Below, piece by piece: positions 1-64,000 of a stretch of 64,000 nt of DNA (position 1 is the stretch's first letter; every line of letters begins with the position of its first letter). The stretch is taken from the NCBI GenBank assembly GCA_041744215.1, contig JBGTLG010000006.1, positions 96,001 through 160,000 of the forward strand. Direction: 5' to 3'. Position numbers and translations under genes: made by a program. The notes beneath the pieces are model-generated. The model did not search any database. It worked only from the letters and a program-made list of their open reading frames with translations, and was not told the origin of the DNA. The stretch is from Fimbriimonadales bacterium. Its GTDB lineage: Bacteria; Armatimonadota; Fimbriimonadia; Fimbriimonadales; ATM1.

Positions 1-181
1 TGCCAACGGAGATTTCTCCGTTGGCAGGTTCGAGGCGCCAAAGGCGATCTCGAGACGCAAGGAGCCAGTTCTCGCCGTAACGCCCGCTCGGCAAAATGTC
101 CGACTCAATCGCGACCATAACTTTTTCTCCCTCCGCCAATGGGAGGGACTTAATGAGTGAGTCGGCCAACTCGAGCGCCAT
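1..181 (-). CDS. 5' part of a CDS running off the window; possibly the N-terminal extension of an ABC transporter
   Basis: Manual translation from ATG 181: MALELADSLIKSLPLAEGEKVMVAIESDILPSGRYGENWLLASRDRLWRL..., open to the window edge. TACAAT -10 lies 10 nt upstream. The family call is by recalled resemblance only. Confidence 0.5.
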   Translation of the reverse strand, partial: MALELADSLIKSLPLAEGEKVMVAIESDILPSGRYGENWLLASRDRLWRLEPANGEISVG

Positions 182-294
182 CTTCGGTCGGATTGTACAC
201 AACCCGTGCCTCTGCGTCCCGCAATCCCAGTAACTTCGCTCGGCTGTCAGGTCACTGCTCACGGCATACAGGTGTGTGGGTGAGTGAAACAGCG

Positions 295-501
295 ATGGCG
301 CGGCGTGAACTGAGGGTAGTTAGACTAATCGAGCCAGATTTATGCGTGGAGTGTAGGTTTGCGCAGCAAGCAGACGTGGAAACCGTAGACGGCTCGTTCC
401 AAAAGATGCTTTACTGCCGCCGCCTCGATTGCGACAACTGGGACTACTCCAGCGCGGAACCGGCGGTTCACGTCGACGTTCAGTCCGACGAAGCTGCCTG
501 A
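295..501 (+). CDS. small hypothetical protein with CxxC...CxxxxC motif (putative Zn-binding)
   Basis: MARRELRVVRLIEPDLCVECRF...YCRRLDCDNWDY; ATG 295 preferred over GTG 157. Confidence 0.65.
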   Translation: MARRELRVVRLIEPDLCVECRFAQQADVETVDGSFQKMLYCRRLDCDNWDYSSAEPAVHVDVQSDEAA

Positions 502-504
502 GCC

Positions 505-531
505 GGAACAATCTCGCACCAAAACCGGTCT
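505..531 (+). promoter_or_regulatory. putative ECF sigma promoter GGAAC-N18-GTCT
   Basis: GGAAC 505-509 and GTCT 528-531; same spacing as the promoters at 8561 and 8706. Confidence 0.45.
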
Positions 532-539
532 GCGAACTG

Positions 540-659
540 AGGCCAATTCACACCTCCGAAGGCCCTTAATCGATTGCTCGCGCGTCCATCAGTCCCTCCA
601 TGCGTGAGCAAGCACACCACGCCCGCTTAGCTCAGGCTGAGCGGGCGTCCTTTCCTTTT
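540..659 (+). ncRNA. candidate sRNA with anti-SD (CCUCC) hairpin loops
   Basis: Hairpin 541-564 (loop ACACCTCC), hairpin 574-611 (12-bp stem with 2 GU pairs, loop CCATCAGTCCCTCC), terminator 619-659, and no credible ORF. Confidence 0.5.
619..659 (+). terminator. intrinsic terminator
   Basis: ACGCCCGCTTAGC-TCAG-GCTGAGCGGGCGT followed by CCTTTCCTTTT. Confidence 0.7.
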
Positions 660-705
660 GCCACCAGCTTTTGGGTAATGTTTAAGTCATTAGTTGGGTT
701 CGGCG

Positions 706-1785
706 ATGAGGATCGTCCATTTTGTTGATTCGACAGACCCGCAGGGGACGGAGCGACACCTCCTCGAAGTGGCGGAGGCGCAGGCACAGCGAGGATTCGA
801 CGTGCTTGTGGTGTGTCCGCCTGGTGGCTGGTTGCCGTCTGCCTTGGAAAGCGCCGGCCTCCGTACGGTCCAATCGCCAGTGAAGCGTCGCGATCCCATG
901 TCTCTGCTTCGAATTCGAAGCAGAATTCTCGAGTTTGCCCCGACCGTCATCCACGCTCACTCAGAGCGTGCCGCCGGCCTGGCTCCTTTCGTCACCTGGC
1001 CACGGAGAACGCCCGTCTTGGCTACCGTCCATATGCCCCGTTTTCACCCCATTTACATTCAAACAGTCAACAACGGCGGCATCGTCATCATTGTCGCTGA
1101 CATCTTGCGAAACATGCTTGTCGAAGCGGGCGTTCCGGGTGACCGAATCAGGCTCGTGCACAACAGCACCTCTATGGTGCGGGAACCTGTTCGACCAGTC
1201 GACCCTGGCAAGCGAACCGAGTTAGGTGTGCCAACTGACAGGGTTCTGTTCTCAATGGTCGCCAGGTACTGCGAGGACAAGGGCCAACTCGTGGCCGTCG
1301 CCGCGCTGGCAGGCATGGAGCCCGAGCTTCGATCTCGAATTCACTTTCTCTTCGCGGGCCCTAGCGATCCAGGGTGGGACGCTCGCGTGACGTGTGCCGT
1401 CGAAGAGGCTGGGGTGCAGGATCACGTCACGTTGTTGGGGCCACGAGCCGACGGACCCGACTTGATTCGGAACTCCGACGTACTTGTCCTCCCAAGCGCG
1501 CACGAGGCGTTCCCGATTTCCATACTTGAGGCGATGGCACTCGCGAAGCCGGTGATCGCGACCAATGTCGGAGGCGTGTGCGAAGCGCTGATGGACGGGA
1601 AGACGGGAATTGTGATTGAGAGAAACGCGGAGTCGCTAATCAGCGCGATCGATCGACTCGCATCTCGCCCTGACGAAAGGGAGAGCATGGGCCTCGCCGC
1701 GCGGCAAAGGGTTGAAAAGTACTTCTCGCCAGACGCAATGAACGACGCAATTCTATCTGCCTATCATGAGGCGGCTGGGAGATAG
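706..1785 (+). CDS. glycosyltransferase family 4 (GT-B)
   Basis: MRIVHF N-terminus; EAFPISILEAMALAKPVIATNVGG signature. Confidence 0.9.
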   Translation: MRIVHFVDSTDPQGTERHLLEVAEAQAQRGFDVLVVCPPGGWLPSALESAGLRTVQSPVKRRDPMSLLRIRSRILEFAPTVIHAHSERAAGLAPFVTWPRRTPVLATVHMPRFHPIYIQTVNNGGIVIIVADILRNMLVEAGVPGDRIRLVHNSTSMVREPVRPVDPGKRTELGVPTDRVLFSMVARYCEDKGQLVAVAALAGMEPELRSRIHFLFAGPSDPGWDARVTCAVEEAGVQDHVTLLGPRADGPDLIRNSDVLVLPSAHEAFPISILEAMALAKPVIATNVGGVCEALMDGKTGIVIERNAESLISAIDRLASRPDERESMGLAARQRVEKYFSPDAMNDAILSAYHEAAGR

Positions 1786-1795
1786 TGCGCCGTGC

Positions 1796-2344
1796 TCATC
1801 GCGATGACGGTTTGTCGCTGGAAAAACTGCCCTGAACTGTCGTGCGATCATCTTTGATGTCCACTGTTGCTTCGATCTTGTCGCCCACAATGCTCGTGAC
1901 CATCACACCACCCGGATCTGAGTCCTCGAACACCTTGATAGCTACAGTCCCTTCACTTGTGAAGATCGTAATGGCTGCAAACTTATCCTGCGGATTCATC
2001 GCGTACGTGTAGTTCCCAGGTGTCAACTCGTTGTCTCCGTCGAACAACGCGATCTGCACCTTGATATCGCCCCTTTCCCTTATCCGCTCATAAGGGTTAC
2101 CGCCATCCTTTTCTGCATCGTAGTTTCTGAGGATGATTGACTTGCCTGTCCCATACGCTTGGATCGTCTCTGCAGAAGTGAGTTCTCCGCTCCAGCCGTC
2201 GCCTGTAGCTACTACATGGGTGTTCGATGCAGGCGGCTTGACATCCGCCGGTGCCTCGGAAGCTTGGATAGGCTCTTCCGACTTGCCGCAACCTGCGACG
2301 ATCAATATGGCAAGAAGTGCCGCGATGAAGATTGAGCTTCTCAT
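1796..2344 (-). CDS. hypothetical lipoprotein
   Basis: Signal peptide with lipobox VAGC. Confidence 0.7.
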   Translation of the reverse strand: MRSSIFIAALLAILIVAGCGKSEEPIQASEAPADVKPPASNTHVVATGDGWSGELTSAETIQAYGTGKSIILRNYDAEKDGGNPYERIRERGDIKVQIALFDGDNELTPGNYTYAMNPQDKFAAITIFTSEGTVAIKVFEDSDPGGVMVTSIVGDKIEATVDIKDDRTTVQGSFSSDKPSSR

Positions 2345-2393
2345 AGTTGAATCGCACCTAAGTCTACCGAAGGAACTCCTCGGAGAGTAATCG

Positions 2394-3767
2394 GTGTATG
2401 CTTCCGCATCGATGTTCCTCGCAGCTGTCGCCCTCTTCGCAAGTCAACCCACGCTCGCCATAGAGAACCACTCTAATGGCGACGTTGTTCGTTACCCCGT
2501 AGTTCTGCTTCGCGGAAAGGCGAACCCCGATGGCGAGGTTGTAATCTCGAGCGCTACAAATAGGGGACCGGATGGCAGATACGAGACAAAATCTGTAAAC
2601 GGCAGATTCGTTGGGCTTGTCGAGTTGTTACCCGGCAGGAATCAGATCAACGTGACGTCGGGTGGGAAGCGAGAATCGCTGACAATTGAGTACGCCCCCG
2701 CCAAGTCTGAACACGTCGTCGAAGTTATCTGGCTCGTCCCAGAAGACGAACGGACGACTTATGCGTCGCCATTTCTTCGAGACCCGCAAAACTACGAAGC
2801 AAAACTCGACACCGTCGCTAAGCTGATGCAAACAATGACCGCAGAATCGCTCCACGAGCACGGCTTTGGAAGGAAAACGTTCGCGCTGAACTTGGACGAA
2901 AAAGGCCGGGTTCGGGTGCAGACGCTCGTCTTTCCACACAAGCGCAGCGAACTGGTTGCGAAAGAAGGCGGCGAGCTTTGGGGGATGATCAACAGTTGGC
3001 TCGTCTCGCGAAAGATGACCGACCTCCAGAAGAATCTCGTATTGATGAGCTTCACAGAATACGACGCTAAGGAGCGAACTGCTCGAGCGCACACAGCACT
3101 CGGCGGAGGCGCGTTAGCGTTGTTCGGCGGAGCGACTGTATGGTCATGGCCAGCGACCATTCGCGACGCGCAGTCTGTGTTCGCAGACGATACATCCATC
3201 GACCCCGCTCATGCGCTTGATGACAGTGCTGGCAGATCGACTCGCTGGGCGCTTGCCTCGACGACGATTGGCGCATGCCTGCACGAGCTTGGACACACGC
3301 TTGGCTTGCCACACACCGCAGACCCAACATGCATCATGTCTCGAGGGTTCGACCGATTCAATCGAGTTTTCACTTTAGTCGAACCGAAGTCCGCGCGCAA
3401 CTCCGAGCCGATCGTTTTCTCGGATGAGTCTCAGAACGCTCGCTGGTCTCCTTACTTTGCCGCGCAGTTGTCAGTAAGTCGATGGTTTGTTGCGGACTCA
3501 AGAACTTACGACAGTTCTAACCGACCCAAAATCAGTGTTGAGGGCGCGGAGGTAGTGATTGAATCCCCTCATGGGCTCGCGTTTGTTGGTTATCAGATCG
3601 GCGATCCTGTGACAAAGAGCCACCACGAATTGACCGTCGGCGCGCCAACCCGATTCACGATATCCACTGAGGCGCTTTCTTCGAGAGTTGGCGACTCAGG
3701 AGAACGTACGGTACTTGCGATTGACCGTCAGGGCAACACGAGTCGGCACACGATCAAGTCGGACTAA
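2394..3767 (+). CDS. secreted zinc metallopeptidase (metzincin-type, Metallopep-like)
   Basis: Signal peptide; HELGHTLGLPH (HExxHxxGxxH) and Met-turn CIMSRG. Confidence 0.8.
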   Translation: MYASASMFLAAVALFASQPTLAIENHSNGDVVRYPVVLLRGKANPDGEVVISSATNRGPDGRYETKSVNGRFVGLVELLPGRNQINVTSGGKRESLTIEYAPAKSEHVVEVIWLVPEDERTTYASPFLRDPQNYEAKLDTVAKLMQTMTAESLHEHGFGRKTFALNLDEKGRVRVQTLVFPHKRSELVAKEGGELWGMINSWLVSRKMTDLQKNLVLMSFTEYDAKERTARAHTALGGGALALFGGATVWSWPATIRDAQSVFADDTSIDPAHALDDSAGRSTRWALASTTIGACLHELGHTLGLPHTADPTCIMSRGFDRFNRVFTLVEPKSARNSEPIVFSDESQNARWSPYFAAQLSVSRWFVADSRTYDSSNRPKISVEGAEVVIESPHGLAFVGYQIGDPVTKSHHELTVGAPTRFTISTEALSSRVGDSGERTVLAIDRQGNTSRHTIKSD

Positions 3768-4321
3768 CTGTCTTCGACTCGCTTCTTGAATTGGAGCACC
3801 TCGCCATTGATGCAGAACCGCAGGTTCGTTGGCGGAGGCCCATCTCCGAACAGGTGTCCTAAGTGTCCATCGCATCGTGAACAGAGCACTTCTGCTCGCG
3901 ACATTCCGTAGGAATAGTCTGCGCGCAGCCAGATGGACTCTTTCGTCGCAGGTTGGAAGAACGACGGCCAACCGGTACCAGAATTGAATTTTGCGCCCGT
4001 TCTGAAAAGTTCTAGGTCGCAACCCACGCAATGGAAAGAACCCGCCTCTTTCACATCCGTGAGTGGGCTGCAGAACGGCGTTTCGGTTCCGTGATTGCGG
4101 AGGATCCGGTATTGCTCCGCGGTCAGCGATTCCTTCCACGCTTCGTCCGACTTGACAACCTTGTCCTCGCGCTTTGGGCTTTCATTCAGGTAGCCGTGTT
4201 TCATTTCAGGGGGTAGGGGCGGGGTCGATTGCTCACCGCCACCGCCGGTCTGGCCAGCTGAAAAGCAAGCGCAAACCATGATTGCCGCCAGAGAAGCAAT
4301 GAGTGTCCAAGCAATGGTCAT
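3764..4321 (-). CDS. msrB: peptide-methionine (R)-S-oxide reductase with N-terminal signal/anchor
   Basis: GTETPF, CVGC, SGTGWPSF, CSRCDGHLGHLFGDGP and RFCING motifs; start taken at MTIAW. Confidence 0.92.
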   Translation of the reverse strand: MTIAWTLIASLAAIMVCACFSAGQTGGGGEQSTPPLPPEMKHGYLNESPKREDKVVKSDEAWKESLTAEQYRILRNHGTETPFCSPLTDVKEAGSFHCVGCDLELFRTGAKFNSGTGWPSFFQPATKESIWLRADYSYGMSRAEVLCSRCDGHLGHLFGDGPPPTNLRFCINGEVLQFKKRVEDS

Positions 4322-4449
4322 GATCCTGTTCTCCTTGAACTCCTCGGCGTCGCGTTTGGTTCCCTTGAGGCGAGTCCTGGAGACAGGGAGTTTCGATTTT
4401 GTCACCGGGCGGTCGCTCGAGTCCGATCATCGGGCATAATCCTGCCCCC

Positions 4450-5058
4450 ATGGCAGTGGACATTATCGACGCGTGGAACGCGGGGCTCGAGGACATAAAG
4501 AAGCGGGTGACCGGTGTGGGTGTTTGGACGGCGCTCAACGTCGCGATTCCGATCACCGTTGAAGACGGGCAACTCGTCATCGGCTTCCGAACGCAAGACC
4601 AGGACCTGATCGGCCACCTGAAGATGGCCGGGACCCAGCGAATCATCGAAGAGGAGATGAGTCGTCGCCTCAAAGATAAGGTGAAAGTCTTCCTGCTTAA
4701 TGGCGTTACGATCAACGACTGGGAAGCCTACAAGAGAATCAAGGAAGAGGCGCAAAAGACCAGGTCGAAGGAAGTAGAGCGAACTCGACGGGACAACGAG
4801 GAGGCGCGACAGTGGGACGGAGTCTATGACAACCTCAGCCGAATCTACTCGTCGATCAACAATAAGAACTTGCCACAGCAGCGAGCACGGTTCATGGCGC
4901 AGGCGATTGACCTCGTTGCGCGCCAGGTGAGTTCACGCGAGTTGGACGAGTTTGGCGAGAGGAATCTCGCCCGGTGCCTTGAACGCATCAGCCAGTACAG
5001 CGAGGTGCCCGCCCCTTGGATCGCCCTCCGAATCCTCGAGAAAGCCGGGCAAATCTGA
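4450..5058 (+). CDS. hypothetical protein; N-terminus resembles the DnaA domain I / DciA KH-like fold
   Basis: Long clean ORF with CATAAT 9 nt upstream; pattern W...IK...W..L...VEDGQLVIGF...IEEEMS..L..KVKV. Confidence 0.65.
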   Translation: MAVDIIDAWNAGLEDIKKRVTGVGVWTALNVAIPITVEDGQLVIGFRTQDQDLIGHLKMAGTQRIIEEEMSRRLKDKVKVFLLNGVTINDWEAYKRIKEEAQKTRSKEVERTRRDNEEARQWDGVYDNLSRIYSSINNKNLPQQRARFMAQAIDLVARQVSSRELDEFGERNLARCLERISQYSEVPAPWIALRILEKAGQI

Positions 5059-5062
5059 CCCG

Positions 5063-5848
5063 ATGATCGAGGCCGTTGTCCTCGGTTGCGGTACAAGCCA
5101 CGGCGTTCCAGTTATTGGGTGCGGATGTGCGGTTTGCACGAGCGACAGCCCTAAGAACAACCGGACCAGGTCTGGCTTGCTGCTTGAGTCGCACTCCACT
5201 AGGATCCTGATTGATGCGCCACCAGAGTTGCGACTTCAACTCACACGCGAGAATGTCTCCCGCCTCGACGCAGTCATCATAACGCACTCTCATGCCGATC
5301 ACATCATGGGCCTCGATGACTTGCGAAGGTTCAATGAGATTTCAGGCAAACAAGTCACGCTCTTTGCCCAGCCTTCCGTCTTGGAAGATGTTCGCCGGGT
5401 CTTCCGGTATGCCTTCGATGCGAACGCTCAGAAAGGCGGTGGGCTGCCCCGGTTTGAGCTTGCGCCCATGCCAGACTGGCTAGACATTGGCGATGTTCGG
5501 GTCCAGGCGTTCGAGGTGCAGCATGGTCGGCTTCCGGTGCTTGGATTGCGCATGGGCGGCCTTGCCTACCTAACGGATGTTAGCGAGATTCCCCCTCTTG
5601 CGCGAGCTCGGCTGAACTCGTTAGACACGCTGATCGTGGACGCCACGCGGTACGCTCCTCACCCGACCCACTTCCACTTTCAGCGCGCAATCGAGGTTGC
5701 GCAAGAAGTCGGCGCTCGGCAGACATACCTGACGCATCTTTCGCACGATTACGACTACGACGCAGTCCAAGCCGACCTTCCCGAGGGGATAGCACTATCT
5801 TATGATGGGCTCCGAATTCCGATCGAAATGGCAAATTCTGATGAATGA
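5063..5848 (+). CDS. MBL-fold metallo-hydrolase (PhnP-like)
   Basis: LGCGTSHGVPVIGCGCAVC and THSHADHIMG motifs. Confidence 0.9.
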   Translation: MIEAVVLGCGTSHGVPVIGCGCAVCTSDSPKNNRTRSGLLLESHSTRILIDAPPELRLQLTRENVSRLDAVIITHSHADHIMGLDDLRRFNEISGKQVTLFAQPSVLEDVRRVFRYAFDANAQKGGGLPRFELAPMPDWLDIGDVRVQAFEVQHGRLPVLGLRMGGLAYLTDVSEIPPLARARLNSLDTLIVDATRYAPHPTHFHFQRAIEVAQEVGARQTYLTHLSHDYDYDAVQADLPEGIALSYDGLRIPIEMANSDE

Positions 5849-5862
5849 CTCTAACAATTCCC

Positions 5863-5890
5863 TAAGGAAAACCTCATAATCTGCCGTAAA
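5863..5890 (+). promoter_or_regulatory. putative sigma28 promoter TAAG-N16-GCCGTAAA
   Basis: Resembles the TAAA-N15-GCCGATAA consensus; lies upstream of the fliA operon. Confidence 0.4.
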
Positions 5891-5942
5891 TTGATACTGG
5901 AAGAGTGGCAGAGGGACTTTCACACTCCCCGTTGGCTCGGTA

Positions 5943-6227
5943 ATGGTAAGAGATGGCAACAGTGTCGCCCGACGGCGCCCGGCAGGAGGCTCAGCTTTGC
6001 CTAAGCTGATCGGTTTGCTTTGCGCCTTGATTTCGTTGGCGGCCTCCGTGCTCGGTCAAGTCGAGCCCGGAACCGCGCTCCTGAGAGCCGGGATCGCCTT
6101 CATCGCCGGGTCCCTTCTGACACAGGCTTGGTACGTTTTCATCGCGACACGCGTCACTACCGTCGATCAGCTGCCGCATTTAACCGACGATTCCGCGTCG
6201 GAAGATGAGGAGAGGAAAGCAGCATAG
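5943..6227 (+). CDS. small two-TM membrane protein
   Basis: Two hydrophobic segments and an acidic tail; directly upstream of fliA. Confidence 0.6.
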   Translation: MVRDGNSVARRRPAGGSALPKLIGLLCALISLAASVLGQVEPGTALLRAGIAFIAGSLLTQAWYVFIATRVTTVDQLPHLTDDSASEDEERKAA

Positions 6228-6243
6228 GAGAGAGGAACAGCGT

Positions 6244-7029
6244 ATGGCCCATCTTGATAAGCAACGTCTCGCCGCGCTCTGGGAACAATTCAAGGTGCAG
6301 GGGAACCAGGAAGCGCGCGCGGAGATCATTCAGAACTTCGCGCACTTAGTAAAGATCACCGCTGGGAGGGTGGTCGGTACCGTCCCGGCTGGAATGGATC
6401 GGGACGACCTCGCAAGCGCCGGCACCATTGGCCTGCTCAAGGCCGTCGATCAGTTTGATCCAGGCCGCGAGGTGAAATTTGAGACTTATGCCATCGCATT
6501 GATTCGGGGCGCGATTCTCGAGATGTTGCGGAGCGAAGATTGGGTGCCCCGCTCAGTCCGAGAAAAATTGAAGGCATTCGAGCGCACCCTGACGTCGCTG
6601 GAGGGGCAGGCCGGACGTCCCCCGACCGAAGCGGAAATCGCCGCGGCGATGGGGATATCGGAGGAAGATCTCCGCGAGATCATGCAGCAAGCTGGGCGTA
6701 CCGGCGTACTATCTCTGGAGGGCGCTACCTCAGGCGGCGAAGGCGAAGAACACTCTCACTTCATCGATCTTCTGGTAGACGAGAATGCATCCCCCGAAGC
6801 CGAGGCGGAAGGCCGCGAACTGCGACGCATCCTCAGTTCGGGCGTGGATCGGCTGCCGGACCGCGAAAGGCTCGTTGTCGCGCTCTACTACTATGAAGGG
6901 CTCACTTTCAAGGAGATTGGTCAAGTTCTGAGCGTCTCCGAAAGCCGAGTCTATCAACTCCACACACAAGCGATGACCCGAATTCGAACCCATATGCAAG
7001 CCCAGGGAGGCATTTACGCTGCCTATTAG
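6244..7029 (+). CDS. fliA: FliA/WhiG family RNA polymerase sigma factor (sigma28)
   Basis: DDLASAGTIGLLKAVDQFDP, FETYA..IRGAI, DWVPRSVR and LTFKEIGQVLSVSESRVYQLH motifs; SD AGGAGAGAGG. Confidence 0.92.
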   Translation: MAHLDKQRLAALWEQFKVQGNQEARAEIIQNFAHLVKITAGRVVGTVPAGMDRDDLASAGTIGLLKAVDQFDPGREVKFETYAIALIRGAILEMLRSEDWVPRSVREKLKAFERTLTSLEGQAGRPPTEAEIAAAMGISEEDLREIMQQAGRTGVLSLEGATSGGEGEEHSHFIDLLVDENASPEAEAEGRELRRILSSGVDRLPDRERLVVALYYYEGLTFKEIGQVLSVSESRVYQLHTQAMTRIRTHMQAQGGIYAAY

Positions 7030-7044
7030 GCAAGGAGGGTGCCC

Positions 7045-7275
7045 ATGCCCTTTGGCCCAGACATTGAACGAATCAGCCCCTATCACAGCATCAACCCGAG
7101 GGTAAACGCTGCCGACTCCCAGCAGGAGAGGAAGGGCAAGCGCGACCGGAAGCAATCCCCGGACGAGCCCGAAGACGTCTTGGACCTTCATGAGGAAGAA
7201 GAAGGCGATGCGGCGGGTCAGGACGACGTGAAGGTGTACGGAGCCGAGGACGACCATTTAGATCTGTCCGCGTAA
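7045..7275 (+). CDS. small acidic hypothetical protein ending HLDLSA
   Basis: SD AAGGAGG; follows fliA closely. Confidence 0.6.
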   Translation: MPFGPDIERISPYHSINPRVNAADSQQERKGKRDRKQSPDEPEDVLDLHEEEEGDAAGQDDVKVYGAEDDHLDLSA

Positions 7276-7282
7276 CTCCGCC

Positions 7283-7298
7283 TTGGCATGCTTCTTGC
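7283..7298 (+). promoter_or_regulatory. putative sigma54 -24/-12 promoter
   Basis: TTGGCATGCTTCTTGC: GG 7285-86 and GC 7297-98 with exactly 10 nt between. Confidence 0.6.
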
Positions 7299-7395
7299 GA
7301 CCCATCTTCACTGAGCGGCGGGACGCAGCCCCGCAAGTCGGCGTCATAACGTGGGGGGTATCCTCAGCCCCGAATTCCAACGGAGATTTATCAAA

Positions 7396-8493
7396 TTGAT
7401 CAACCTGAATCGATTCATTCCTGCAGTTATCTGTGCGGCGGCCACCGCCGCGATGGCTGGATGTGGCGGCGCAAAGGCGAGCGGCAGCTCGTCAATCGCG
7501 ACCTTCAACGAAGCCCCAATTTCTCGCGAAGACTACAACAAGCGCCTCGAGACGATGCAAGTCGTTCGCGTTGTTGATGGTAACGGAAACGTAGTTCAGG
7601 CGCGGGTTGCAGAGCCGATGAGCAGCCAAGCGCTTCAGATGCTGATGATTGAGCAGGCCATCATTCAGGCCGCGCGAGACGAGAAGGTCTTGCCCTCGTC
7701 AGACGACATCGAGAAGGAGCGTAAATTCCGCGAAGAGCTGCAACAAGGCTACGTCAACGAATTGAAAAAGATGGGCCTGAGCATGGCGGACATCGATCGG
7801 CAAATCATGCTGGAACTGGCTCAGGAGAGGTTGACGACACGAGGCGTTCCCGAGAAGACGATGGACGATGTCGACAAGTACATCACCGACAACCCCAACA
7901 TCACTCGAGTCCCCGCTACGGCGACATTCAGAGTCATAGTTGTCGAATCCGCAGCCGAGCAGCAGGCAGTTGATGCGGATCTCCGCGGAGGGCTGCCCTT
8001 CGGTTCTGTCGCTTCGATGCGGAGCAAAATGCCGAACGCAAGGATGAACAATGGTTCTTTCCCCGACAACTCTGCTCAGCCGAGACCCATGGCAGTCCAA
8101 GGCCTGCGGCCCGAAATGCAAAAGGCACTAAACGAAACCGCCGAAGGGAAGATCAGCGAGTGGGTCGTCGTTGACCAGCAGCGGATAAAGATCTTTGTCG
8201 AGGCGAAGGCACCGGAAACCAAGACCACCCTTAGCAACGCACAGAAGGAAAGATTGCGCCGCGAGCTGATGGCGCGAGAAGGCCAAGTCCAGAACGACGT
8301 TCAAAAGCTCATCGTCGAAAAACTCTCCAAGGCGGACGTAAAGGTGAACATCAACTACCTTCGCCAAGCGTGGGAGACTTTCCAGACGGCAGTGAAGGAG
8401 AGATCTGCGGATATCCTCGGCACTCCAAGCTCTGAGACTCCGACCCCCGCGCCTGCGACTGGCGGACCTGCTGCAGAGCCGTCGGACGAGTAG
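7396..8493 (+). CDS. PrsA/SurA-like foldase lipoprotein
   Basis: Lipobox MAGC, SurA-N-like helical region and parvulin-like region (FGSVA..S, EGKISEWV); TTG start after GGAG. Confidence 0.75.
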   Translation: MINLNRFIPAVICAAATAAMAGCGGAKASGSSSIATFNEAPISREDYNKRLETMQVVRVVDGNGNVVQARVAEPMSSQALQMLMIEQAIIQAARDEKVLPSSDDIEKERKFREELQQGYVNELKKMGLSMADIDRQIMLELAQERLTTRGVPEKTMDDVDKYITDNPNITRVPATATFRVIVVESAAEQQAVDADLRGGLPFGSVASMRSKMPNARMNNGSFPDNSAQPRPMAVQGLRPEMQKALNETAEGKISEWVVVDQQRIKIFVEAKAPETKTTLSNAQKERLRRELMAREGQVQNDVQKLIVEKLSKADVKVNINYLRQAWETFQTAVKERSADILGTPSSETPTPAPATGGPAAEPSDE

Positions 8494-8515
8494 ATAACAC
8501 CGGATATCGATTGAA

Positions 8516-8551
8516 GAGCCCCGGGTGGACGCCGCCCGGGGCTCGGTTCTT
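8516..8551 (+). terminator. GC-rich hairpin, probable terminator
   Basis: GAGCCCCGGGTGG-ACG-CCGCCCGGGGCTC followed by GGTTCTT. Confidence 0.6.
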
Positions 8552-8560
8552 GGGCGAGCC

Positions 8561-8588
8561 GGGAACTTTCGGTGTGCCTGCCATGTTG
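8561..8588 (+). promoter_or_regulatory. putative ECF promoter GGGAAC-N18-GTTG
   Basis: GGGAAC 8561-66 and GTTG 8585-88; same layout repeated at 8706. Confidence 0.6.
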
Positions 8589-8594
8589 GAATAG

Positions 8595-8683
8595 TCGGAA
8601 TAAGCAGGAAAGCTCGCTTTTTCAACGCATCCTCTCCTCAACGCTCCGGCCGGAATTCTCCTCTCGGCCGGAGCGATTTTTTT
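8595..8683 (+). ncRNA. candidate anti-SD sRNA 1
   Basis: CATCCTCTCCTCAA, then stem CGCTCCGGCCG/CGGCCGGAGCG with a CU-rich loop and a T7 tract; 5' end approximate. Confidence 0.6.
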
Positions 8684-8705
8684 CCTACTGACCAAAAGTC
8701 CCGGA

Positions 8706-8733
8706 GGGAACCACTTTCCCCGGCCGACTGTTG
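8706..8733 (+). promoter_or_regulatory. putative ECF promoter GGGAAC-N18-GTTG
   Basis: GGGAAC 8706-11 and GTTG 8730-33, followed by AATAG as in copy 1. Confidence 0.6.
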
Positions 8734-8739
8734 AATAGG

Positions 8740-8860
8740 CTGTCAGCGGAGCAACGGGAAGGGAAATATAAGTAACAGTTTTCATCCTCATCCTCCTCTC
8801 CTCCAATAACTCCGGCGCCTTACTCCTCCCTCTCCTCTCAGGCGCCGGAGTCCTTTCTTT
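8740..8860 (+). ncRNA. candidate anti-SD sRNA 2 (paralog of sRNA 1)
   Basis: CATCCTCATCCTCCTCTCCTCCAA, stem ACTCCGGCGCCT/AGGCGCCGGAGT, loop TACTCCTCCCTCTCCTCTC and TTTCTTT tail; 5' end approximate. Confidence 0.6.
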
Positions 8861-8913
8861 GGTTTAGTCTGCCCGAAGGATTCGGCATGCGACGCGTCGA
8901 AAGCATTCAAGTT

Positions 8914-10053
8914 ATGAATGACTTTGCGTCGGCTTCTTCGCTCTCAAACCTCATGCTTCGCCGCCAGGGCCGCACTCGTCGGGTTTCCAGTTGGGATCAA
9001 ACCGGGGGCAACCACGACTGGGTTAAGTTTGAGCCTCGCGAAAGCAAGGTCCTTGCAGAAGTGGAAGGCGCAGGAGTGATTCGGCACATATGGTTTACGA
9101 TTAACCATCGCGACAGGATGTACCTTCGCAACATGGTTTTGAAGGCGTACTGGGACGGCAGCGATGATCCAAGCATTTTATCGCCGGTCGGAGACTTCTT
9201 CTGTCTTGGGCACGGCATCAACAACAGCTTTGAAAATGCTGCGTTTAACGCTGTGGCGCATCAGGATTTGCATGGCGAAGTTGGAGGAGGCGTTGCCCTA
9301 AACTGCTACTTCCAAATGCCATTTGCACAAGGAATGCGAATCGAGATTGAGAACGAAAGCGACGAACTTTGCGATTCCTTCTACTACTATGTCGACTACG
9401 ATGAACTGCCGTCGCTTGGAGATGAGGTTCTGCGATTTCACGCGCACTATCGTCAAGAGTTTCCGACAACCGTCGACGGTGGCACTCTCGCATCGAAGGG
9501 TGAACATTATTGGGACAAGATGGCAGAACCTAACATCACAGGTGATGGCAACTACCTGATCATGGAAACACAAGGCGCAGGGCACTTCGCCGGTTGCGTC
9601 CTTTCGGTGGAGAACATCGACCCGATGATGCCGAAACGCGCGTTTGGCGATGTCGAGATGGTTGTTCCGGAACTGACTTGGTGGGGGGAAGGCGATGACA
9701 TGATTTGGATCGACGACGATACGTGGCCGCCAAGTCTGCATGGCACAGGTAGCGAGGACTACTTGACCCACGCATGGGGAATGCACGAAGATGCATGTCT
9801 CTACGGAGGCACAACCATTCATGAACATAGCAAGAAACACCCGAATCGAAAGGCATGTACGAGCTATCGACTGCATGTGCTCGACCCCATCCTCTTTGAG
9901 AAGAGAATAAAGGTCGCGATTGAGCACGGCCACGCGAACTTGCAGCAGAACAACTATTCCTCGGTCGCGTATTGGTATCAAACACCGGTCTCAGCGAGGC
10001 TGCCTGAGCTGCCAAAAGCCGAAGATCGGATACCTCTTTTTTATCGGAAGTGA
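8914..10053 (+). CDS. DUF2961 / glycoside hydrolase family 172 protein
   Basis: SSWDQTGGNHD, GAGVIRHIWFT, WWGEGDD, HGTGSEDY and SSVAYWYQ motifs. Confidence 0.85.
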   Translation: MNDFASASSLSNLMLRRQGRTRRVSSWDQTGGNHDWVKFEPRESKVLAEVEGAGVIRHIWFTINHRDRMYLRNMVLKAYWDGSDDPSILSPVGDFFCLGHGINNSFENAAFNAVAHQDLHGEVGGGVALNCYFQMPFAQGMRIEIENESDELCDSFYYYVDYDELPSLGDEVLRFHAHYRQEFPTTVDGGTLASKGEHYWDKMAEPNITGDGNYLIMETQGAGHFAGCVLSVENIDPMMPKRAFGDVEMVVPELTWWGEGDDMIWIDDDTWPPSLHGTGSEDYLTHAWGMHEDACLYGGTTIHEHSKKHPNRKACTSYRLHVLDPILFEKRIKVAIEHGHANLQQNNYSSVAYWYQTPVSARLPELPKAEDRIPLFYRK

Positions 10054-10138
10054 TGCATCGCCCGCCTGCCCTGCGGCGGCCGACTGCTGACCAGTTCGGA
10101 ATGCGTTGGGACACCGGAGTAAGTCAAACTCGTTCCCG

Positions 10139-10540
10139 ATGACAGCTCCGCGACGCGAACTGATCGTTTTATTCGATGGCGAATGCAACTTGTGCAATCG
10201 CAGTGTGCAGTTCATCATTCGCCGAGATCGCCGGGGAAGGTTTAAGTTTGCGCCGTTACAATGGGCGATAGCAAAACAGCTGACCGAACGCACAGAAAGC
10301 GCTGGCTCGATGCTGCTCATCGAGAACGGGAAAACTCATAGAGAATCGACCGCCGCGCTTCGCATCTGTAAGAACTTGCGATTTCCGTGGCCGATCCTCT
10401 CTGCGCTCATTGTCATACCTCGTCCCATTCGAGACTTCGCGTATCGTTGGATCGCGCGAAATCGATATCGCTGGTTTGGAAAGAGAGAAGCGTGCATGGT
10501 TCCGACCGAGGAACTCTCCGCACGCTTCCTCTCCGAGTGA
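10139..10540 (+). CDS. DCC family thiol-disulfide oxidoreductase (DUF393)
   Basis: FDGECNLC and AYRWIARNRYRWFG motifs. Confidence 0.9.
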   Translation: MTAPRRELIVLFDGECNLCNRSVQFIIRRDRRGRFKFAPLQWAIAKQLTERTESAGSMLLIENGKTHRESTAALRICKNLRFPWPILSALIVIPRPIRDFAYRWIARNRYRWFGKREACMVPTEELSARFLSE

Positions 10541-10645
10541 TGGGTCTCATTCGCCGGGAGTCGCTCACTGCGATTGACGTGCCGGTGTAAGGTCCGGTGG
10601 GGTAGTCTCGACCCGCCGCCGCGAGGCGCGCAAGGAGAGAGACGA

Positions 10646-11086
10646 ATGGATGTCAGCAGTGCAATTACAGCGAGTTTCGGAAAAGGTCTGACTGAAGAGC
10701 AGATTGCGAGGATCGCCGATCTCGCTGAAGTGAAGGACTTTATGGGCGGGGACACCATCGTCCGTCAATTCGATGGCGGCTCAGACCTCGCGCTCATTCT
10801 CGACGGCTCTGCGCGAGTCAAAACTTTCCAAGGTGAAGAGATCGCAGAACTCGGAGTGGGAAGCGTCGTCGGTGAGATTTCCCTGATTGACGATCAGCCC
10901 AGGTCCGCGACGGTGGTGAGTGTGCGCGGCACCAAAGTAGCGTTCGTGCCCGCAGCAAGCCTTCGCGAATTGATGAGCTCGGATCCTGCTCTCGAAGCTG
11001 GGATACTTAGGAACATTTGCAAGACCCTCTGCGCGAGACTGCGACACGCGACGATCCATCTTGACGGCCTGATGGTCCGATCCTGA
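10646..11086 (+). CDS. stand-alone cyclic nucleotide-binding domain protein
   Basis: GEISLIDDQPRSATV motif; no C-terminal HTH. Confidence 0.85.
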   Translation: MDVSSAITASFGKGLTEEQIARIADLAEVKDFMGGDTIVRQFDGGSDLALILDGSARVKTFQGEEIAELGVGSVVGEISLIDDQPRSATVVSVRGTKVAFVPAASLRELMSSDPALEAGILRNICKTLCARLRHATIHLDGLMVRS

Positions 11087-11219
11087 ACCTCACCCGTCAG
11101 CCACCATGCACTCCATTTGGAAGTAAACGGATGCACACGGTTCGCCATGCGCGACCCCGCATCGTGGTTGGGTTGGTGCCAAAGGAAACTGCGTCCCGTT
11201 CATCGAATCTCCCCAACTT

Positions 11220-12485
11220 GTGACACACAAGACCCGCTCCCTCGGTTGGCAACTCGGCATGGCCGCATATTGGTTTGCCACTTCGATGAAGTGGTTCACG
11301 ATGTTTTTGCTCCTTGGCTTGGTCGTCAAGGAACTGGTTCCAGGTGGCGAAGAAGGAACGCTATGGGGTCGCGTAGTCTTTGCTGGAGCCTGTTGGGCGG
11401 CGATCGGGCCTGCGATCTTTGGATACCTCAGCGATCGAACTCGCTCGAGATATGGCCGTTGGCGACCTTTTGTCGTTGTTGGTTCAGGACTCACTGTTGT
11501 CGCGCTTCTTGTACTCGCGAAAGCTGATCAGTACTGGGTGATTGTCGCGGGTTACTTCATGCTGCAGGTCGCAGACGATCTCGCCACAGGGCCGTACAGT
11601 CAGCTTGTTCCTGGTCTCGTCCCGAAAGAGCAGCGTGGCCGAGCCAGCGGAATCATTGGTCTCGTGGAGTTTGCAGCGCAACTTGTGGCAGTAGGCATTG
11701 CGTTGACGTTGCGCGACATCCAACTCTCCTTTATCGTGATAGCGGGCGTTAATGTGGTCTGCGCTTCGATCACGATCTTCACAGTAAAGGAAGACCCAGC
11801 TCTCGTTGATTCCGAAAAGACGCCAATATGGAAAGCGATTACTGCACCGTGGAAATCGAGGGACTTCGCGTGGGCTTGGGCAACTAGGTTCTTGAACGCT
11901 CTGGGCTTCTACTTGGTGTTGACCTATCTCGCACTCTTCTTAGCAACCACGTTCACGGAGTTCTCGATCTTCGGCTTTGAAGTCGCGAAGGTAGACCAGG
12001 AGACAACTCCCACGCAAGCCGCGACGACAGCAGTGCTGGTGTTGGCATTGCTCATTGCATTGTGCGGCGCTGCCGGCTCCGTCATCGGTGGCCGTTCTGC
12101 CGACAAGTTCGGGCGTAAACGTGTCATTTATGTTGCAGGAACAACGATGGGTGTCCTGCTCGTCCCGTTCGCGCTGTTTCATTCCTTCACGCTCACGGTT
12201 TGTCTTGCGGTCGTGTTCGGCTTGGCGTATGGCGCGTTCGTTAGCGCGAATTGGGCGCTCGTCTCGGATGTTCTGCCAAGCCAAAATGACCTTGCCAAAG
12301 ATATGGGTATATGGCAGTCAAGCATCGCCATGCCGCAGATCGTCGTGGGCTTATTGGGGATGGGCGTGGATTGGGGGAATCGCACGTACGGGGCCGGAGT
12401 CGGCTACACGCTAATCTTTCTCGTCGCTTCGGTCGCCTACTTCACTTCGACAATTCTCGTGCGCAAAATCAAGCACACGATGTAG
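11220..12485 (+). CDS. MFS transporter
   Basis: About 12 TM segments; GYLSDRTRSRYGRWRPF and GRSADKFGRK motif A. Confidence 0.88.
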   Translation: MTHKTRSLGWQLGMAAYWFATSMKWFTMFLLLGLVVKELVPGGEEGTLWGRVVFAGACWAAIGPAIFGYLSDRTRSRYGRWRPFVVVGSGLTVVALLVLAKADQYWVIVAGYFMLQVADDLATGPYSQLVPGLVPKEQRGRASGIIGLVEFAAQLVAVGIALTLRDIQLSFIVIAGVNVVCASITIFTVKEDPALVDSEKTPIWKAITAPWKSRDFAWAWATRFLNALGFYLVLTYLALFLATTFTEFSIFGFEVAKVDQETTPTQAATTAVLVLALLIALCGAAGSVIGGRSADKFGRKRVIYVAGTTMGVLLVPFALFHSFTLTVCLAVVFGLAYGAFVSANWALVSDVLPSQNDLAKDMGIWQSSIAMPQIVVGLLGMGVDWGNRTYGAGVGYTLIFLVASVAYFTSTILVRKIKHTM

Positions 12486-12497
12486 CACAATACTCTC

Positions 12498-13814
12498 GTG
12501 ACGGGTTTCGATGACATTATCTGCGCGCCAATAACGGGTCCGTTCCGCGCGCCGGTCGCGCTGATTCGGGTATCGGGTGGAGGCAGTTGGAAGATCGCCA
12601 CGAGCATCTTCACACCATTGCCTAGCAAACCAATACCGCGCAACGCTTACTATGGCGATATACTCATTGAAGGCGAGCGCTACGACGACGGACTGCTTGT
12701 GCTCTTCGAGCAAGGGCAAAGTTATACCGAGGAGGAATCATTCGAGATCAGCTGCCACGGGAGCCCTCAAATCGTACGCGCTGTGTTGGCTGAAATCGCA
12801 CGCCTGGGGGGGAGGTTCGCGCGCCCAGGCGAGTTCACTGAGCGCGCATTCCTGAACGGTCGCATCGATCTGACACAAGCCGAGGCAATCCGCGAAGCGA
12901 TCGATTCTGCAACTGATGCGCAAGCGCGACGCGCGAATCTAATCCGTCAGGGTCAATTGGCCAAAACCGTGGGCGAGATAGAGAGCGACATTGCAACCGT
13001 ACTCGCTCAAGCGGAAGCAACGGTTGACTTCTCTGAAGAGATTGGCGAGTTAGATCGAGATGCTGCGATCCACTCGATTCAAAACACGATTCGCAAGATG
13101 GACAAGCTATTGGCACGACGACAAACGGCGCGACTCATTCGCGAAGGGCTCCGTGTTGCCCTCGTCGGGCGACCTAACGTTGGGAAATCGTCGCTGATGA
13201 ACGCCATGCTCGGACTTGACCGCGCCATTGTGACGGAGATTCCGGGAACCACTCGAGACACGATCGAAGAAACGCTTTCCATTGGTGGCTTTCCTGTCGT
13301 GTTGACCGACACAGCAGGTCTCCGATCAACGGACGATCCCATAGAGCAGATTGGTGTTGAGCGGTCGCGGCGCGCAGTACAACTCGCAGACGAAGTTTGG
13401 TTTTTGATTGAAGCGCCAAAAGGAATAACGACGGAGGACCAAGCGTTGCTTGACGCGATCGGACGCGAAGTGGTCATGGTCGCGAACAAGGCGGATCTCG
13501 GCTCGCAGGTGAGTGGCCAGATCGTCGTTTCCGCAATCACAGGCGAAGGCCTGGAATCGCTGGAGAGGCACGTGCTCGAGCGATTTGCCGCCGGAGACGA
13601 ACTCCCGCTTACAAATGAGCGCCACCACGAAGACCTTGAACTTGCGAAGCAGTCTCTCCACTTCGCCGCCGAAACCCTTTCCAGCGACCTGCCCACCGAT
13701 GTGGCGTGCGTCGACCTCCGAGGTGCCTTGCAGGCGGTTGGCCGAATCACGGGGACGACTGCAACCGACGAGGTCCTCGACCGGGTCTTCCGCGACTTCT
13801 GCATAGGAAAGTGA
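12498..13814 (+). CDS. mnmE: tRNA modification GTPase MnmE
   Basis: GEFTERAFLNGRIDL, GRPNVGKSS, DTAG and C-terminal FCIGK. Confidence 0.96.
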   Translation: MTGFDDIICAPITGPFRAPVALIRVSGGGSWKIATSIFTPLPSKPIPRNAYYGDILIEGERYDDGLLVLFEQGQSYTEEESFEISCHGSPQIVRAVLAEIARLGGRFARPGEFTERAFLNGRIDLTQAEAIREAIDSATDAQARRANLIRQGQLAKTVGEIESDIATVLAQAEATVDFSEEIGELDRDAAIHSIQNTIRKMDKLLARRQTARLIREGLRVALVGRPNVGKSSLMNAMLGLDRAIVTEIPGTTRDTIEETLSIGGFPVVLTDTAGLRSTDDPIEQIGVERSRRAVQLADEVWFLIEAPKGITTEDQALLDAIGREVVMVANKADLGSQVSGQIVVSAITGEGLESLERHVLERFAAGDELPLTNERHHEDLELAKQSLHFAAETLSSDLPTDVACVDLRGALQAVGRITGTTATDEVLDRVFRDFCIGK

Positions 13815-13846
13815 ATCCGTTGCAACCCCGGAGCGCTCGAGTTTTC

Positions 13847-13890
13847 TTAAGGCATCGTTAACAACAGGGGTAGCGATGCCAATTGTTAAC
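13847..13890 (+). promoter_or_regulatory. possible Pho-box-like repeats / hairpin upstream of pstS
   Basis: TTAAG 13847 and TTAAC 13858 at 11-bp period; inverted repeat GGCATCGTTA/TAGCGATGCC at 13851-13880. Confidence 0.35.
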
Positions 13891-13968
13891 GAAATGGAGA
13901 GGACAGGTCGGTATATTCAGGGCTCTACGGAACAGTCCGTGGGATAGTGCCAACTCAGGAGGTTAGCA

Positions 13969-14976
13969 ATGAAGCAGATTTCAATAGCGGTTTTAGGAAT
14001 CGCGGCGATGGTCGCGCTTGGCTGCGGCGACAAAGGCGCCACGGGCTCAGGCGATACCCTCGGGGGGCGAATCCAAGCAGATGGATCCAGCACCGTCCAC
14101 CCATTCACAGCAGCCTACGCTGAAGAGTTTCGGGCGGAGAATGGTGGAGTCTCGATCACCGTGGGCGAGAGCGGAACTGGCGGCGGATTCAAACGGTTTT
14201 GCCGAGGTGAGACCGACATCAGCAACGCCTCTCGACCGATTAAGCAAGAAGAGATGGACCTTTGCCTGGAGAACGGCGTGGAGTACATCGAAATCCCAGT
14301 CGCCTATGACGCGCTGACTGTCGTAGTCCATCCCAAAAACACGCTCCTCGACACAATCACGGTCGCCGATCTGAAGCGCCTCTGGGAACCTGACAGCTCA
14401 GTCCAGACCTGGCGCGACCTCAACCCTGCGTGGCCCGCCGAGAAGATTCTCCTGTTCGGACCTGGGCAGGCCTCCGGCACATTCGACTACTTCACAGAGG
14501 CGATCGTTGGCAAGGCAAAAAGCAGTCGAACCGACTTCCAGGCCAGCGAGAGTGACAACGAGTTAGTTCGAGGCGTCCAGGGCAGCGAATGGGCGCTTGG
14601 TTACTTTGGGTTCAGCTACTACGACCAGAATCGAGAGACGCTAAAAGCGCTAAAGATCGACATGAACAATGGCGGTGTTGGTCCGAGTTTTGAAAGCGTC
14701 GAGAACGGCACGTATCAGCCGCTGAGCCGCCCCCTCCTCATCTATGTAAACAAGAAAGCTGCGGCGCGCCCAGAAGTCCAGGCGTTCGTTCACTTCATCC
14801 TTGACCCGGCGAACCGCGACATCATGAAAGAAGAGGGCTTCGTGCCTCTGCCTGACGCGGTCTATAATATCGCTCGAGAAAAGTTCGATGCGATGAAGAC
14901 CGGTACGCTTTTCGGGGGCAAGGAAGCCGTCGGTCTGAAGCTCGAAGATCTCCTGAAGGCTGAATCCGGCAAGTAA
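13969..14976 (+). CDS. pstS: phosphate ABC transporter substrate-binding lipoprotein
   Basis: Lipobox LGC; DGSSTV, SGTGGGF, SGTFDYF and YQPLSRPL motifs. Confidence 0.93.
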
Positions 14977-14983
14977 GGCGCAT

Positions 14984-15877
14984 ATGGCGGTAGACCGCTC
15001 GTTATCGAATCGCTACCGGCGCGAATGGATCGTTCGCGCCGGTACGTTTCTATGCGCCGCGATCAGCATCTTAACGACACTTGGCATCATCTACGTCTTG
15101 GTATCCGAGTCGCTCGGCTTCTTCAAGGAGGTGTCCGTACTCAGCTTTGTTACGGGAACAAAATGGGGTCCTCCAAATGATTACGGTGTTCTGCCATTAG
15201 TCTCAGGAACGATGATCATCGCCATTCTCGCAGGGTGCATTGCGATCCCACTTGGACTGCTGGGTGCCGTTTATCTCAGTGAGTACGCAAGCGAAAAGCT
15301 TCGCAACGTTGTAAAACCAGTTCTCGAATTGCTTGCAGGAATTCCGACGATCGTGTATGGCTTCTTCGCCGTCACTTTCGTGACGCCGCAGTTGAAGAAG
15401 ATCCTCCCGGATTTGCCTGCGTACAACGCGCTCAGCGGAGGCATTGTCGTCGGGATCATGATCCTGCCAATTGTGGCGTCACTGTCTGAAGAGGCTCTAA
15501 ACGCGGTTCCTCGAAGCCTCCGCGAAGGCGGCTTGGCGCTTGGGGCAACGAAGGGGGAAGTGATTCGTGGCATTGTCATTCCAGGCGCGCTTTCTGGGAT
15601 CATGTCCGCATTCCTATTGGGGCTTGCGCGCGCAGCCGGAGAGACGATGGCTGTAACGCTTGCCGCTGGTCAGCTGCCAAACTTGACGTGGGACATTACA
15701 CAAAGTATGCAGACGATGTCTGCTTACATCGTTACGATTGCGCGAGGTGAGGCGCCAGCGGGCTCAGTCGAGTATCAAACAATCTTCGCCGTGGGGCTTG
15801 CGCTCTTCGTGATCACGCTAACGATGAATATGCTCGCGCAAAAGTTGGTCGCTAAGTACAGGCTCAAGTATGGATAA
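14984..15877 (+). CDS. pstC: phosphate ABC transporter permease PstC
   Basis: ELLAGIPTIVYG and RAAGETMAV motifs. Confidence 0.93.
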   Translation: MAVDRSLSNRYRREWIVRAGTFLCAAISILTTLGIIYVLVSESLGFFKEVSVLSFVTGTKWGPPNDYGVLPLVSGTMIIAILAGCIAIPLGLLGAVYLSEYASEKLRNVVKPVLELLAGIPTIVYGFFAVTFVTPQLKKILPDLPAYNALSGGIVVGIMILPIVASLSEEALNAVPRSLREGGLALGATKGEVIRGIVIPGALSGIMSAFLLGLARAAGETMAVTLAAGQLPNLTWDITQSMQTMSAYIVTIARGEAPAGSVEYQTIFAVGLALFVITLTMNMLAQKLVAKYRLKYG

Positions 15878-16766
15878 CGTAACTGTTCCCAAACAAGACC
15901 TTTCCGCGAGGTTGCCGATCTTCCGAATCTTCAAAGAGCGGCTGTTTGTGGTCCTCTGTATCATTGGCACTCTCTTCGGAGTGATAGCCCTTCTGCTGCT
16001 CTCCTACCAGATCTTCGTAGACGGCGCACAGCGCCTAAGTTGGGATTTTCTATGGGCGATGCCGTCACGCCATCCAGAGAAAGCCGGGATACTGCCTGCT
16101 CTCGTTGGAACGCTCTGGTTGCTTCTGCTGACCACCTGCTTTACTGTCCCTCTTGGAGTTGGCAGCGCGATCTATCTCGAAGAGTTCGCTCAGAAGAACT
16201 GGCTCAACCGCTTGATACAAGTGAACATCGCAAACCTCGCGGGCGTTCCGAGCATCGTCTACGGACTCCTAGGGTTGGCCATTTTCGTCAGGACGATGTC
16301 TCTCGGAAAAAGCCTTGTTGCTGCGGCGCTCACAATGAGCCTCCTCATTCTGCCGATGGTCATAACAGCAGCGCAAGAGGCGATTCGCGCCGTCCCACAA
16401 AGCTATCGAGAAGGCTCGCTCGCGCTCGGCGCCACTCGCTGGGAAACTGTGCGGCATTCTGTCCTGCCCAGCGCATTCTCGGGCATTCTCACTGGAATCA
16501 TTCTTGGTCTTTCGCGCGCTCTCGGAGAAGCTGCGCCCCTAATTGCTGTTGGCGCGGCGACCTTTGTCTCGAATGTGCCCAAATCTCCGGTAGAGGAAGG
16601 ATTCACCGTCATGCCGATCCAGATCTTTAACTGGTCTGACATGCCAAAGCGGGGGTTCATCGAAAACGCTGCCGCAGCGATCATTATCCTGATGACCGTG
16701 ATCATAGTCTTCAACCTCCTCGCTGCTTACCTCCGCGTCCAGGCTAGGCGAAAGACGAGGGGCTGA
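15870..16766 (+). CDS. pstA: phosphate ABC transporter permease PstA
   Basis: NLAGVPSIVYGL and RALGEAAP motifs. Confidence 0.93.
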   Translation: MDNVTVPKQDLSARLPIFRIFKERLFVVLCIIGTLFGVIALLLLSYQIFVDGAQRLSWDFLWAMPSRHPEKAGILPALVGTLWLLLLTTCFTVPLGVGSAIYLEEFAQKNWLNRLIQVNIANLAGVPSIVYGLLGLAIFVRTMSLGKSLVAAALTMSLLILPMVITAAQEAIRAVPQSYREGSLALGATRWETVRHSVLPSAFSGILTGIILGLSRALGEAAPLIAVGAATFVSNVPKSPVEEGFTVMPIQIFNWSDMPKRGFIENAAAAIIILMTVIIVFNLLAAYLRVQARRKTRG

Positions 16767-16792
16767 CGCCCACCCAAGTAAACTCGGCGCGC

Positions 16793-17548
16793 ATGTCGCC
16801 CGAATTGGACTTTGCTATCCAGGTTGCCCGCCAAGCTGGTGAACTGACGCTTCGCCACTTCCGCAAAGGCGCGAGTTTCGATCGCAAACCCGACAACTCG
16901 CCGGTCACCGCTGCCGACCGCGAGGCGGAGCAGTTCATCAGGCAGCAGATCCACCAAAGATTTCCCGATGACGGGATTCTCGGCGAGGAGTTCGGCGCGA
17001 CTGCCGGCGGAGCAGACCGAATCTGGATCCTCGATCCCATCGATGGAACCAAGTCCTTCATCTATGGGGTGCCCCTCTTCGGTGTGCTGATCGGATTGCA
17101 AGTCTATGGGAAGTCCGTCCTCGGCGTTGCCGACTTTCCGGCTCAGCAGGAGACGTACTGGGCGGAGATGGGCTCAGGCGCCCATCGCAATGGCGAGCCT
17201 ATTCGGGCGAGCGAAGCCAAGCTTAACGAAGGCCTCCTGGTCTCCGGGAGCTTCCAATCGATGGTCGCCCAGGGTCGGCTCGACGGCTACTCCAAACTCG
17301 CAGAGCAGGCTTTCGTCGCAAGGACCTGGGGCGATGCATACGGCCACTGCATGGTCGCGGACGGTAGGGCGGTGGCGATGATCGACCCGGTGGTCAACGT
17401 CTGGGACACTTGCGCTGTCTACGCCATCGTTACCGAGGCCGGCGGGAGCTTTACAAACTTCGACGGAGCCGACGGGTTCGGCTTCGGTGAAGCGGTAAGC
17501 GCCAACTCAGCATGCGGAGCGGAAGTCGTGGCCGCATTCAGCAAATGA
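16793..17548 (+). CDS. hisN: inositol monophosphatase family histidinol-phosphatase
   Basis: SPVTAADREAE, GEEFG, DPIDGTKSF, WGDAYG and WD motifs. Confidence 0.8.
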   Translation: MSPELDFAIQVARQAGELTLRHFRKGASFDRKPDNSPVTAADREAEQFIRQQIHQRFPDDGILGEEFGATAGGADRIWILDPIDGTKSFIYGVPLFGVLIGLQVYGKSVLGVADFPAQQETYWAEMGSGAHRNGEPIRASEAKLNEGLLVSGSFQSMVAQGRLDGYSKLAEQAFVARTWGDAYGHCMVADGRAVAMIDPVVNVWDTCAVYAIVTEAGGSFTNFDGADGFGFGEAVSANSACGAEVVAAFSK

Positions 17549-17952
17549 GAATCCTTGGAATCGACTACGGACTCAAGCGGATCGGCATTGCTATTGCCGA
17601 GACGCAATTCGGGCTCGCATTTGCACGCCCTGTGGTTCAATCGGAAGGCAGCGTCGAGAAGGACGCTGCGGCAGTCGCCAAGCTTGCAGCTGATGAGGAG
17701 TGCGCCCTCGTGGTAGTTGGGCTCCCGCTGACCCCGAGCGGGGACGAGGGCGAACAGGCCCAGATCAGCCGGGACTTCGGCGAGGCGCTTGCGGCGGCGG
17801 GAATGACCGTTCACTATGCCGACGAGCGGTACACTACGGCGCTCGCTAACGTGTCACTCGAGCATGTGAAACCTAAGAAGCGGAAGCTCGTTGCAGATAG
17901 CGAAGCCGCCCGGATCTTGTTGATCCAATACCTGTCAGAACGCAATGCATAA
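17545..17952 (+). CDS. ruvX: Holliday junction resolvase-like / pre-16S rRNA nuclease RuvX (YqgF)
   Basis: MRILGIDYGLKRIGIA, VVGLP and DERYTT motifs. Confidence 0.92.
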   Translation: MRILGIDYGLKRIGIAIAETQFGLAFARPVVQSEGSVEKDAAAVAKLAADEECALVVVGLPLTPSGDEGEQAQISRDFGEALAAAGMTVHYADERYTTALANVSLEHVKPKKRKLVADSEAARILLIQYLSERNA

Positions 17953-18976
17953 GTTTTTCGCACGCGCAGTCATTGCTCTCGCGATACTCGGCGCCATGGC
18001 TGGCGTTTCGTATTGGATATTGATGCGCTCTCTCGCTCCCGTGTCGATAGTGGGTGAGACAAGATACCTTCGTATCGATCGCGGCGAAACGATCTCGGAT
18101 GCCCTTTCGAAAGCAGAACGTATCGGAGCGCTTCGCAGCAAAAAGGGAACGCAGCTCTATGCGAGAGTGTTCGGGGGTCGCGGAGAAGTCGCGGAAGGAA
18201 CCTACGAAATCAACACCGCAATGCGCGGGACTGACATCGCGAAAGTGCTCCTCTCCCAGAAGCCGATCAGGCAAAATGTTCTGATCCGTGAAGGGTTGTG
18301 GATGGACAGAGTCGCAACAGTTTTGGAAGAGAACAACGTTTGCGAGAAATCCGAGGCTATCGAAGCATTCCAAGATCCGGAGAGGTTTGAAGTAACCGCC
18401 GGGTTCCCATTGCCAGCAGAGAGCCTCGAAGGCTATCTTTTCCCAGATACGTACGATTTGCCGCCACTTTTTGGGCCCGAGCGCGCTGTGCGAAAGATGC
18501 TCGATGCGTTCCGAAAGAAGGTGTATGAACCCCTCCAGTCGCCCGACCCACAAAAGTTGCACGAATGGGTGATCGTCGGCTCGATGATCGAGTTAGAAGC
18601 GGAGAAAGCCGACGAGCGACCAAAAATCGCTGGCGTGATTTACAACCGACTTGAGATCGGAATGAGACTTCAGATCGATGCGACCGTCGCCTACGCTAAG
18701 GGTGTCATGGGGCGATTGTTTTTCAAGGACTACGAGATTGACCATCCTTACAACACTTACAAGATCCAGGGACTCCCGCCCGGGCCGATCTGTTCGCCAG
18801 GCGCAGCGTCCGTGATCGCTGCGGCGAACCCGGAGCAACACGAATATCTCTTCTATGTCGCTCTGCCTGATGGGTCACATCTGTTTGGAAAGACGTACGA
18901 GGAACATTTGGCAAACATCGAAGTCTCACGTCGAGCATTCGCAAGAGCGGGAGGCGGCTCTGAAAGAGGCGGTTAA
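17945..18976 (+). CDS. mltG: endolytic transglycosylase MltG
   Basis: LEGYLFPDTY, SMIELEA, LQIDAT and YNTY..GLPPGPI motifs. Confidence 0.93.
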   Translation: MHKFFARAVIALAILGAMAGVSYWILMRSLAPVSIVGETRYLRIDRGETISDALSKAERIGALRSKKGTQLYARVFGGRGEVAEGTYEINTAMRGTDIAKVLLSQKPIRQNVLIREGLWMDRVATVLEENNVCEKSEAIEAFQDPERFEVTAGFPLPAESLEGYLFPDTYDLPPLFGPERAVRKMLDAFRKKVYEPLQSPDPQKLHEWVIVGSMIELEAEKADERPKIAGVIYNRLEIGMRLQIDATVAYAKGVMGRLFFKDYEIDHPYNTYKIQGLPPGPICSPGAASVIAAANPEQHEYLFYVALPDGSHLFGKTYEEHLANIEVSRRAFARAGGGSERGG

Positions 18977-19505
18977 GTTCGACCGAAGTCGGACGTTTGC
19001 TCCATTGCGGCGATTCTGTCCTACGTATCGAGCGAACGCCATCGAGGACATTGATCCATCAGCGTTAACGAAGCTGGGCTTCCGTGCGGTACTTCTCGAC
19101 GTAGACAATACGCTGATACCGTGGAAGGGAATGAAGTTTCCAGAGAAAACGCTCGCGTGGATCGAAGCGTGCCGAAAAGAGGGAATTGCCCTTTGTATCG
19201 TGAGCAACACTCGGAACAAACCTCGACTGAAGCTCCTCAGCGAGAAGCTTGGCGTTCCGCACGCTGAGGGCCCCATGAAGCCAGGGCGTGCGGCCTTCCT
19301 CGATGCAATGCGAATCACTGGCGTACCTGCAACAGAGACGATCATGATCGGCGACCAACTGTTCACCGACGTCTGGGGCGCGAATCGACTCGGTATCGCG
19401 TCCATTTGGGTGACGCCCATGGCGAAGCGTGAGTTTTTTGGCACAAAGTTTAGTAGGCTTGCCGAGCGAATGATTGTTCGAATGCTGCGGAGCCATAGCC
19501 CATGA
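18960..19505 (+). CDS. YqeG family HAD IIIA phosphatase (start uncertain)
   Basis: LLDVDNTL, VSN, KP and IGDQLFTDVWGANRLG motifs; start may be CTG 18960 after GGAGG or a downstream TTG. Confidence 0.85.
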   Translation: MKEAVKFDRSRTFAPLRRFCPTYRANAIEDIDPSALTKLGFRAVLLDVDNTLIPWKGMKFPEKTLAWIEACRKEGIALCIVSNTRNKPRLKLLSEKLGVPHAEGPMKPGRAAFLDAMRITGVPATETIMIGDQLFTDVWGANRLGIASIWVTPMAKREFFGTKFSRLAERMIVRMLRSHSP

Positions 19506-20440
19506 ATCAGTACATCCGGCTTGCGAGGCCGAGACAATGGACAAAGAACCTCCTTGTTTTCGCTGGTCTCATCTTCACCGGGCTGTTCGTGTGCTCCGAA
19601 GCGGCGACCGCCGCGCTTTTGCTGTTCGCCGCGTTCTGTTTGGCTTCGAGCGCAGGATACGTCTGGAATGATGTTGCGGACGTCGAGGCCGACCAGCTTC
19701 ACCCCGTCAAGCGATCAAGGCCGATTGCCTCTGGCGCAGTAGCCAAAGGCGCGGCGTCGGTTTATGCGATTGGCTTGCTTATCGCAGCCTATGCAGTTGC
19801 ACTGGTGCTCGATTTCAGCGTCCTTCCGCTTGCCGAGTCGATTTATGATTCTGCAAGAACGAACCGACTGCCCCTCCTTGATTCAAACTTTCCAATTGCG
19901 ACAGTCTGCGTCTCCGCGTATCTGATCAATCAGTTCTTTTACTCGACAATTGCCAGACGCGTTGCGATCCTCGATGTATTCGTTATTGCAATCGGATTTC
20001 TCATTCGAGCAATCGCGGGCGCGGTAGTTCTTAGCGTAACGATTAGTCAATGGCTGTTTCTTTGTACGCTGTTTCTCGCGCTGTTCTTAGGATTCGCAAA
20101 GCGCAGAAACGAATTCCTCATCGCTGCGGAGTCTCGGAGCAGCCTTGGTGGTTACTCTCGAACTCTGCTCGATCACCTCATCTCGATAACAGCAGCATCA
20201 TCAGTGATTTCTTACAGTCTGTACGCGATACAGTCGTCGACAGCGCAAAGCCACCCGCTTCTTGCGCTCACAATCCCGTTCCCGGTGTTCGGAATCTTCC
20301 GTTACCTGCAGATCACTTTTCGCGACAACGACAGCGGAAGCCCCGACTTGGTGTTACTCCGGGACCCTTGGATATGGGGAACAGTGCTTGCATGGGGCGC
20401 GCTTAGTATTTTCGCGATGACACAGGGTGGGAACCGATGA
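19502..20440 (+). CDS. UbiA family decaprenyl-phosphate phosphoribosyltransferase
   Basis: RPRQWTKNLLVF, NDVADVEADQLHPVKRSRPIASG, KRRNE and GIFRYL motifs. Confidence 0.88.
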   Translation: MNQYIRLARPRQWTKNLLVFAGLIFTGLFVCSEAATAALLLFAAFCLASSAGYVWNDVADVEADQLHPVKRSRPIASGAVAKGAASVYAIGLLIAAYAVALVLDFSVLPLAESIYDSARTNRLPLLDSNFPIATVCVSAYLINQFFYSTIARRVAILDVFVIAIGFLIRAIAGAVVLSVTISQWLFLCTLFLALFLGFAKRRNEFLIAAESRSSLGGYSRTLLDHLISITAASSVISYSLYAIQSSTAQSHPLLALTIPFPVFGIFRYLQITFRDNDSGSPDLVLLRDPWIWGTVLAWGALSIFAMTQGGNR

Positions 20441-20958
20441 CCTCAAAACTTGAGAAAATCAAGACCCACAAGACTGCGCGACAGTTTGTCAAGTTCGGAA
20501 TCGTTGGAGTCAGCAGCACTGCAATCGACTGGGGAGTGCACGCAGTGCTCTACAAAGGCTTCGGTGGTGCACTGGAACATAGTGTCAACGTGTGGCTGCA
20601 TGGCGTAATGCCCGCGTTGTATCAAAGCAGCCCGGACTTTGACGGCGCGTTTACGCTCTTTAAGGCTGTTTCATTCGGTATCGCAACTCTGAATGGCTTC
20701 TACTGGAATCGAAGATGGACTTGGCGTATAAAAGGAAAGGAGCAGCGCGGCTCTCAACTCGCGAGGTTCTTCGCGGTGAACATTATTGGGCTCCTGATTA
20801 ACACGCTCGTCGCGAGTCAGATTCACAAGCCGGACGGAGACACAGCGAACTACATTCTCGCACTCGCAGCAGCAACATTCATTACGATGTTTTGGAACTT
20901 CTCAGGGCATAAGTTTTGGACGTTCCGCCAAAAACCTGACCCCACGAGTGAACCGTAG
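20437..20958 (+). CDS. GtrA family flippase-like protein
   Basis: QFVKFGIVG, NRRWTW and WNF..KFWTF motifs. Confidence 0.85.
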   Translation: MTSKLEKIKTHKTARQFVKFGIVGVSSTAIDWGVHAVLYKGFGGALEHSVNVWLHGVMPALYQSSPDFDGAFTLFKAVSFGIATLNGFYWNRRWTWRIKGKEQRGSQLARFFAVNIIGLLINTLVASQIHKPDGDTANYILALAAATFITMFWNFSGHKFWTFRQKPDPTSEP

Positions 20959-21741
20959 ATGCTCAGACTCGCACTCTTAGGTGACCCAGTATCACACTCC
21001 CTCTCACCCGCAATGCACATGGCGGCGATGCGCGCCATGGGAATCGATGGAGACTACATCGCGATGAGCGTTTCAGCTGACGAATTCGAGGAGAAACTTC
21101 ATGAGCTTCGGCAACAGGAGTTTGCCGGGGCAAACGTCACTATTCCACACAAGGCCCTCGCGCGTCGCCTTGCTGCAAAGGCTGATGACGCGTCGCGAGT
21201 ACTCGGTGTCGCCAACACGCTTCGGTTCGGGCCGGCGATTGCGTGCAAGAACACCGACGCTCCCGGATTTCTCGAGGCGTTGGGGGAAGAGGAGCCAGGA
21301 GTTGCGCTGATCATCGGGGCAGGAGGATCGGCTCGCGCGGCTATCTGGGCACTATCGAATGCGGGCTGGAAGGTGAAGGTCTGGTCAAGAACTTACGCGA
21401 ACTCCCTGGCGGCGTGCGCTTGGAAGAATGTCAGCGCAACTCCTTTCCCAAATCCTGCCGGTTGCGGCCTGGTTGTCAATGCGACTCCGCTCGGCCTCAA
21501 TCCTGGCGAACTTCCTCCCGGCGAATGGCGCAACCTGCAACCTGGCTGTGTTGTCTTCGACCTGGCGTACCGCAGCGAACCGACGGATCTGCTGAAGCTC
21601 GCAGAAAGTCTCGGCGCACGGACTGTTGATGGCCGTGAGATGCTAGTGGCCCAAGGCGCGCTGAGTCTGGGTTGGTGGTCAGAGCGGCGCGTCCCGAAGA
21701 ACGCGATGCGTGTCGCCGTGGGCCTGCCTCCGAAGGAATAA
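20959..21741 (+). CDS. aroE: shikimate dehydrogenase
   Basis: HSLSP, NVTIPHK, NTD, GAGGSARA, NATPLG and MLVAQG motifs. Confidence 0.92.
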   Translation: MLRLALLGDPVSHSLSPAMHMAAMRAMGIDGDYIAMSVSADEFEEKLHELRQQEFAGANVTIPHKALARRLAAKADDASRVLGVANTLRFGPAIACKNTDAPGFLEALGEEEPGVALIIGAGGSARAAIWALSNAGWKVKVWSRTYANSLAACAWKNVSATPFPNPAGCGLVVNATPLGLNPGELPPGEWRNLQPGCVVFDLAYRSEPTDLLKLAESLGARTVDGREMLVAQGALSLGWWSERRVPKNAMRVAVGLPPKE

Positions 21742-21767
21742 GCCGAGCGAGCGTCGAAACGATTGGG

Positions 21768-24700
21768 ATGCGATCTCATCGATGGGTGGCGCTTGTTGCC
21801 GCGCTTGCCTTGCCCGTATTCGCCCTCGCCCAGACTTTTCAGCGCCCCGATGCTTACCTGTTGAAGGGCGCCCGCGTCGTAGTGTCCCCTGAGAGGACGC
21901 TAGAAAACACGGACGTCCTCCTGATGAACGGTGTGATCGCAGAGGTCGGAACAGGTCTCACTGCGCCCCCTAACGTCGAAGTTATGGACTGCGCGGGGCT
22001 CACGATCTATCCTGGTCTAGTTCACCCGCTCCTAAGGGTCGCCGTTGAGGGAATCGGCGCAAACCAAGCCGACAAGACCCCTGAAGACGCCATCGAACGA
22101 TGGAAGAATCTGCTCTCACGCCATTCAATCTCGAGTGTGAGAGCAGAACATTCCACATTTGGCGCGCTCGCGACGAGCGGCTACGCGGTCATTCACGCAT
22201 ACAGCCAAGGCGGGCTGCTCGGCGCAAAGTCATCCGTCTTCAGCACTTCAAGCGGGAAGATCGAACCAGCGACACTCATCAAGAGCGATCTCGCGGTTCC
22301 GGTCGCATTCAGCGGAGCCGGATTCGGCGGCTATCCCGGTTCGACGATGGGCGGAATCGCCTTCGTGCGGCAAACGCTGCTCGACGGCGGTCGCCACGGT
22401 CGCCTCATGCGATCATTCGAGGCTGACCCGACAGGTCGCCCAAGGCAATCATTCGACGCGGATCTTGATGCCGTCAACAGGGTCGTGCGCGGTGAGATGT
22501 GGGCGGCATTCGATGACCTAACCGAGCTATCTGGATTGCAAGCGCTCAAGATTGTTCGCGAGTTTAACTTGAAGCCGATCATGGCTTTCCGGCGGGATGC
22601 TGGCTACCTAAAAGACGTTCTGAAGGAGCTTCGTGCATACACGATCATTAAGGACGGACTGCCAAGCCGACCAAACCTAAACACAGATAGCGGGAATCTG
22701 CTCGCAAACCTGAGGGCGTACTTTAACGAGCACCAGGTCGGTGCTGAACTTGAAGCCGAAGGAATCGAGTTTCTCTATGCGCCAACCTCTGGCACGTCTC
22801 CAATTGAAGGATTGCGCCAGATGGTCCGCGCGGGATTAAGCAAAACCGCTGCCCTTGCGAGTGCAACAACTCGGCCCGCTAAGATGCTCGGCCTCGAGCG
22901 AATTGCAGGAACTGTTGAGAAAGGCAAAATTGGAAGCGTCCTTCTCGTGCGAGGAGATCTGCTCGAAACTTCCTCTGAGATAGTCGCAGTGTTTCACGAG
23001 GGAAAGCGCTCTGTCCATCGACCAGCAACGACGAAGGAGTTGGTCGCCGATGCACCGCTCCCAATGTTGCCACCAAACTACGAGGTGTATCCACGACCCG
23101 CGGAAACCGAGTCTGCATTCAGGCTGTTCCGGAACGCAACGATTTGGACGATGGATCGTCAGGGCACACTTAAGAACGCGGACATCTTGATTCGTAACGG
23201 AAAGATCGTGCAAATCGGAAAACGGCTTAATACGCCGCCTGGCTGTGAAGTCATTGATGCGACAGGCAAACACATCTCGCCAGGAGTTTGGGACTGTCAC
23301 AGTCATACCGCGATCACCGGCGGTGTCAACGAAGGCTCCAATCGCGTAACGATTGAGTGTCGCATCGCGGATGTCATCAACCACCGGGATGTAAACATCT
23401 ATAGGCAACTCGCCGGAGGGACAATCGGCGCGCTCCAATTGCACGGTTCTGCGAATCCAATTGGTGGCCAATCCGCGACAAGCAAATGGAGATGGGGGCA
23501 GCGCCCGGACGCCTTTTTGGTACAGGGTGCGCCGGAGGGAGTCAAGTTTGCCTTAGGCGAGAATCCATGCCGAGAAGACCAGCCGACAGGCGGGCGAGGA
23601 CAAGATCCCGCCGCCGCGCAAATCGTCAACTTGGCGAATGAGCGACCTCGCACGCGAATGGGTGTTGAAGCGAACTATCGCGAAGCATTCGACCAAGCAA
23701 AAAACTACATCAGCGAGTGGGAAGGTTATCGAGCAGGTCGCACGAAAATCGAGCCGCGCCGTGATCTGCGCTTGGAAGCTATCGCGGAATTGCTCAATCG
23801 GCAACGCTGGGTGCACAGTCACGGCTACAGGCAAGACGAAATGCTGACGCTCATCCGCGTATGTCAGCAATACGGAGTTCGCCTTCAAACGCTCCAGCAT
23901 GTACTTGAAGGATTTAAGATCGCCGACGAAATGGCCGCGGCTGGAGTGGGTGGCTCAACGTTTGCGGACTGGTGGGGCTATAAACTCGAAGCCTATGATG
24001 CAATTCCTCACAACATGGCGTTGATGTTCGATCGAGGAGTGACTGTGAGCGTTAACAGCGACAGTAACGAGCACGCGCGACGACTGACACACGAAGCGGC
24101 AAAGGCAATTCGCTACGGTGGCGTTTCGCCAGAAGTTGCGCTCAGCTTCTGTACGATTGGGCCCGCGAAGCAACTCGGCATTGACAAAACCACAGGATCG
24201 CTTGTGCCTGGGAAAGACGCTGATCTCGTCGTGTGGTCGGCGGATCCACTCAGCATTTACGCGAAGGCTGAGCAAACCTACGTAGACGGAGTCAAGCTCT
24301 ACGACATCGACGACGACATCCGTCAACGCTTTGAGCGCGACCAATTCATCGAATTGGCGCGTGAAAAATTTGCGGACCCAGCGCCGAGCCCCGCCCCCGA
24401 ATCACTCGCCACTTCCAAGCCGCCGCGCATGCCAGCGGTTACAGGAATGCCTGGGAACGCGAAGTATCCGCGAAAGCCTCTGTTGATAACGGGAGCGACG
24501 GTACACCCGATGACTGGCGATCCCTTCGTCGGCGACGTTCTAGTGGGCTCCGACGGAATCATTGCTGCAACAGGGCGCGTTTCCGCACCGAGGGACGCTG
24601 TCCGCGTCGACGGCCGCGGAAAGCACGTTTACCCCGGCATGATCGAGTCTTACTCGCAGATTGGACTCGTCGAGATCCCGCGCATTCCGGTTAGCGTCGA

Positions 24701-25649
24701 TTCCAGCGAGCGCGGGGATTTCAATCCAGACTTGCGTCCCGAGCGCGCCATCAATCCCGAAAGCGAAATCATCGGCGTCGCCCGGGCGGGCGGCATTCTG
24801 ACCGCCCTCACTCGCCCCAGTGGCGGCGTGATTCCGGGTCAAGCGGCTCTGCTAAGCCTCGACGGCTATACCTGGGAGGATATGACGATTCAGGGTGGCT
24901 TCACCATGGTTCTCGAAGTCGGCGGAGGCGCAACCGCTGGCGCAGGCGTCGCCGAGTCGCGGCTGAGGCAACTCGACGGATTCCTCGCAGAGGCGCGCGC
25001 CTACGCGAAAGCGAAAGAGGCGTCTGCCTCTGGGCAGGGCCCGGTCATTCTGTTCGACCGTCGGCTCGACGCTTTGCAAAAGCTGGCTAACGGCGAGATG
25101 CCGCTGATTCTTGCCGCGGACTCAGGGGCGGTCATACGCACCGTTGTCGAGTGGAGCGAGAAGACTGGGGTGCCGGTGACGATCGTTGGCGGTAGGGACG
25201 CGCTGTCCGTCGCAGATTTGCTCGCCGCCAAAGATGTCCCGGTGATCCTCACGCCTATCTTCGGTGTGCCTTCCGGTCCCGAGCGTCCGCACGACGATGT
25301 GGAGTCTCTCCCGGCACGTCTGATCGAAAAGGGTGTTCGAATCGCGCTTTGCGCGAACAGTGAGCATAACGCTCGGCAGCTCAAAGATATCGCCGGCTAC
25401 GCCGTGCGTGGCGGGCTTGACCGCGAGGACGGAGTCCGAGCAATAACTCTCTGGCCAGCACAGATACTCGGCCTTGGGCACAGGCTGGGGTCGATTGAGC
25501 CTGGGAAGGAAGGCACGTTGCTGCTCACCGACGGCGACCTCCTCGAAACTCGGACGCGAATCCTCGGCGCTTGGATCATGGGAAGGGAATGCAACATGAC
25601 GAACCGCCAGACGATCCTCTGGGACAAGTACCGGACTCGCCCCCGATAG
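21768..25649 (+). CDS. secreted amidohydrolase with three tandem amidohydrolase domains
   Basis: Signal peptide and three beta-sandwich/TIM repeats; only the middle one has DCHSH. Confidence 0.82.
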   Translation: MRSHRWVALVAALALPVFALAQTFQRPDAYLLKGARVVVSPERTLENTDVLLMNGVIAEVGTGLTAPPNVEVMDCAGLTIYPGLVHPLLRVAVEGIGANQADKTPEDAIERWKNLLSRHSISSVRAEHSTFGALATSGYAVIHAYSQGGLLGAKSSVFSTSSGKIEPATLIKSDLAVPVAFSGAGFGGYPGSTMGGIAFVRQTLLDGGRHGRLMRSFEADPTGRPRQSFDADLDAVNRVVRGEMWAAFDDLTELSGLQALKIVREFNLKPIMAFRRDAGYLKDVLKELRAYTIIKDGLPSRPNLNTDSGNLLANLRAYFNEHQVGAELEAEGIEFLYAPTSGTSPIEGLRQMVRAGLSKTAALASATTRPAKMLGLERIAGTVEKGKIGSVLLVRGDLLETSSEIVAVFHEGKRSVHRPATTKELVADAPLPMLPPNYEVYPRPAETESAFRLFRNATIWTMDRQGTLKNADILIRNGKIVQIGKRLNTPPGCEVIDATGKHISPGVWDCHSHTAITGGVNEGSNRVTIECRIADVINHRDVNIYRQLAGGTIGALQLHGSANPIGGQSATSKWRWGQRPDAFLVQGAPEGVKFALGENPCREDQPTGGRGQDPAAAQIVNLANERPRTRMGVEANYREAFDQAKNYISEWEGYRAGRTKIEPRRDLRLEAIAELLNRQRWVHSHGYRQDEMLTLIRVCQQYGVRLQTLQHVLEGFKIADEMAAAGVGGSTFADWWGYKLEAYDAIPHNMALMFDRGVTVSVNSDSNEHARRLTHEAAKAIRYGGVSPEVALSFCTIGPAKQLGIDKTTGSLVPGKDADLVVWSADPLSIYAKAEQTYVDGVKLYDIDDDIRQRFERDQFIELAREKFADPAPSPAPESLATSKPPRMPAVTGMPGNAKYPRKPLLITGATVHPMTGDPFVGDVLVGSDGIIAATGRVSAPRDAVRVDGRGKHVYPGMIESYSQIGLVEIPRIPVSVDSSERGDFNPDLRPERAINPESEIIGVARAGGILTALTRPSGGVIPGQAALLSLDGYTWEDMTIQGGFTMVLEVGGGATAGAGVAESRLRQLDGFLAEARAYAKAKEASASGQGPVILFDRRLDALQKLANGEMPLILAADSGAVIRTVVEWSEKTGVPVTIVGGRDALSVADLLAAKDVPVILTPIFGVPSGPERPHDDVESLPARLIEKGVRIALCANSEHNARQLKDIAGYAVRGGLDREDGVRAITLWPAQILGLGHRLGSIEPGKEGTLLLTDGDLLETRTRILGAWIMGRECNMTNRQTILWDKYRTRPR

Positions 25650-25652
25650 AGT

Positions 25653-26129
25653 TCAGCGGCAGTGTTCGCAGGTGCCGAGCACCTCGACGCGGGTCTCCTC
25701 GCTCAGGAAGCCCATCCGCGAGGCCGCAACTCCGATCTCCGAGAGGGCGCTACTCGGGATCGGCAGTTCTTCGACGCAGCCGCATTTCTGGCAAATCAGG
25801 TGTTCCGTCCCATGTGCGCCCGAATGATGGCCGCTACAGGCCAGGTAGCCGTCAAGAGAGCCGATGTGATGGGCGAGACCAGCCTCTACGAGCGCCGCCA
25901 GGATCCTGTAAACACTTACAACGTCCACTCGGCCCCCGTCGCCCTTGACCTTATCGCGAATCTGATAGGCTCCCAATGGCCTCCTGGAGGCCGCCAACGC
26001 GCGCACAACCGCCTTGCGTGGGCCGGTTATACGCATCCCAAGCGACTTCAAGCGAGCGACCGCGACCCGCTCAAAGCGGTCGATCTCGGCTTCGGTAACG
26101 GCGTTGCAGGTGGTCGTAGGGGAGTCCAT
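25653..26129 (-). CDS. Fur family regulator (Zur-like)
   Basis: RITGPRKAV, SVYRIL, HLICQKCG and GTCEHC motifs. Confidence 0.88.
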   Translation of the reverse strand: MDSPTTTCNAVTEAEIDRFERVAVARLKSLGMRITGPRKAVVRALAASRRPLGAYQIRDKVKGDGGRVDVVSVYRILAALVEAGLAHHIGSLDGYLACSGHHSGAHGTEHLICQKCGCVEELPIPSSALSEIGVAASRMGFLSEETRVEVLGTCEHCR

Positions 26130-26354
26130 TGAGTAAGCCTCAGGCCAATTATGCCCGGTCAATCCCCCTGAAATTGTGCACTCCAGAGAGCCTGTCGCCA
26201 ACACTTTTGGCATGAAACGCACGTCTCCTCCTAATAGCCGAGTTCAAACAAGTTCAAAAAAACCACCACATTCGTGGGGATTCGGTGATAGACTAAGCTT
26301 GAACCTGTCCGATCAGCCGGGACAACCGGGTGAAGGACGCAGGGAGGAAAATCG

Positions 26355-26552
26355 ATGGAATTCTACAACGTAAGGACCAAGTCAAAGGTGGACGTGCCTG
26401 ACAGCGCGATGACCAAGAAGCGGATGATTCGGAAAACAAAGAACGGGACCCAAACCCGATACGCGCTGATAGCGGACTATGAGGGCAGCAAACTCTACAA
26501 GTTCGTCAACGAAGCCACGTTCAACTCCGCCAACGTCAAAGAGGTCTCGTAA
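26355..26552 (+). CDS. small basic protein, DUF5679/CC1-like without cysteines
   Basis: Strong SD AGGGAGG, extended -10 TGATAGACT and Lys/Arg-rich beta pattern. Confidence 0.75.
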   Translation: MEFYNVRTKSKVDVPDSAMTKKRMIRKTKNGTQTRYALIADYEGSKLYKFVNEATFNSANVKEVS

Positions 26553-26616
26553 CAGGGCCGATTCGCTGAGACGGGAAGCGCCGTCGGCTCCTTGCCGATC
26601 GCGCTTCCGTCTTGAG

Positions 26617-26784
26617 CTATATTGTCTTCTTGGTGTCCCTAATGTCCGGGACTTCGCCGGTATCCGGCCCTTGCGCGTCACCCGCGAAGTACCAAGCGGC
26701 AGCTAATCCCGCGATCAAGAGCGCCACCGCGAGACCAATCAGCTGAGGAGTCAGTTCGAACTTGGGCTTCGACTTCTTTGCCAC
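26617..26784 (-). CDS. 55-aa single-pass membrane protein (not in ORF track)
   Basis: GTG 26784: MAKKSKPKFELTPQLIGLAVALLIAGLAAAWYFAGDAQGPDTGEVPDIRDTKKTI*; TAAGCT 7 nt upstream. Confidence 0.65.
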   Translation of the reverse strand: MAKKSKPKFELTPQLIGLAVALLIAGLAAAWYFAGDAQGPDTGEVPDIRDTKKTI

Positions 26785-26832
26785 GAACGGTAGCTTACCC
26801 TCGGAAGTTACTGAGCCCTGAGCCGGCCGCCC

Positions 26833-28011
26833 CTACGCAGCGGATCGGAGTGTTGGCGGTAGGAGGTCGGGGGTAAGCGTCGTCATAGACTTCGTTGCCA
26901 GCACGACTGCGCGCTCAATCACGTTCTCCAGCTCCCGGACATTTCCTGGCCACCGGTGAGCTTGCAGCATTTTTAAAGCGCTTTCGTCGAGGTCGATCAA
27001 GCTGCTGCCGTTCGCCTCAGCGAATCGCGCCAAGAACAGCCTTGCCAGCGGCTCAATGTCCTCTGTTCGCTCTCTCAGTGGAGGCAGCTCAAGGCGGATG
27101 ACTTCGAGCCGATACAGAAGGTCCTGGCGGAATCGTCCCTCGTCGACCGCTCGAGCCAGGTCGCGGTTTGTTGCTGCGATCAAGCGCACATCAACCTTGG
27201 TCGGCGTGGTTGCGCCGAGCCTCTCAAACTCGCGCTCCTGGAGAACCCGCAGTAGCTTGACCTGGAGGGCTGGCGGCAACTCTCCAATCTCGTCGAGGAA
27301 CAGGGTGCCGCCGTCCGCTGCCTCGAAACGGCCCATGCGAGCGGAGTCCGCGCCAGTAAATGCGCCCTTCTCGTGTCCAAACAGCTCGCTCTCAAGCAAT
27401 GTCTCGGGAATAGCAGCGCAGTTGATCGCAACGAACGGAGCCGTAGCTCGGCCACTCAGCCGATGAACGGATTTCGCAACCACTTCTTTGCCCGTTCCAC
27501 TCTCACCAGTGATCAAAACGGACGCTCGCGAATCCGCTACTTTCTGTACGAAGTCGTACACTTCCGCCATCTTTTCTGATGCGTATACAACCCCGTCTAA
27601 TGCGGACTTTGAGGGTGACTTTGCCGGCTTGGCCTTGTCGGCCGACGCCTTGAGCCAAAAGCCGACGACCTTCTTTAGATGCTCCAAGTCGAATGGCTTC
27701 GTGATGTAATCTGCCGCACCGAGCCGCATGGCCTCTACTGCCTGTGGGATCGTGCCGAACGCCGTCATGATGAGGACGGGCGTGCTCGGGCTCGATTCTT
27801 TGATCTTTTCAAGCAGATCCACTCCCGAAATCCCTGGCATAAACACATCGGTGAGCACGACGTCGAAAGCGTCGCTGGAGAACTTCTCGAGTGCCTGCTC
27901 ACCCGAGTCGGCCGTGGCGGTGAACACTCCCGCTCGATCGAAAGCGGCCTGCAGGATCTTCCGAATGTTCGGCTCGTCGTCGACGATGAGAATTCGTGCT
28001 TTCCGTTTCAT
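26833..28011 (-). CDS. sigma54-dependent response regulator (REC-AAA+) lacking C-terminal HTH
   Basis: REC domain, [21 protein letters not shown] and [10 protein letters not shown]; ends about 30 aa later. Confidence 0.92.
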
Positions 28012-29540
28012 GATTGAGACCGTGTCGGAAGCCGAAGCGCAAAAGTGGATCCCGCGCCCAACTGCGACTCCACTGTTACTGTTCCACCGTGGGCAGCTAC
28101 CACTCGCTGGACATTGCAGAGCCCCAAGCCCGTACCTCTGCTCTTCGTCGTGAAGAACGGCGTGAAAAGCCGCGCCAGGTTGTCTTCCGATATTCCAATT
28201 CCCTGATCTGCCACCTCAATCTCCACGTACTTCTTGCGGGCTTCCACGCGAACCAACACTTTCCCGCCGTTCGGCATCGCTTCGACCGCGTTCTTGAACA
28301 GGTTCCTTAGGGCTTGCCCGAGCTTGAAGCCGTCCGCCAAAATCGGCGTAGAGACGCCCGAGCCGGTGAATTGCGCGGTCACCTTCGCTTTCGTCATCTC
28401 GCCCTTCATTTGAGCCAACAGGTCTCGAACCAACCGTTCGATGTCCACCTCTCCAAGGTTGAGTGCGACATTTCGTGCGAAGTCCAGGAAGGCGTCGCAA
28501 AGCTCATTGAGTTCGAGCGCCTCCTGCTCCACGATTTTCGCCCAGTTCCTGGCCCCGTCGACGCTTGGCTCGTCACGCATCATCTGTGCGGCTCCCCGGA
28601 TGCTGGTCAGCGGGTTCCTGATTTCGTGTGCGATCGCGGATGTCATCTGCCCGATCTCTGCGAGCGTCTTCGTGCGCTGAAGCTCCCGCTCCCGCTCGAC
28701 ATCGTGAGTCACATCCTCGATGACGAGCGTGACCCCATTCTGGGCGCCAGGGGTTGCCTTTACGAGCAAGTGCCGTCCGTCGGGCTCAGAAATCGCAACC
28801 CTCGATTCACGGCCTTCGGCTGCGCTTGCTAGACTGCGATCCACTTCGGCCCTCCCCTCGGGAGATAGCTTGCGCGCCAACTCCGGCCAGTCTCGCGGAG
28901 CCCTCTTGGAGTTCCGTCGCAGCAGCCGAAGCGCGCTGTCGTTGGCCTGCAGGATCCTGCCAGCGCGATCGAGAGCGACCACGCCCGATGGCAAACTTTC
29001 AAGAATTCGCTGATTCTGGTCGGCGAGCGACGCGTACCGCTCGGCGTCTGCGCGGTGCCTCGCGATCAGAGATGCGTTGTCTACTGCCAGCGCGAGGTGC
29101 CGCGCGATTGCCTCAGCCCGCTGAAGCTCGTGGTGCGTAAATGCCTCCCGTGCGCACAGTCGAAACACATTGAGAACTCCGACGGTCTCTGCCTCCAGAG
29201 TAATCAGGGGCACGATCATGGACGCCTCGATCGCTTCCTTGAGCGGGTGCGCACTTGCTTCGATGGGTCCCTTGTGGGAGCGTGGGATCCCGTCGGCGGC
29301 GGAGGCTCCAGCCAATCCACTCCCGATCGTGATCGCAGCGGACCATGGGAGCTTCGCTGACGTTCCAGCCTGTGCAGCCAGGACAAGTGTGTCGGTTCCT
29401 TCGATACGCAGGAACAGCGATACGCCGTCCGCTGAGAACGCGTCGCGACAATAGTCGGTGACCCGCACGAGATAGTCCTCAAGCGAGCCCTGGATGGAAA
29501 ACAGGGGCAGGAGTTCGGCGATCGATCCGCGAGACGGCAT
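28008..29540 (-). CDS. GAF-PAS sensor histidine kinase
   Basis: AHEIRNPL H-box, NAVEA, DQGIG and [13 protein letters not shown] motifs. Confidence 0.92.
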
Positions 29541-29551
29541 GCCGTCCTTAA

Positions 29552-29580
29552 TTATCGGCGGATGTCTCGGTCCACGCTTA
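29552..29580 (-). promoter_or_regulatory. putative sigma28 promoter (TAAG-N17-GCCGATAA)
   Basis: Perfect GCCGATAA -10 lies 11 nt upstream of the kinase ATG; -35 spacing is longer than consensus. Confidence 0.4.
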
Positions 29581-29949
29581 GTAGGCTTCGTGGAGCCCGA
29601 AGCCGTTCAATGCGGAGAATGTCTCGTCGAACCGCTGATTGACGACCGTGTCGAAGCTTTGGCTCTCGCCGCCCCGGACGCGCTGCGAGGACCGGTCGAA
29701 CGAGACGCTGTAGCTGTGATTATCGAAGCCCAGATAGACAAGGATTGCGCTCTGTAAGACGTCCTCGGCCGAAAGCAACCCAAACTGAGCATCCGGCATC
29801 CACTCCTCGCCTGCGTCCTTGAGAAGCACAACATATCCTTCGCAGGGAGCGGGTTTGAAGATTGCGATCCCGCGGTGAGCAGTCGCTGCGTCAAGCGGCA
29901 TCTCGGTTGGGAGTGCGAGTGCAGTAGCTGCGACGAGGACGGTAAGCAT
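29578..29949 (-). CDS. hypothetical exported protein
   Basis: Signal-like N-terminus and SD GAGG. Confidence 0.5.
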   Translation of the reverse strand: MLTVLVAATALALPTEMPLDAATAHRGIAIFKPAPCEGYVVLLKDAGEEWMPDAQFGLLSAEDVLQSAILVYLGFDNHSYSVSFDRSSQRVRGGESQSFDTVVNQRFDETFSALNGFGLHEAY

Positions 29950-30093
29950 GTCTCTAACCTCTTAGACACTGCCAGTGTATCAAATCGTGCGCCAAAATGC
30001 CACCCCAGACGAAAAAAAGCCTCCACAAGGGACCAAATCCCGGGGGCGGAACGTCTACAGGGCAGATAGAATGCCTTCAGGAGGATCGTAAGG

Positions 30094-30588
30094 ATGCGAA
30101 AGTTTCTTGTTTTGGTCGTAGCAGCCGGGTTGGCGGGATCTGCCGTAGCGCAGTTTCCCTCAGTCGGCCTCACTGTTCGGGCCGGAGTGTTTTTCCCGAC
30201 CACGGCAGCCGCCTCGGCAGGCGCCGAGCGCTGGTATCAGGCGGGGGCTGAGTACGAGCTGTTCAAGCTGCGGCTCCCGGCGACCGACCTCGCGACTGCT
30301 TTGTCGCTGTCACTTGACACCTACGGCCGGGGCGGCTCTTCGAGCGTACCGCTCCTCGCGAACCTGTCCGTCAGGAGTGATCGAATTCGCTACAGCGCAG
30401 GTGTTGGCGCAAGCTTCGTAAGAAGATCGGGCTTCGAAAACCGGACACGCCTTGCTTACCAGGCATCGATTGGCTACGATGTCTTAAAGGGGCCTATGCC
30501 GGTGGTGATTGAAGCGAGGTACTTCGGAGTCGTTGACACGAGCAACTTCTTCGACGGCATCGCCCTCTCGATCGGTGTCCGGCTCTAA
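30094..30588 (+). CDS. outer-membrane beta-barrel-like protein
   Basis: Signal peptide, alternating beta strands and C-terminal IGVRL. Confidence 0.65.
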   Translation: MRKFLVLVVAAGLAGSAVAQFPSVGLTVRAGVFFPTTAAASAGAERWYQAGAEYELFKLRLPATDLATALSLSLDTYGRGGSSSVPLLANLSVRSDRIRYSAGVGASFVRRSGFENRTRLAYQASIGYDVLKGPMPVVIEARYFGVVDTSNFFDGIALSIGVRL

Positions 30589-30633
30589 CAAAGCCGGAGA
30601 GACTCAAACCCGAACAATAACGGGGGTATCTCG

Positions 30634-30659
30634 GTGAACTTCCGCCGCTGCCCAGCGTA
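30634..30659 (+). promoter_or_regulatory. putative autoregulatory ECF promoter GTGAAC-N16-CGTA
   Basis: SigW-like spacing; -10 ends 7 nt before ATG 30667. Confidence 0.5.
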
Positions 30660-30666
30660 TGCCCTT

Positions 30667-31314
30667 ATGGAGTCGCAATCGATGGATCTTTTCCTCGATA
30701 CGGCGCGCTTGACGCGCACAACCGCAGGGGACCCGGCTTTGGATGGCTCACTAATCAGCCGATGCAAGAATCGTGACGCCGAGGCCTTCTCGCTGATCGT
30801 CGACCGCTATCAATCGCGGGTGTTTGGCTTCGCGCGCCGAATGCTCCGCAGTAACGAGGACGCCGAAGACGTCACTCAAGAGGTGTTCGTTAGGGCGTTC
30901 GAGAATATGCACAGATTCGACGGCCGGGCGTCGCTGTCAACTTGGCTCTTCAAAATCGCGTCGAATCTCTGCATCGATAGGGCTCGAAGGAAGGGGCGAA
31001 GACCCGAGGAAGTGCCGCTCTTCTTTGGCAGTCCCGAAGTTAGCTCGCCCGGTCACTTCATCGACTTCCGCTCTGATCCGGAGGGATCGGTGGTAGCAGG
31101 AGAAATGGCTGAGACAATCGAGATCGCGATCGGGAAGCTATCCCCCAAACTTCGCGGCGTGCTGCTTCTCCACGATGTCGAGGAGCTTAGCTATGACGAG
31201 ATCTCACAGATTGTTGGAATTCCAGTAGGGACTGTAAAATCCCGACTGTTCCTCGCGCGCGGCCACCTGCAAAGCGCGCTCAAGGGATACATCGACGGGG
31301 AATCATGGCTATGA
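30667..31314 (+). CDS. ECF RNA polymerase sigma factor
   Basis: DAEDVTQEVF, TWLFKIASN and SYDEISQIVGIPVGTVKSRL motifs. Confidence 0.93.
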   Translation: MESQSMDLFLDTARLTRTTAGDPALDGSLISRCKNRDAEAFSLIVDRYQSRVFGFARRMLRSNEDAEDVTQEVFVRAFENMHRFDGRASLSTWLFKIASNLCIDRARRKGRRPEEVPLFFGSPEVSSPGHFIDFRSDPEGSVVAGEMAETIEIAIGKLSPKLRGVLLLHDVEELSYDEISQIVGIPVGTVKSRLFLARGHLQSALKGYIDGESWL

Positions 31315-31787
31315 CAAGACAAGAATTGCGGATCAAGCTCGAAAGCGGCGGGGCGCTGACCCCGATGGAGTCGGCTCTCCTCGAAACTTACCTGGCCGAG
31401 GATTCTGAGGCTGGCGCCGCTTTGGCGTTGCGTGATCTCCCCGCTCCATCTCCAAGTCTCGCCTGGAGATCTCAGCTAAACGAGCGGATCGCAACCAGAG
31501 CTTCTCGCAGGTCAGCCTTCCGGCTGCGGTGGGGCCTGCCCATACTCGGCACGGCGTCAGTGGCCGCGACCGCTCTCGTCGCGCTTTACGCTTGGAAGCC
31601 GACGCAACCGGAGGTTGAGCCCAACATCACGAGCTACCTGTTCGAGTGGCACGAGGAAGCAGCCGCGGCCGTGATCCTCCCTGACGGAGGAACCGACTTG
31701 GAAGGCTTTTTGAGAAAGCCACGCACTCCGCACTCCGACGAGATTGATGAACTGCTTTACGGAAGGAGCATTATCGACACCCTATGA
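31305..31787 (+). CDS. putative membrane anti-sigma factor
   Basis: Single TM; overlaps the ECF stop. Confidence 0.65.
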   Translation: MAMTRQELRIKLESGGALTPMESALLETYLAEDSEAGAALALRDLPAPSPSLAWRSQLNERIATRASRRSAFRLRWGLPILGTASVAATALVALYAWKPTQPEVEPNITSYLFEWHEEAAAAVILPDGGTDLEGFLRKPRTPHSDEIDELLYGRSIIDTL

Positions 31788-32767
31788 CGCGCTGGATCGG
31801 GATCCTCGTAGCCTCAGTGATTTTGGGCTCCGTTTACGCCCAACGGCCTGGCCCAGGTGCGCCTGAGCCACAGGGTCGAACCCCGCAGGACGGCCCTGGC
31901 CGCATCCTGCTATGGGTGATTGAGTCCGCTCCAAAGCAGCGGTTTAGCGGGCAGAGGACCGTGGAGCTGATCCTCGAAGGGCGTCCTGTCCAACTCGTCG
32001 AGTTCGTTTGGAAGGACGGACTGCGCTCACGCACCGAGTACCCCGAAAACTCCCCCAGGCGAGGATTCATCATCGTAGAGAAACAGGGCGAGCGGCTCGA
32101 ATATGACCCAAGACGGAATGAGATTCGACGCCGTCGCGGCGATCCCGGCGGCGCTGACTTCATGTTGGCAAGAATTCGCACCGCCTTCTCACGGGGAGAA
32201 ATCCGACTGACTGAGTTTGAGAGCGCCGAGATCGCTGGCAGGAAGACGCTAGGGATTGCCGTGGGCGATCGCGAGGGGAACATAGCCCAGAAATTCTGGA
32301 TCGACCGGGAGAAAGGCATCATTCTCGCCGCTGTCCAATACGGTCGAGGAGGCGAACGCCGTGGGTACTACGAGTACACCCGGATCAGCTACTCCCCAAC
32401 CTTCCCGGAAGGCGCATTCGACATTGTGCGCCAAGGCGCAAAGGTGATCGACGAGCCGGCGGGTCCTCAGGTCCCATGGAAAGTGGTCTTGCCCACGTGG
32501 CTGCCGCCGGGCTTCCGCGAGACTTCGCGCAACGTTCGTCAGGCAGGCGATCAGCCTGTCCTGGTGGTCCATTTTAGCGACGGGCGTCGGCATATCACAG
32601 TGTTTCAGTCCCAGGGCCGTCGCGAAGGCGTGGTTCCGCCCCGAGAGGCGAGCCAAGGCAAAGTCCTAATGTCCGGCCGCGTTGGAGATGTCTGGGTCGC
32701 TGTTCTCTCCGATCTCGAGGCACGGGCCGTTGATGCGGTCCTGAAGTCGTTACGCGCCTCTGATTGA
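31784..32767 (+). CDS. MucB/RseB-like periplasmic sigma-E regulatory protein
   Basis: Signal peptide; IAGRK...WIDREKGIIL and PTWLPPGF...HFSDG motifs. Confidence 0.75.
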   Translation: MTRWIGILVASVILGSVYAQRPGPGAPEPQGRTPQDGPGRILLWVIESAPKQRFSGQRTVELILEGRPVQLVEFVWKDGLRSRTEYPENSPRRGFIIVEKQGERLEYDPRRNEIRRRRGDPGGADFMLARIRTAFSRGEIRLTEFESAEIAGRKTLGIAVGDREGNIAQKFWIDREKGIILAAVQYGRGGERRGYYEYTRISYSPTFPEGAFDIVRQGAKVIDEPAGPQVPWKVVLPTWLPPGFRETSRNVRQAGDQPVLVVHFSDGRRHITVFQSQGRREGVVPPREASQGKVLMSGRVGDVWVAVLSDLEARAVDAVLKSLRASD

Positions 32768-32784
32768 GGCGTATTAAGTCCATA

Positions 32785-35130
32785 ATGACGCGTATGTTCC
32801 GTTCGCGGGGTAGCCGGGATCGGAAGCAGCGTAGACCGAGTCCTCGATGGTGGGTTTGGACCAAGCGTGTCCTGGCGACGGCGGTTGGCACCCTATGCCT
32901 CACCGTTCTGGGTGTCGGCTTCTACGTGTACTCCGAGATGATCGCCCTCCAACCGAGGGTTGCGAAGCTGCAGCAGTTCGGAGCGGATCTTCACCGTGAT
33001 CCCACGATCATTTATTCGGCAGATGGCGTTGAGATCTGTCGCATGGCCCAGGAGCGTCGCGATCCTGTGACCTGGCCAGAGTTACCGCAGGTGGTCATCG
33101 ACGCGACAGTGGCGGCTGAAGACCGCAGATTCTGGGTACACAAAGGCGTCGACCACACTGCCATAGTGCGTGCGCTCTGGGCAAACTTTCAGGCAGGATC
33201 CACACGTCAGGGGGGATCCACGATCACGCAACAGTTGGCCAAGCGGCTTCTCACCAGCGGTGAACGCACGATCACCCGCAAGATCGAAGACGCATGTCTC
33301 GCTGTGCTGATCGAGCGCGAGTACACCAAAGAGCAGATTCTCACGATGTACGTGAACCAGGTCTTTTACGGGACTGGCTCATATGGCATCAAGGCAGCGG
33401 CCGAAACTTATTTCGGAAAAGATATCCACGATCTCTCCCTCGGAGAAGTCGCTCTCTTGGCGCGCCTCCCCCGCAGGCCATCGAGTGAAAATCCTTACGC
33501 AAACCTTGACGTTGCGACAAAGAACCGTGACTATGTCCTTGGGGTCATGCAAGAGGAGGGAGTGATCACCGGCGAACAGTACGCGAAGGCGACGAAAGAG
33601 AAAGTGAAGCTGATGCCGAAACCGATTCAAACAACCGGCATCACGCAAGCGCCGTACTTCGCAACGTGGATTCTCGCGCAGTTAAGGGAAGAATTCCCTA
33701 ACGACGACTTTGCGCGCGGCGGCTACAAGATCTACACCACGCTGAACATGGATGCACAGCGAGCCGCAGAGCGTGCGTTGCAAAACACACTCAAGCAGTA
33801 CAAGGGCCAGAAGGTGACCGAAGGGGCAATCGTTGTTGCGGACACCAACGGTCAAGTGATGGCGATGGTTGGTGGAGCAGACTTCAAGCGCTCTCAGTAC
33901 AACAACGTGACTCAAGGCAAGCGGCAGCCGGGTTCTGCGTTCAAGCCATTCGTGTACGCCGCAGCGATGGAGCGGGGCCTGCTTAAGCCGACGAGCATGG
34001 TGTCGAACGAGCCTTTTGTTTATGTCGACCCGAGCACGAGAAAGACATGGAAGCCTAAGGGTGGCGGCGGAGGAGGAATGGTCTCCGTTCAAACAGCGTT
34101 AGTGAAATCTATAAACGTCCCAGCAGTGCATACCGCCAAACTTGTGGGCGCTTCGGATGTGACAAGATTCGCCCGAGAGGTCTTTGGGATTCGATCAAAA
34201 CTCGATCCAGTGCTACCGATTGCACTTGGAACAAGCGCAGTCTCACCCATGGAGATGGCTGAAGCGTACTCAGTTTTCATGACGGGCGGAAATCGGGTGA
34301 AGATGTTTGGAATCAAGCGAGTTGTCGGCCCAAGCGGTGGAGTCATTAAGGACTTCACGCCCCGGATCATCGGCAATGTTTTGAGTGAAAGCACCGCGCT
34401 GCCAATACGAGATATGTTGAGACGCGTTGTATTGGAAGGCACGGCTACGAAGGCGTCAGGGATTCCGAACGCATCGGGAAAAACCGGAACGAATGATGAC
34501 TATCTCGATGCCTGGTTCTGTGGGTTCACAGACAGGCTCGTAGCGATCGCATGGGTTTCCAATGCGACGTACGATCCCAATCGGAAGCCAGCGTGGAAAT
34601 ATGGAAGCATGAGCCGAATCTTTGGTGGCGATGCACCCACATACCTATGGGCGCAGACGATCAAACCGATTCAGGAGCTCATCGGCGAAAAGTCCAGCGG
34701 ACGCAGACCCACGCACTTCGGTGGCGGCGGAGCAACGCAGACCACCGTCCTAATCTGCTTGGAGACTGGAAGTCGCGCCGCGCCTGGGCACTGTCCACGC
34801 ACCGAAACGCAAGTGCTCGACATCACAAAAGCGCGTGAGATAGCCTCGTGTGGAGTACACGGACCGATAGAGCGAGAGGCACCGATGATTGATCCCGGGC
34901 AACCCGTCGATACGCCGCCAATCACTCGCAACCCGCCGATCAACAATGAGACTGTTGAGTTCGAGATTTGCATTGACTCGCTGTTGCGTGCAACCCAGTA
35001 CTGTCCCGTACGCAGGATTGAAATGTTTCGAGCAACCGATGCGCCCAAGGGATCGTGCAAGATTCATACGCCGGAGGCACTATGGCGGTCGACGTACGCA
35101 AACCGCGGCGCAGCGTTGATCCAGGACTAG
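32785..35130 (+). CDS. class A penicillin-binding protein (PBP1A) with Cys-rich C-terminal repeats
   Basis: EDRRF, GGSTITQQL, RKIED, SAFK, SIN and KTG motifs. Confidence 0.92.
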   Translation: MTRMFRSRGSRDRKQRRPSPRWWVWTKRVLATAVGTLCLTVLGVGFYVYSEMIALQPRVAKLQQFGADLHRDPTIIYSADGVEICRMAQERRDPVTWPELPQVVIDATVAAEDRRFWVHKGVDHTAIVRALWANFQAGSTRQGGSTITQQLAKRLLTSGERTITRKIEDACLAVLIEREYTKEQILTMYVNQVFYGTGSYGIKAAAETYFGKDIHDLSLGEVALLARLPRRPSSENPYANLDVATKNRDYVLGVMQEEGVITGEQYAKATKEKVKLMPKPIQTTGITQAPYFATWILAQLREEFPNDDFARGGYKIYTTLNMDAQRAAERALQNTLKQYKGQKVTEGAIVVADTNGQVMAMVGGADFKRSQYNNVTQGKRQPGSAFKPFVYAAAMERGLLKPTSMVSNEPFVYVDPSTRKTWKPKGGGGGGMVSVQTALVKSINVPAVHTAKLVGASDVTRFAREVFGIRSKLDPVLPIALGTSAVSPMEMAEAYSVFMTGGNRVKMFGIKRVVGPSGGVIKDFTPRIIGNVLSESTALPIRDMLRRVVLEGTATKASGIPNASGKTGTNDDYLDAWFCGFTDRLVAIAWVSNATYDPNRKPAWKYGSMSRIFGGDAPTYLWAQTIKPIQELIGEKSSGRRPTHFGGGGATQTTVLICLETGSRAAPGHCPRTETQVLDITKAREIASCGVHGPIEREAPMIDPGQPVDTPPITRNPPINNETVEFEICIDSLLRATQYCPVRRIEMFRATDAPKGSCKIHTPEALWRSTYANRGAALIQD

Positions 35131-36857
35131 TCATCCTTCCCAGCATCGTGGCCTTTGGCCTCGTTGCGCTGCTCGTTCGACTTTGGTTCTTGCAGGTCGT
35201 GCGAGGAGAGGAACTCAGCAAACTTGCGATCCGTCGCACCACCATCTCCGCCCCGATCACTGCGCCGCGAGGGCAGATATTGGATCGACAAGGACGGGTG
35301 CTCGCTGGCGTCAAGTCAACACTCGCTGTTATGGTGCGCCCAGTTGAAATCAAAGGCAACCACGACGCGATTGAGCGGCTCGCGAAAGTGCTCGATATGG
35401 AAGTTGCTGATGTTAAGGATGCGGTTGCCGAGAACAACTACCGCGGGACGCTCCCGTTCGTTATCAAAACCGGCGTTACACCAGCACAGGCCATCGCGGT
35501 TGAAGAACATAAGCCGTTTCTTCCTGGCGTTTCCGTCCGACAAGCGACTGTTCGCGTGTATCCGAATGGTGCAGCCGGGGCGCACGTGGTGGGCTACGTC
35601 GGCGGTCTGACTGAAGCTGACCAGACTCGACTGAAGGATGCAGGCATCGATGCCCTACCCAACTTTAGCGGCAAGGTCGGTGTCGAGAGAAGCTACGACG
35701 TCGGGCTGATTGGAACCGCCGGATCGGTTCGCGTGCAAGTGGATCGGCGAGGTCGACAGCTAGCCGAGCCAGAAACGTCCCCGCCGCTACCTGGAGAGAA
35801 GCTTGTTTTAGGTATCGACGTAGACTTGCAGAAAGCCGCGCGCAGCGCGTTAGGGGGACGTCGAGGAACAGTCGTGGCGATCGACCCGGCAACAGGCCAA
35901 ATCCTCTGTATGGTGAGTAGCCCTGATTACGATCCGAATCTTTTCGTTGGGAGGATTCCATCCAAACAACTGAAGTCGCTTCTCGAAGGCGAAAGTAAGC
36001 CGATGCTGAATCGTGCTGTCGCAGCGGCTTACGCCCCTGGTTCGACATTCAAACTCGCTGTGCTGATCGCTGCTGTGCGCGCTGGTGTCGTTAGCCCGGG
36101 CACCACGCATGTGTGCGAAGGATCTGTTCGAATCTACGACCGCACGTTTCGATGCTTGAGTGTTCATGGCCGAATCAATTATGAAGTCGCGATAGAGAAG
36201 TCTTGCAACGTCTTCTTTGCTGAAGTTGCTAAGCGCTTGAAGTCGGAACAGATTGTCGATGTCGCGGAAGACTTTGGACTAGGAAGCCCAACCGGAATCG
36301 ACTTGGTTTCCGAAAGACGTGGGCTCGTGCCGACGCAAGCCTGGGTAAAGGATCGCAAGCTGACTTGGTATCTTGGCGACACAGTGAATCTGGGAATCGG
36401 CCAAGGCTATCTCGAAGCGACACCACTGCAAATGGCGAACTTCGCTGCGATACTCGCCAATCGAGGATACGCTTTCCAGCCGCACATTGTGCAAAGCATC
36501 TCTCATTTTGGCGCAGATGCAAAGCCTCGGTACATCAAGCCAACGATGAAGTACCAGGTGAATGTTGACCCGCTTTGGTGGGACAGAATCTTCGGCGCGA
36601 TGCGCAGGGTTGTGTCGACGGGAACGGGTTCGGCTGCTGCAATCGAGGGCATCTCTTTTGCTGGGAAGACGGGAAGCGCTGATACCCGCCAAACCGAGAG
36701 GTCGCATGCGTGGTTCATCGGATTTGCTCCCACCGACAAACCGAGAATCGCCATCGCAGTTCTGCTTGAGGCTGCGGGCCGCGGAGGCGAGGAGGCTGCT
36801 CCCGTGGCTCGGTCGGTCGTTTCCCAGTATCTAAAGCGACCAACCCCCGCAAACTAA
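35082..36857 (+). CDS. mrdA: penicillin-binding protein 2
   Basis: RLWFLQV, APRGQILDR, STFK, SCN, IGQG and KTG motifs. Confidence 0.9.
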   Translation: MAVDVRKPRRSVDPGLVILPSIVAFGLVALLVRLWFLQVVRGEELSKLAIRRTTISAPITAPRGQILDRQGRVLAGVKSTLAVMVRPVEIKGNHDAIERLAKVLDMEVADVKDAVAENNYRGTLPFVIKTGVTPAQAIAVEEHKPFLPGVSVRQATVRVYPNGAAGAHVVGYVGGLTEADQTRLKDAGIDALPNFSGKVGVERSYDVGLIGTAGSVRVQVDRRGRQLAEPETSPPLPGEKLVLGIDVDLQKAARSALGGRRGTVVAIDPATGQILCMVSSPDYDPNLFVGRIPSKQLKSLLEGESKPMLNRAVAAAYAPGSTFKLAVLIAAVRAGVVSPGTTHVCEGSVRIYDRTFRCLSVHGRINYEVAIEKSCNVFFAEVAKRLKSEQIVDVAEDFGLGSPTGIDLVSERRGLVPTQAWVKDRKLTWYLGDTVNLGIGQGYLEATPLQMANFAAILANRGYAFQPHIVQSISHFGADAKPRYIKPTMKYQVNVDPLWWDRIFGAMRRVVSTGTGSAAAIEGISFAGKTGSADTRQTERSHAWFIGFAPTDKPRIAIAVLLEAAGRGGEEAAPVARSVVSQYLKRPTPAN

Positions 36858-38995
36858 AGCTCCTCGAGCGCAATTACTTCATCGTCGATTCGTATTGCAT
36901 CGGCGTCTCTGCCGCTGACGCGATAAAGGGACGTCAGCCTGCGAGCAACCTGCTTTAGTTCGTCAAATCGAATCGACGCGATTCGCAAAGACTGGCCGCC
37001 CAACTCAAATTCGTATAACTCCGCAACGCCGCCGGTCATGCGTTTGATTTCACCGTAGGTCTTCTTGCGGTAATCGACCAAAATATTGTATGCGCCTTCC
37101 AGAGATGCAATCTCCTCGGTTCGGTCGCTCGCCTCTTTCGCCAAATCTGCCAAAAACATTCTTGCTTCAATGGTGTCAGTGCTAATCAACCAGGGAAGAG
37201 CGCGGATAGTGAAGTAGTTCGACGACTCCATTTCTACCAACTCGCTCGCAACGGTGGTAGCTCGCGGCACATCTCCGATAGATACGAAAAACTGGAATAA
37301 CTTTCTTTTGTAAAGCGGACTTGCAGGCGCGAGCGATGCGGCTCTTCCATAACTCGCTTCCGCTTGGGAGCCCAACTTTAGCGCAGCCAGAGCATCGGCA
37401 TAGAGCGCGTGGTTCGCAGCCGTTGGGCGGAGCCGGAGGGCTTCTTCGAGTAGCTGCTTCGCCTCATCTCGATCCCCACGCGCCTCGCCGTGCCGGCCAG
37501 CGGATTCAAGGGTCTCTGCGCGGGAGAGCAAAAGCCTTGAAAGCAAGGTCCTTCCCGTCGGATCGAGCGGTTGCCGCGACACATCGCGAAGTTGATTGAG
37601 TGCGCGATCGTACTCACCGTTGCGAATGAGCACCGTCGCGTGGAACAGACCACGATCGTTCGCTGCCGTCATTGCCATGTACCCGATCACGATGAACGAA
37701 AGAAGCGAAGCCGGCAGCAATCGCGCCCCCATCGTAGACCTCTCCGGCCGTGCGCCGTCCGGTGCAAGCAACAGTGCAAGGCCGATCAGTGCGAATACCG
37801 AAACTCCAAATCCGAAGTAACTGAACGACGACTCGACGAAAGCGTTTGCTCCACCGGCGACAACGCTGGCAACGATCCCATTGCGCAGAATGTTTTCACT
37901 CGAAGGAACTCCAGGATTCTGTCTCCACGCGAATGTAATCCACACGCCGATGAACGCGAATAGCGACAACACGCCGAACGCGCCAGTCTCGGCAGCCAGC
38001 TGGAGATAGGAATTGTGCGCGAGCGCGGAGCCCTGCGTGGTCGAGTACCTCGGAAACGCTGGGCTAAATGCGCCAATACCAACTCCGGCCACCGGATTCT
38101 CGCCGGCCATCTTCGCGGTGTCGATCCACAACTGTCGCCGAAAACCGACAGACTGCTCCGCTTCTGCGCCGGCGGCGAACACGCGGCTCGAACTCCCAGG
38201 TTCTGCGGATCGAGCGGGAGCGTACAGCAGCAAAAGAATCGCAGCAGTCGCTACGCCAAGCACGACCAACGGCGTGCACTCTTCCGCAGTCGGTCGCGAA
38301 CGCTTTTGAATCATCGAGGCCCCTACGAACGCCACTACCCCAACAAGCGCCGAAGCGAGACCTCCCTTGCTTGCGGTTAACCAGAGGGCGGCGAGGATCA
38401 GCGCACACCCAACGGCAACTGTCGTTCCGAGCGCCCTGCTTCGCGCAAAACTCATACTGAGCGCAACCCCTGCGGGAAGCGCCATTGATAAAAGGCTCGC
38501 TGCCGCGTTTGGATTTTGCCATCCTGCAAAGATGCGCCAGTTGGGCGCTGTTGCCGAGTTTTGGAGGTACTCCCATGCTCCAAACATCGCCATCACACAG
38601 CAACCTGCGAACCAGGCGGCGACCATAAGCCGTGGTCCATCGGAACGGCCAACTGCTGATACACAGACACCGATTGCTAAACAGTAAACGGTCCACCTGC
38701 AAAACTCAAGAATGGTGTCGTGCCGAAACTCGCTCCCGATCACCGATACAAACAGCGCGAGCCAAAAGAGCGTTAACGGCACGAGTAGCCGAGGCGCTGG
38801 CAACATGATGACGGTGTTGCGAAATGCGACAAGCAAGACAGCAGCGACAATGGGCACCGCGATAAGCAAGTGCTCGAGCATAACAGGAATCGCTCCCGTG
38901 TCCGTTGCTGCATCCAGCGAAAGCCTACCGCCAAAGACCGGTGCGAAGAACATCGCGACCATCAATAGCAGCAGCGGTGGCGCCGGCAGCTTCAC
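36854..38995 (-). CDS. O-antigen ligase family protein with C-terminal TPR-like region
   Basis: Many TM segments; NPN, TASKGG, GVGIGAF and AHNSYLQLAAETG motifs. Confidence 0.85.
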   Translation of the reverse strand: MKLPAPPLLLLMVAMFFAPVFGGRLSLDAATDTGAIPVMLEHLLIAVPIVAAVLLVAFRNTVIMLPAPRLLVPLTLFWLALFVSVIGSEFRHDTILEFCRWTVYCLAIGVCVSAVGRSDGPRLMVAAWFAGCCVMAMFGAWEYLQNSATAPNWRIFAGWQNPNAAASLLSMALPAGVALSMSFARSRALGTTVAVGCALILAALWLTASKGGLASALVGVVAFVGASMIQKRSRPTAEECTPLVVLGVATAAILLLLYAPARSAEPGSSSRVFAAGAEAEQSVGFRRQLWIDTAKMAGENPVAGVGIGAFSPAFPRYSTTQGSALAHNSYLQLAAETGAFGVLSLFAFIGVWITFAWRQNPGVPSSENILRNGIVASVVAGGANAFVESSFSYFGFGVSVFALIGLALLLAPDGARPERSTMGARLLPASLLSFIVIGYMAMTAANDRGLFHATVLIRNGEYDRALNQLRDVSRQPLDPTGRTLLSRLLLSRAETLESAGRHGEARGDRDEAKQLLEEALRLRPTAANHALYADALAALKLGSQAEASYGRAASLAPASPLYKRKLFQFFVSIGDVPRATTVASELVEMESSNYFTIRALPWLISTDTIEARMFLADLAKEASDRTEEIASLEGAYNILVDYRKKTYGEIKRMTGGVAELYEFELGGQSLRIASIRFDELKQVARRLTSLYRVSGRDADAIRIDDEVIALEEL

Positions 38996-39909
38996 AGCCG
39001 GCCCGTCCTGCGCTTGTAGTCATCAATTCGATTCTTAGTAACAAGCACCAGCCTTCGAAGCCACAAAAACCCTCGTGCCGCCACGACTGCAAAGGGCCGA
39101 AAAACGGGCGGGGTCTTTGGAAGGTAGTGCTTCCTATAGAACTGCATCATGCTTTTGTGAAACTGCACAATCATTTTGTTCGCAACCAAATCAGTGCTGC
39201 GGCCGATTGCATGAGTGACGATGGCATCGGGCAGGTAGGTCACACGAAACCCGTGCTCGTGCGCGCGATAACAAAGATCTACGTCCTCCATGTACATAAA
39301 GAATTGCTCGTCGAATCCTGATGTCGCTTCAAAGCACTCTCGCGTCATGCAGAATGCGGCACCGCTCACCCAGTCTACATCGCGCGGACAATCATGCGGC
39401 CAGTCTTGCATGAGATACTCGCGACTGTAACGATTCTTTGGAAAGATTTTTCCTAATGGTGTGTTGCGAAAAACCGCGGCGAGCGGTGTGGGAAATCGCC
39501 TGCATGAGTATTGCAAAGACCCGTCTGGGTTGAGCAACTTTGGGCCGACAATCCCGACATCCTTGTTTTGCTTCAGGTACTGAACGATCTTCGCCAATGC
39601 CCCTTCATGAACAATCGCGTCGCTGTTAAGGGGCATCAGAAACTCGCCGGTAGCTCCGCGCAATGCCGCATTGTGCCCGCCGCCAAAACCAAGGTTCACC
39701 TCTGATCGAAACAGCCGAACCCAAGGAAACTCGCGTTCGACCATGTCTGGGCTGTCATCGTGACTCGCATTGTCCCAAACAATCACCTCCAGCGAGACTT
39801 CTCCCTTCACCGCGTCCAAGCTGCAGAGACACTCGCGCAACTCGGCGCAAGTGTTCCAGCTGCAAATGGTTACACTAAGCTCTAAAGCCTGCATCCCACC
39901 CTCGCGCAC
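38992..39909 (-). CDS. glycosyltransferase family 2 (WbbL-like)
   Basis: DNASHD, NLGFGGGHN, LNSD, WVSGA and FFMYMEDVD motifs; start may be about 15 nt downstream. Confidence 0.9.
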   Translation of the reverse strand: MREGGMQALELSVTICSWNTCAELRECLCSLDAVKGEVSLEVIVWDNASHDDSPDMVEREFPWVRLFRSEVNLGFGGGHNAALRGATGEFLMPLNSDAIVHEGALAKIVQYLKQNKDVGIVGPKLLNPDGSLQYSCRRFPTPLAAVFRNTPLGKIFPKNRYSREYLMQDWPHDCPRDVDWVSGAAFCMTRECFEATSGFDEQFFMYMEDVDLCYRAHEHGFRVTYLPDAIVTHAIGRSTDLVANKMIVQFHKSMMQFYRKHYLPKTPPVFRPFAVVAARGFLWLRRLVLVTKNRIDDYKRRTGRL

Positions 39910-40735
39910 GTACGAACGCTCCAGTCTGTATCAGCAGGAAGAACACCCAAAAGAACGGGAAGTTCCATAAACGCACATGCCACTTGCGATAGTAGCGTAT
40001 AAGGCTGCGGTGCGATTCCCAGATCATAGACTTCCGTACCTGGCGCGTGCTGGCGCCGCCGTAGTGAATCAAACGCACCGCAGGTGTGTAACGGATAACC
40101 CAGCCTGCTCGATGTAAACGGTAAAGCAAATCGACTTCATTGAAGAAAATCGGGAATCGTTCGTCCATGAGGCCAATCTCATCAAGCGCGGCTTTTCGAT
40201 AAACGATAAATGTTCCCATGGGCTGCTCGATATCTGCTTCTGTTTCGTAATCGAAAAACCGCATTCGATAGGCGCCGAATACTTGGCTCATTGGAAAGAC
40301 TCGAGAAAGCCCGACAATGTCCCACAAAACAGAAAGCGGACGCGGGAATCCCCGGATACTCGGTTGCACGGTCATGTCAGGATTGAGAAACTTTCCTGTG
40401 AGCGCGCCAACTTTTGGATGTGTTCGAAACTCGCTCAAAGCCAGATCCAAAGAGTTGTCGACAAACTCTGTGTCTGCATTGAGCGTTAGCAATGCGTCTC
40501 CCTTTGCCTCTCGAAACGCGAGATTGTTGCCAGCTGCATATCCCATGTTTTTCGTTTGGGAGAACAATCGAACAAATGGAAATTCTTGAGACACCATTTG
40601 CGCCGAGCCATCTGTGCTCGCATTGTCCACTACGAGAATCTCATAGTTCTCTACGGGAGCAAATCGTTGGATGGATTCAAGACATCTTCGCAGATGCTCG
40701 CGCGTGTTCCAGTTTACGATGAGGATGCTGAGCAT
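39875..40735 (-). CDS. glycosyltransferase family 2 (WbbL-like)
   Basis: IVNWN, DNASTDG, NMGYAAGNN and FNEVD motifs. Confidence 0.9.
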   Translation of the reverse strand: MLSILIVNWNTREHLRRCLESIQRFAPVENYEILVVDNASTDGSAQMVSQEFPFVRLFSQTKNMGYAAGNNLAFREAKGDALLTLNADTEFVDNSLDLALSEFRTHPKVGALTGKFLNPDMTVQPSIRGFPRPLSVLWDIVGLSRVFPMSQVFGAYRMRFFDYETEADIEQPMGTFIVYRKAALDEIGLMDERFPIFFNEVDLLYRLHRAGWVIRYTPAVRLIHYGGASTRQVRKSMIWESHRSLIRYYRKWHVRLWNFPFFWVFFLLIQTGAFVRARGWDAGFRA

Positions 40736-40900
40736 GGCGAAAACTCGGGTTTTGGGAATCTTAGCCGATCATCTGCCGTATACACCTGAAGCCACAGCGT
40801 ACGCACGGAGGATTTGAGCGCTGAATTGCTATCGTGTCCGAGCACCGGGTACGCTAATACTCGCTTGAGGCTCGCGTAGGCCTTCGGCGTCGGAGGGAAA

Positions 40901-42673
40901 GTGCTGAGAAAGCTAACAACCATCACGATTGCCTGCCTTGTCGGAATTGGGACAATGGCATCACACGCAAGCGCGCAATCATCAAAAGTACAAGTTAAGG
41001 GCGAAACTGTTAACGTTCGCCAAGCTCCAAACACATCCAGCAGAGTCGTAACCACCGTATCCCGCGGAGCGACGGCAACCGTCGTCAGCCGCGAAGGCGC
41101 GTGGGCGAAACTGAAATTCTCCGATGGAAAGGTCGGATATGTCCGCAGAGACCTCCTTCAGGCCCACACAGGCTCCAGCACGACCCAGGCGTCGAACTCC
41201 GGATCAAGCCGAGTCGCGATCAAGGGCTCGACCGTCAATGTCCGCTCTAAGCCGAACACGACCAGCTCCGTCGTCCGCACAGCGGCGCAGGGGACCGTGG
41301 CCACCCTCATGGCCCGCGAAGGCGAGTGGGCAAAACTCAAATTTTCCGACGGCAAAGTCGGGTACGTCCGAAGAGACCTGCTGACTAGCAACGTCTCTAC
41401 CACGGCCGCCAGCCCGGCACCAGCCAAAGTCGCCATCAAGGCCGCCGCCGCGAACGTCCGTCGCGGCGCAGGAACCAGCTCCGCCGTCATGACGACCGTC
41501 ACCCAAGGGACAGTCGCCACGATCGTGAGCACTCAAGGCGAATGGGCCAAGCTTCAGTTCTCCGGCGGAACCGTCGGATGGGTGCGCCGCGATCTGCTCA
41601 CGAGCAACATCTCCAGCACCGCGTCGGGTCCCCAAATGGTAGTCACGCGAGTGCCGAACGTCATCGTTCGAAGTGGACCGAGCACCTCCACCCGGCAGGT
41701 GGCGAAAGTCGCCCGTGACACCGTCGCCACGGTCCTCTCCAGGGATGGCGAATGGACAAAACTCAGATTCCAAGGCGGGACGGTCGGCTATGTCCGGCGC
41801 GACCTCCTCGCCTCTGCGCCGCCCAACGGTAAACCGACCCATGCCGTTTCGGGCGAGAAAATCAACCACATTTCGACATCCCTCGTAAAGATCAACGCGA
41901 ACAACGTCTCTGTTCGCAGAGAGGCCAGCACCACTTCCCAGCGAGTGACCCAAGTCGATCGAGGCACAGTCGCTACAATCCTCGACCGCCAGGGCGCCTG
42001 GTACCGCGTGAAGTTCGAGCACGGAACCGTGGGATTCGTCCGAGGGGATCTCCTCAATCCGTTCACCCGAACGGGCTCCGGCTCACGCACCGCCTCCAGC
42101 GCCTACGTCGCTGCCAAGAGCGCGCCGAAGATCGCGGTCAACCCCAACGACGTCCTCGTGGTGGCTGAAGCCAAGCGAATGCTCGGCACACCCTACGTTT
42201 TTGCAAGCCACACCACGCGCGGCGTCGATTGCTCGGGCCTCGCGTACTACCTGTATCGAACCTTCGAAGGCGTCACATTGCCACGCACCTCGCGAGACAT
42301 GGCGAGCTACGGTGTCGCAGTCTCGAGAGAGAACGTGAGCCCCGGTGATCTCCTCTTCTTCCACACGAGGGGCAGCTCCCGCATCAACCACGTCGGCATC
42401 TATATCGGCGGTGGAAAGTTCATCCACTCGAGCAGTTCCGCGGGCAGAGTCGTCATCGGCAGTTGCGACGGAGGCTACTACAAAACGCGTCTCGCGGCTA
42501 TCCGACGAGTCAAGTCGACGCTCAAAAAGGCCGGCGGAGGCTCCTCAACGGCGCCTAAGCCTGCCGAAAGCAATCCCGAGCAGAAGCCAGAGCCCAAGCC
42601 CGAGTCGAAGCCAGCCGAGACCAAGGCCGACCCCGATCCCCCGTCAGACTTCGGTTCAGGCGACGGCGAATAG
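40901..42673 (+). CDS. secreted cell-wall hydrolase: five SH3b domains plus NlpC/P60
   Basis: Five repeats of NVR...GEWAKL.F..G.VG[YWF]VRRDLL; DCSGL and HVGIYIGGGKFIHSS motifs. Confidence 0.92.
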   Translation: MLRKLTTITIACLVGIGTMASHASAQSSKVQVKGETVNVRQAPNTSSRVVTTVSRGATATVVSREGAWAKLKFSDGKVGYVRRDLLQAHTGSSTTQASNSGSSRVAIKGSTVNVRSKPNTTSSVVRTAAQGTVATLMAREGEWAKLKFSDGKVGYVRRDLLTSNVSTTAASPAPAKVAIKAAAANVRRGAGTSSAVMTTVTQGTVATIVSTQGEWAKLQFSGGTVGWVRRDLLTSNISSTASGPQMVVTRVPNVIVRSGPSTSTRQVAKVARDTVATVLSRDGEWTKLRFQGGTVGYVRRDLLASAPPNGKPTHAVSGEKINHISTSLVKINANNVSVRREASTTSQRVTQVDRGTVATILDRQGAWYRVKFEHGTVGFVRGDLLNPFTRTGSGSRTASSAYVAAKSAPKIAVNPNDVLVVAEAKRMLGTPYVFASHTTRGVDCSGLAYYLYRTFEGVTLPRTSRDMASYGVAVSRENVSPGDLLFFHTRGSSRINHVGIYIGGGKFIHSSSSAGRVVIGSCDGGYYKTRLAAIRRVKSTLKKAGGGSSTAPKPAESNPEQKPEPKPESKPAETKADPDPPSDFGSGDGE

Positions 42674-42733
42674 CGATTGCCCGAGCTCAGGTTGAATTCA
42701 GAGGACCGAATGCCCCACAATGGGCGCGTAATC

Positions 42734-42809
42734 GCCCCGGTCGTCTAGCGGTTAGGACATCGCCCTTTCACGGCGAAGGTCGCGGGTTCGAATCCCGTCC
42801 GGGGTACCA
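42734..42809 (+). tRNA. tRNA-Glu (TTC)
   Basis: Acceptor stem GCCCCGG/CCGGGGT, anticodon loop CTTTCAC, GTTCGAATC T-loop and encoded CCA. Confidence 0.96.
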
Positions 42810-43067
42810 GTCCCACACTGATTCCTAACTAAGGAAGTGTGACGAGACTGAAGCGGAAGAGTGATCTCCAATGTGGAGCCCGCATTGTGCGCTGATAGCG
42901 GTCTTCGCGTTCTGGTCGTATCAGTTGAGTATTTCTTGATTGAACCCTCGCGGCTCACAGATCCGAACAACCAAACTCTCAAACGCGCGCTAACTACAAT
43001 GAAATGTGCGCGGGTAGCTGCTGCCAACAAGCAACAGATACGAGGATGGTGAGCGCTTGCCTCGCCA

Positions 43068-43775
43068 TCAACACCTCGCAGTTTTGCGCTTCTTGCCGAC
43101 GCGGCCCATTGAGGCGACTTTGCGGATGTACTCCGGCGCGAAGGGGACCTTGCACGCCGTATCCCCCATATCCACCTTCACCTTGCCAATCTTCTCTCCA
43201 GCGCGCAGAGCCTCGTCGGCTAGATCAAGAACATAGGTTCCGAGTGCGATCACGAAGCTATTCATTTTGTAGCGCACTCGGTCCGGCTGGTCGTGGATGG
43301 TCGAAGAAACGCGCCCCAACAACCTCCTCAGCGCTGGGATGTCCAGGTCGGCGTCGTCTCTCACCGCGACCACGCTAGACAGCGTCCCCCAGCCTACGAC
43401 CGCGACCTTCTCCTCTGAGGAGTCGATCCACTCGAGCCCGAGGTCCCAACCGTGCGGGCCGTCTGCCGCAACCCAGGCTACTGCGAACTCGGCGACCACG
43501 TCGCTATCGGCTTTCCCGAGCCAGCCGCGCAGATCATCCTTCGACATCTTCTTTTCGTCGGCGATCAGCCCGGCCAGGTACATCGCGTCGTACACCCCGG
43601 TGTCGAACAGGTCGAGCGCGAGTTGGTAGTCCTTCTTGATCGCCTTCTGGTACTTCTTAAGCTCCTCGACCTTCACGCCGAAGAGCGGCCCTGTGACACC
43701 GTGGTTGCGTAAGACACGGCGGTAGCCCTCGGTACCGAGAGGCTCAATCTCTGAGATGATCTGTTGTGCGGTCAT
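43068..43775 (-). CDS. DNA alkylation repair protein (AlkD-like)
   Basis: FGVKVEELK...LALDLFDTG.YDAMYLAG and C-terminal TACKVP...KKRKTARC. Confidence 0.8.
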   Translation of the reverse strand: MTAQQIISEIEPLGTEGYRRVLRNHGVTGPLFGVKVEELKKYQKAIKKDYQLALDLFDTGVYDAMYLAGLIADEKKMSKDDLRGWLGKADSDVVAEFAVAWVAADGPHGWDLGLEWIDSSEEKVAVVGWGTLSSVVAVRDDADLDIPALRRLLGRVSSTIHDQPDRVRYKMNSFVIALGTYVLDLADEALRAGEKIGKVKVDMGDTACKVPFAPEYIRKVASMGRVGKKRKTARC

Positions 43776-44068
43776 GGGTGGAGTCCGGATCAGATTGTCA
43801 TCCAATTGTATCCCTTTTGTGATACCCTCGAACGCTACCCGCCGCTCTGCGCTGGAACTGCTTCGTACCGTTCTCGTCGCGGTCCCATGTTGTCAAACGC
43901 CGAACAGCGGACAAGTGCGGATGAAACAGAGCATATCGACAATCCGATTCAGGCTAAGAAGCACGTCGGCGGTGTTCGGGCGCAGCATGTCGCTGACTTG
44001 CACGAAAGGCGATTTCGGCGCACAGACCCTCTTCCCTCGTTAGGTACCATCGCCTCGAAGGTATTCAA

Positions 44069-46972
44069 CTGGACTATCCAACTGGAACGGTTACTTTCCT
44101 CTTTACCGACATAGAGGGGAGCACGAAGCTTTGGGAAAACCAAAGCGCGAATATGCAGTTTGCGCTAAGGCGTCATGACGAAATCATAAGATCGGCGATC
44201 GTGGCGCAAAAAGGCGTTGTCTTCAAAACTGTCGGCGATGCATTCTGCGCTGCCTTTTGGACGGCGCCAGACGCGGTCGGGGCGATGGTCGAAGCTCAAC
44301 AGTCTCTTGCCGCAGAGCGTTGGCCGGACTCAATGGAGATTAAGGTGCGAATGGCGCTTCATACCGGTGTGGTTGATTTTCGCGACGGCGACTATTTCGG
44401 CAGAACTCTCAACCGTTTGGCCCGACTCCTTGCCATCGGACACGGAGGCCAATGCCTGATCTCGGAGAGCACTCAGGTTCTCCTAAAGGGTGACTCAGCG
44501 AACTTCAATGTCAGACCCATGGGCCTGCACCGGCTGAAGGATCTTGAGAACCCGGAAACGGTGTTCCAGGTGGATTGGAACAGCGACGCACAGGACTTTC
44601 CGCCCCTTCGCTCACTCGATAGCGACGAGTTTCCAAACAACCTTCCTGTCCAAACTACAAGTTTCGTTGGCAGAGAGCAAGAACTTGAGCAAGTGCTCAA
44701 TCTGATGGAGCGTACTCACTTGCTGACATTGACAGGTGCGGGCGGCTGCGGCAAGTCGAGACTTGCACTGCAAACTGCAGCAGAACTAACCGCAAGGTTC
44801 TCCGACGGGATTTGGTTCGTCGAGATCGCCCCACTCCAAGACGGAGACCTCGTCGCACAAACCATCGCTGGAGTTCTCAAGCTAAGTGTGGGACAGGGGC
44901 AGAACGTGCTCGATGTGCTCTGCACAAACCTTAAGTCCAAGGAAACCCTGCTGGTTCTGGACAACTGCGAGCACGTCATTGCTGACTGCGCAAGAATCGC
45001 CGATGCATTGCTGCGTTCGTGCAAGTCTCTGAGGATTCTCTGCACCAGCCGCGAACCGCTTACCATAAGTGGCGAGGTGACATACCGCGTTCCATCGCTG
45101 TCCGTGCCGAGTCAGCCCTTCCTCGCCACTGAAGAGAACCTCGGACAGTACGCGTCGGTGCAACTCTTTATCGACAGGGCATTGGCAATCGACCCTAGCT
45201 TTGCTGTGACCAATGACAACGCGCCGTCACTTGCCGATATCTGCTTCCGCCTCGATGGCATCCCGCTCGCCATCGAGCTGGCCGCCGCTCGCATTCGCTC
45301 CTTTTCGTTGGAGGAGATTAGGGCCCGCCTAAATGACAGCTTCAAACTGTTGACCGGCGGAAGTCGGACGGCGCTGCCTCGGCAGCAGACGCTGCGTTCA
45401 CTGATCGACTGGTCGTACGACTTGCTCAGCGAACCGGAAAAAATACTCTTCGCCCGATTGTCATGCTTTTCTGGAAGCTGGTCAATGGAAGCGGCAGAGG
45501 CGATCTGTGGCGATCGCGCTGTGGCCGACATCGGTGTCGTCGATCTCCTCTCGGCTCTCGTGGACAAAAGCTTGGTCGTCGCTCTGCCCCGCCCCACGGG
45601 CACGCGGTTCAGGTTTCTCGAGACGATCAGACAGTATGCGAGCGAGTGCCTCGAGCGCGGCAGCGAAAGAGATGACATGATCCGGCGGCACATCGAGTAC
45701 TTCATTGAATTCGTCTGCGACGGCCGAACTAAGCTCGAGGGACCGGACTGCTCGATATGGCGGGTGCGTTACGACGACGATATCGACAACATTCGATCGG
45801 CATTCCATCACTGCCTTGCCGACCCAAAAGGCGGCGAGAACGCTTGCAAGATTGCAGGAGACTTTGGAACGTACTTCTACCACCGTGGGCTCATAACCGA
45901 AGGCATCGATGTGATGCAGCGTGCCATCACTCACTCGGCCGACACCCCCCACATCAAGCCGCGATTGTCGGCACATAACGTTGGAGGATGGCTCGCACAT
46001 ACCGCCAACAACACAGAACTGGCCGAATCTTTCTGGACAGACCTCATGGGGTTGGCGGTCGGCCATGAACCAGAAATGGTCGCAGCTGCTCGCAACGGTC
46101 TCGGTCTCGTTTGCTCCCAGCATCGTCAAGAGTATTCGTTGGCGCTTGAGCACTTCGAAGAAACGCTGCGCGTGGCCCATACTGTTGGAAGGACTCCGTC
46201 GATTCCGCTGATGAACATGGGTGACACACTCATGCGCATGGGAGAATACGACCGCGCCGAGGAGAAGCTAGAGGAGGGTATGAGAGTATGCATACAGCAT
46301 GAACTGACGGAGTCGCTCCTCACAACACGATTCGCGCTGGGCCTCGTCCAGATGCACCGAGGCAACTTCGAGGAGGCGCACCAGTTGTTCGATCAGGTTA
46401 TAGCCGACGCGCGGCACGGTGGATTTCTTGTTCGCCTATACGACGCGCTGGTGGCAAATGCCGACGCTTTGCTTGCAATGGGGGGGGCACAACAAGCACT
46501 CGAGGTGCTCGATGATGCCAACGCCGTTTGGGAAGCGCAAGACGTTGGCGGATACGATCTGGAGTGTCAGGCCGTGAGAGTTCGCACGCTCGCCAGCCTG
46601 GGCCGAGTGGAAGAGGCGAAAGCAACCTTCGCCTACGCGCACCGCTCTTTACCCAACATGCATCAGCCTATGTCTCAATATCTCTTCTTCGACGCCGCCG
46701 CGCATCTAGCTCTCGCCACTGGGAAACATACTTTGACCGCAGAACTCCAAGGCGCAGCGCAAGCAATCTCAGACAGTTGGGCCGAGTATCTGCACGTGGA
46801 CCTGAAGCTTCGATTCGATGCGCTGGCAGATAAGCTCAAGGACACTTTGGGACAGCCGGCATACCAGGATTCACTCGCAGCCGGAGCGACAACCTCGCCG
46901 GCTGAAATCGCATCACGTCTTCTCGACGCTAAGCAAACCGCGGACACGATGCTGGATCCAAGCTCAGTCTGA
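44069..46972 (+). CDS. class III nucleotide cyclase - STAND/NB-ARC NTPase - TPR protein (probable CTG start)
   Basis: In-frame upstream extension PTGTVTFLFTDIEGST; KTVGD, DYFG..LNR.AR, GAGGCGKS, LDNCEH and LDGIPLAIELAAAR motifs; TPR repeats. Confidence 0.85.
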   Translation: MDYPTGTVTFLFTDIEGSTKLWENQSANMQFALRRHDEIIRSAIVAQKGVVFKTVGDAFCAAFWTAPDAVGAMVEAQQSLAAERWPDSMEIKVRMALHTGVVDFRDGDYFGRTLNRLARLLAIGHGGQCLISESTQVLLKGDSANFNVRPMGLHRLKDLENPETVFQVDWNSDAQDFPPLRSLDSDEFPNNLPVQTTSFVGREQELEQVLNLMERTHLLTLTGAGGCGKSRLALQTAAELTARFSDGIWFVEIAPLQDGDLVAQTIAGVLKLSVGQGQNVLDVLCTNLKSKETLLVLDNCEHVIADCARIADALLRSCKSLRILCTSREPLTISGEVTYRVPSLSVPSQPFLATEENLGQYASVQLFIDRALAIDPSFAVTNDNAPSLADICFRLDGIPLAIELAAARIRSFSLEEIRARLNDSFKLLTGGSRTALPRQQTLRSLIDWSYDLLSEPEKILFARLSCFSGSWSMEAAEAICGDRAVADIGVVDLLSALVDKSLVVALPRPTGTRFRFLETIRQYASECLERGSERDDMIRRHIEYFIEFVCDGRTKLEGPDCSIWRVRYDDDIDNIRSAFHHCLADPKGGENACKIAGDFGTYFYHRGLITEGIDVMQRAITHSADTPHIKPRLSAHNVGGWLAHTANNTELAESFWTDLMGLAVGHEPEMVAAARNGLGLVCSQHRQEYSLALEHFEETLRVAHTVGRTPSIPLMNMGDTLMRMGEYDRAEEKLEEGMRVCIQHELTESLLTTRFALGLVQMHRGNFEEAHQLFDQVIADARHGGFLVRLYDALVANADALLAMGGAQQALEVLDDANAVWEAQDVGGYDLECQAVRVRTLASLGRVEEAKATFAYAHRSLPNMHQPMSQYLFFDAAAHLALATGKHTLTAELQGAAQAISDSWAEYLHVDLKLRFDALADKLKDTLGQPAYQDSLAAGATTSPAEIASRLLDAKQTADTMLDPSSV

Positions 46973-47086
46973 GCCTGTCGCCCACAGTGGCAATCCCGGC
47001 CGTTCGAGTCCCAAAGTTTTGGCGGCAACCGCGACAATGAAAAGTGCACGCTCACAGCGCAACAAGCTCGGTGGTAGAGTGTACGC

Positions 47087-47506
47087 ATGGCCAAGACCCA
47101 AGCGCCCGCGACTCCAGAGGAATACATCGCACAGCTCGATGAGCCCAGACGCTCGCACATCCAGGCGATCTACGACTTAGTTAGAGAAGCAGCGCCGGAG
47201 CTAGAGCCCTGGATGGTCGCCGGAAAAATCGGATTTGGCAAGTTGATGTATCAAGGCAAGAGCAAAAAGTGCGCGGGCGAGTGGTTTAAGCTCGGTCTCG
47301 CCAGCAACAAGAACACGATCATGTTCGCGACCTGCGCAGTGGTGGACGGCAAAAACCTCGCCGAAGTTTATGCCCCGAAGCTGCCCAAAGCCGATGTCGG
47401 CCGTAGCTGCATCAATTTCCGCAAGTTCGAAGACGCGGATCTGGACGTGCTGCGAGAAATCGCCCAGAAAACGGCCAAAGCGGACTTCTCGAATTGGCTG
47501 ATGTGA
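47087..47506 (+). CDS. DUF1801 domain protein
   Basis: TPEEYIAQL..PRR, IGFG and GRSCINF motifs. Confidence 0.8.
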   Translation: MAKTQAPATPEEYIAQLDEPRRSHIQAIYDLVREAAPELEPWMVAGKIGFGKLMYQGKSKKCAGEWFKLGLASNKNTIMFATCAVVDGKNLAEVYAPKLPKADVGRSCINFRKFEDADLDVLREIAQKTAKADFSNWLM

Positions 47507-47720
47507 AGGCGGCCCAGAGACCGCTCGATGCCAGAACCTCAAAATCACGGTGATCAGCGTGAAGGGCAAAGGGGTGAATGGGGCTCAGTCGTGCTTCCGG
47601 ATGAAAAGCCGGGCAAGTGAGGAAGCAGGGCACGGTCGTGCGCCGCGTCCTCACCAGCGTCCCAGAATCAAATGCAAGTAATCAGATCAGGGCAGGAAAT
47701 CCTCCGAGTTCTGACGTCAA

Positions 47721-48632
47721 CTAATCCTTCGGCTGGAGGGCAAGTGATTCTTCAATGATCTCTTTTATCTCAGGGGTTAATCCCGGCGAGAACTCTTCGG
47801 GTCTTTCTGGAGCAGGTCCGGGATTGGGGGCGCCTTCCGGTGGTTCTTCCTGCGTTTCCACGCTTGTTCCGTCGTTTGCAGGTGACGATCCTTTGAACAC
47901 TTTCGCCATTTCCGATTCCACGAGACTGAAGTGATGCTGTCTCAGATGAAGACCCCGGCTCATCAGATCGTCAACTTCTGGATATCTGGTTGCGTCAAAA
48001 TCTGGTATTGGGAGCACTTTCCCCCAGTCAACTCCAAGCGATTCGAGCGCCTTAGCGAAGACCATTTCGTGCGCATGGTCTCGCACGATGAGGTAAGAAA
48101 CTGTAGCTCTGGCCGTTTTGTTCGCGGTCATTTCATAGATTCGGCACTTTTGCAAACGACCCGTGGATTCCAGCATCAAGTTATACAAAAGGTCTAGCGT
48201 CAAATTTCCGCTGTTGTAAACATAAGAGCCTGACCAGGGGTTACCAACGGAATCTACAGGAAGAGCTCCCTGCGCACCGACAAGGAAGTGGTGAATGTTC
48301 GGTGCAGTAAGGGCAATTTCCAGTGGTGTAGTTCCGCCTTCACCCGGCACCTTCTCTGGTTTGCCTTTGTAGCGGGGCGATCCATCGAGAAGGGTCGCTA
48401 TTGTGGTCGCGATGAGCTCAAAGTGTGAAATCTCTTCAACGCCTACGCCGTGAATGAGGTCTCGATACGGCTTTGCGTCACCTCGAAAATTGAACGACTG
48501 AAACAGATACTGCATCATCGTCCGCATTTCGCCAAACTGACCGCCAAGTCCCTCCTGCAAAGCGTTTGCCGCCGCTGGATCCGGTTCGTCGGGAACGATT
48601 TCATTGATTAGGTTGGGAACAGAAAAGTACAT
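47721..48632 (-). CDS. manganese catalase family protein
   Basis: LGGQFGEMRTMMQY, EEISHFE and RDHAH motifs. Confidence 0.92.
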   Translation of the reverse strand: MYFSVPNLINEIVPDEPDPAAANALQEGLGGQFGEMRTMMQYLFQSFNFRGDAKPYRDLIHGVGVEEISHFELIATTIATLLDGSPRYKGKPEKVPGEGGTTPLEIALTAPNIHHFLVGAQGALPVDSVGNPWSGSYVYNSGNLTLDLLYNLMLESTGRLQKCRIYEMTANKTARATVSYLIVRDHAHEMVFAKALESLGVDWGKVLPIPDFDATRYPEVDDLMSRGLHLRQHHFSLVESEMAKVFKGSSPANDGTSVETQEEPPEGAPNPGPAPERPEEFSPGLTPEIKEIIEESLALQPKD

Positions 48633-48929
48633 CGCATAACTCCTCTCAGGGATTTCCTGAATAGCTCTTAAACGACTTCTCCAACGTTTCATTCCCTAAG
48701 AACTGAAAATGAGCTGTCTTGATGGTGTCTGACAGATTCTTTGCGTCTGTTAAGTAAGGGACAGACGAGAATCACAAACTGAAGTTGTCCGTGAACGAGG
48801 ATCATCGGCGGGGGAGACGACTCTAAAAAGAGGTGCTTTCACAGGTTAGCTTTTAAGGAGGACTTTCACCGTTGCGAGGGAGCAATTGTCGTCCCAGCCA
48901 GGAAACTCGTTGCGCCATAATCTGGACAG

Positions 48930-49163
48930 ATGCGAAGCTCGACATTCCGACGCTCCCAACAACAGCGGCGCAAGGACTGGGCACGCAGCATCGTGAGCCG
49001 TTACCTGGATCCTGAGTCGCCAAAGGGTCGGAGGGAAGTTGGCCGCGTTGCCACCCACCACACTTTCTGCGGGTGCTTCTATTGCCGACGCCCCAAGTTG
49101 CTCCGCATTCCGAGGCTCGCTGAGTTACGGTCCGCGGCTGCCGACAAGGATGCTCTAGATTAG
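48930..49163 (+). CDS. small basic protein with H..CxCxxC motif
   Basis: CATAAT 8 nt upstream of ATG; HHTFCGCFYCRRPK. Confidence 0.55.
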   Translation: MRSSTFRRSQQQRRKDWARSIVSRYLDPESPKGRREVGRVATHHTFCGCFYCRRPKLLRIPRLAELRSAAADKDALD

Positions 49164-49274
49164 CAACTTGTTCTCGGTTTTCGCGGAGCCGCACTGCTTT
49201 GCGCTGCAATAGGGCGACAGGCCGACAAGGCTTGGGCCCGCCCGGAAGGGCCATTCGCGAAGCGCGGCATCACC

Positions 49275-49928
49275 TCAAGCCGAACCGCTCGATGAAGGAT
49301 TGATAACTATCTCCAGCCGTTGGCGATCCAGCCACCGAAAGGCCAGATCTTGAGGCAGGGGCACTCTCGCGCTGAGTCGCGGGGCGAGGACGGGAAAGCC
49401 GATTCCTTCGACCCGTGCGATGACGCCGCGTAAGGGCGCCTCAAGACACGCGGGGATTCGCATCGCCTCAGTCCAGGTTCCCTCGACCTTCAGCATCACG
49501 GGAAAGGTATCCCGAGTTGTGTTGAAGTTGATATGGACCTCGTTCGCACCGTCCTGCAGCGCTTGTGCCAGGATGCCGTTGAACAGCTTGACGAGCGGAG
49601 GCTCCGTGAGCATCTCCGTCGCGAGCCGATCCGCGACTTCGTAGCGGTTCGCCAGTTCCACGACTCTACGGTGCAGTTCCAGCCCTTCGGGTACCAGCGC
49701 TACTTCTTCAGAGAGTAGATCGGATTCTCTGCGCAAATTCTCAAGCGCAATCCGGAAGAGGAAGCTCTTCTCGTCTTTGCTGAGAAAAACCACGTAGTCC
49801 TTGGCACGCTTTTCGATGCCTTTCCCAAACTGTGGATCCTTATAGATACCGAAGGATCGACCAAAGGCGCGGGCCAGGAATGCAACGATGGCGATTGGAA
49901 TAGAGCGTTTCTGCAGGTTAAGCCGCAT
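49275..49928 (-). CDS. hypothetical protein with PilB/GspE N2-like domain and no ATPase domain
   Basis: EPPLVKLFNGILAQALQDGANEVHI...LKVEG motif; no Walker A. Confidence 0.65.
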   Translation of the reverse strand: MRLNLQKRSIPIAIVAFLARAFGRSFGIYKDPQFGKGIEKRAKDYVVFLSKDEKSFLFRIALENLRRESDLLSEEVALVPEGLELHRRVVELANRYEVADRLATEMLTEPPLVKLFNGILAQALQDGANEVHINFNTTRDTFPVMLKVEGTWTEAMRIPACLEAPLRGVIARVEGIGFPVLAPRLSARVPLPQDLAFRWLDRQRLEIVINPSSSGSA

Positions 49929-49947
49929 ACTGTGAAGTCTTTTACCC

Positions 49948-50886
49948 TTACAGGTTCTTGTGCAGTTTGGACGCCAGGTCCCGCGCGGCGGATGGCCAGT
50001 CCGGGAACCTGAACTCAAAACCAGCCTGAAGCAACCGAGTCGGGACGACACGTCGACTCTTCAACACAAGTTCGCTCTCGGTACGCATGATCCGCGTCCC
50101 GATCTCGATCATCCACGCCGTCGCCGGCACGCCGATGCGCACACCTAGCGCCTGCCGAAGTGTAGCTGCAAACTCCACCTGCGGCAGCGGATTCGGCGAG
50201 CAGACATTGACCGGTCCGTCGAGCGATTCGTGATCGATGAGGAACTGGACTGCGTGCGCGAAGTCGTGCTCGTGAATCCATGAGACGTACTGCCGCCCCG
50301 AGCCTTGCCGACCGCCGAGGCCGCGCCGAGCGAGGGTTGCCAACACGTCGAAGATGCTGCCGCGATCGGGCGACATCGTCATTGCGCTGCGCATCGCCAC
50401 CTTGCGAACGCCCGGTGTTTCTGCGGCATCGAGCTCCGCCTCCCACGCCTTTGCAATTGCAATGCTCGCATTCCATGTGCGCGGTGCGCCGACCTCGTCG
50501 CCGCCGATGATGCCGGTGAGTTCGTCGTTCGGCGCGTCGAAACGGTGGGTGTAGATGGTCGCCGTGGCAGCTTGGAGCCACACCCTCGGAGGCGTTGTTT
50601 GAAGGAGTGCCTGGCCAAGTACGCGTACCGATCGCACGCGGCTCTGCATCATGGCGTCGAGGTTCTTAGCCGTGTAGCGGCAGTTCACGCTCTGACCAGC
50701 GAGGTTGATGAGCACGTCCGCACCATCAATAGCGTCAACCCATGGTCCGAGGTTTTCGCCATCCCACCGGCTGACGCCCGGTCTCTCAGACCGACTGAGG
50801 ACGATCACCTCGTCGCCGCGGGTGGCGAAGTGCCGCTTCAGCAGCGCGCCGATATGCCCAGTGCCTCCAGCGAGAACGACCTTCAT
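49948..50886 (-). CDS. TIGR01777 family NAD-dependent epimerase-like oxidoreductase
   Basis: GGTGHIG, INLAG, GSGRQYVSWIH and SRRVVPTRL motifs. Confidence 0.9.
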   Translation of the reverse strand: MKVVLAGGTGHIGALLKRHFATRGDEVIVLSRSERPGVSRWDGENLGPWVDAIDGADVLINLAGQSVNCRYTAKNLDAMMQSRVRSVRVLGQALLQTTPPRVWLQAATATIYTHRFDAPNDELTGIIGGDEVGAPRTWNASIAIAKAWEAELDAAETPGVRKVAMRSAMTMSPDRGSIFDVLATLARRGLGGRQGSGRQYVSWIHEHDFAHAVQFLIDHESLDGPVNVCSPNPLPQVEFAATLRQALGVRIGVPATAWMIEIGTRIMRTESELVLKSRRVVPTRLLQAGFEFRFPDWPSAARDLASKLHKNL

Positions 50887-51047
50887 TGTGGCTTCGAGGT
50901 GATGATACTCGTGACTGCACCCCGAACCAAGGTAACGGAAACCGTTGAAAGTTTCCTTAATCTGGCTCTTGCACCTCGCCCGATTGCATCGCCGGGAACG
51001 CTATGGCCGGAGCCTCGCCAACCTCAGGCGGCGGTTCATACTGAGTT

Positions 51048-51872
51048 GTGGAGACCGTTCGCTTCGCCCCAAGCCCAACGGGATGGCTGCATATCGGGCA
51101 CGCCTACTCAGCCGCCTTCGCAAAGGACGCCGCGCGAGGCGGTCGCTACATTCTCCGAATCGAAGACATCGATCAGGGCAGATCGAGGGACGAGTTCATT
51201 GACGCCATATTCGAGGACTTGCAGTGGTTGGGAATTGAATGGGAACAGCCACCCACTTTCCAATCCAAACGGCTGCAACTTTACGAGAGCGCGCTCGCAC
51301 GCCTCATTGAGCAAGGATGCGTCTACCCTTGCTTCTGCTCGCGCAAAGACATCGCCGAAGCGCTCCAAGCCCCCCATAAAACTTTCGATCAGTACCCGGG
51401 AACGTGTCGCCTGCTTTCGAAAAAAGAGGCTGCCCAACGCATCGACGAAAGCGCCAGTTTCGCGTGGCGACTCGACGTCTCGCTCGCCCTCGAACGCATT
51501 GGGCCGCTGACCTGGAACGATCGAAAGCGCGGCGTACAAACTGTGCATAGCGGCGACATCGGCGATCCTATCGTCGGCAGAAAGGACGCCCCGACGAGTT
51601 ACCACCTTAGCTCGGTCGTCGACGATGCCGACCACGGAATCTCGCTGGTGACTCGCGGTGAAGACCTCGTCGATGCGACCCCCATCCACCGGATCCTCCA
51701 AGAGTTGTTAGGTCTCGCGGTGCCCGAGTACGAGCATCACCCCTTGGTCGGCGACGCGCACGGAAACCGTCTCTCCAAGCGCGACCATTCGGTAAGTCTT
51801 CGCCAGTTGCGCGAAAGCGGAATGACTCCATACGAAGTCCTGGAGGTGGCAACCGCCCGCATCATCCATTAG
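51048..51872 (+). CDS. gluQ: glutamyl-Q tRNA(Asp) synthetase
   Basis: RFAPSPTGWLHIGH, LRIEDID, CFCSR, RGEDL and RLSKR motifs; no anticodon-binding domain. Confidence 0.88.
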   Translation: METVRFAPSPTGWLHIGHAYSAAFAKDAARGGRYILRIEDIDQGRSRDEFIDAIFEDLQWLGIEWEQPPTFQSKRLQLYESALARLIEQGCVYPCFCSRKDIAEALQAPHKTFDQYPGTCRLLSKKEAAQRIDESASFAWRLDVSLALERIGPLTWNDRKRGVQTVHSGDIGDPIVGRKDAPTSYHLSSVVDDADHGISLVTRGEDLVDATPIHRILQELLGLAVPEYEHHPLVGDAHGNRLSKRDHSVSLRQLRESGMTPYEVLEVATARIIH

Positions 51873-51911
51873 TGCCAGCCCCAGTCCCCGTCGTGTAAAA
51901 TCACCCGACCT

Positions 51912-52460
51912 ATGCCTCCTGTCTTTGAAGTTCTCGCCCAAGTTCTCCTTCCGCTCGTCATTCTCACAGCGCCCACTCCGCAAAAGCCCGACGAGAACGC
52001 CGACTTCACATTTAACAAAGTCGAGTACTTCCACCGCTACACCAAGGACAACCTTCGCGAGTTCACGCCCAAGGGACAATCGGATCTAAAGAAATGGACC
52101 GACATGTTCACGATCAACGACTACCCGACCATCAAGGACGGCGAAGCGCTTGCGGCAGCGGCGAACTCAGTTCTCGAAACCTACAAAGCCCACCAAGCCA
52201 TAGTGGTCCGCACAGCCTCCGTCCCGAGAACCGAGACCAAACCGGCCGAGCACCTCATCGTCGTCGTCTTCCCGAGACCTGAGTTTATGGAGGCCTCTTT
52301 CACTCGCTTCGTGATTGACAAAGGCGTCGGCGCATCGCTGGTCTATTCGCATCGAATCTACGGAAGCAAGGTCGGCGACGCGATGAGCGCATGGCTGACA
52401 AGCAACGGCGAGAAGATTGAAAAAGCGCTCATGGGAATGCCGTCAGTTCCGAAACGTTAG
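51912..52460 (+). CDS. hypothetical exported protein
   Basis: Hydrophobic N-terminus, coding-like codon usage, TAAAAT upstream. Confidence 0.65.
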   Translation: MPPVFEVLAQVLLPLVILTAPTPQKPDENADFTFNKVEYFHRYTKDNLREFTPKGQSDLKKWTDMFTINDYPTIKDGEALAAAANSVLETYKAHQAIVVRTASVPRTETKPAEHLIVVVFPRPEFMEASFTRFVIDKGVGASLVYSHRIYGSKVGDAMSAWLTSNGEKIEKALMGMPSVPKR

Positions 52461-52487
52461 GACGACTACAAACAAACGCGCCGCGTG

Positions 52488-53977
52488 TCAGTTTGCAAAT
52501 CCGCGCGCGGCCTCTTCGAGCAATGCAAGCGCGGCCCGCGCCTCAGACAAAACCTTGGCGTGCCGATCAATGGTGTCGTCCACAGCGTTGAAATGATCCA
52601 ATCCGTGCGTCTTGAGAAATCGATCCACTTCCTCGGGTTTCTCTGAAGCGATCTCCTCCCAAGTCTTCAAGTGCCTCTTGGCGGCTGAAATGGCGCGACG
52701 CGGGTCCGCGCCAGCCGCAAGTAAAAGCCGGATGCAGTCGGTTTCGCCCATCTCCGCGGCCGCCATGAGCGGGGTCCTGCCGTGCTTGTCGCGAACATCC
52801 ACCTCGGCCCCGTACTCGAGCAACACCCGCACCGAAGTCGGCGATCCCCAGTCACCGCTCACCGCCTCATGCAGCGGGTACCCCCCCTTGCCTCAGCGTT
52901 CGGATCGGCGCCAGCGTCGAGCAACACACGCAGCGTCTCCTCAACGTCCGAATTCTCCCGGCCGCCATTGCCGTCACCTTGCCAGCACGACCAATGGAGC
53001 GCGCTGCCGAGATCTTTGTCGGGAAAGTTCACGTCGGCCCCTTCCGCGATCAGCAACCGAACTGCGGATGGATTCATACACAGTCCGGAGCAGTTGATCA
53101 GCTTCTGCTGCAGCACCGCTTGGCGCTCTGCTGGGTCCGCGATTTGGCGGATCATTGCCATCGCAGCCGAAAGCCGATTAGCTTCGAACGCATCGTCGAT
53201 CGGGTCGCGCGCAAGCCTGTCGTCGACTCTCTGAAGGCCGAGGCCAAAAAACAACTCGGCGATCTCATCGGTCTTAGCATGGTTCAGCGCGTTCTCTCGG
53301 CCACAGGCAAAATCAGCCGGAAATCCTTGCGATAGGACGAGCCTGACGCACTCGAGGCTCCCCGACTGCGCGGCGAGAAACAGCGGCACAAGGGAGGGCT
53401 CGTAGCCACTCGGGTCTTGCTGAAACTCCGGCATCGATTCGAGAATCTTTGGCACAGGGGATGGCAGTCCATGTGCGAACCGCGTCACCTTTGCGGGCCA
53501 TACCGACGCTCCGCGTTCGATGAGCAGCGCAACCCTCGCCGGGTCGCCGACGGTACAGGCCTCGCCCAGCGCAGTCCGCCCGTTGTCGGCCACCTCGCTT
53601 GCGTCCAAGCCTGCATCCAGCAAAAGCCGCAGGCGATCCACGTCGCCCCCGCCCCAATCCCGATACGGGTGATACTCATCCAAGTCGCCGGTGTCGGGGT
53701 ACCCCGTCCCACCGCCCGACGCATACCAAAGAGCGGTGACTCCGCCCGCCGAAACCGCGCGAGGATCGGCGCCTCCCTCCAACACGGCCGCCACCGTCGC
53801 GGCGTTGGATCGAGGACTCGCCGCCGCCGCCATGAGCGCGGTCACCGAGGAAAGGAACGCGCCGTGGTCACCCGCCGGGTCGCACCGCTCGTCGGGGTCC
53901 GCACCAGCGAGCAGCAATTCGCGCACCTCGTCGGTACGCCCTTCCCGGGCAACCACGAACAACTGAGGCAATGCCAT
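52488..53977 (-). pseudogene. ankyrin repeat protein split by a frameshift at a G7 tract
   Basis: Two overlapping ankyrin ORFs; adding one G at 52881-52887 gives ...ARGGYPLHEAVSGDWGS... Confidence 0.8.
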
Positions 53978-54125
53978 CCAATCAGTATGTCTTCGTCTGC
54001 CCCGGTTGAGCAACAATGGCCGGTTGCAACATGTTGGACCGCCCGCGGCTTGGCGAGGAGGCCTTTTTCTTGGTGAGGCGAGTCTGCCCATGCCTTAGCG
54101 GTCCATGCTTCGGCCTACCGCAACA

Positions 54126-56870
54126 TCATCCGGTGCTTTGCATCGCGGCGGCAATTCCCGCAATAGTTTGCAGCATCGCTTCCTTCCATGCCGGATCGCC
54201 TTCGGAAAGTTCAGTCCAATCATCCATGAGGGCGACCTGCAAAACGCTAAGCGGCATAACTGCAGGATTCCGGAACTCTACAGTATTGCGAATGACCTTC
54301 GCGGATTCAAGAATCTCCGACTCTCCAGTTATCGCCAATATCGAGTCTCGCGTTTTCCGATACTCGTCTTCGATCTGAGCTTGTACTCGCACGCCAAGTT
54401 CCTTTGGCTTTACGCGCTTCGCATAGAGCTGAGAAGTGGGAATGTGTGCTCGCGTTAGTTCGAGCTGCGCGTTATCAATGACGGATCGAAAAAACGGCCA
54501 CTCCAAATACATCTCCCGAAGAGTCGCTAAGCCTTCAGGGCTGCTTCGCAACTTTGCGATAGCTGTACCCATCCCGTACCATCCGACTAATGTCGTTCTG
54601 CTTTGAACCCACGCAAAATTCCAAGGGATCGCTCGCAGTCCCTCAATGCTCTGTAGCGCATTGCCTGGCCTAAACACAGGTCGCGACGCTATAGGCAAGG
54701 CGCTAATGTGGTCGATCGGTGTTGCCTGAGAGTAGAAGCTCCAAAACTCTCCATCTTCATAGACAAGATCACGGTACTTTTGCCGTGATTCACTCTCGAG
54801 TTCGGTCATAACCCTTGAGTACTTTTCCTCTGCACCTCGCGCGCCAACTCCCGCTGCTGCAAGCAAAACAGCATTGACGATCTGCTCAAGATGGCGGTGC
54901 GCGATCGGCGCGAGCGAATAGCGAAACGAAACTACTTCACCCTGCTCGGTGAACCTTATTTTGCCGCTAAATGAACCTGCGGGTTGCGCGAGAATCGCGC
55001 GGTTAGCTCGACCTCCCCCGCGACCCACAGTTCCCCCTCGTCCATGGAAGAGATCGATAGCAATCTGAGTTGTCTGGCTAACTTCAGCCAATGAAGCGAT
55101 TGTGGATTGAAGAGCCCAATTCGCCGCTAGGTATCCTCCATCTTTGCTTGAGTCGCTGTAGCCAAGCATGACTTCTTGCCGATCGTTTCTACTTCGCAAG
55201 TGCTCGCGATAAGTCACATTCTCAAACAGCTGCAGCATGAGATCCGCCGAGTTATGTAAGTCGCTTATCGTCTCAAACAGTGGAACGATATCGATATCAC
55301 TTTCAATCAACCCCTCTGGAGAAACTCGAGTGACCCCAGCCTCTTTACATAAAAGCAAGACCTCAAGAAGATCGCTAACTCCGTGGGTCATTGAGATAAC
55401 GTAGGAGGCGACAGACTCTTTGTTCAACTCCTCCTGAGCTCTGCGAACAACAAAGAAAACTTCTAAAACAGAACGCGCTCGCTCGCTCAGTTCATAGGTT
55501 ACTGGCATGATTGGCCGCGGATTCTTCAACTCTCGTGTTAACAAGTCGATCTTTTTGCGCTCTTCCAAACTGGAATAGTCCTCAACAACACCGGCTGCAC
55601 GCAACATCTCTGTCACAACTTCCTCATGACGCTCACTGTGTTGCCTAATGTCGAGAGAAGCCAAGTGAATTCCAAAGGCCTCCACTTGCCTAATCAAATG
55701 AGCTAGCTCGCCGCTCTTGCTGATCCTCTCGGCGCGATTGTCTTGCAAGCTAGATTGAATCTCTCGAAGATCAGCCAGCAGCTCCGCTGCAGAGGCATAC
55801 GACCCCTCGTCTCGATTGATCGTCCGCTTAAGGCGCTCTTCAATGGCCAGCAAAGCAAGCACATAAGGTTCTTGCGAGTACCGCTTCTGATGCTCACTCT
55901 TTAAGAGTTTCTGAATCTTGAACGACTCGGTCCTTTCAAGAAGAGGTTCACTGGCGTCTACAAGCTTCAGGCTCTGGGTTAGCTCTTGTCTCAATGAAAC
56001 AACTTTTCTAAGATAGATCTCGATCGCTTGATTCTTGTGAGCAAGTACCGTCCTCCAAGTTACATCCGGCGTAACATTTGGGTTGCCATCTCTGTCGCCT
56101 CCTACCCATGAGCGATACTTGATGAATGCAGGGAGCACAAAGTCTTCGTTTGGATAAGCCTCATTCAGGGCCTTGAGCAAGTCATCGTGTAGCCAAGGCA
56201 CGACCTCTGCGATAGTACTTTCAAAAAAGTAAAGCGCATTGCGCACTTCTTCGTCGACCGAGAGCTGCACGGATCTCATCTCGTCCGTCTGCCAAAGAGT
56301 CGTAATCGTTCTGTAAATGGACTCTTCTGCCCTTCCCGCCGTTTCGAGAGGGTCGTCGAGAGTCGGCTCGCTGCCGATCTCAGTTAGACACTTTGCAAGG
56401 TTGCGAAGCTTGTCAAGCACCGCTTTGCGCTTCGCCTCTGTCGGATGTGCGGTCAATGTCGGCGTAATCTCGATGCGGCTTAGAAGGTTTTGCATCGAGT
56501 CCGCGTCATAACCTGAGTCTTTGAGCTTAAGAATGGCGTCGCGAATAGACTCGCTGCGCTCAGAGCGCCGCTCGCGATTTACACGAACGATCTCTTTCTG
56601 TTCTGCAATGTTTGCAAGTTGAAAGTGCAACGTGAACGCTCGCGCTAAGCTGCGAAAAACCTGTGGGTTGCGCAATTCCGGATAAAGGGTGAAGACCTGC
56701 ATGCTGTCTACAGCACCATCCGTCAACAACCTTCTCGCAATAGCAAGAAACTCCGGTCCTTGTTGCTCCCCAAGAACAGTCCCAAGCGCAAGGTCGAACA
56801 CGCGTAGATCATTCGACAGAGACTGCCTTAGATTGAAGGCTTCGGGTTCAACGTTCAAAAACGATCGCAT
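54126..56870 (-). CDS. ppc: phosphoenolpyruvate carboxylase
   Basis: LTAHPTE, GGDRDGNP, VPLFET, MLGYSDSSKDGG, FHGRGG..GRGG, LRAIPW and C-terminal MQSTG motifs. Confidence 0.95.
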   Translation of the reverse strand: MRSFLNVEPEAFNLRQSLSNDLRVFDLALGTVLGEQQGPEFLAIARRLLTDGAVDSMQVFTLYPELRNPQVFRSLARAFTLHFQLANIAEQKEIVRVNRERRSERSESIRDAILKLKDSGYDADSMQNLLSRIEITPTLTAHPTEAKRKAVLDKLRNLAKCLTEIGSEPTLDDPLETAGRAEESIYRTITTLWQTDEMRSVQLSVDEEVRNALYFFESTIAEVVPWLHDDLLKALNEAYPNEDFVLPAFIKYRSWVGGDRDGNPNVTPDVTWRTVLAHKNQAIEIYLRKVVSLRQELTQSLKLVDASEPLLERTESFKIQKLLKSEHQKRYSQEPYVLALLAIEERLKRTINRDEGSYASAAELLADLREIQSSLQDNRAERISKSGELAHLIRQVEAFGIHLASLDIRQHSERHEEVVTEMLRAAGVVEDYSSLEERKKIDLLTRELKNPRPIMPVTYELSERARSVLEVFFVVRRAQEELNKESVASYVISMTHGVSDLLEVLLLCKEAGVTRVSPEGLIESDIDIVPLFETISDLHNSADLMLQLFENVTYREHLRSRNDRQEVMLGYSDSSKDGGYLAANWALQSTIASLAEVSQTTQIAIDLFHGRGGTVGRGGGRANRAILAQPAGSFSGKIRFTEQGEVVSFRYSLAPIAHRHLEQIVNAVLLAAAGVGARGAEEKYSRVMTELESESRQKYRDLVYEDGEFWSFYSQATPIDHISALPIASRPVFRPGNALQSIEGLRAIPWNFAWVQSRTTLVGWYGMGTAIAKLRSSPEGLATLREMYLEWPFFRSVIDNAQLELTRAHIPTSQLYAKRVKPKELGVRVQAQIEDEYRKTRDSILAITGESEILESAKVIRNTVEFRNPAVMPLSVLQVALMDDWTELSEGDPAWKEAMLQTIAGIAAAMQSTG

Positions 56871-57154
56871 CTCTTGATGGCACTGTACCACCACGGCTGT
56901 GATGGGCGTGTATGGCAGCGGAGTTGAAGTGATCGAAGCGCAAGATGTCAAAGCGTCTGACATCAACATCGTCTAATCACGGACAGTGCGCTTGGATTTC
57001 CAAAAGGGAACTGTTGCAAGACTTGATTGATAGGTCTCAAGTGTTGACCATGCTATCTACCTACAAAACTCCTTTCTCAGCTCCGACATTCTCTTCAGCA
57101 CAGCGGTATCAACCCACCAATAACAAGGGACCCATCTGCATTCAATCACAACTT

Positions 57155-57970
57155 TCATGCGGAGCCGGGAGGTGATTGCGGTGGCAAACTGCGAAGGTCT
57201 TCTCGCAATGCAAGCACCTCTTTGCGAAGTTCTTCAAACGCGGTTGCGCCCACTAACTCCGCCTCTTCACTTTCCGCATCCCGACCCACGAAGAAAGTTG
57301 CCAGCGCAGCAGTCAGATATCCGAACATCGCCAAAGCATAAAGCGAAAGAATAATGCAAAGAATGCGCCCTTCAGGAGTTTCCGGCCAGTACTGCGAGCC
57401 CATTGTCGTAACAATCATTGCGGTCCACCACAGCGCCTCGCCATAACTCTGCGGCCCACCCACCACGTTGCGCTCAAACGCAAAGATCCCGGCTGCGCCC
57501 GCGAATACAACAAGAATGGTAAGAGCGACGACATACCCAAAACCGCGCCGTCCCAGGCTTGCCCCGAGCGCGCCCATGCCACGATTGAGCGATGTGATAA
57601 CGCGCACAAGGCGTAGGCTTCGGCCCACTCTGGCCAGGCGCAACAGCCGAAATGCATGAAAAATCCGGAAGACTCGAAGCGCTGGCAAAACCAGCGACAA
57701 AACAACGAGCCAGTTCGTCCTCACATGTGCGATTTTCTTTGGCGCGAGGGTGAACTCTACCAAGAAGCCGAGTATGAAGATGATCCAGATGATGGTGGCT
57801 AGGAGATTGAGCGGCCCGCTTTCTCCCCAAACAAACTCGCCGATCAGGAGCGCCAGCCAAACAAAGGCAAGAACCAGCAGCGGAACCTCCAACCAATCCT
57901 GCACCCGCCGCAGAAGTTCGTATCGCTCCTTCTCGAGCTCCTGCTCTTCGATGTCGTTGCGTTCGTTCAT
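57155..57970 (-). CDS. 6-TM ion transporter (voltage-gated K-channel-like) with atypical filter
   Basis: S4 segment RVFRIFHAFRLLRLARVGR; pore WWTAMIVTTMGSQYWP. Confidence 0.85.
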   Translation of the reverse strand: MNERNDIEEQELEKERYELLRRVQDWLEVPLLVLAFVWLALLIGEFVWGESGPLNLLATIIWIIFILGFLVEFTLAPKKIAHVRTNWLVVLSLVLPALRVFRIFHAFRLLRLARVGRSLRLVRVITSLNRGMGALGASLGRRGFGYVVALTILVVFAGAAGIFAFERNVVGGPQSYGEALWWTAMIVTTMGSQYWPETPEGRILCIILSLYALAMFGYLTAALATFFVGRDAESEEAELVGATAFEELRKEVLALREDLRSLPPQSPPGSA

Positions 57971-57992
57971 GTGCTTTCTTACGGCTCGGCGA

Positions 57993-58110
57993 TGGCAAGG
58001 TGATCAAGTCATGATCACTCGCACCACCCAAATGGCAATTCCCACAACAGGATCACCCGGGAAAAGCGTCATCGCAGAATCAGGAGAGTGGCAATCTCAA
58101 CAAGGTGCAG
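57993..58110. repeat. about 115-bp dispersed repeat, copy 1
   Basis: Colinear blocks shared with 58809-58922. Confidence 0.7.
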
Positions 58111-58260
58111 ATTCTGATCATCATCGCGGATCAGCATTGGTTTACGAGCTGACAATTCTCTCAACATCCAACTGATCGCCTTCGCGCAGATGGTCGAAAG
58201 CGCGTCAGCAAGCTCATCTCGCTGCCGATCTTTGTCAGTTTCGGCTATGCAGCCGCGGAA

Positions 58261-58719
58261 TCACTTCGTAGACAGTCCGCTAACGACCTCATTCTTGTGC
58301 GCTGCAAACGCGGCAAGAATCTCTGCCTTCTCTTCTGTCGGCACTTTAAAGCGATCGAGAGTGCGCCCAAGCTGCGCTGCAACTTCGTCGAACTCCTCCG
58401 AGGAAATCGCCAATTTGTGATGCGCATTCTCGAGGCCCAGATTCGTTGCTCCGGGAACCGTTGGCGTGTATGTATAAGGACCACCAGTAATGTCGCAAAC
58501 CCACAAGGTGCGCATAAATTTGAGGCCCGGTAACCTGTCCAAGCTCTCAGTGCTCCACTTTTTAAGGGCCGGATTCTTGGAAGTTCTTCCGACCATCGGA
58601 TTGTCGATGAGGGCGTCGCTAAAGTGGTCGACTACCGCAGATATGGCGTAGACACCGCCAACCCGATCATACAGGCTCTTCTTCGCGACGGTCAACTCCG
58701 CTGTTTGTGTTTCGTTCAT
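58261..58719 (-). CDS. group I truncated hemoglobin
   Basis: SLYDRVGG..AISAVVDHF, TGGPYTY and AH..LAIS.EEFD motifs. Confidence 0.88.
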   Translation of the reverse strand: MNETQTAELTVAKKSLYDRVGGVYAISAVVDHFSDALIDNPMVGRTSKNPALKKWSTESLDRLPGLKFMRTLWVCDITGGPYTYTPTVPGATNLGLENAHHKLAISSEEFDEVAAQLGRTLDRFKVPTEEKAEILAAFAAHKNEVVSGLSTK

Positions 58720-58808
58720 TGTGAGGACTCCTTTCGCTCAGGATAACGGACATGAGCCTCAATCACAAGTCCGCCCATTTGTGTCCGTTAAAGATACAGT
58801 TCGCCGGG

Positions 58809-58922
58809 TGGCCGGGTGATCGCTTCATGATTAGTCCCACCACTCGCAAGCCCGGCAACACGATCACCCGGGGAGCGGGTCATCGCAGCGACCGGGCACC
58901 GGCCAATCTCAACAAGGTTCAG
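58809..58922. repeat. about 115-bp dispersed repeat, copy 2
   Basis: Shares GATCACCCGGG, GTCATCGCAG and CAATCTCAACAAGGT with copy 1; internal 11-bp inverted repeat. Confidence 0.7.
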
Positions 58923-58960
58923 TGACTCAAGGGCGCATCCCCCGTTTTTTTGCTAGGATT

Positions 58961-59144
58961 TAGCGACCGCGCACAAGTGTTTTGCGTTAAAACACTCGTG
59001 TTTAGTCGCTGCGCACAAGTGTTTTGCTCTCAGATACTCGTCTGTAGCGACTGCGCACCCGTGTTTTGCTCTCACATACTTGTCTGCAGCAACCGCGCAC
59101 AAGTGTTTTGCTCTCAGATACTGGTCTGTAGCGACTGCGCACAA
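58961..59144. repeat. 42-bp tandem repeat, about 4.4 copies
   Basis: Consensus TAGCGACTGCGCACAAGTGTTTTGCTCTCAGATACTCGTCTG at 58961, 59003, 59045, 59087 and 59129 (partial). Confidence 0.9.
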
Positions 59145-59305
59145 CCGTCCCGCTCTCGGAGACCTGAACGTGGCACCTTTCCTACGAGCCACCAGGGGCG
59201 GAGTCAGCCGTCAACTGGAAGTGCGCGCCGCTCTCCTCGCACCGAAAATGCCTGCGCTGGCGCTGCAAAAACGCCGTTCGCTGCCTCAACAACAAGCCAC
59301 GGCGC

Positions 59306-59740
59306 CTAGGGATCAGCGTGCAAGCGCTTTTTGCGCATCTTTAGCCCGAGTTCAACCAGCGGCTCTAGGAGCGATGCAAGTACGATGATGATCATTGAGG
59401 CCGAAAAGCAGCCGCCCCAGCTCCAGCCGAAGTACGGGGCAAGAAGCAAAGGGACTAGCCAAATGGTCGCCGAAATCACAAAGAGCTCCACCCAAATGTT
59501 CAGGATCCGAATGATGGGCTCCTGAATGTCCGCCAGGGCTAACGGCACAACCACAGTGCCAAAGCAGTAGGCCAACAGCAGCGCGCTAAGCCATGGAACC
59601 TGGTTGTAACTTTTAATCGCTTCGTGTTCTCGCGGGCCGAAGAGCGCCAACGAAAGCCCACCTGCAGCAAACGCCGTCAGAAAGACGATTGCGGTCAAGA
59701 TAGAACGGAGTCGGGACATCTGTCCGGCCGGGGACGCCAT
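59306..59740 (-). CDS. hypothetical four-TM membrane protein
   Basis: Four hydrophobic segments. Confidence 0.6.
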   Translation of the reverse strand: MASPAGQMSRLRSILTAIVFLTAFAAGGLSLALFGPREHEAIKSYNQVPWLSALLLAYCFGTVVVPLALADIQEPIIRILNIWVELFVISATIWLVPLLLAPYFGWSWGGCFSASMIIIVLASLLEPLVELGLKMRKKRLHADP

Positions 59741-59872
59741 CTCATGTTACGCTCTTCTACGCTCCTGGGTTACGGCGAAGAGTTGCCCCGCCGCTGGCGT
59801 GGCCGCCCTCTGCCGGCCGCGTGTATCCCGCACCAACCCAGCCCTCTGCCCCCGGCCTGGTAGATTGCCGAA

Positions 59873-60634
59873 ATGGTCATCAGCTCGATGCCGATACTTG
59901 CCTCCCGAGACATCCAGGCCAGCCTCAAGTTCTATCAGGAAGTCCTGGGATTCGATTTCGCCTGGGCCTATGGCGAGCCGCCAGATGCCGCCGCCGTTTC
60001 GTTTGGCGACGTCTCGATCATGTTCCTCCTGCAGCCCGACCTCGCGGACAAAATCGCCGGTCACCAGCATTGGATTAAGGTCGACGACGCGGACGCGATG
60101 TACGCGCTCCACTTGGAAAGAGGCGCAAAGATTCTCTCACCGCCTGAAGACAAACCCTGGGGCGGTCGCGAGTACACAGTCGAGGATCCCAGCGGTTATC
60201 ACCTGAGGTTCGCTGGACCGCCATCGAGTGAGGTAAAGCCGTCGGTGGCGTTTCCGGAAGGCGTGATAATCGTGCGCAGGCTGCCGGCCGTCCACGAATA
60301 TGAAGCCGTCGCGGGAAAAGCGTTCAACCAGGAGCGGGTCGCCGGCGACATCCTCGAGCGAACATGGGATGGCGTCGTCGCGCTTTCTCCTGCCGGCGAG
60401 CCGATCGGCGTGCTTCGAATCATGCAAGACGCGCCAGGCTGGTTCAGCATCTGGGACGTGGCGGTGCTGCCGGAATGGCAGGGTCAGCGCATCGGCCAGC
60501 GGCTCATGGAGGAAGCGCTGGAAGCGGTTCGCACCGAGTCGCCCGGCGCGTGGGTATTCCTCTTCACTTACCAGCATGGCTTCTATGAGAAGCTGGGGTT
60601 TGGGAAAGAGACGGTTAGTATGCGGAAGGTTTAG
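59873..60634 (+). CDS. VOC/glyoxalase - GNAT acetyltransferase fusion
   Basis: FYQEVLGF and PEDKPWGGREYTVEDPSG; VAVLPEWQGQRIG and FYEKLGF. Confidence 0.88.
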   Translation: MVISSMPILASRDIQASLKFYQEVLGFDFAWAYGEPPDAAAVSFGDVSIMFLLQPDLADKIAGHQHWIKVDDADAMYALHLERGAKILSPPEDKPWGGREYTVEDPSGYHLRFAGPPSSEVKPSVAFPEGVIIVRRLPAVHEYEAVAGKAFNQERVAGDILERTWDGVVALSPAGEPIGVLRIMQDAPGWFSIWDVAVLPEWQGQRIGQRLMEEALEAVRTESPGAWVFLFTYQHGFYEKLGFGKETVSMRKV

Positions 60635-60893
60635 GGCGCGAGGCGGATGTTGTGTGGTAACACAGCGACAGCGGCGGTGGCGATTCGTAACCTTTCGATT
60701 CCGCCCTGCCGCGCGCTCTGGTTGACATTTAGCGTTCCCAAGGACTTAAGCGACGGAGATGTGGTGCCCGAGCGAGTACGGCGTCGACAGACGAGCCCCG
60801 CACGAAGATGCTACTCTTGAACTTGCGATAACCGCGTTAACAAAGTTAAGCGTGATGAGTCCGATGAGTCCTATGAGGTGGGACTCCCGCAAT

Positions 60894-62129
60894 CTAAGGC
60901 GAGTCAACCTGCTTTCTCCGATATCGCAAGAAGACTTCATGATCGATACGATGCGTTTCCAGGAGTTCGTAACTCTGAACTTCCGCCCTCGATAGCGGCT
61001 CGCCGTCCGCATAAGTAGGAGTGTTTTTGCCGAGCTTGATTTTTGGAGCGATGGTCAAGAACAGCTCGTCAATCAACTCTAATGTCAAGACCTGCGTGTT
61101 CAAGTCGCTGCCGCCTTCGACGAGCAGCCTTTGAACGCCAAACTCGGCGCGAATTTTTTCGAAAGCGACTTTCAGGTCGACGTCTGTCTCTCCAACGCGC
61201 AGCGTTCGAACGCCTTCCGGCACAACTGCGCTCACGGGACAAACGACGATTGCTTTTGAAGGATCGTCGTTGAAGAACTTGCTTTCATAAAGCAACTTGC
61301 CCGATCTGGTAACGACGAAGCGAAGCAAGTGCGGCGGGTATGTAATCTTCGCGGAACTGCGCTGAGAACCTGCGCCGATCATCACTGCATCGGCAGCGTG
61401 TTCGATGGTCCGCATGGTCGCGTGATCGACTTTGCTGCCCAAGTCTTGAACGTCTTCGCCACGTTCACCAGTTACGATCTTGCCGTCGATCGTCGTGACC
61501 ATGTTTATGAAAGTGTACGGACGCTCATCCGGCGCCCGATCAATCGGAAAGTCGAGAGCGTGATACACAACCGAAACCGAATCGACAGGGTCCTGTTGCT
61601 CGCGAAGCGCTTTCTCAATCGCGAGCCACGGCTGTTCTGCGAACACCTGTTCGCCGATCCAGAAGGTGGGCAAGTGCCAAATGCCAGTTTGGTGTGCGGG
61701 TTGATCGAAAGGAATGATCTGATCTGAGTATCGTCGCTCGTTGATCGCGGATTCCAATCCTCCTAAATCCTCGACAACGCCGCGAGCCAGTTCCATCAGA
61801 ACCTCTGTTTGCGAGATGTCCTTTCCAGCCCGCCAGTAAGCGTAGTAAATCCGCTCGACAAAACTGTCCACTTGTCCAAACTGTTTCGCATACTCGACAG
61901 CCTCGAGCGCGCCGTGTCCATCCACCCTCCCGGCGGCAGGCCGGACATACTCAAGCCCCTCCTCAGCGAACGCCAGCTGACTTGGCTTGTCGCGGCCGCC
62001 GGGATGCATCTCATACCCGACCCACTCGACATCGACCCCAAAACGTTCGCGCATCCGCCGCGCCTGAAACATCCCGACCCAGCACCAGGCGCAGGTGAAA
62101 TCGTGGGCAATCCGAACTCGAATTGGCAT
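60894..62129 (-). CDS. DsbA/FrnE-like thioredoxin fold fused to RibD C-terminal reductase domain
   Basis: DFTCAWCWVG...PTF; NMVTTIDGKI, ADAVMIGAG, LLVEGG and DELFLTIAPKI. Confidence 0.82.
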   Translation of the reverse strand: MPIRVRIAHDFTCAWCWVGMFQARRMRERFGVDVEWVGYEMHPGGRDKPSQLAFAEEGLEYVRPAAGRVDGHGALEAVEYAKQFGQVDSFVERIYYAYWRAGKDISQTEVLMELARGVVEDLGGLESAINERRYSDQIIPFDQPAHQTGIWHLPTFWIGEQVFAEQPWLAIEKALREQQDPVDSVSVVYHALDFPIDRAPDERPYTFINMVTTIDGKIVTGERGEDVQDLGSKVDHATMRTIEHAADAVMIGAGSQRSSAKITYPPHLLRFVVTRSGKLLYESKFFNDDPSKAIVVCPVSAVVPEGVRTLRVGETDVDLKVAFEKIRAEFGVQRLLVEGGSDLNTQVLTLELIDELFLTIAPKIKLGKNTPTYADGEPLSRAEVQSYELLETHRIDHEVFLRYRRKQVDSP

Positions 62130-62215
62130 CTACCCCCGATTGTGGCCGACTCCGGCACGGTAAAATGAACACCGCGCGGCAACTACCGAACGCGCACCAG
62201 GAGGTATCCCCAATC

Positions 62216-62731
62216 ATGTTTAGGTACGCGTTCTTTTTCGCGCTGGTCCTCGGGCTCGGCGCGCTGCTTGGGTGTGGCAAAGCCGCCGGAACCGAAGACG
62301 CAACAGATGTTCCCGAAGTCACTCAGCCTGAAGGCGGCGAGAAGAAGCCAGACACGCCTGTCGCATCTTCAGGCAGTCACGTCGGATCGTGGACGTTGGT
62401 TCACAGCGACGAGCTGAAGAAGCAGTTTGCCGACCAGAAAGCATCTGGGCTCCTGCCAAAGGATGCTGCGCTTCCTGAAATGACTTTCACACTCAGCCCG
62501 GACGGGGTCGCTACGATGGGTGCGAAGTTCATGGGGGACGAGTTTGCTGCGAAAGGCACCTACACGGTGGATGGCGAGAAGATCACCATCAAGCAGTCCG
62601 AGGTGCTGAAGAACGGCAAGCCTGATCCGGAAGCGGAATTGGAAGACGTCGTGATCGTCTGGTCCGCCGACAAGACAATGCTCGAGTCGGAGGGCGCGGA
62701 CGAAATGAAGATGCAGTTCAAGAGAGCCTAA
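62216..62731 (+). CDS. hypothetical lipoprotein
   Basis: SD AGGAGG; lipobox LLGC. Confidence 0.75.
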   Translation: MFRYAFFFALVLGLGALLGCGKAAGTEDATDVPEVTQPEGGEKKPDTPVASSGSHVGSWTLVHSDELKKQFADQKASGLLPKDAALPEMTFTLSPDGVATMGAKFMGDEFAAKGTYTVDGEKITIKQSEVLKNGKPDPEAELEDVVIVWSADKTMLESEGADEMKMQFKRA

Positions 62732-63435
62732 CTCAACGGCTTCGATTTGATCTGCGACCAACCCCGGGGGAACTCTCCCGGGGTTTTGCCTTTTTTCAGA
62801 AGGACGGGAAACAGACGTTCCGCACCAAGGGGACTGATGCGAACGGTCTTCAGTTCCGCTAACTGTAAGCCCAACTTCGCGGCAGGAAACTGCGTTATCT
62901 CGTCTCTTTCTTTTGGAGTTCGCATCGGAACAAATCTCCCGCCAACTTTCGCAAAGCCCGCGCTAATCTCGGTGTGAATGGGAAAGGGCGCTATCGCGCG
63001 ACCTGTCACTACGTCGAACGACTCTCGAAGCGCTCGGTCATGCGCCGCTATCTCCGCGCGCGCGCCAACAATCTGAAAGAGCACGGGCAACAACCCAGAG
63101 GGCGCGAATAGGCGCGACATGAAAGCCACTGCTTTGTTGGAAGAATCCAGACAAGTAACTCGAAGATCAGCGCGCGCGATCGCGAGGCATGCGCCGGGGA
63201 ATCCAGGTCCTGACCCGATGTCAATCACGCTCGAACCGTTTGGTATCAAAGGCGAAAGCGCGAGCGAATCAAGAAAGTGACGAGACCAGCACTCGCTCTG
63301 CGGAACGCGTGTTAGGTTCATAACTGCGTTGGCTTCGTAGAGATGTCGCTCGAAAACAGCGAACGCTTCCAATTGCGTTCGAGTGAGAGCTAATCCGAAT
63401 GCTTGCGCGTGTTCTGCGAGCGCGACACCGTCCAT
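62728..63435 (-). CDS. rsmG: 16S rRNA m7G527 methyltransferase
   Basis: MNLT, HFLDSL, DIGSGPGFPG, RAE and FDVVTGRA motifs. Confidence 0.92.
   Translation of the reverse strand: MDGVALAEHAQAFGLALTRTQLEAFAVFERHLYEANAVMNLTRVPQSECWSRHFLDSLALSPLIPNGSSVIDIGSGPGFPGACLAIARADLRVTCLDSSNKAVAFMSRLFAPSGLLPVLFQIVGARAEIAAHDRALRESFDVVTGRAIAPFPIHTEISAGFAKVGGRFVPMRTPKERDEITQFPAAKLGLQLAELKTVRISPLGAERLFPVLLKKGKTPGEFPRGWSQIKSKPLS
62761..62796 (+). terminator. probable terminator of the lipoprotein gene, embedded in the rsmG 3' end
   Basis: ACCCCGGG...CCCGGGGT followed by TTTGCCTTTTTT. Confidence 0.45.
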
Positions 63436-64000
63436 TACGTATTTTCGCTCTGCGGGTTGATGCGATTCATCGCGATGTCGATCCCATTCGACACGATTAG
63501 TTCGCATGCTTCCGCAGCACGCGCAATCGCGTCTCGGATCAGAGGGACTTCGTCCGGATGGAATCGCGACAGAACGTGATCTGTGCCAGCAACGAGAGGG
63601 CTGCCAATTCCAATTCGAACGCGAGGAAACTCCTCCGACCCGACTGACGAGAGGATGCTCTTCATGCCGTTGTGGCTTCCTCCGCCACCCTTCGGCTTGA
63701 TCCGAACGCGCCCTAGTTCTAAGTCCATGTCGTCGTAGATGACGACGATTCGTTCGACCGGCACGTTGAAGTGTCGCATCAAAGTTTTGGTAGATTCTCC
63801 ACTTAGGTTCATGTATGTCATGGGGCGGATCAACGCCACAGGCACTTCACCCATGCTGCCGATCCCATAGTGTGCTCGGAACCGCCTTTGGTCGAGTTTT
63901 ATCTTGTGGTTTGCCGCAAGTTCCCGAATCACCTCGAAGCCGACGTTATGCCGAGTGCCGTCGTATTCACCGCCTGGATTTCCCAATCCGACAAGCAGCC
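63435..64000 (-). CDS. pth: peptidyl-tRNA hydrolase (5' end outside the window)
   Basis: LVGLGNPG..Y..TRHNVGF, TYMNLSG, HNG and RVRIGIG motifs. Confidence 0.95.
   Translation of the reverse strand, partial: LLVGLGNPGGEYDGTRHNVGFEVIRELAANHKIKLDQRRFRAHYGIGSMGEVPVALIRPMTYMNLSGESTKTLMRHFNVPVERIVVIYDDMDLELGRVRIKPKGGGGSHNGMKSILSSVGSEEFPRVRIGIGSPLVAGTDHVLSRFHPDEVPLIRDAIARAAEACELIVSNGIDIAMNRINPQSENT

Follow-up and report, generated by a model that had tools for sequence, protein, structure and literature searches.

The closest described counterparts of the RNAs studied here are the CcsR1-4 or 'cuckoo' sRNAs of Alphaproteobacteria (PMC8034643). As far as the partial text of that account goes, these are tandem sibling sRNAs under a stress-sigma promoter, cut by RNase E from one RpoHI/HII transcript, and the motif-bearing RNA can be an mRNA 3′ UTR. 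Each folds into two hairpins whose loops carry the CU-rich, anti-Shine–Dalgarno (anti-SD)-like core CCUCCUCCC, and a DUF1127 gene lies adjacent (CIN1 context). A second point of reference is the enterobacterial sigmaE response, for which the partial text of PMC4102768 describes an ECF sigma with a membrane anti-sigma and the sRNAs MicA, RybB and MicL alongside protective genes. These sRNAs form the repressing arm of the response and use 5′-end seeds against particular porin or lipoprotein mRNAs. A sigmaE–sRNA arm has also been reported in Fusobacterium (PMC9546586, partial text). Third, the actinobacterial SigH/SigR and SigE regulons, in the partial text of PMC10012870, combine two related ECF sigmas with one promoter class, published as gGGAAta / t/cGTTgaa and GGAAC-N17-19-(c)GTT.

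We analysed a window of 64,000 nucleotides from G000, a metagenome-assembled genome (MAG) of an uncultured hot-spring member of the Fimbriimonadales (Armatimonadota; 2.68 Mb, 93.2% complete). An earlier note, made from the letters of this DNA, had proposed tandem anti-SD sRNA genes behind ECF-type promoters and knew of no description of such RNAs in this lineage. In agreement, the literature searched gave no description of regulatory RNA in Armatimonadota (relevance judged on title and start of abstract), nothing on Fimbriimonas sRNAs, and nothing relevant by title and start of abstract that joins ECF sigma, sRNA and anti-Shine–Dalgarno. On balance, we favour the reading that the locus holds two predicted plus-strand sRNA genes (~90 and ~125 nt), likely transcribed by an ECF (SigH/SigE-like) sigma, whose products would bind by base-pairing to ribosome-binding sites (RBSs) of the GGAG type and so hold down translation.

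Architecture of the two units

The two units occupy positions 8561-8866 of the window on the plus strand, as do all features described in this section. They lie in an intergenic gap of 393 bp (8494-8886), rather than the 420 bp first given, between a SurA-N/PPIase-type foldase gene (7351-8493; Pfam SurA_N_3 and Rotamase_2) and a gene for a DUF2961 protein (8887-10053; Pfam DUF2961, 3.5e-73), the family named GH172 in the earlier note. A terminator-like hairpin of the foldase gene (8516-8544; inverted repeat I1, 13-nt arms, 92% complementary) separates that gene from unit 1. Each unit consists of a promoter-like GGGAAC-N18-GTTG(G)AATAG, a single-stranded CU tract with the core UCUCCUC, a GC hairpin with the tract repeated in its loop, and a U-rich tail; all four features had been claimed before, and all were found in their places in the sequence.

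In unit 1, the promoter-like motif (8561-8594) comprises GGGAAC (8561-8566), an 18-nt spacer and GTTGGAATAG (8585-8594). The predicted sRNA of ~90 nt (8596-8686) is based on its fold and on a match to the covariance model R1 described below, with a 5′ end placed from the −10 position, and its fold of −32.4 kcal/mol has z = −3.76 against shuffles. The CU tract CAUCCUCUCCUC (8628-8639; repeat family D1) holds the seed core UCUCCUC and is unpaired in both the MFE and centroid folds. It is followed by a terminator hairpin (8642-8675), present in the fold and as inverted repeat I3 (100% complementary), with an 11-bp stem (8642-8652/8665-8675) and a 12-nt loop, GAAUUCUCCUCU (8653-8664), that again has UCUCCUC. 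The U-rich tail (8676-8685) includes seven T in a run (8677-8683).

Unit 2 follows the same order. Its promoter-like motif (8706-8738) has GGGAAC (8706-8711), an 18-nt spacer and GTTGAATAG (8730-8738), and the predicted sRNA of ~125 nt (8740-8866; fold and R1 match, 5′ end likewise estimated) folds at −36.9 kcal/mol (z = −2.69 against shuffles). Within the CU tract CAUCCUCAUCCUCCUCUCCUCC (8783-8804), 16 nt are identical in the same-genus genome G001 and in the 3′ UTR of an ECF sigma gene of G003. The terminator hairpin (8809-8851; inverted repeat I2, 100% complementary) has a 12-bp stem (8809-8820/8840-8851) and a 19-nt CU-rich loop, UACUCCUCCCUCUCCUCUC, and the U-rich tail reads CCUUUCUUUGGUUU (8852-8865). 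The DUF2961 gene could receive read-through from both sRNA promoters.

The two promoters had been called identical. This holds for the −35 element, whereas one of the −10 elements has an additional G and there is no similarity between the spacers. Simple scanners reported neither terminators nor promoters in 8200-9200; the terminator scanner is limited to loops of 3-8 nt (the loops here are 12 and 19 nt), and the promoter scanner used sigma-70 models only. The exact sequence GGAAC-N18-GTTGAAT occurs three times in the 2.68-Mb genome, against a chance expectation of ~0.3 by our own estimate.

Relationship to CcsR

The Rfam/Infernal search suggested in the earlier note gave CcsR1 (RF02791) as the sole relevant family, at a score below gathering. 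Over 7000-10500 at E <= 10, only CcsR1 and three weak unrelated matches were returned; the CcsR1 match covers unit 2 only (8778-8856; 20.3 bits versus a gathering score of 65.3, E 0.099). There was no match at the gathering threshold in the window, and RF02791 had no match at E <= 1 in the loci of 8 relatives. Likewise, no DUF1127 gene was found in G000, and CcsR membership was rejected on the score and on this absence.

The units nevertheless resemble the CcsR RNAs, as partially described, in being tandem siblings under a stress-sigma-type promoter, in showing CU-rich anti-SD-like motifs in hairpin loops, and in that the motif-bearing RNA can be an mRNA 3′ UTR. They differ in having one unpaired tract and one loop in place of two motif-bearing loops, in their motifs (CCUCUCCUC and CUCCUCCCUCUCCUC, core UCUCCUC), and in that each copy has its own ECF-type promoter (GGAAC-N18-GTT) instead of being processed from a shared transcript. 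They also belong to a different phylum. Two CU loops were seen in one relative (G028).

A seed–terminator module recurs with the promoter motif

MAFFT alignment of both unit types mis-registers the stems, and R1 was therefore built from the 3′ UTR modules of ECF operons (below) and unit 1, without unit 2. The model covers seed and terminator only, with 6 modelled pairs and no promoter columns. Unit 1, a training member, matched at 8613-8686 with 45.2 bits. Unit 2 was recovered from outside the training set at 8777-8863 (23.4 bits, E 0.00048) and was the only other significant match when both strands of the 64 kb were scanned with filters off. The stem covariation in R1 is what any intrinsic terminator shows.

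Across related genomes, a comparison by covariance model that had also been suggested earlier, R1 at E <= 0.01 found the module in all but one of the 20 genomes of the family (some counts in this work take in the unpublished genome G011). Eighteen matches lie outside the training set, and GGAAC-N18/19-GT[TC] stands 47-86 nt upstream of 17 of them, a count that rests on a pattern widened post hoc to N19 and GTC; the pre-fixed GGAA[CT]-N17/18-GTT gave 8/18 versus 0/18. Each of three controls (the reverse complement, a stretch further upstream and one downstream) gave 0/18. The remaining match of the eighteen is the 3′ UTR of an ECF sigma gene. The putative seed–terminator module is coupled to the promoter-like motif across the family.

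In G001, the two-unit design is kept at 76% identity. GGAAC, TGTTGAAT, the CU tracts and the hairpins are conserved, and both promoter-like motifs are retained (the first as GGAAC-N18-GTTGAAT), while the spacers and the 5′ parts of the units have diverged. When the gap was compared with 60 relatives by plain DNA BLAST, G001 alone was found (weaker matches were read by eye), and nothing similar was seen upstream of the DUF2961 orthologues in 11 named MAGs. In the order Fimbriimonadales, GGAAC-N18-GTT-N35-65-TCTCCTC gave 77 matches in 62 of 228 genomes, against ~30 for the reversed control (both hand-counted). A hairpin and T-rich tail directly follow the tract in 24 of 74 distinct pattern matches by script, and in two more by eye. 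The relatives' copies mostly end in U-runs on the same strand; poor U tails occur in certain copies (G001 unit 1 and G006). A search with the 16-mer CATCCTCCTCTCCTCC, allowing 2 mismatches, led to the copies of genus g4 and to the G003 3′ UTR, and was largely confounded because many matches are the reverse complement of the SD and ATG of an opposite-strand gene. Within the family, a tandem type, a 'AACCCUCCAUAAGCCCCUCUCCUCC' type and a 3′ UTR type of module could be told apart.

The original proposal had been staked on conservation in relatives, and the design recurs both in G001 and across the Fimbriimonadales; it is a predicted sRNA family of this order.

Two ECF sigma operons share the promoter motif

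The promoter-like motif is also found upstream of ECF sigma genes. For the C32 ECF sigma of G000, encoded with a membrane anti-sigma, 14 of the 18 orthologues in the family have GGAA[CT]-N17/18-GTT upstream, against 1/18 on the reverse complement. C32-type sigma genes of the neighbouring family have it in 17/30 cases (control 0/30), mostly ~60 nt before the start. A second ECF sigma, C33, has the motif upstream in 21/30 orthologues (controls 2/30, 0/30 and 0/30). That the sRNA units and the sigma genes have this motif in common is as expected if the sRNA genes belong to an ECF-sigma regulon. Furthermore, UCUCCUC occurs within 60 nt after the anti-sigma stop codon in 12/18 genomes of the family, and in the sequences viewed a GC hairpin comes next. 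G002, G003 and G006 also have UCUCCUC with a hairpin 3′ of their C33-type sigma gene.

In NCBIfam, both sigmas match SigH_actino and SigE best, with scores under the curated cut-offs: C32 scored 156.6 against SigH_actino (TIGR02947; cut-off 251.55) and 146.1 against SigE (PRK09647; cut-off 265), and C33 scored 146.7 against SigE (cut-off 265). The anti-sigma, a membrane protein of 242 aa, has only a borderline match to zf-HC2. These sub-threshold sigmas and this anti-sigma set the system apart from actinobacterial SigH/SigE. The promoter form gGGAAC-N18-(t/c)GTTGAA is common to both, as is the presence of two related ECF sigmas with one promoter class (compared with the partial text of PMC10012870). 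The candidate regulon comprises an M48/HtpX-like protease, a VKOR-thioredoxin protein, a metallophosphoesterase and the sRNAs.

The claim of an ECF-type promoter therefore stands in a wider setting: the motif is of the actinobacterial SigH/SigE kind and precedes two conserved ECF sigma operons. As the motif precedes two different operons, either sigma may be the cognate one. The putative ECF link is stronger than the earlier note could see, through the shared motif together with a UCUCCUC–terminator module in the 3′ UTR of one operon.

Both units have the general marks of sRNA genes: their own promoter motif (predicted from sequence), an intrinsic terminator, an intergenic position and non-coding conservation. 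The comparative tests (conservation, coupling of R1 to the promoter motif, and the sigma-operon motif) support the proposed discrete plus-strand sRNA-type genes and the paralogy of the two units, and the elements are therefore very likely genuine ECF-dependent sibling sRNAs.

Predicted pairing and alternative readings

UCUCCUC is the complement of GAGGAGA, a strong SD, and the 16S 3′ end of G000 is canonical (...GAUCACCUCCUUU). The genome also has an hfq gene. Immediately before the candidate starts of ORFs of at least 70 codons, 259 purine-rich 7-mers of the GGAG type were listed in a motif search, and a complementarity scan for at least 10 nt gave 244 sites without a clear target class. Because strong GGAG-type SDs are so common, the seed alone has little predictive value. 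One 13-nt match is located within a primary-like sigma gene or next to it (G000 C4:23763). We infer from this complementarity, and by analogy, that repression would proceed by pairing with Shine–Dalgarno sequences.

The lack of a specific SD target in these scans would also fit ECF-dependent sRNAs whose CU tracts, instead of acting on RBSs, capture or titrate a protein that binds RNA or pair with G-rich coding or 5′ UTR sites. The presence of two seeds in each RNA and of several copies in a genome is likewise compatible with a sponge, and the small Rhodobacter protein CcaF1 binds CcsR RNAs (PMC8034643, partial text). We consider this unlikely, as the invariant core complements a strong SD and the anti-SD of this organism is canonical, the neighbouring genes include none for a CU-binding partner, and DUF1127 is not found in the 93%-complete genome.

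Somewhat less probable still is that the units are tandem cis-acting attenuator leaders that set ECF-dependent read-through into DUF2961, with the CU tracts serving termination control and not pairing in trans. In G000 and G001 alike, the DUF2961 gene immediately follows the two units in the same orientation, unit 2 ends only ~20 nt from the start codon, and several relatives' copies stop 30-45 nt before a co-oriented ORF. However, the same module precedes unrelated genes in other genera and stands at the 3′ end of ECF operons, with nothing there to attenuate, whereas the DUF2961 orthologues of the 11 other genomes are without it. Moreover, the stems are perfect GC-rich hairpins of 11-12 bp with no evident antiterminator alternative fold.

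A functional product from the minus strand, either a GGA-rich CsrA-sequestering RNA or a small protein from GGAGGAGAGGAGG-ATG, is very improbable. The genome has csrA, the loops read GAGAGGAGA on that strand, and an ORF (8806-8351) that follows an SD-like run stays in frame between G000 and G001 for ~50 codons. Yet in G000, as throughout the family, it is the plus (CU) strand that has the promoter motifs and U tails, unlike a CsrB/RsmZ-type RNA made from the other strand, and no A-run precedes the hairpins to give a minus-strand terminator. The ORF itself was rejected: it encodes 146 aa in G000 and 57 aa in G001, the residues conserved in it fall on the −10 box and the hairpin, it does not cover the stretch that is conserved best (8783-8851), and its unit 1 equivalent is a 2-codon ORF in G000. 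Finally, neutral sequence, i.e. ordinary terminators after pyrimidine-rich DNA, is scarcely credible although CU tracts also precede terminators after a few other G000 genes, because it is already contradicted by the conservation of the elements across genera, the R1 matches, their coupling to the promoter (17/18 versus 0/18 in controls, widened pattern) and the 64-kb scan in which R1 finds just the two units.

Discussion

The favoured reading, ECF-dependent sRNAs acting on RBSs, suggests the following model. The membrane anti-sigma would free the ECF sigma, which would transcribe its own operon, with the seed module as its 3′ end, together with protective genes (candidates are the M48/HtpX-like protease and the VKOR-thioredoxin protein) and satellite sRNA genes. 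The two seeds of each RNA would pair with SD regions of target mRNAs and block 30S binding, perhaps assisted by Hfq, so that the sRNAs may act as the repressing arm of the stress response.

CpxQ is a 3′ UTR-derived stress sRNA from cpxP, and LhrC, RsaE/RoxS and 6C are multicopy sRNAs with C-rich seeds. The system described here shares with CpxQ an mRNA 3′ end of a stress system that doubles as an sRNA, and with the others C/U-rich seeds in loops and unpaired tracts that target SD regions (here predicted). Rfam (7000-10500, E <= 10) gave no sequence relation to any of them, and, unlike in these cases, the module alternates between a 3′ UTR and stand-alone genes that copy the operon promoter. 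The plan of an ECF sigma and membrane anti-sigma, with sRNAs alongside protective genes, is shared with MicA, RybB and MicL, whose sequences are unrelated and whose seeds, as introduced above, are not a generic anti-SD tract. To our knowledge, none of these three is encoded in the 3′ UTR of the sigma operon itself. We also know of no CU-seed sRNA family in the SigH/SigR and SigE regulons, and of no ECF regulon in Armatimonadota. The candidate targets here, as in the actinobacterial regulons, include an HtpX-type protease and a thiol-redox gene. We class the predicted sRNAs as a novel family of an established type; the literature searched has no described sRNA from their phylum.

A bolder and quite doubtful extension is that the ECF stress sigma of Fimbriimonadales is hard-wired to an anti-SD mimic, made at the operon 3′ end and from satellite genes with the copied promoter. 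Made in bulk from several genes in each genome, and with two seeds apiece, the RNAs would then act less on particular genes than as a global brake on strong-SD mRNAs, and would shift translation towards weak-SD or leaderless ones.

Starting from this locus, we arrived at a predicted sRNA family across the order, at a promoter motif that two conserved ECF sigma operons have in common and at a first candidate regulon, and the search pattern and R1 can be used to annotate such RNAs in MAGs. It also suggests an evolutionary route, in that certain genomes have the seed–terminator module as the 3′ UTR of a sigma operon, while others have it as a separate gene behind the promoter of that operon. If the proposed repression holds, these RNAs would add a case, far from Proteobacteria, in which envelope or stress sigma factors recruit sRNAs as their repressing arm.

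Two predicted tandem small RNA genes between the foldase and DUF2961 genes

In this 2.68-Mb Fimbriimonadales genome (42 contigs, 93% complete), whose DNA occurs in sequencing runs labelled as hot springs metagenome, the foldase gene (SurA/PPIase-type, 7351-8493) is separated from the DUF2961 gene (8887-10053) by an intergenic gap of 393 bp (8494-8886), not 420 bp as first described. Downstream of the foldase gene's own hairpin (8516-8544), the gap holds two predicted plus-strand sRNA genes. Unit 1 has a promoter motif consisting of GGGAAC (8561-8566), 18 nt and GTTGGAATAG (8585-8594), followed by an unpaired CU tract (CAUCCUCUCCUC, 8628-8639), a perfect 11-bp stem (8642-8652/8665-8675) with the loop GAAUUCUCCUCU, and seven U. 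In unit 2, GGGAAC (8706-8711), 18 nt and GTTGAATAG (8730-8738) precede a CU tract (CAUCCUCAUCCUCCUCUCCUCC, 8783-8804), a perfect 12-bp stem (8809-8820/8840-8851) with a 19-nt loop (UACUCCUCCCUCUCCUCUC), and a U-rich tail. The heptamer UCUCCUC is present in all four tracts of the two units. Sequence, folds and repeats agree with the anatomy in an earlier note, which had proposed tandem anti-Shine-Dalgarno sRNAs, except for the gap length and the claim that the two promoters are identical: they are not, because one -10 box has a G that the other lacks and the spacers bear no relation to each other.

The 5′ part of unit 2 (8735-8763; AUAGGCUGUCAGCGGAGCAACGGGAAGGG) resembles a 5′ UTR in a genome from another family of the order (locus L010, G026 C5:38285-38316), a weak match (E 0.04) that could be due to chance. 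The gene there looks like lexA by its first residues, and a C-rich run follows the matching stretch, just before the Shine-Dalgarno sequence (SD).

Conservation of the design

When the gap was compared with 60 relatives by BLAST, a single match (76% identity) came up, in the same-genus genome G001, where both units lie upstream of its own DUF2961 gene. G001 retains GGAAC, TGTTGAAT, CU tracts and hairpins, and the 18-nt spacers and 5′ parts of the units have diverged, as would be expected for a promoter plus a functional RNA. Since distant copies are beyond similarity search, we searched for the design as a pattern instead. The order is represented by 228 genomes, of which 62 matched GGAAC-N18-GTT-N35-65-TCTCCTC, giving 77 matches compared with about 30 for the reversed control (our own count of the table). 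Among the 74 distinct matches examined (two were left out and one duplicate was merged), a script found a GC hairpin and T-rich tail directly after the tract in 24, one of which (G062) looks doubtful; two further copies, in G006 and G028 (two CU loops), qualify by eye. Within the window's family, seven genomes have passing copies, mostly at two loci apiece; so do about eleven genomes of the neighbouring family, whose RNAs carry an extra 5′ hairpin. In a sample of 401 genomes of the phylum, 6 had a stricter pattern with GTTGAA, and five of these belong to the 54 from the order (reversed control, 0). Hence the units are conserved in G001 and the design across the order, where the earlier note would have taken lack of conservation as evidence against it. 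Near the G077 copy lies a cobalamin riboswitch (locus L199, 701-846, minus strand; 34.6 bits, above the gathering score).

The module is coupled to the promoter motif

A covariance model of the seed-plus-terminator module (R1; 67 positions, 6 pairs) was trained on ten 3′ UTR modules and unit 1 of both this genome and G001, and has no promoter columns. Run over the window with filters off, R1 scored unit 1, a training member, at 45.2 bits and unit 2, from outside the training set, at 23.4 bits (E 0.00048), with no other significant match in the window. At E <= 0.01 this model, an approach already suggested in the earlier note, recovered 30 matches from 19 of 20 family genomes (12 training members, 18 not). 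GGAAC-N18/19-GT[TC], a pattern widened to N19 and GTC after the sequences were seen, lies 47-86 nt upstream of 17 of the 18 non-training matches, compared with 0/18 in each control (reverse complement, next upstream window and downstream). The pattern fixed beforehand lies upstream of 8/18 (control, 0/18). The eighteenth match is the 3′ UTR of an ECF sigma gene, and 11 of the 18 had no prior selection on a promoter. By pattern and R1 together, 15 of 20 family genomes have a stand-alone copy (G006 by eye; the unpublished G011 contributes one pattern match, two R1 matches and one row per sigma count).

Two ECF sigma operons carry the motif and the module

In this genome, 21 genes of the sigma-70 family score above the Pfam cut-off. 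A FliA/WhiG-type sigma-28 gene (6205-7029, plus strand), two genes upstream of the sRNAs, is unrelated to the GGAAC-N18-GTT motif. That motif is carried by two ECF genes, on contigs C32 and C33. The C32 operon (C32:101375-100087, minus strand) encodes a 186-aa sigma, with GGAAC-N18-GTTGCAC about 60 nt before its start, and a 242-aa protein that crosses the membrane once, matches zf-HC2 at a borderline score and is read here as a putative anti-sigma. GGAA[CT]-N17/18-GTT is upstream of C32-type orthologues in 14/18 cases in the window's family (reverse-complement control, 1/18) and in 17/30 in the neighbouring family (control, 0/30), there usually at about -60 and often with GTTGAAC. In 12/18 family genomes (13/18 with a looser pattern), UCUCCUC lies no more than 60 nt beyond the anti-sigma stop; in the printed sequences a GC hairpin and then mostly a U run come next. 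The looser pattern found 0/30 in the neighbouring family. By eye, the unpaired region of unit 1 matches the C32-type operon 3′ UTR at about 18 of 23 positions. The C33 sigma (C33:148702-149313, plus strand; 204 aa) has no adjacent anti-sigma and is preceded by GGAAC-N18-GTTGACA; its orthologues have the motif in 21/30 cases (controls 2/30, 0/30 and 0/30), and UCUCCUC plus a hairpin follow the gene in G002, G003 and G006.

Both sigmas have SigH_actino and SigE as best NCBIfam matches, below cut-offs. In Corynebacterium, the consensus of sigmaH is gGGAAta / t/cGTTgaa and that of sigmaE/H is GGAAC-N17-19-(c)GTT, with overlapping regulons (PMC10012870). The initial assignment to an actinobacterial-type ECF promoter therefore holds. 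Either the C32 or the C33 sigma could read the sRNA promoters. A genome-wide motif scan, likewise proposed earlier, found the exact motif before M48 (HtpX-like) peptidase and metallophosphoesterase genes, and a GGAATC-N18-GTTGTAT variant before a VKOR-thioredoxin gene; all three are candidate regulon members. In G007 (C2:93400-95575) the C33-type sigma gene is present in three tandem copies, and at locus L315 (G159 C1) heptamer repeats of AGCTATC, then AGAGATC, directly follow the anti-sigma stop codon.

Further CU-seed sRNA candidates were seen in this genome. One (locus L333, C22:75330-75700, plus strand) has the tract CAUCCCUCCUCAC and a hairpin (GCCCCGGCGC...GCGCCGGGGC) whose loop is C/U-rich and 23 nt long; GGAAC-N18-GTTTACC is about 190 nt upstream, with a sigma-70-like TTGACA-N17-TACATT nearer, and the candidate is kept in G001 (83% over 213 nt), G002 and G003. 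Another (locus L332, C27:5650-6000, minus strand) has the tract CCCUCUCCUCC, a 13-bp hairpin with one mismatch and the loop CUCCCCUCC, and GGAAC-N17-CGTC upstream; 56 nt are kept at 86% in G001. CU tracts also lie between stop codon and terminator at C17:1102 (plus), C15:19931 (plus) and C20:31731 (minus), so the module may be used in more 3′ UTRs than those of the ECF operons; one of these three genes ends in what looks like a PEP-CTERM-type tail.

Strand, RNA family and proposed mechanism

Because the genome has csrA, a functional GGA-rich RNA from the minus strand deserved a look, but across the family it is the CU strand that bears the promoter motifs and whatever U tails are present. A minus-strand ORF (8806..8351) was rejected: its length is 146 aa here vs 57 aa in G001, the residues that are conserved in it correspond to the -10 box and hairpin read in reverse, and the best-conserved DNA falls outside it.

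Returning to plus-strand CU-seed RNAs, Rfam at gathering thresholds found only a tRNA elsewhere in the window and nothing at the sRNA locus. Under permissive settings, the best match in the Rfam check proposed in the earlier note was a sub-threshold one, CcsR1 on unit 2 (20.3 bits, E 0.099; the gathering score is 65.3), and eight relatives' loci had no match at E <= 1. The units resemble CcsR and are not members of that family.

On sequence grounds, the ECF-type sRNA genes are very probably real. Release of an ECF sigma by its anti-sigma would induce the operon, protective genes and the sRNAs, and the two UCUCCUC seeds of each RNA would base-pair with SD regions (GAGGAGA), thereby blocking initiation. 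The 16S 3′ end is canonical (GAUCACCUCCUUU), GGAG-type SDs are common and hfq is present. PMC8034643 describes such SD pairing for CcsR, and PMC4102768 the same role for sigmaE-dependent sRNAs. We consider the mechanism as a whole, from ECF sigma induction to seed pairing with SDs, moderately probable. Scanning the genome by seed complementarity gave no specific target. The longest start-proximal match outside the sRNA locus is perfectly complementary to the unit 2 loop (UGAGGAGAGGGAG) over 13 nt; it is at C4:23763 (minus strand), where a primary-like sigma factor gene starts or just within that gene.

Stress-sigma-dependent sibling sRNAs with C/U-rich seeds are a known kind of system. The RNA family and its lineage are new, and the literature searched held no description of regulatory RNAs from Fimbriimonadales or Armatimonadota. 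The twist, neat rather than radical, is that one module alternates between the 3′ UTR of a sigma operon and satellite genes that carry the operon's promoter.
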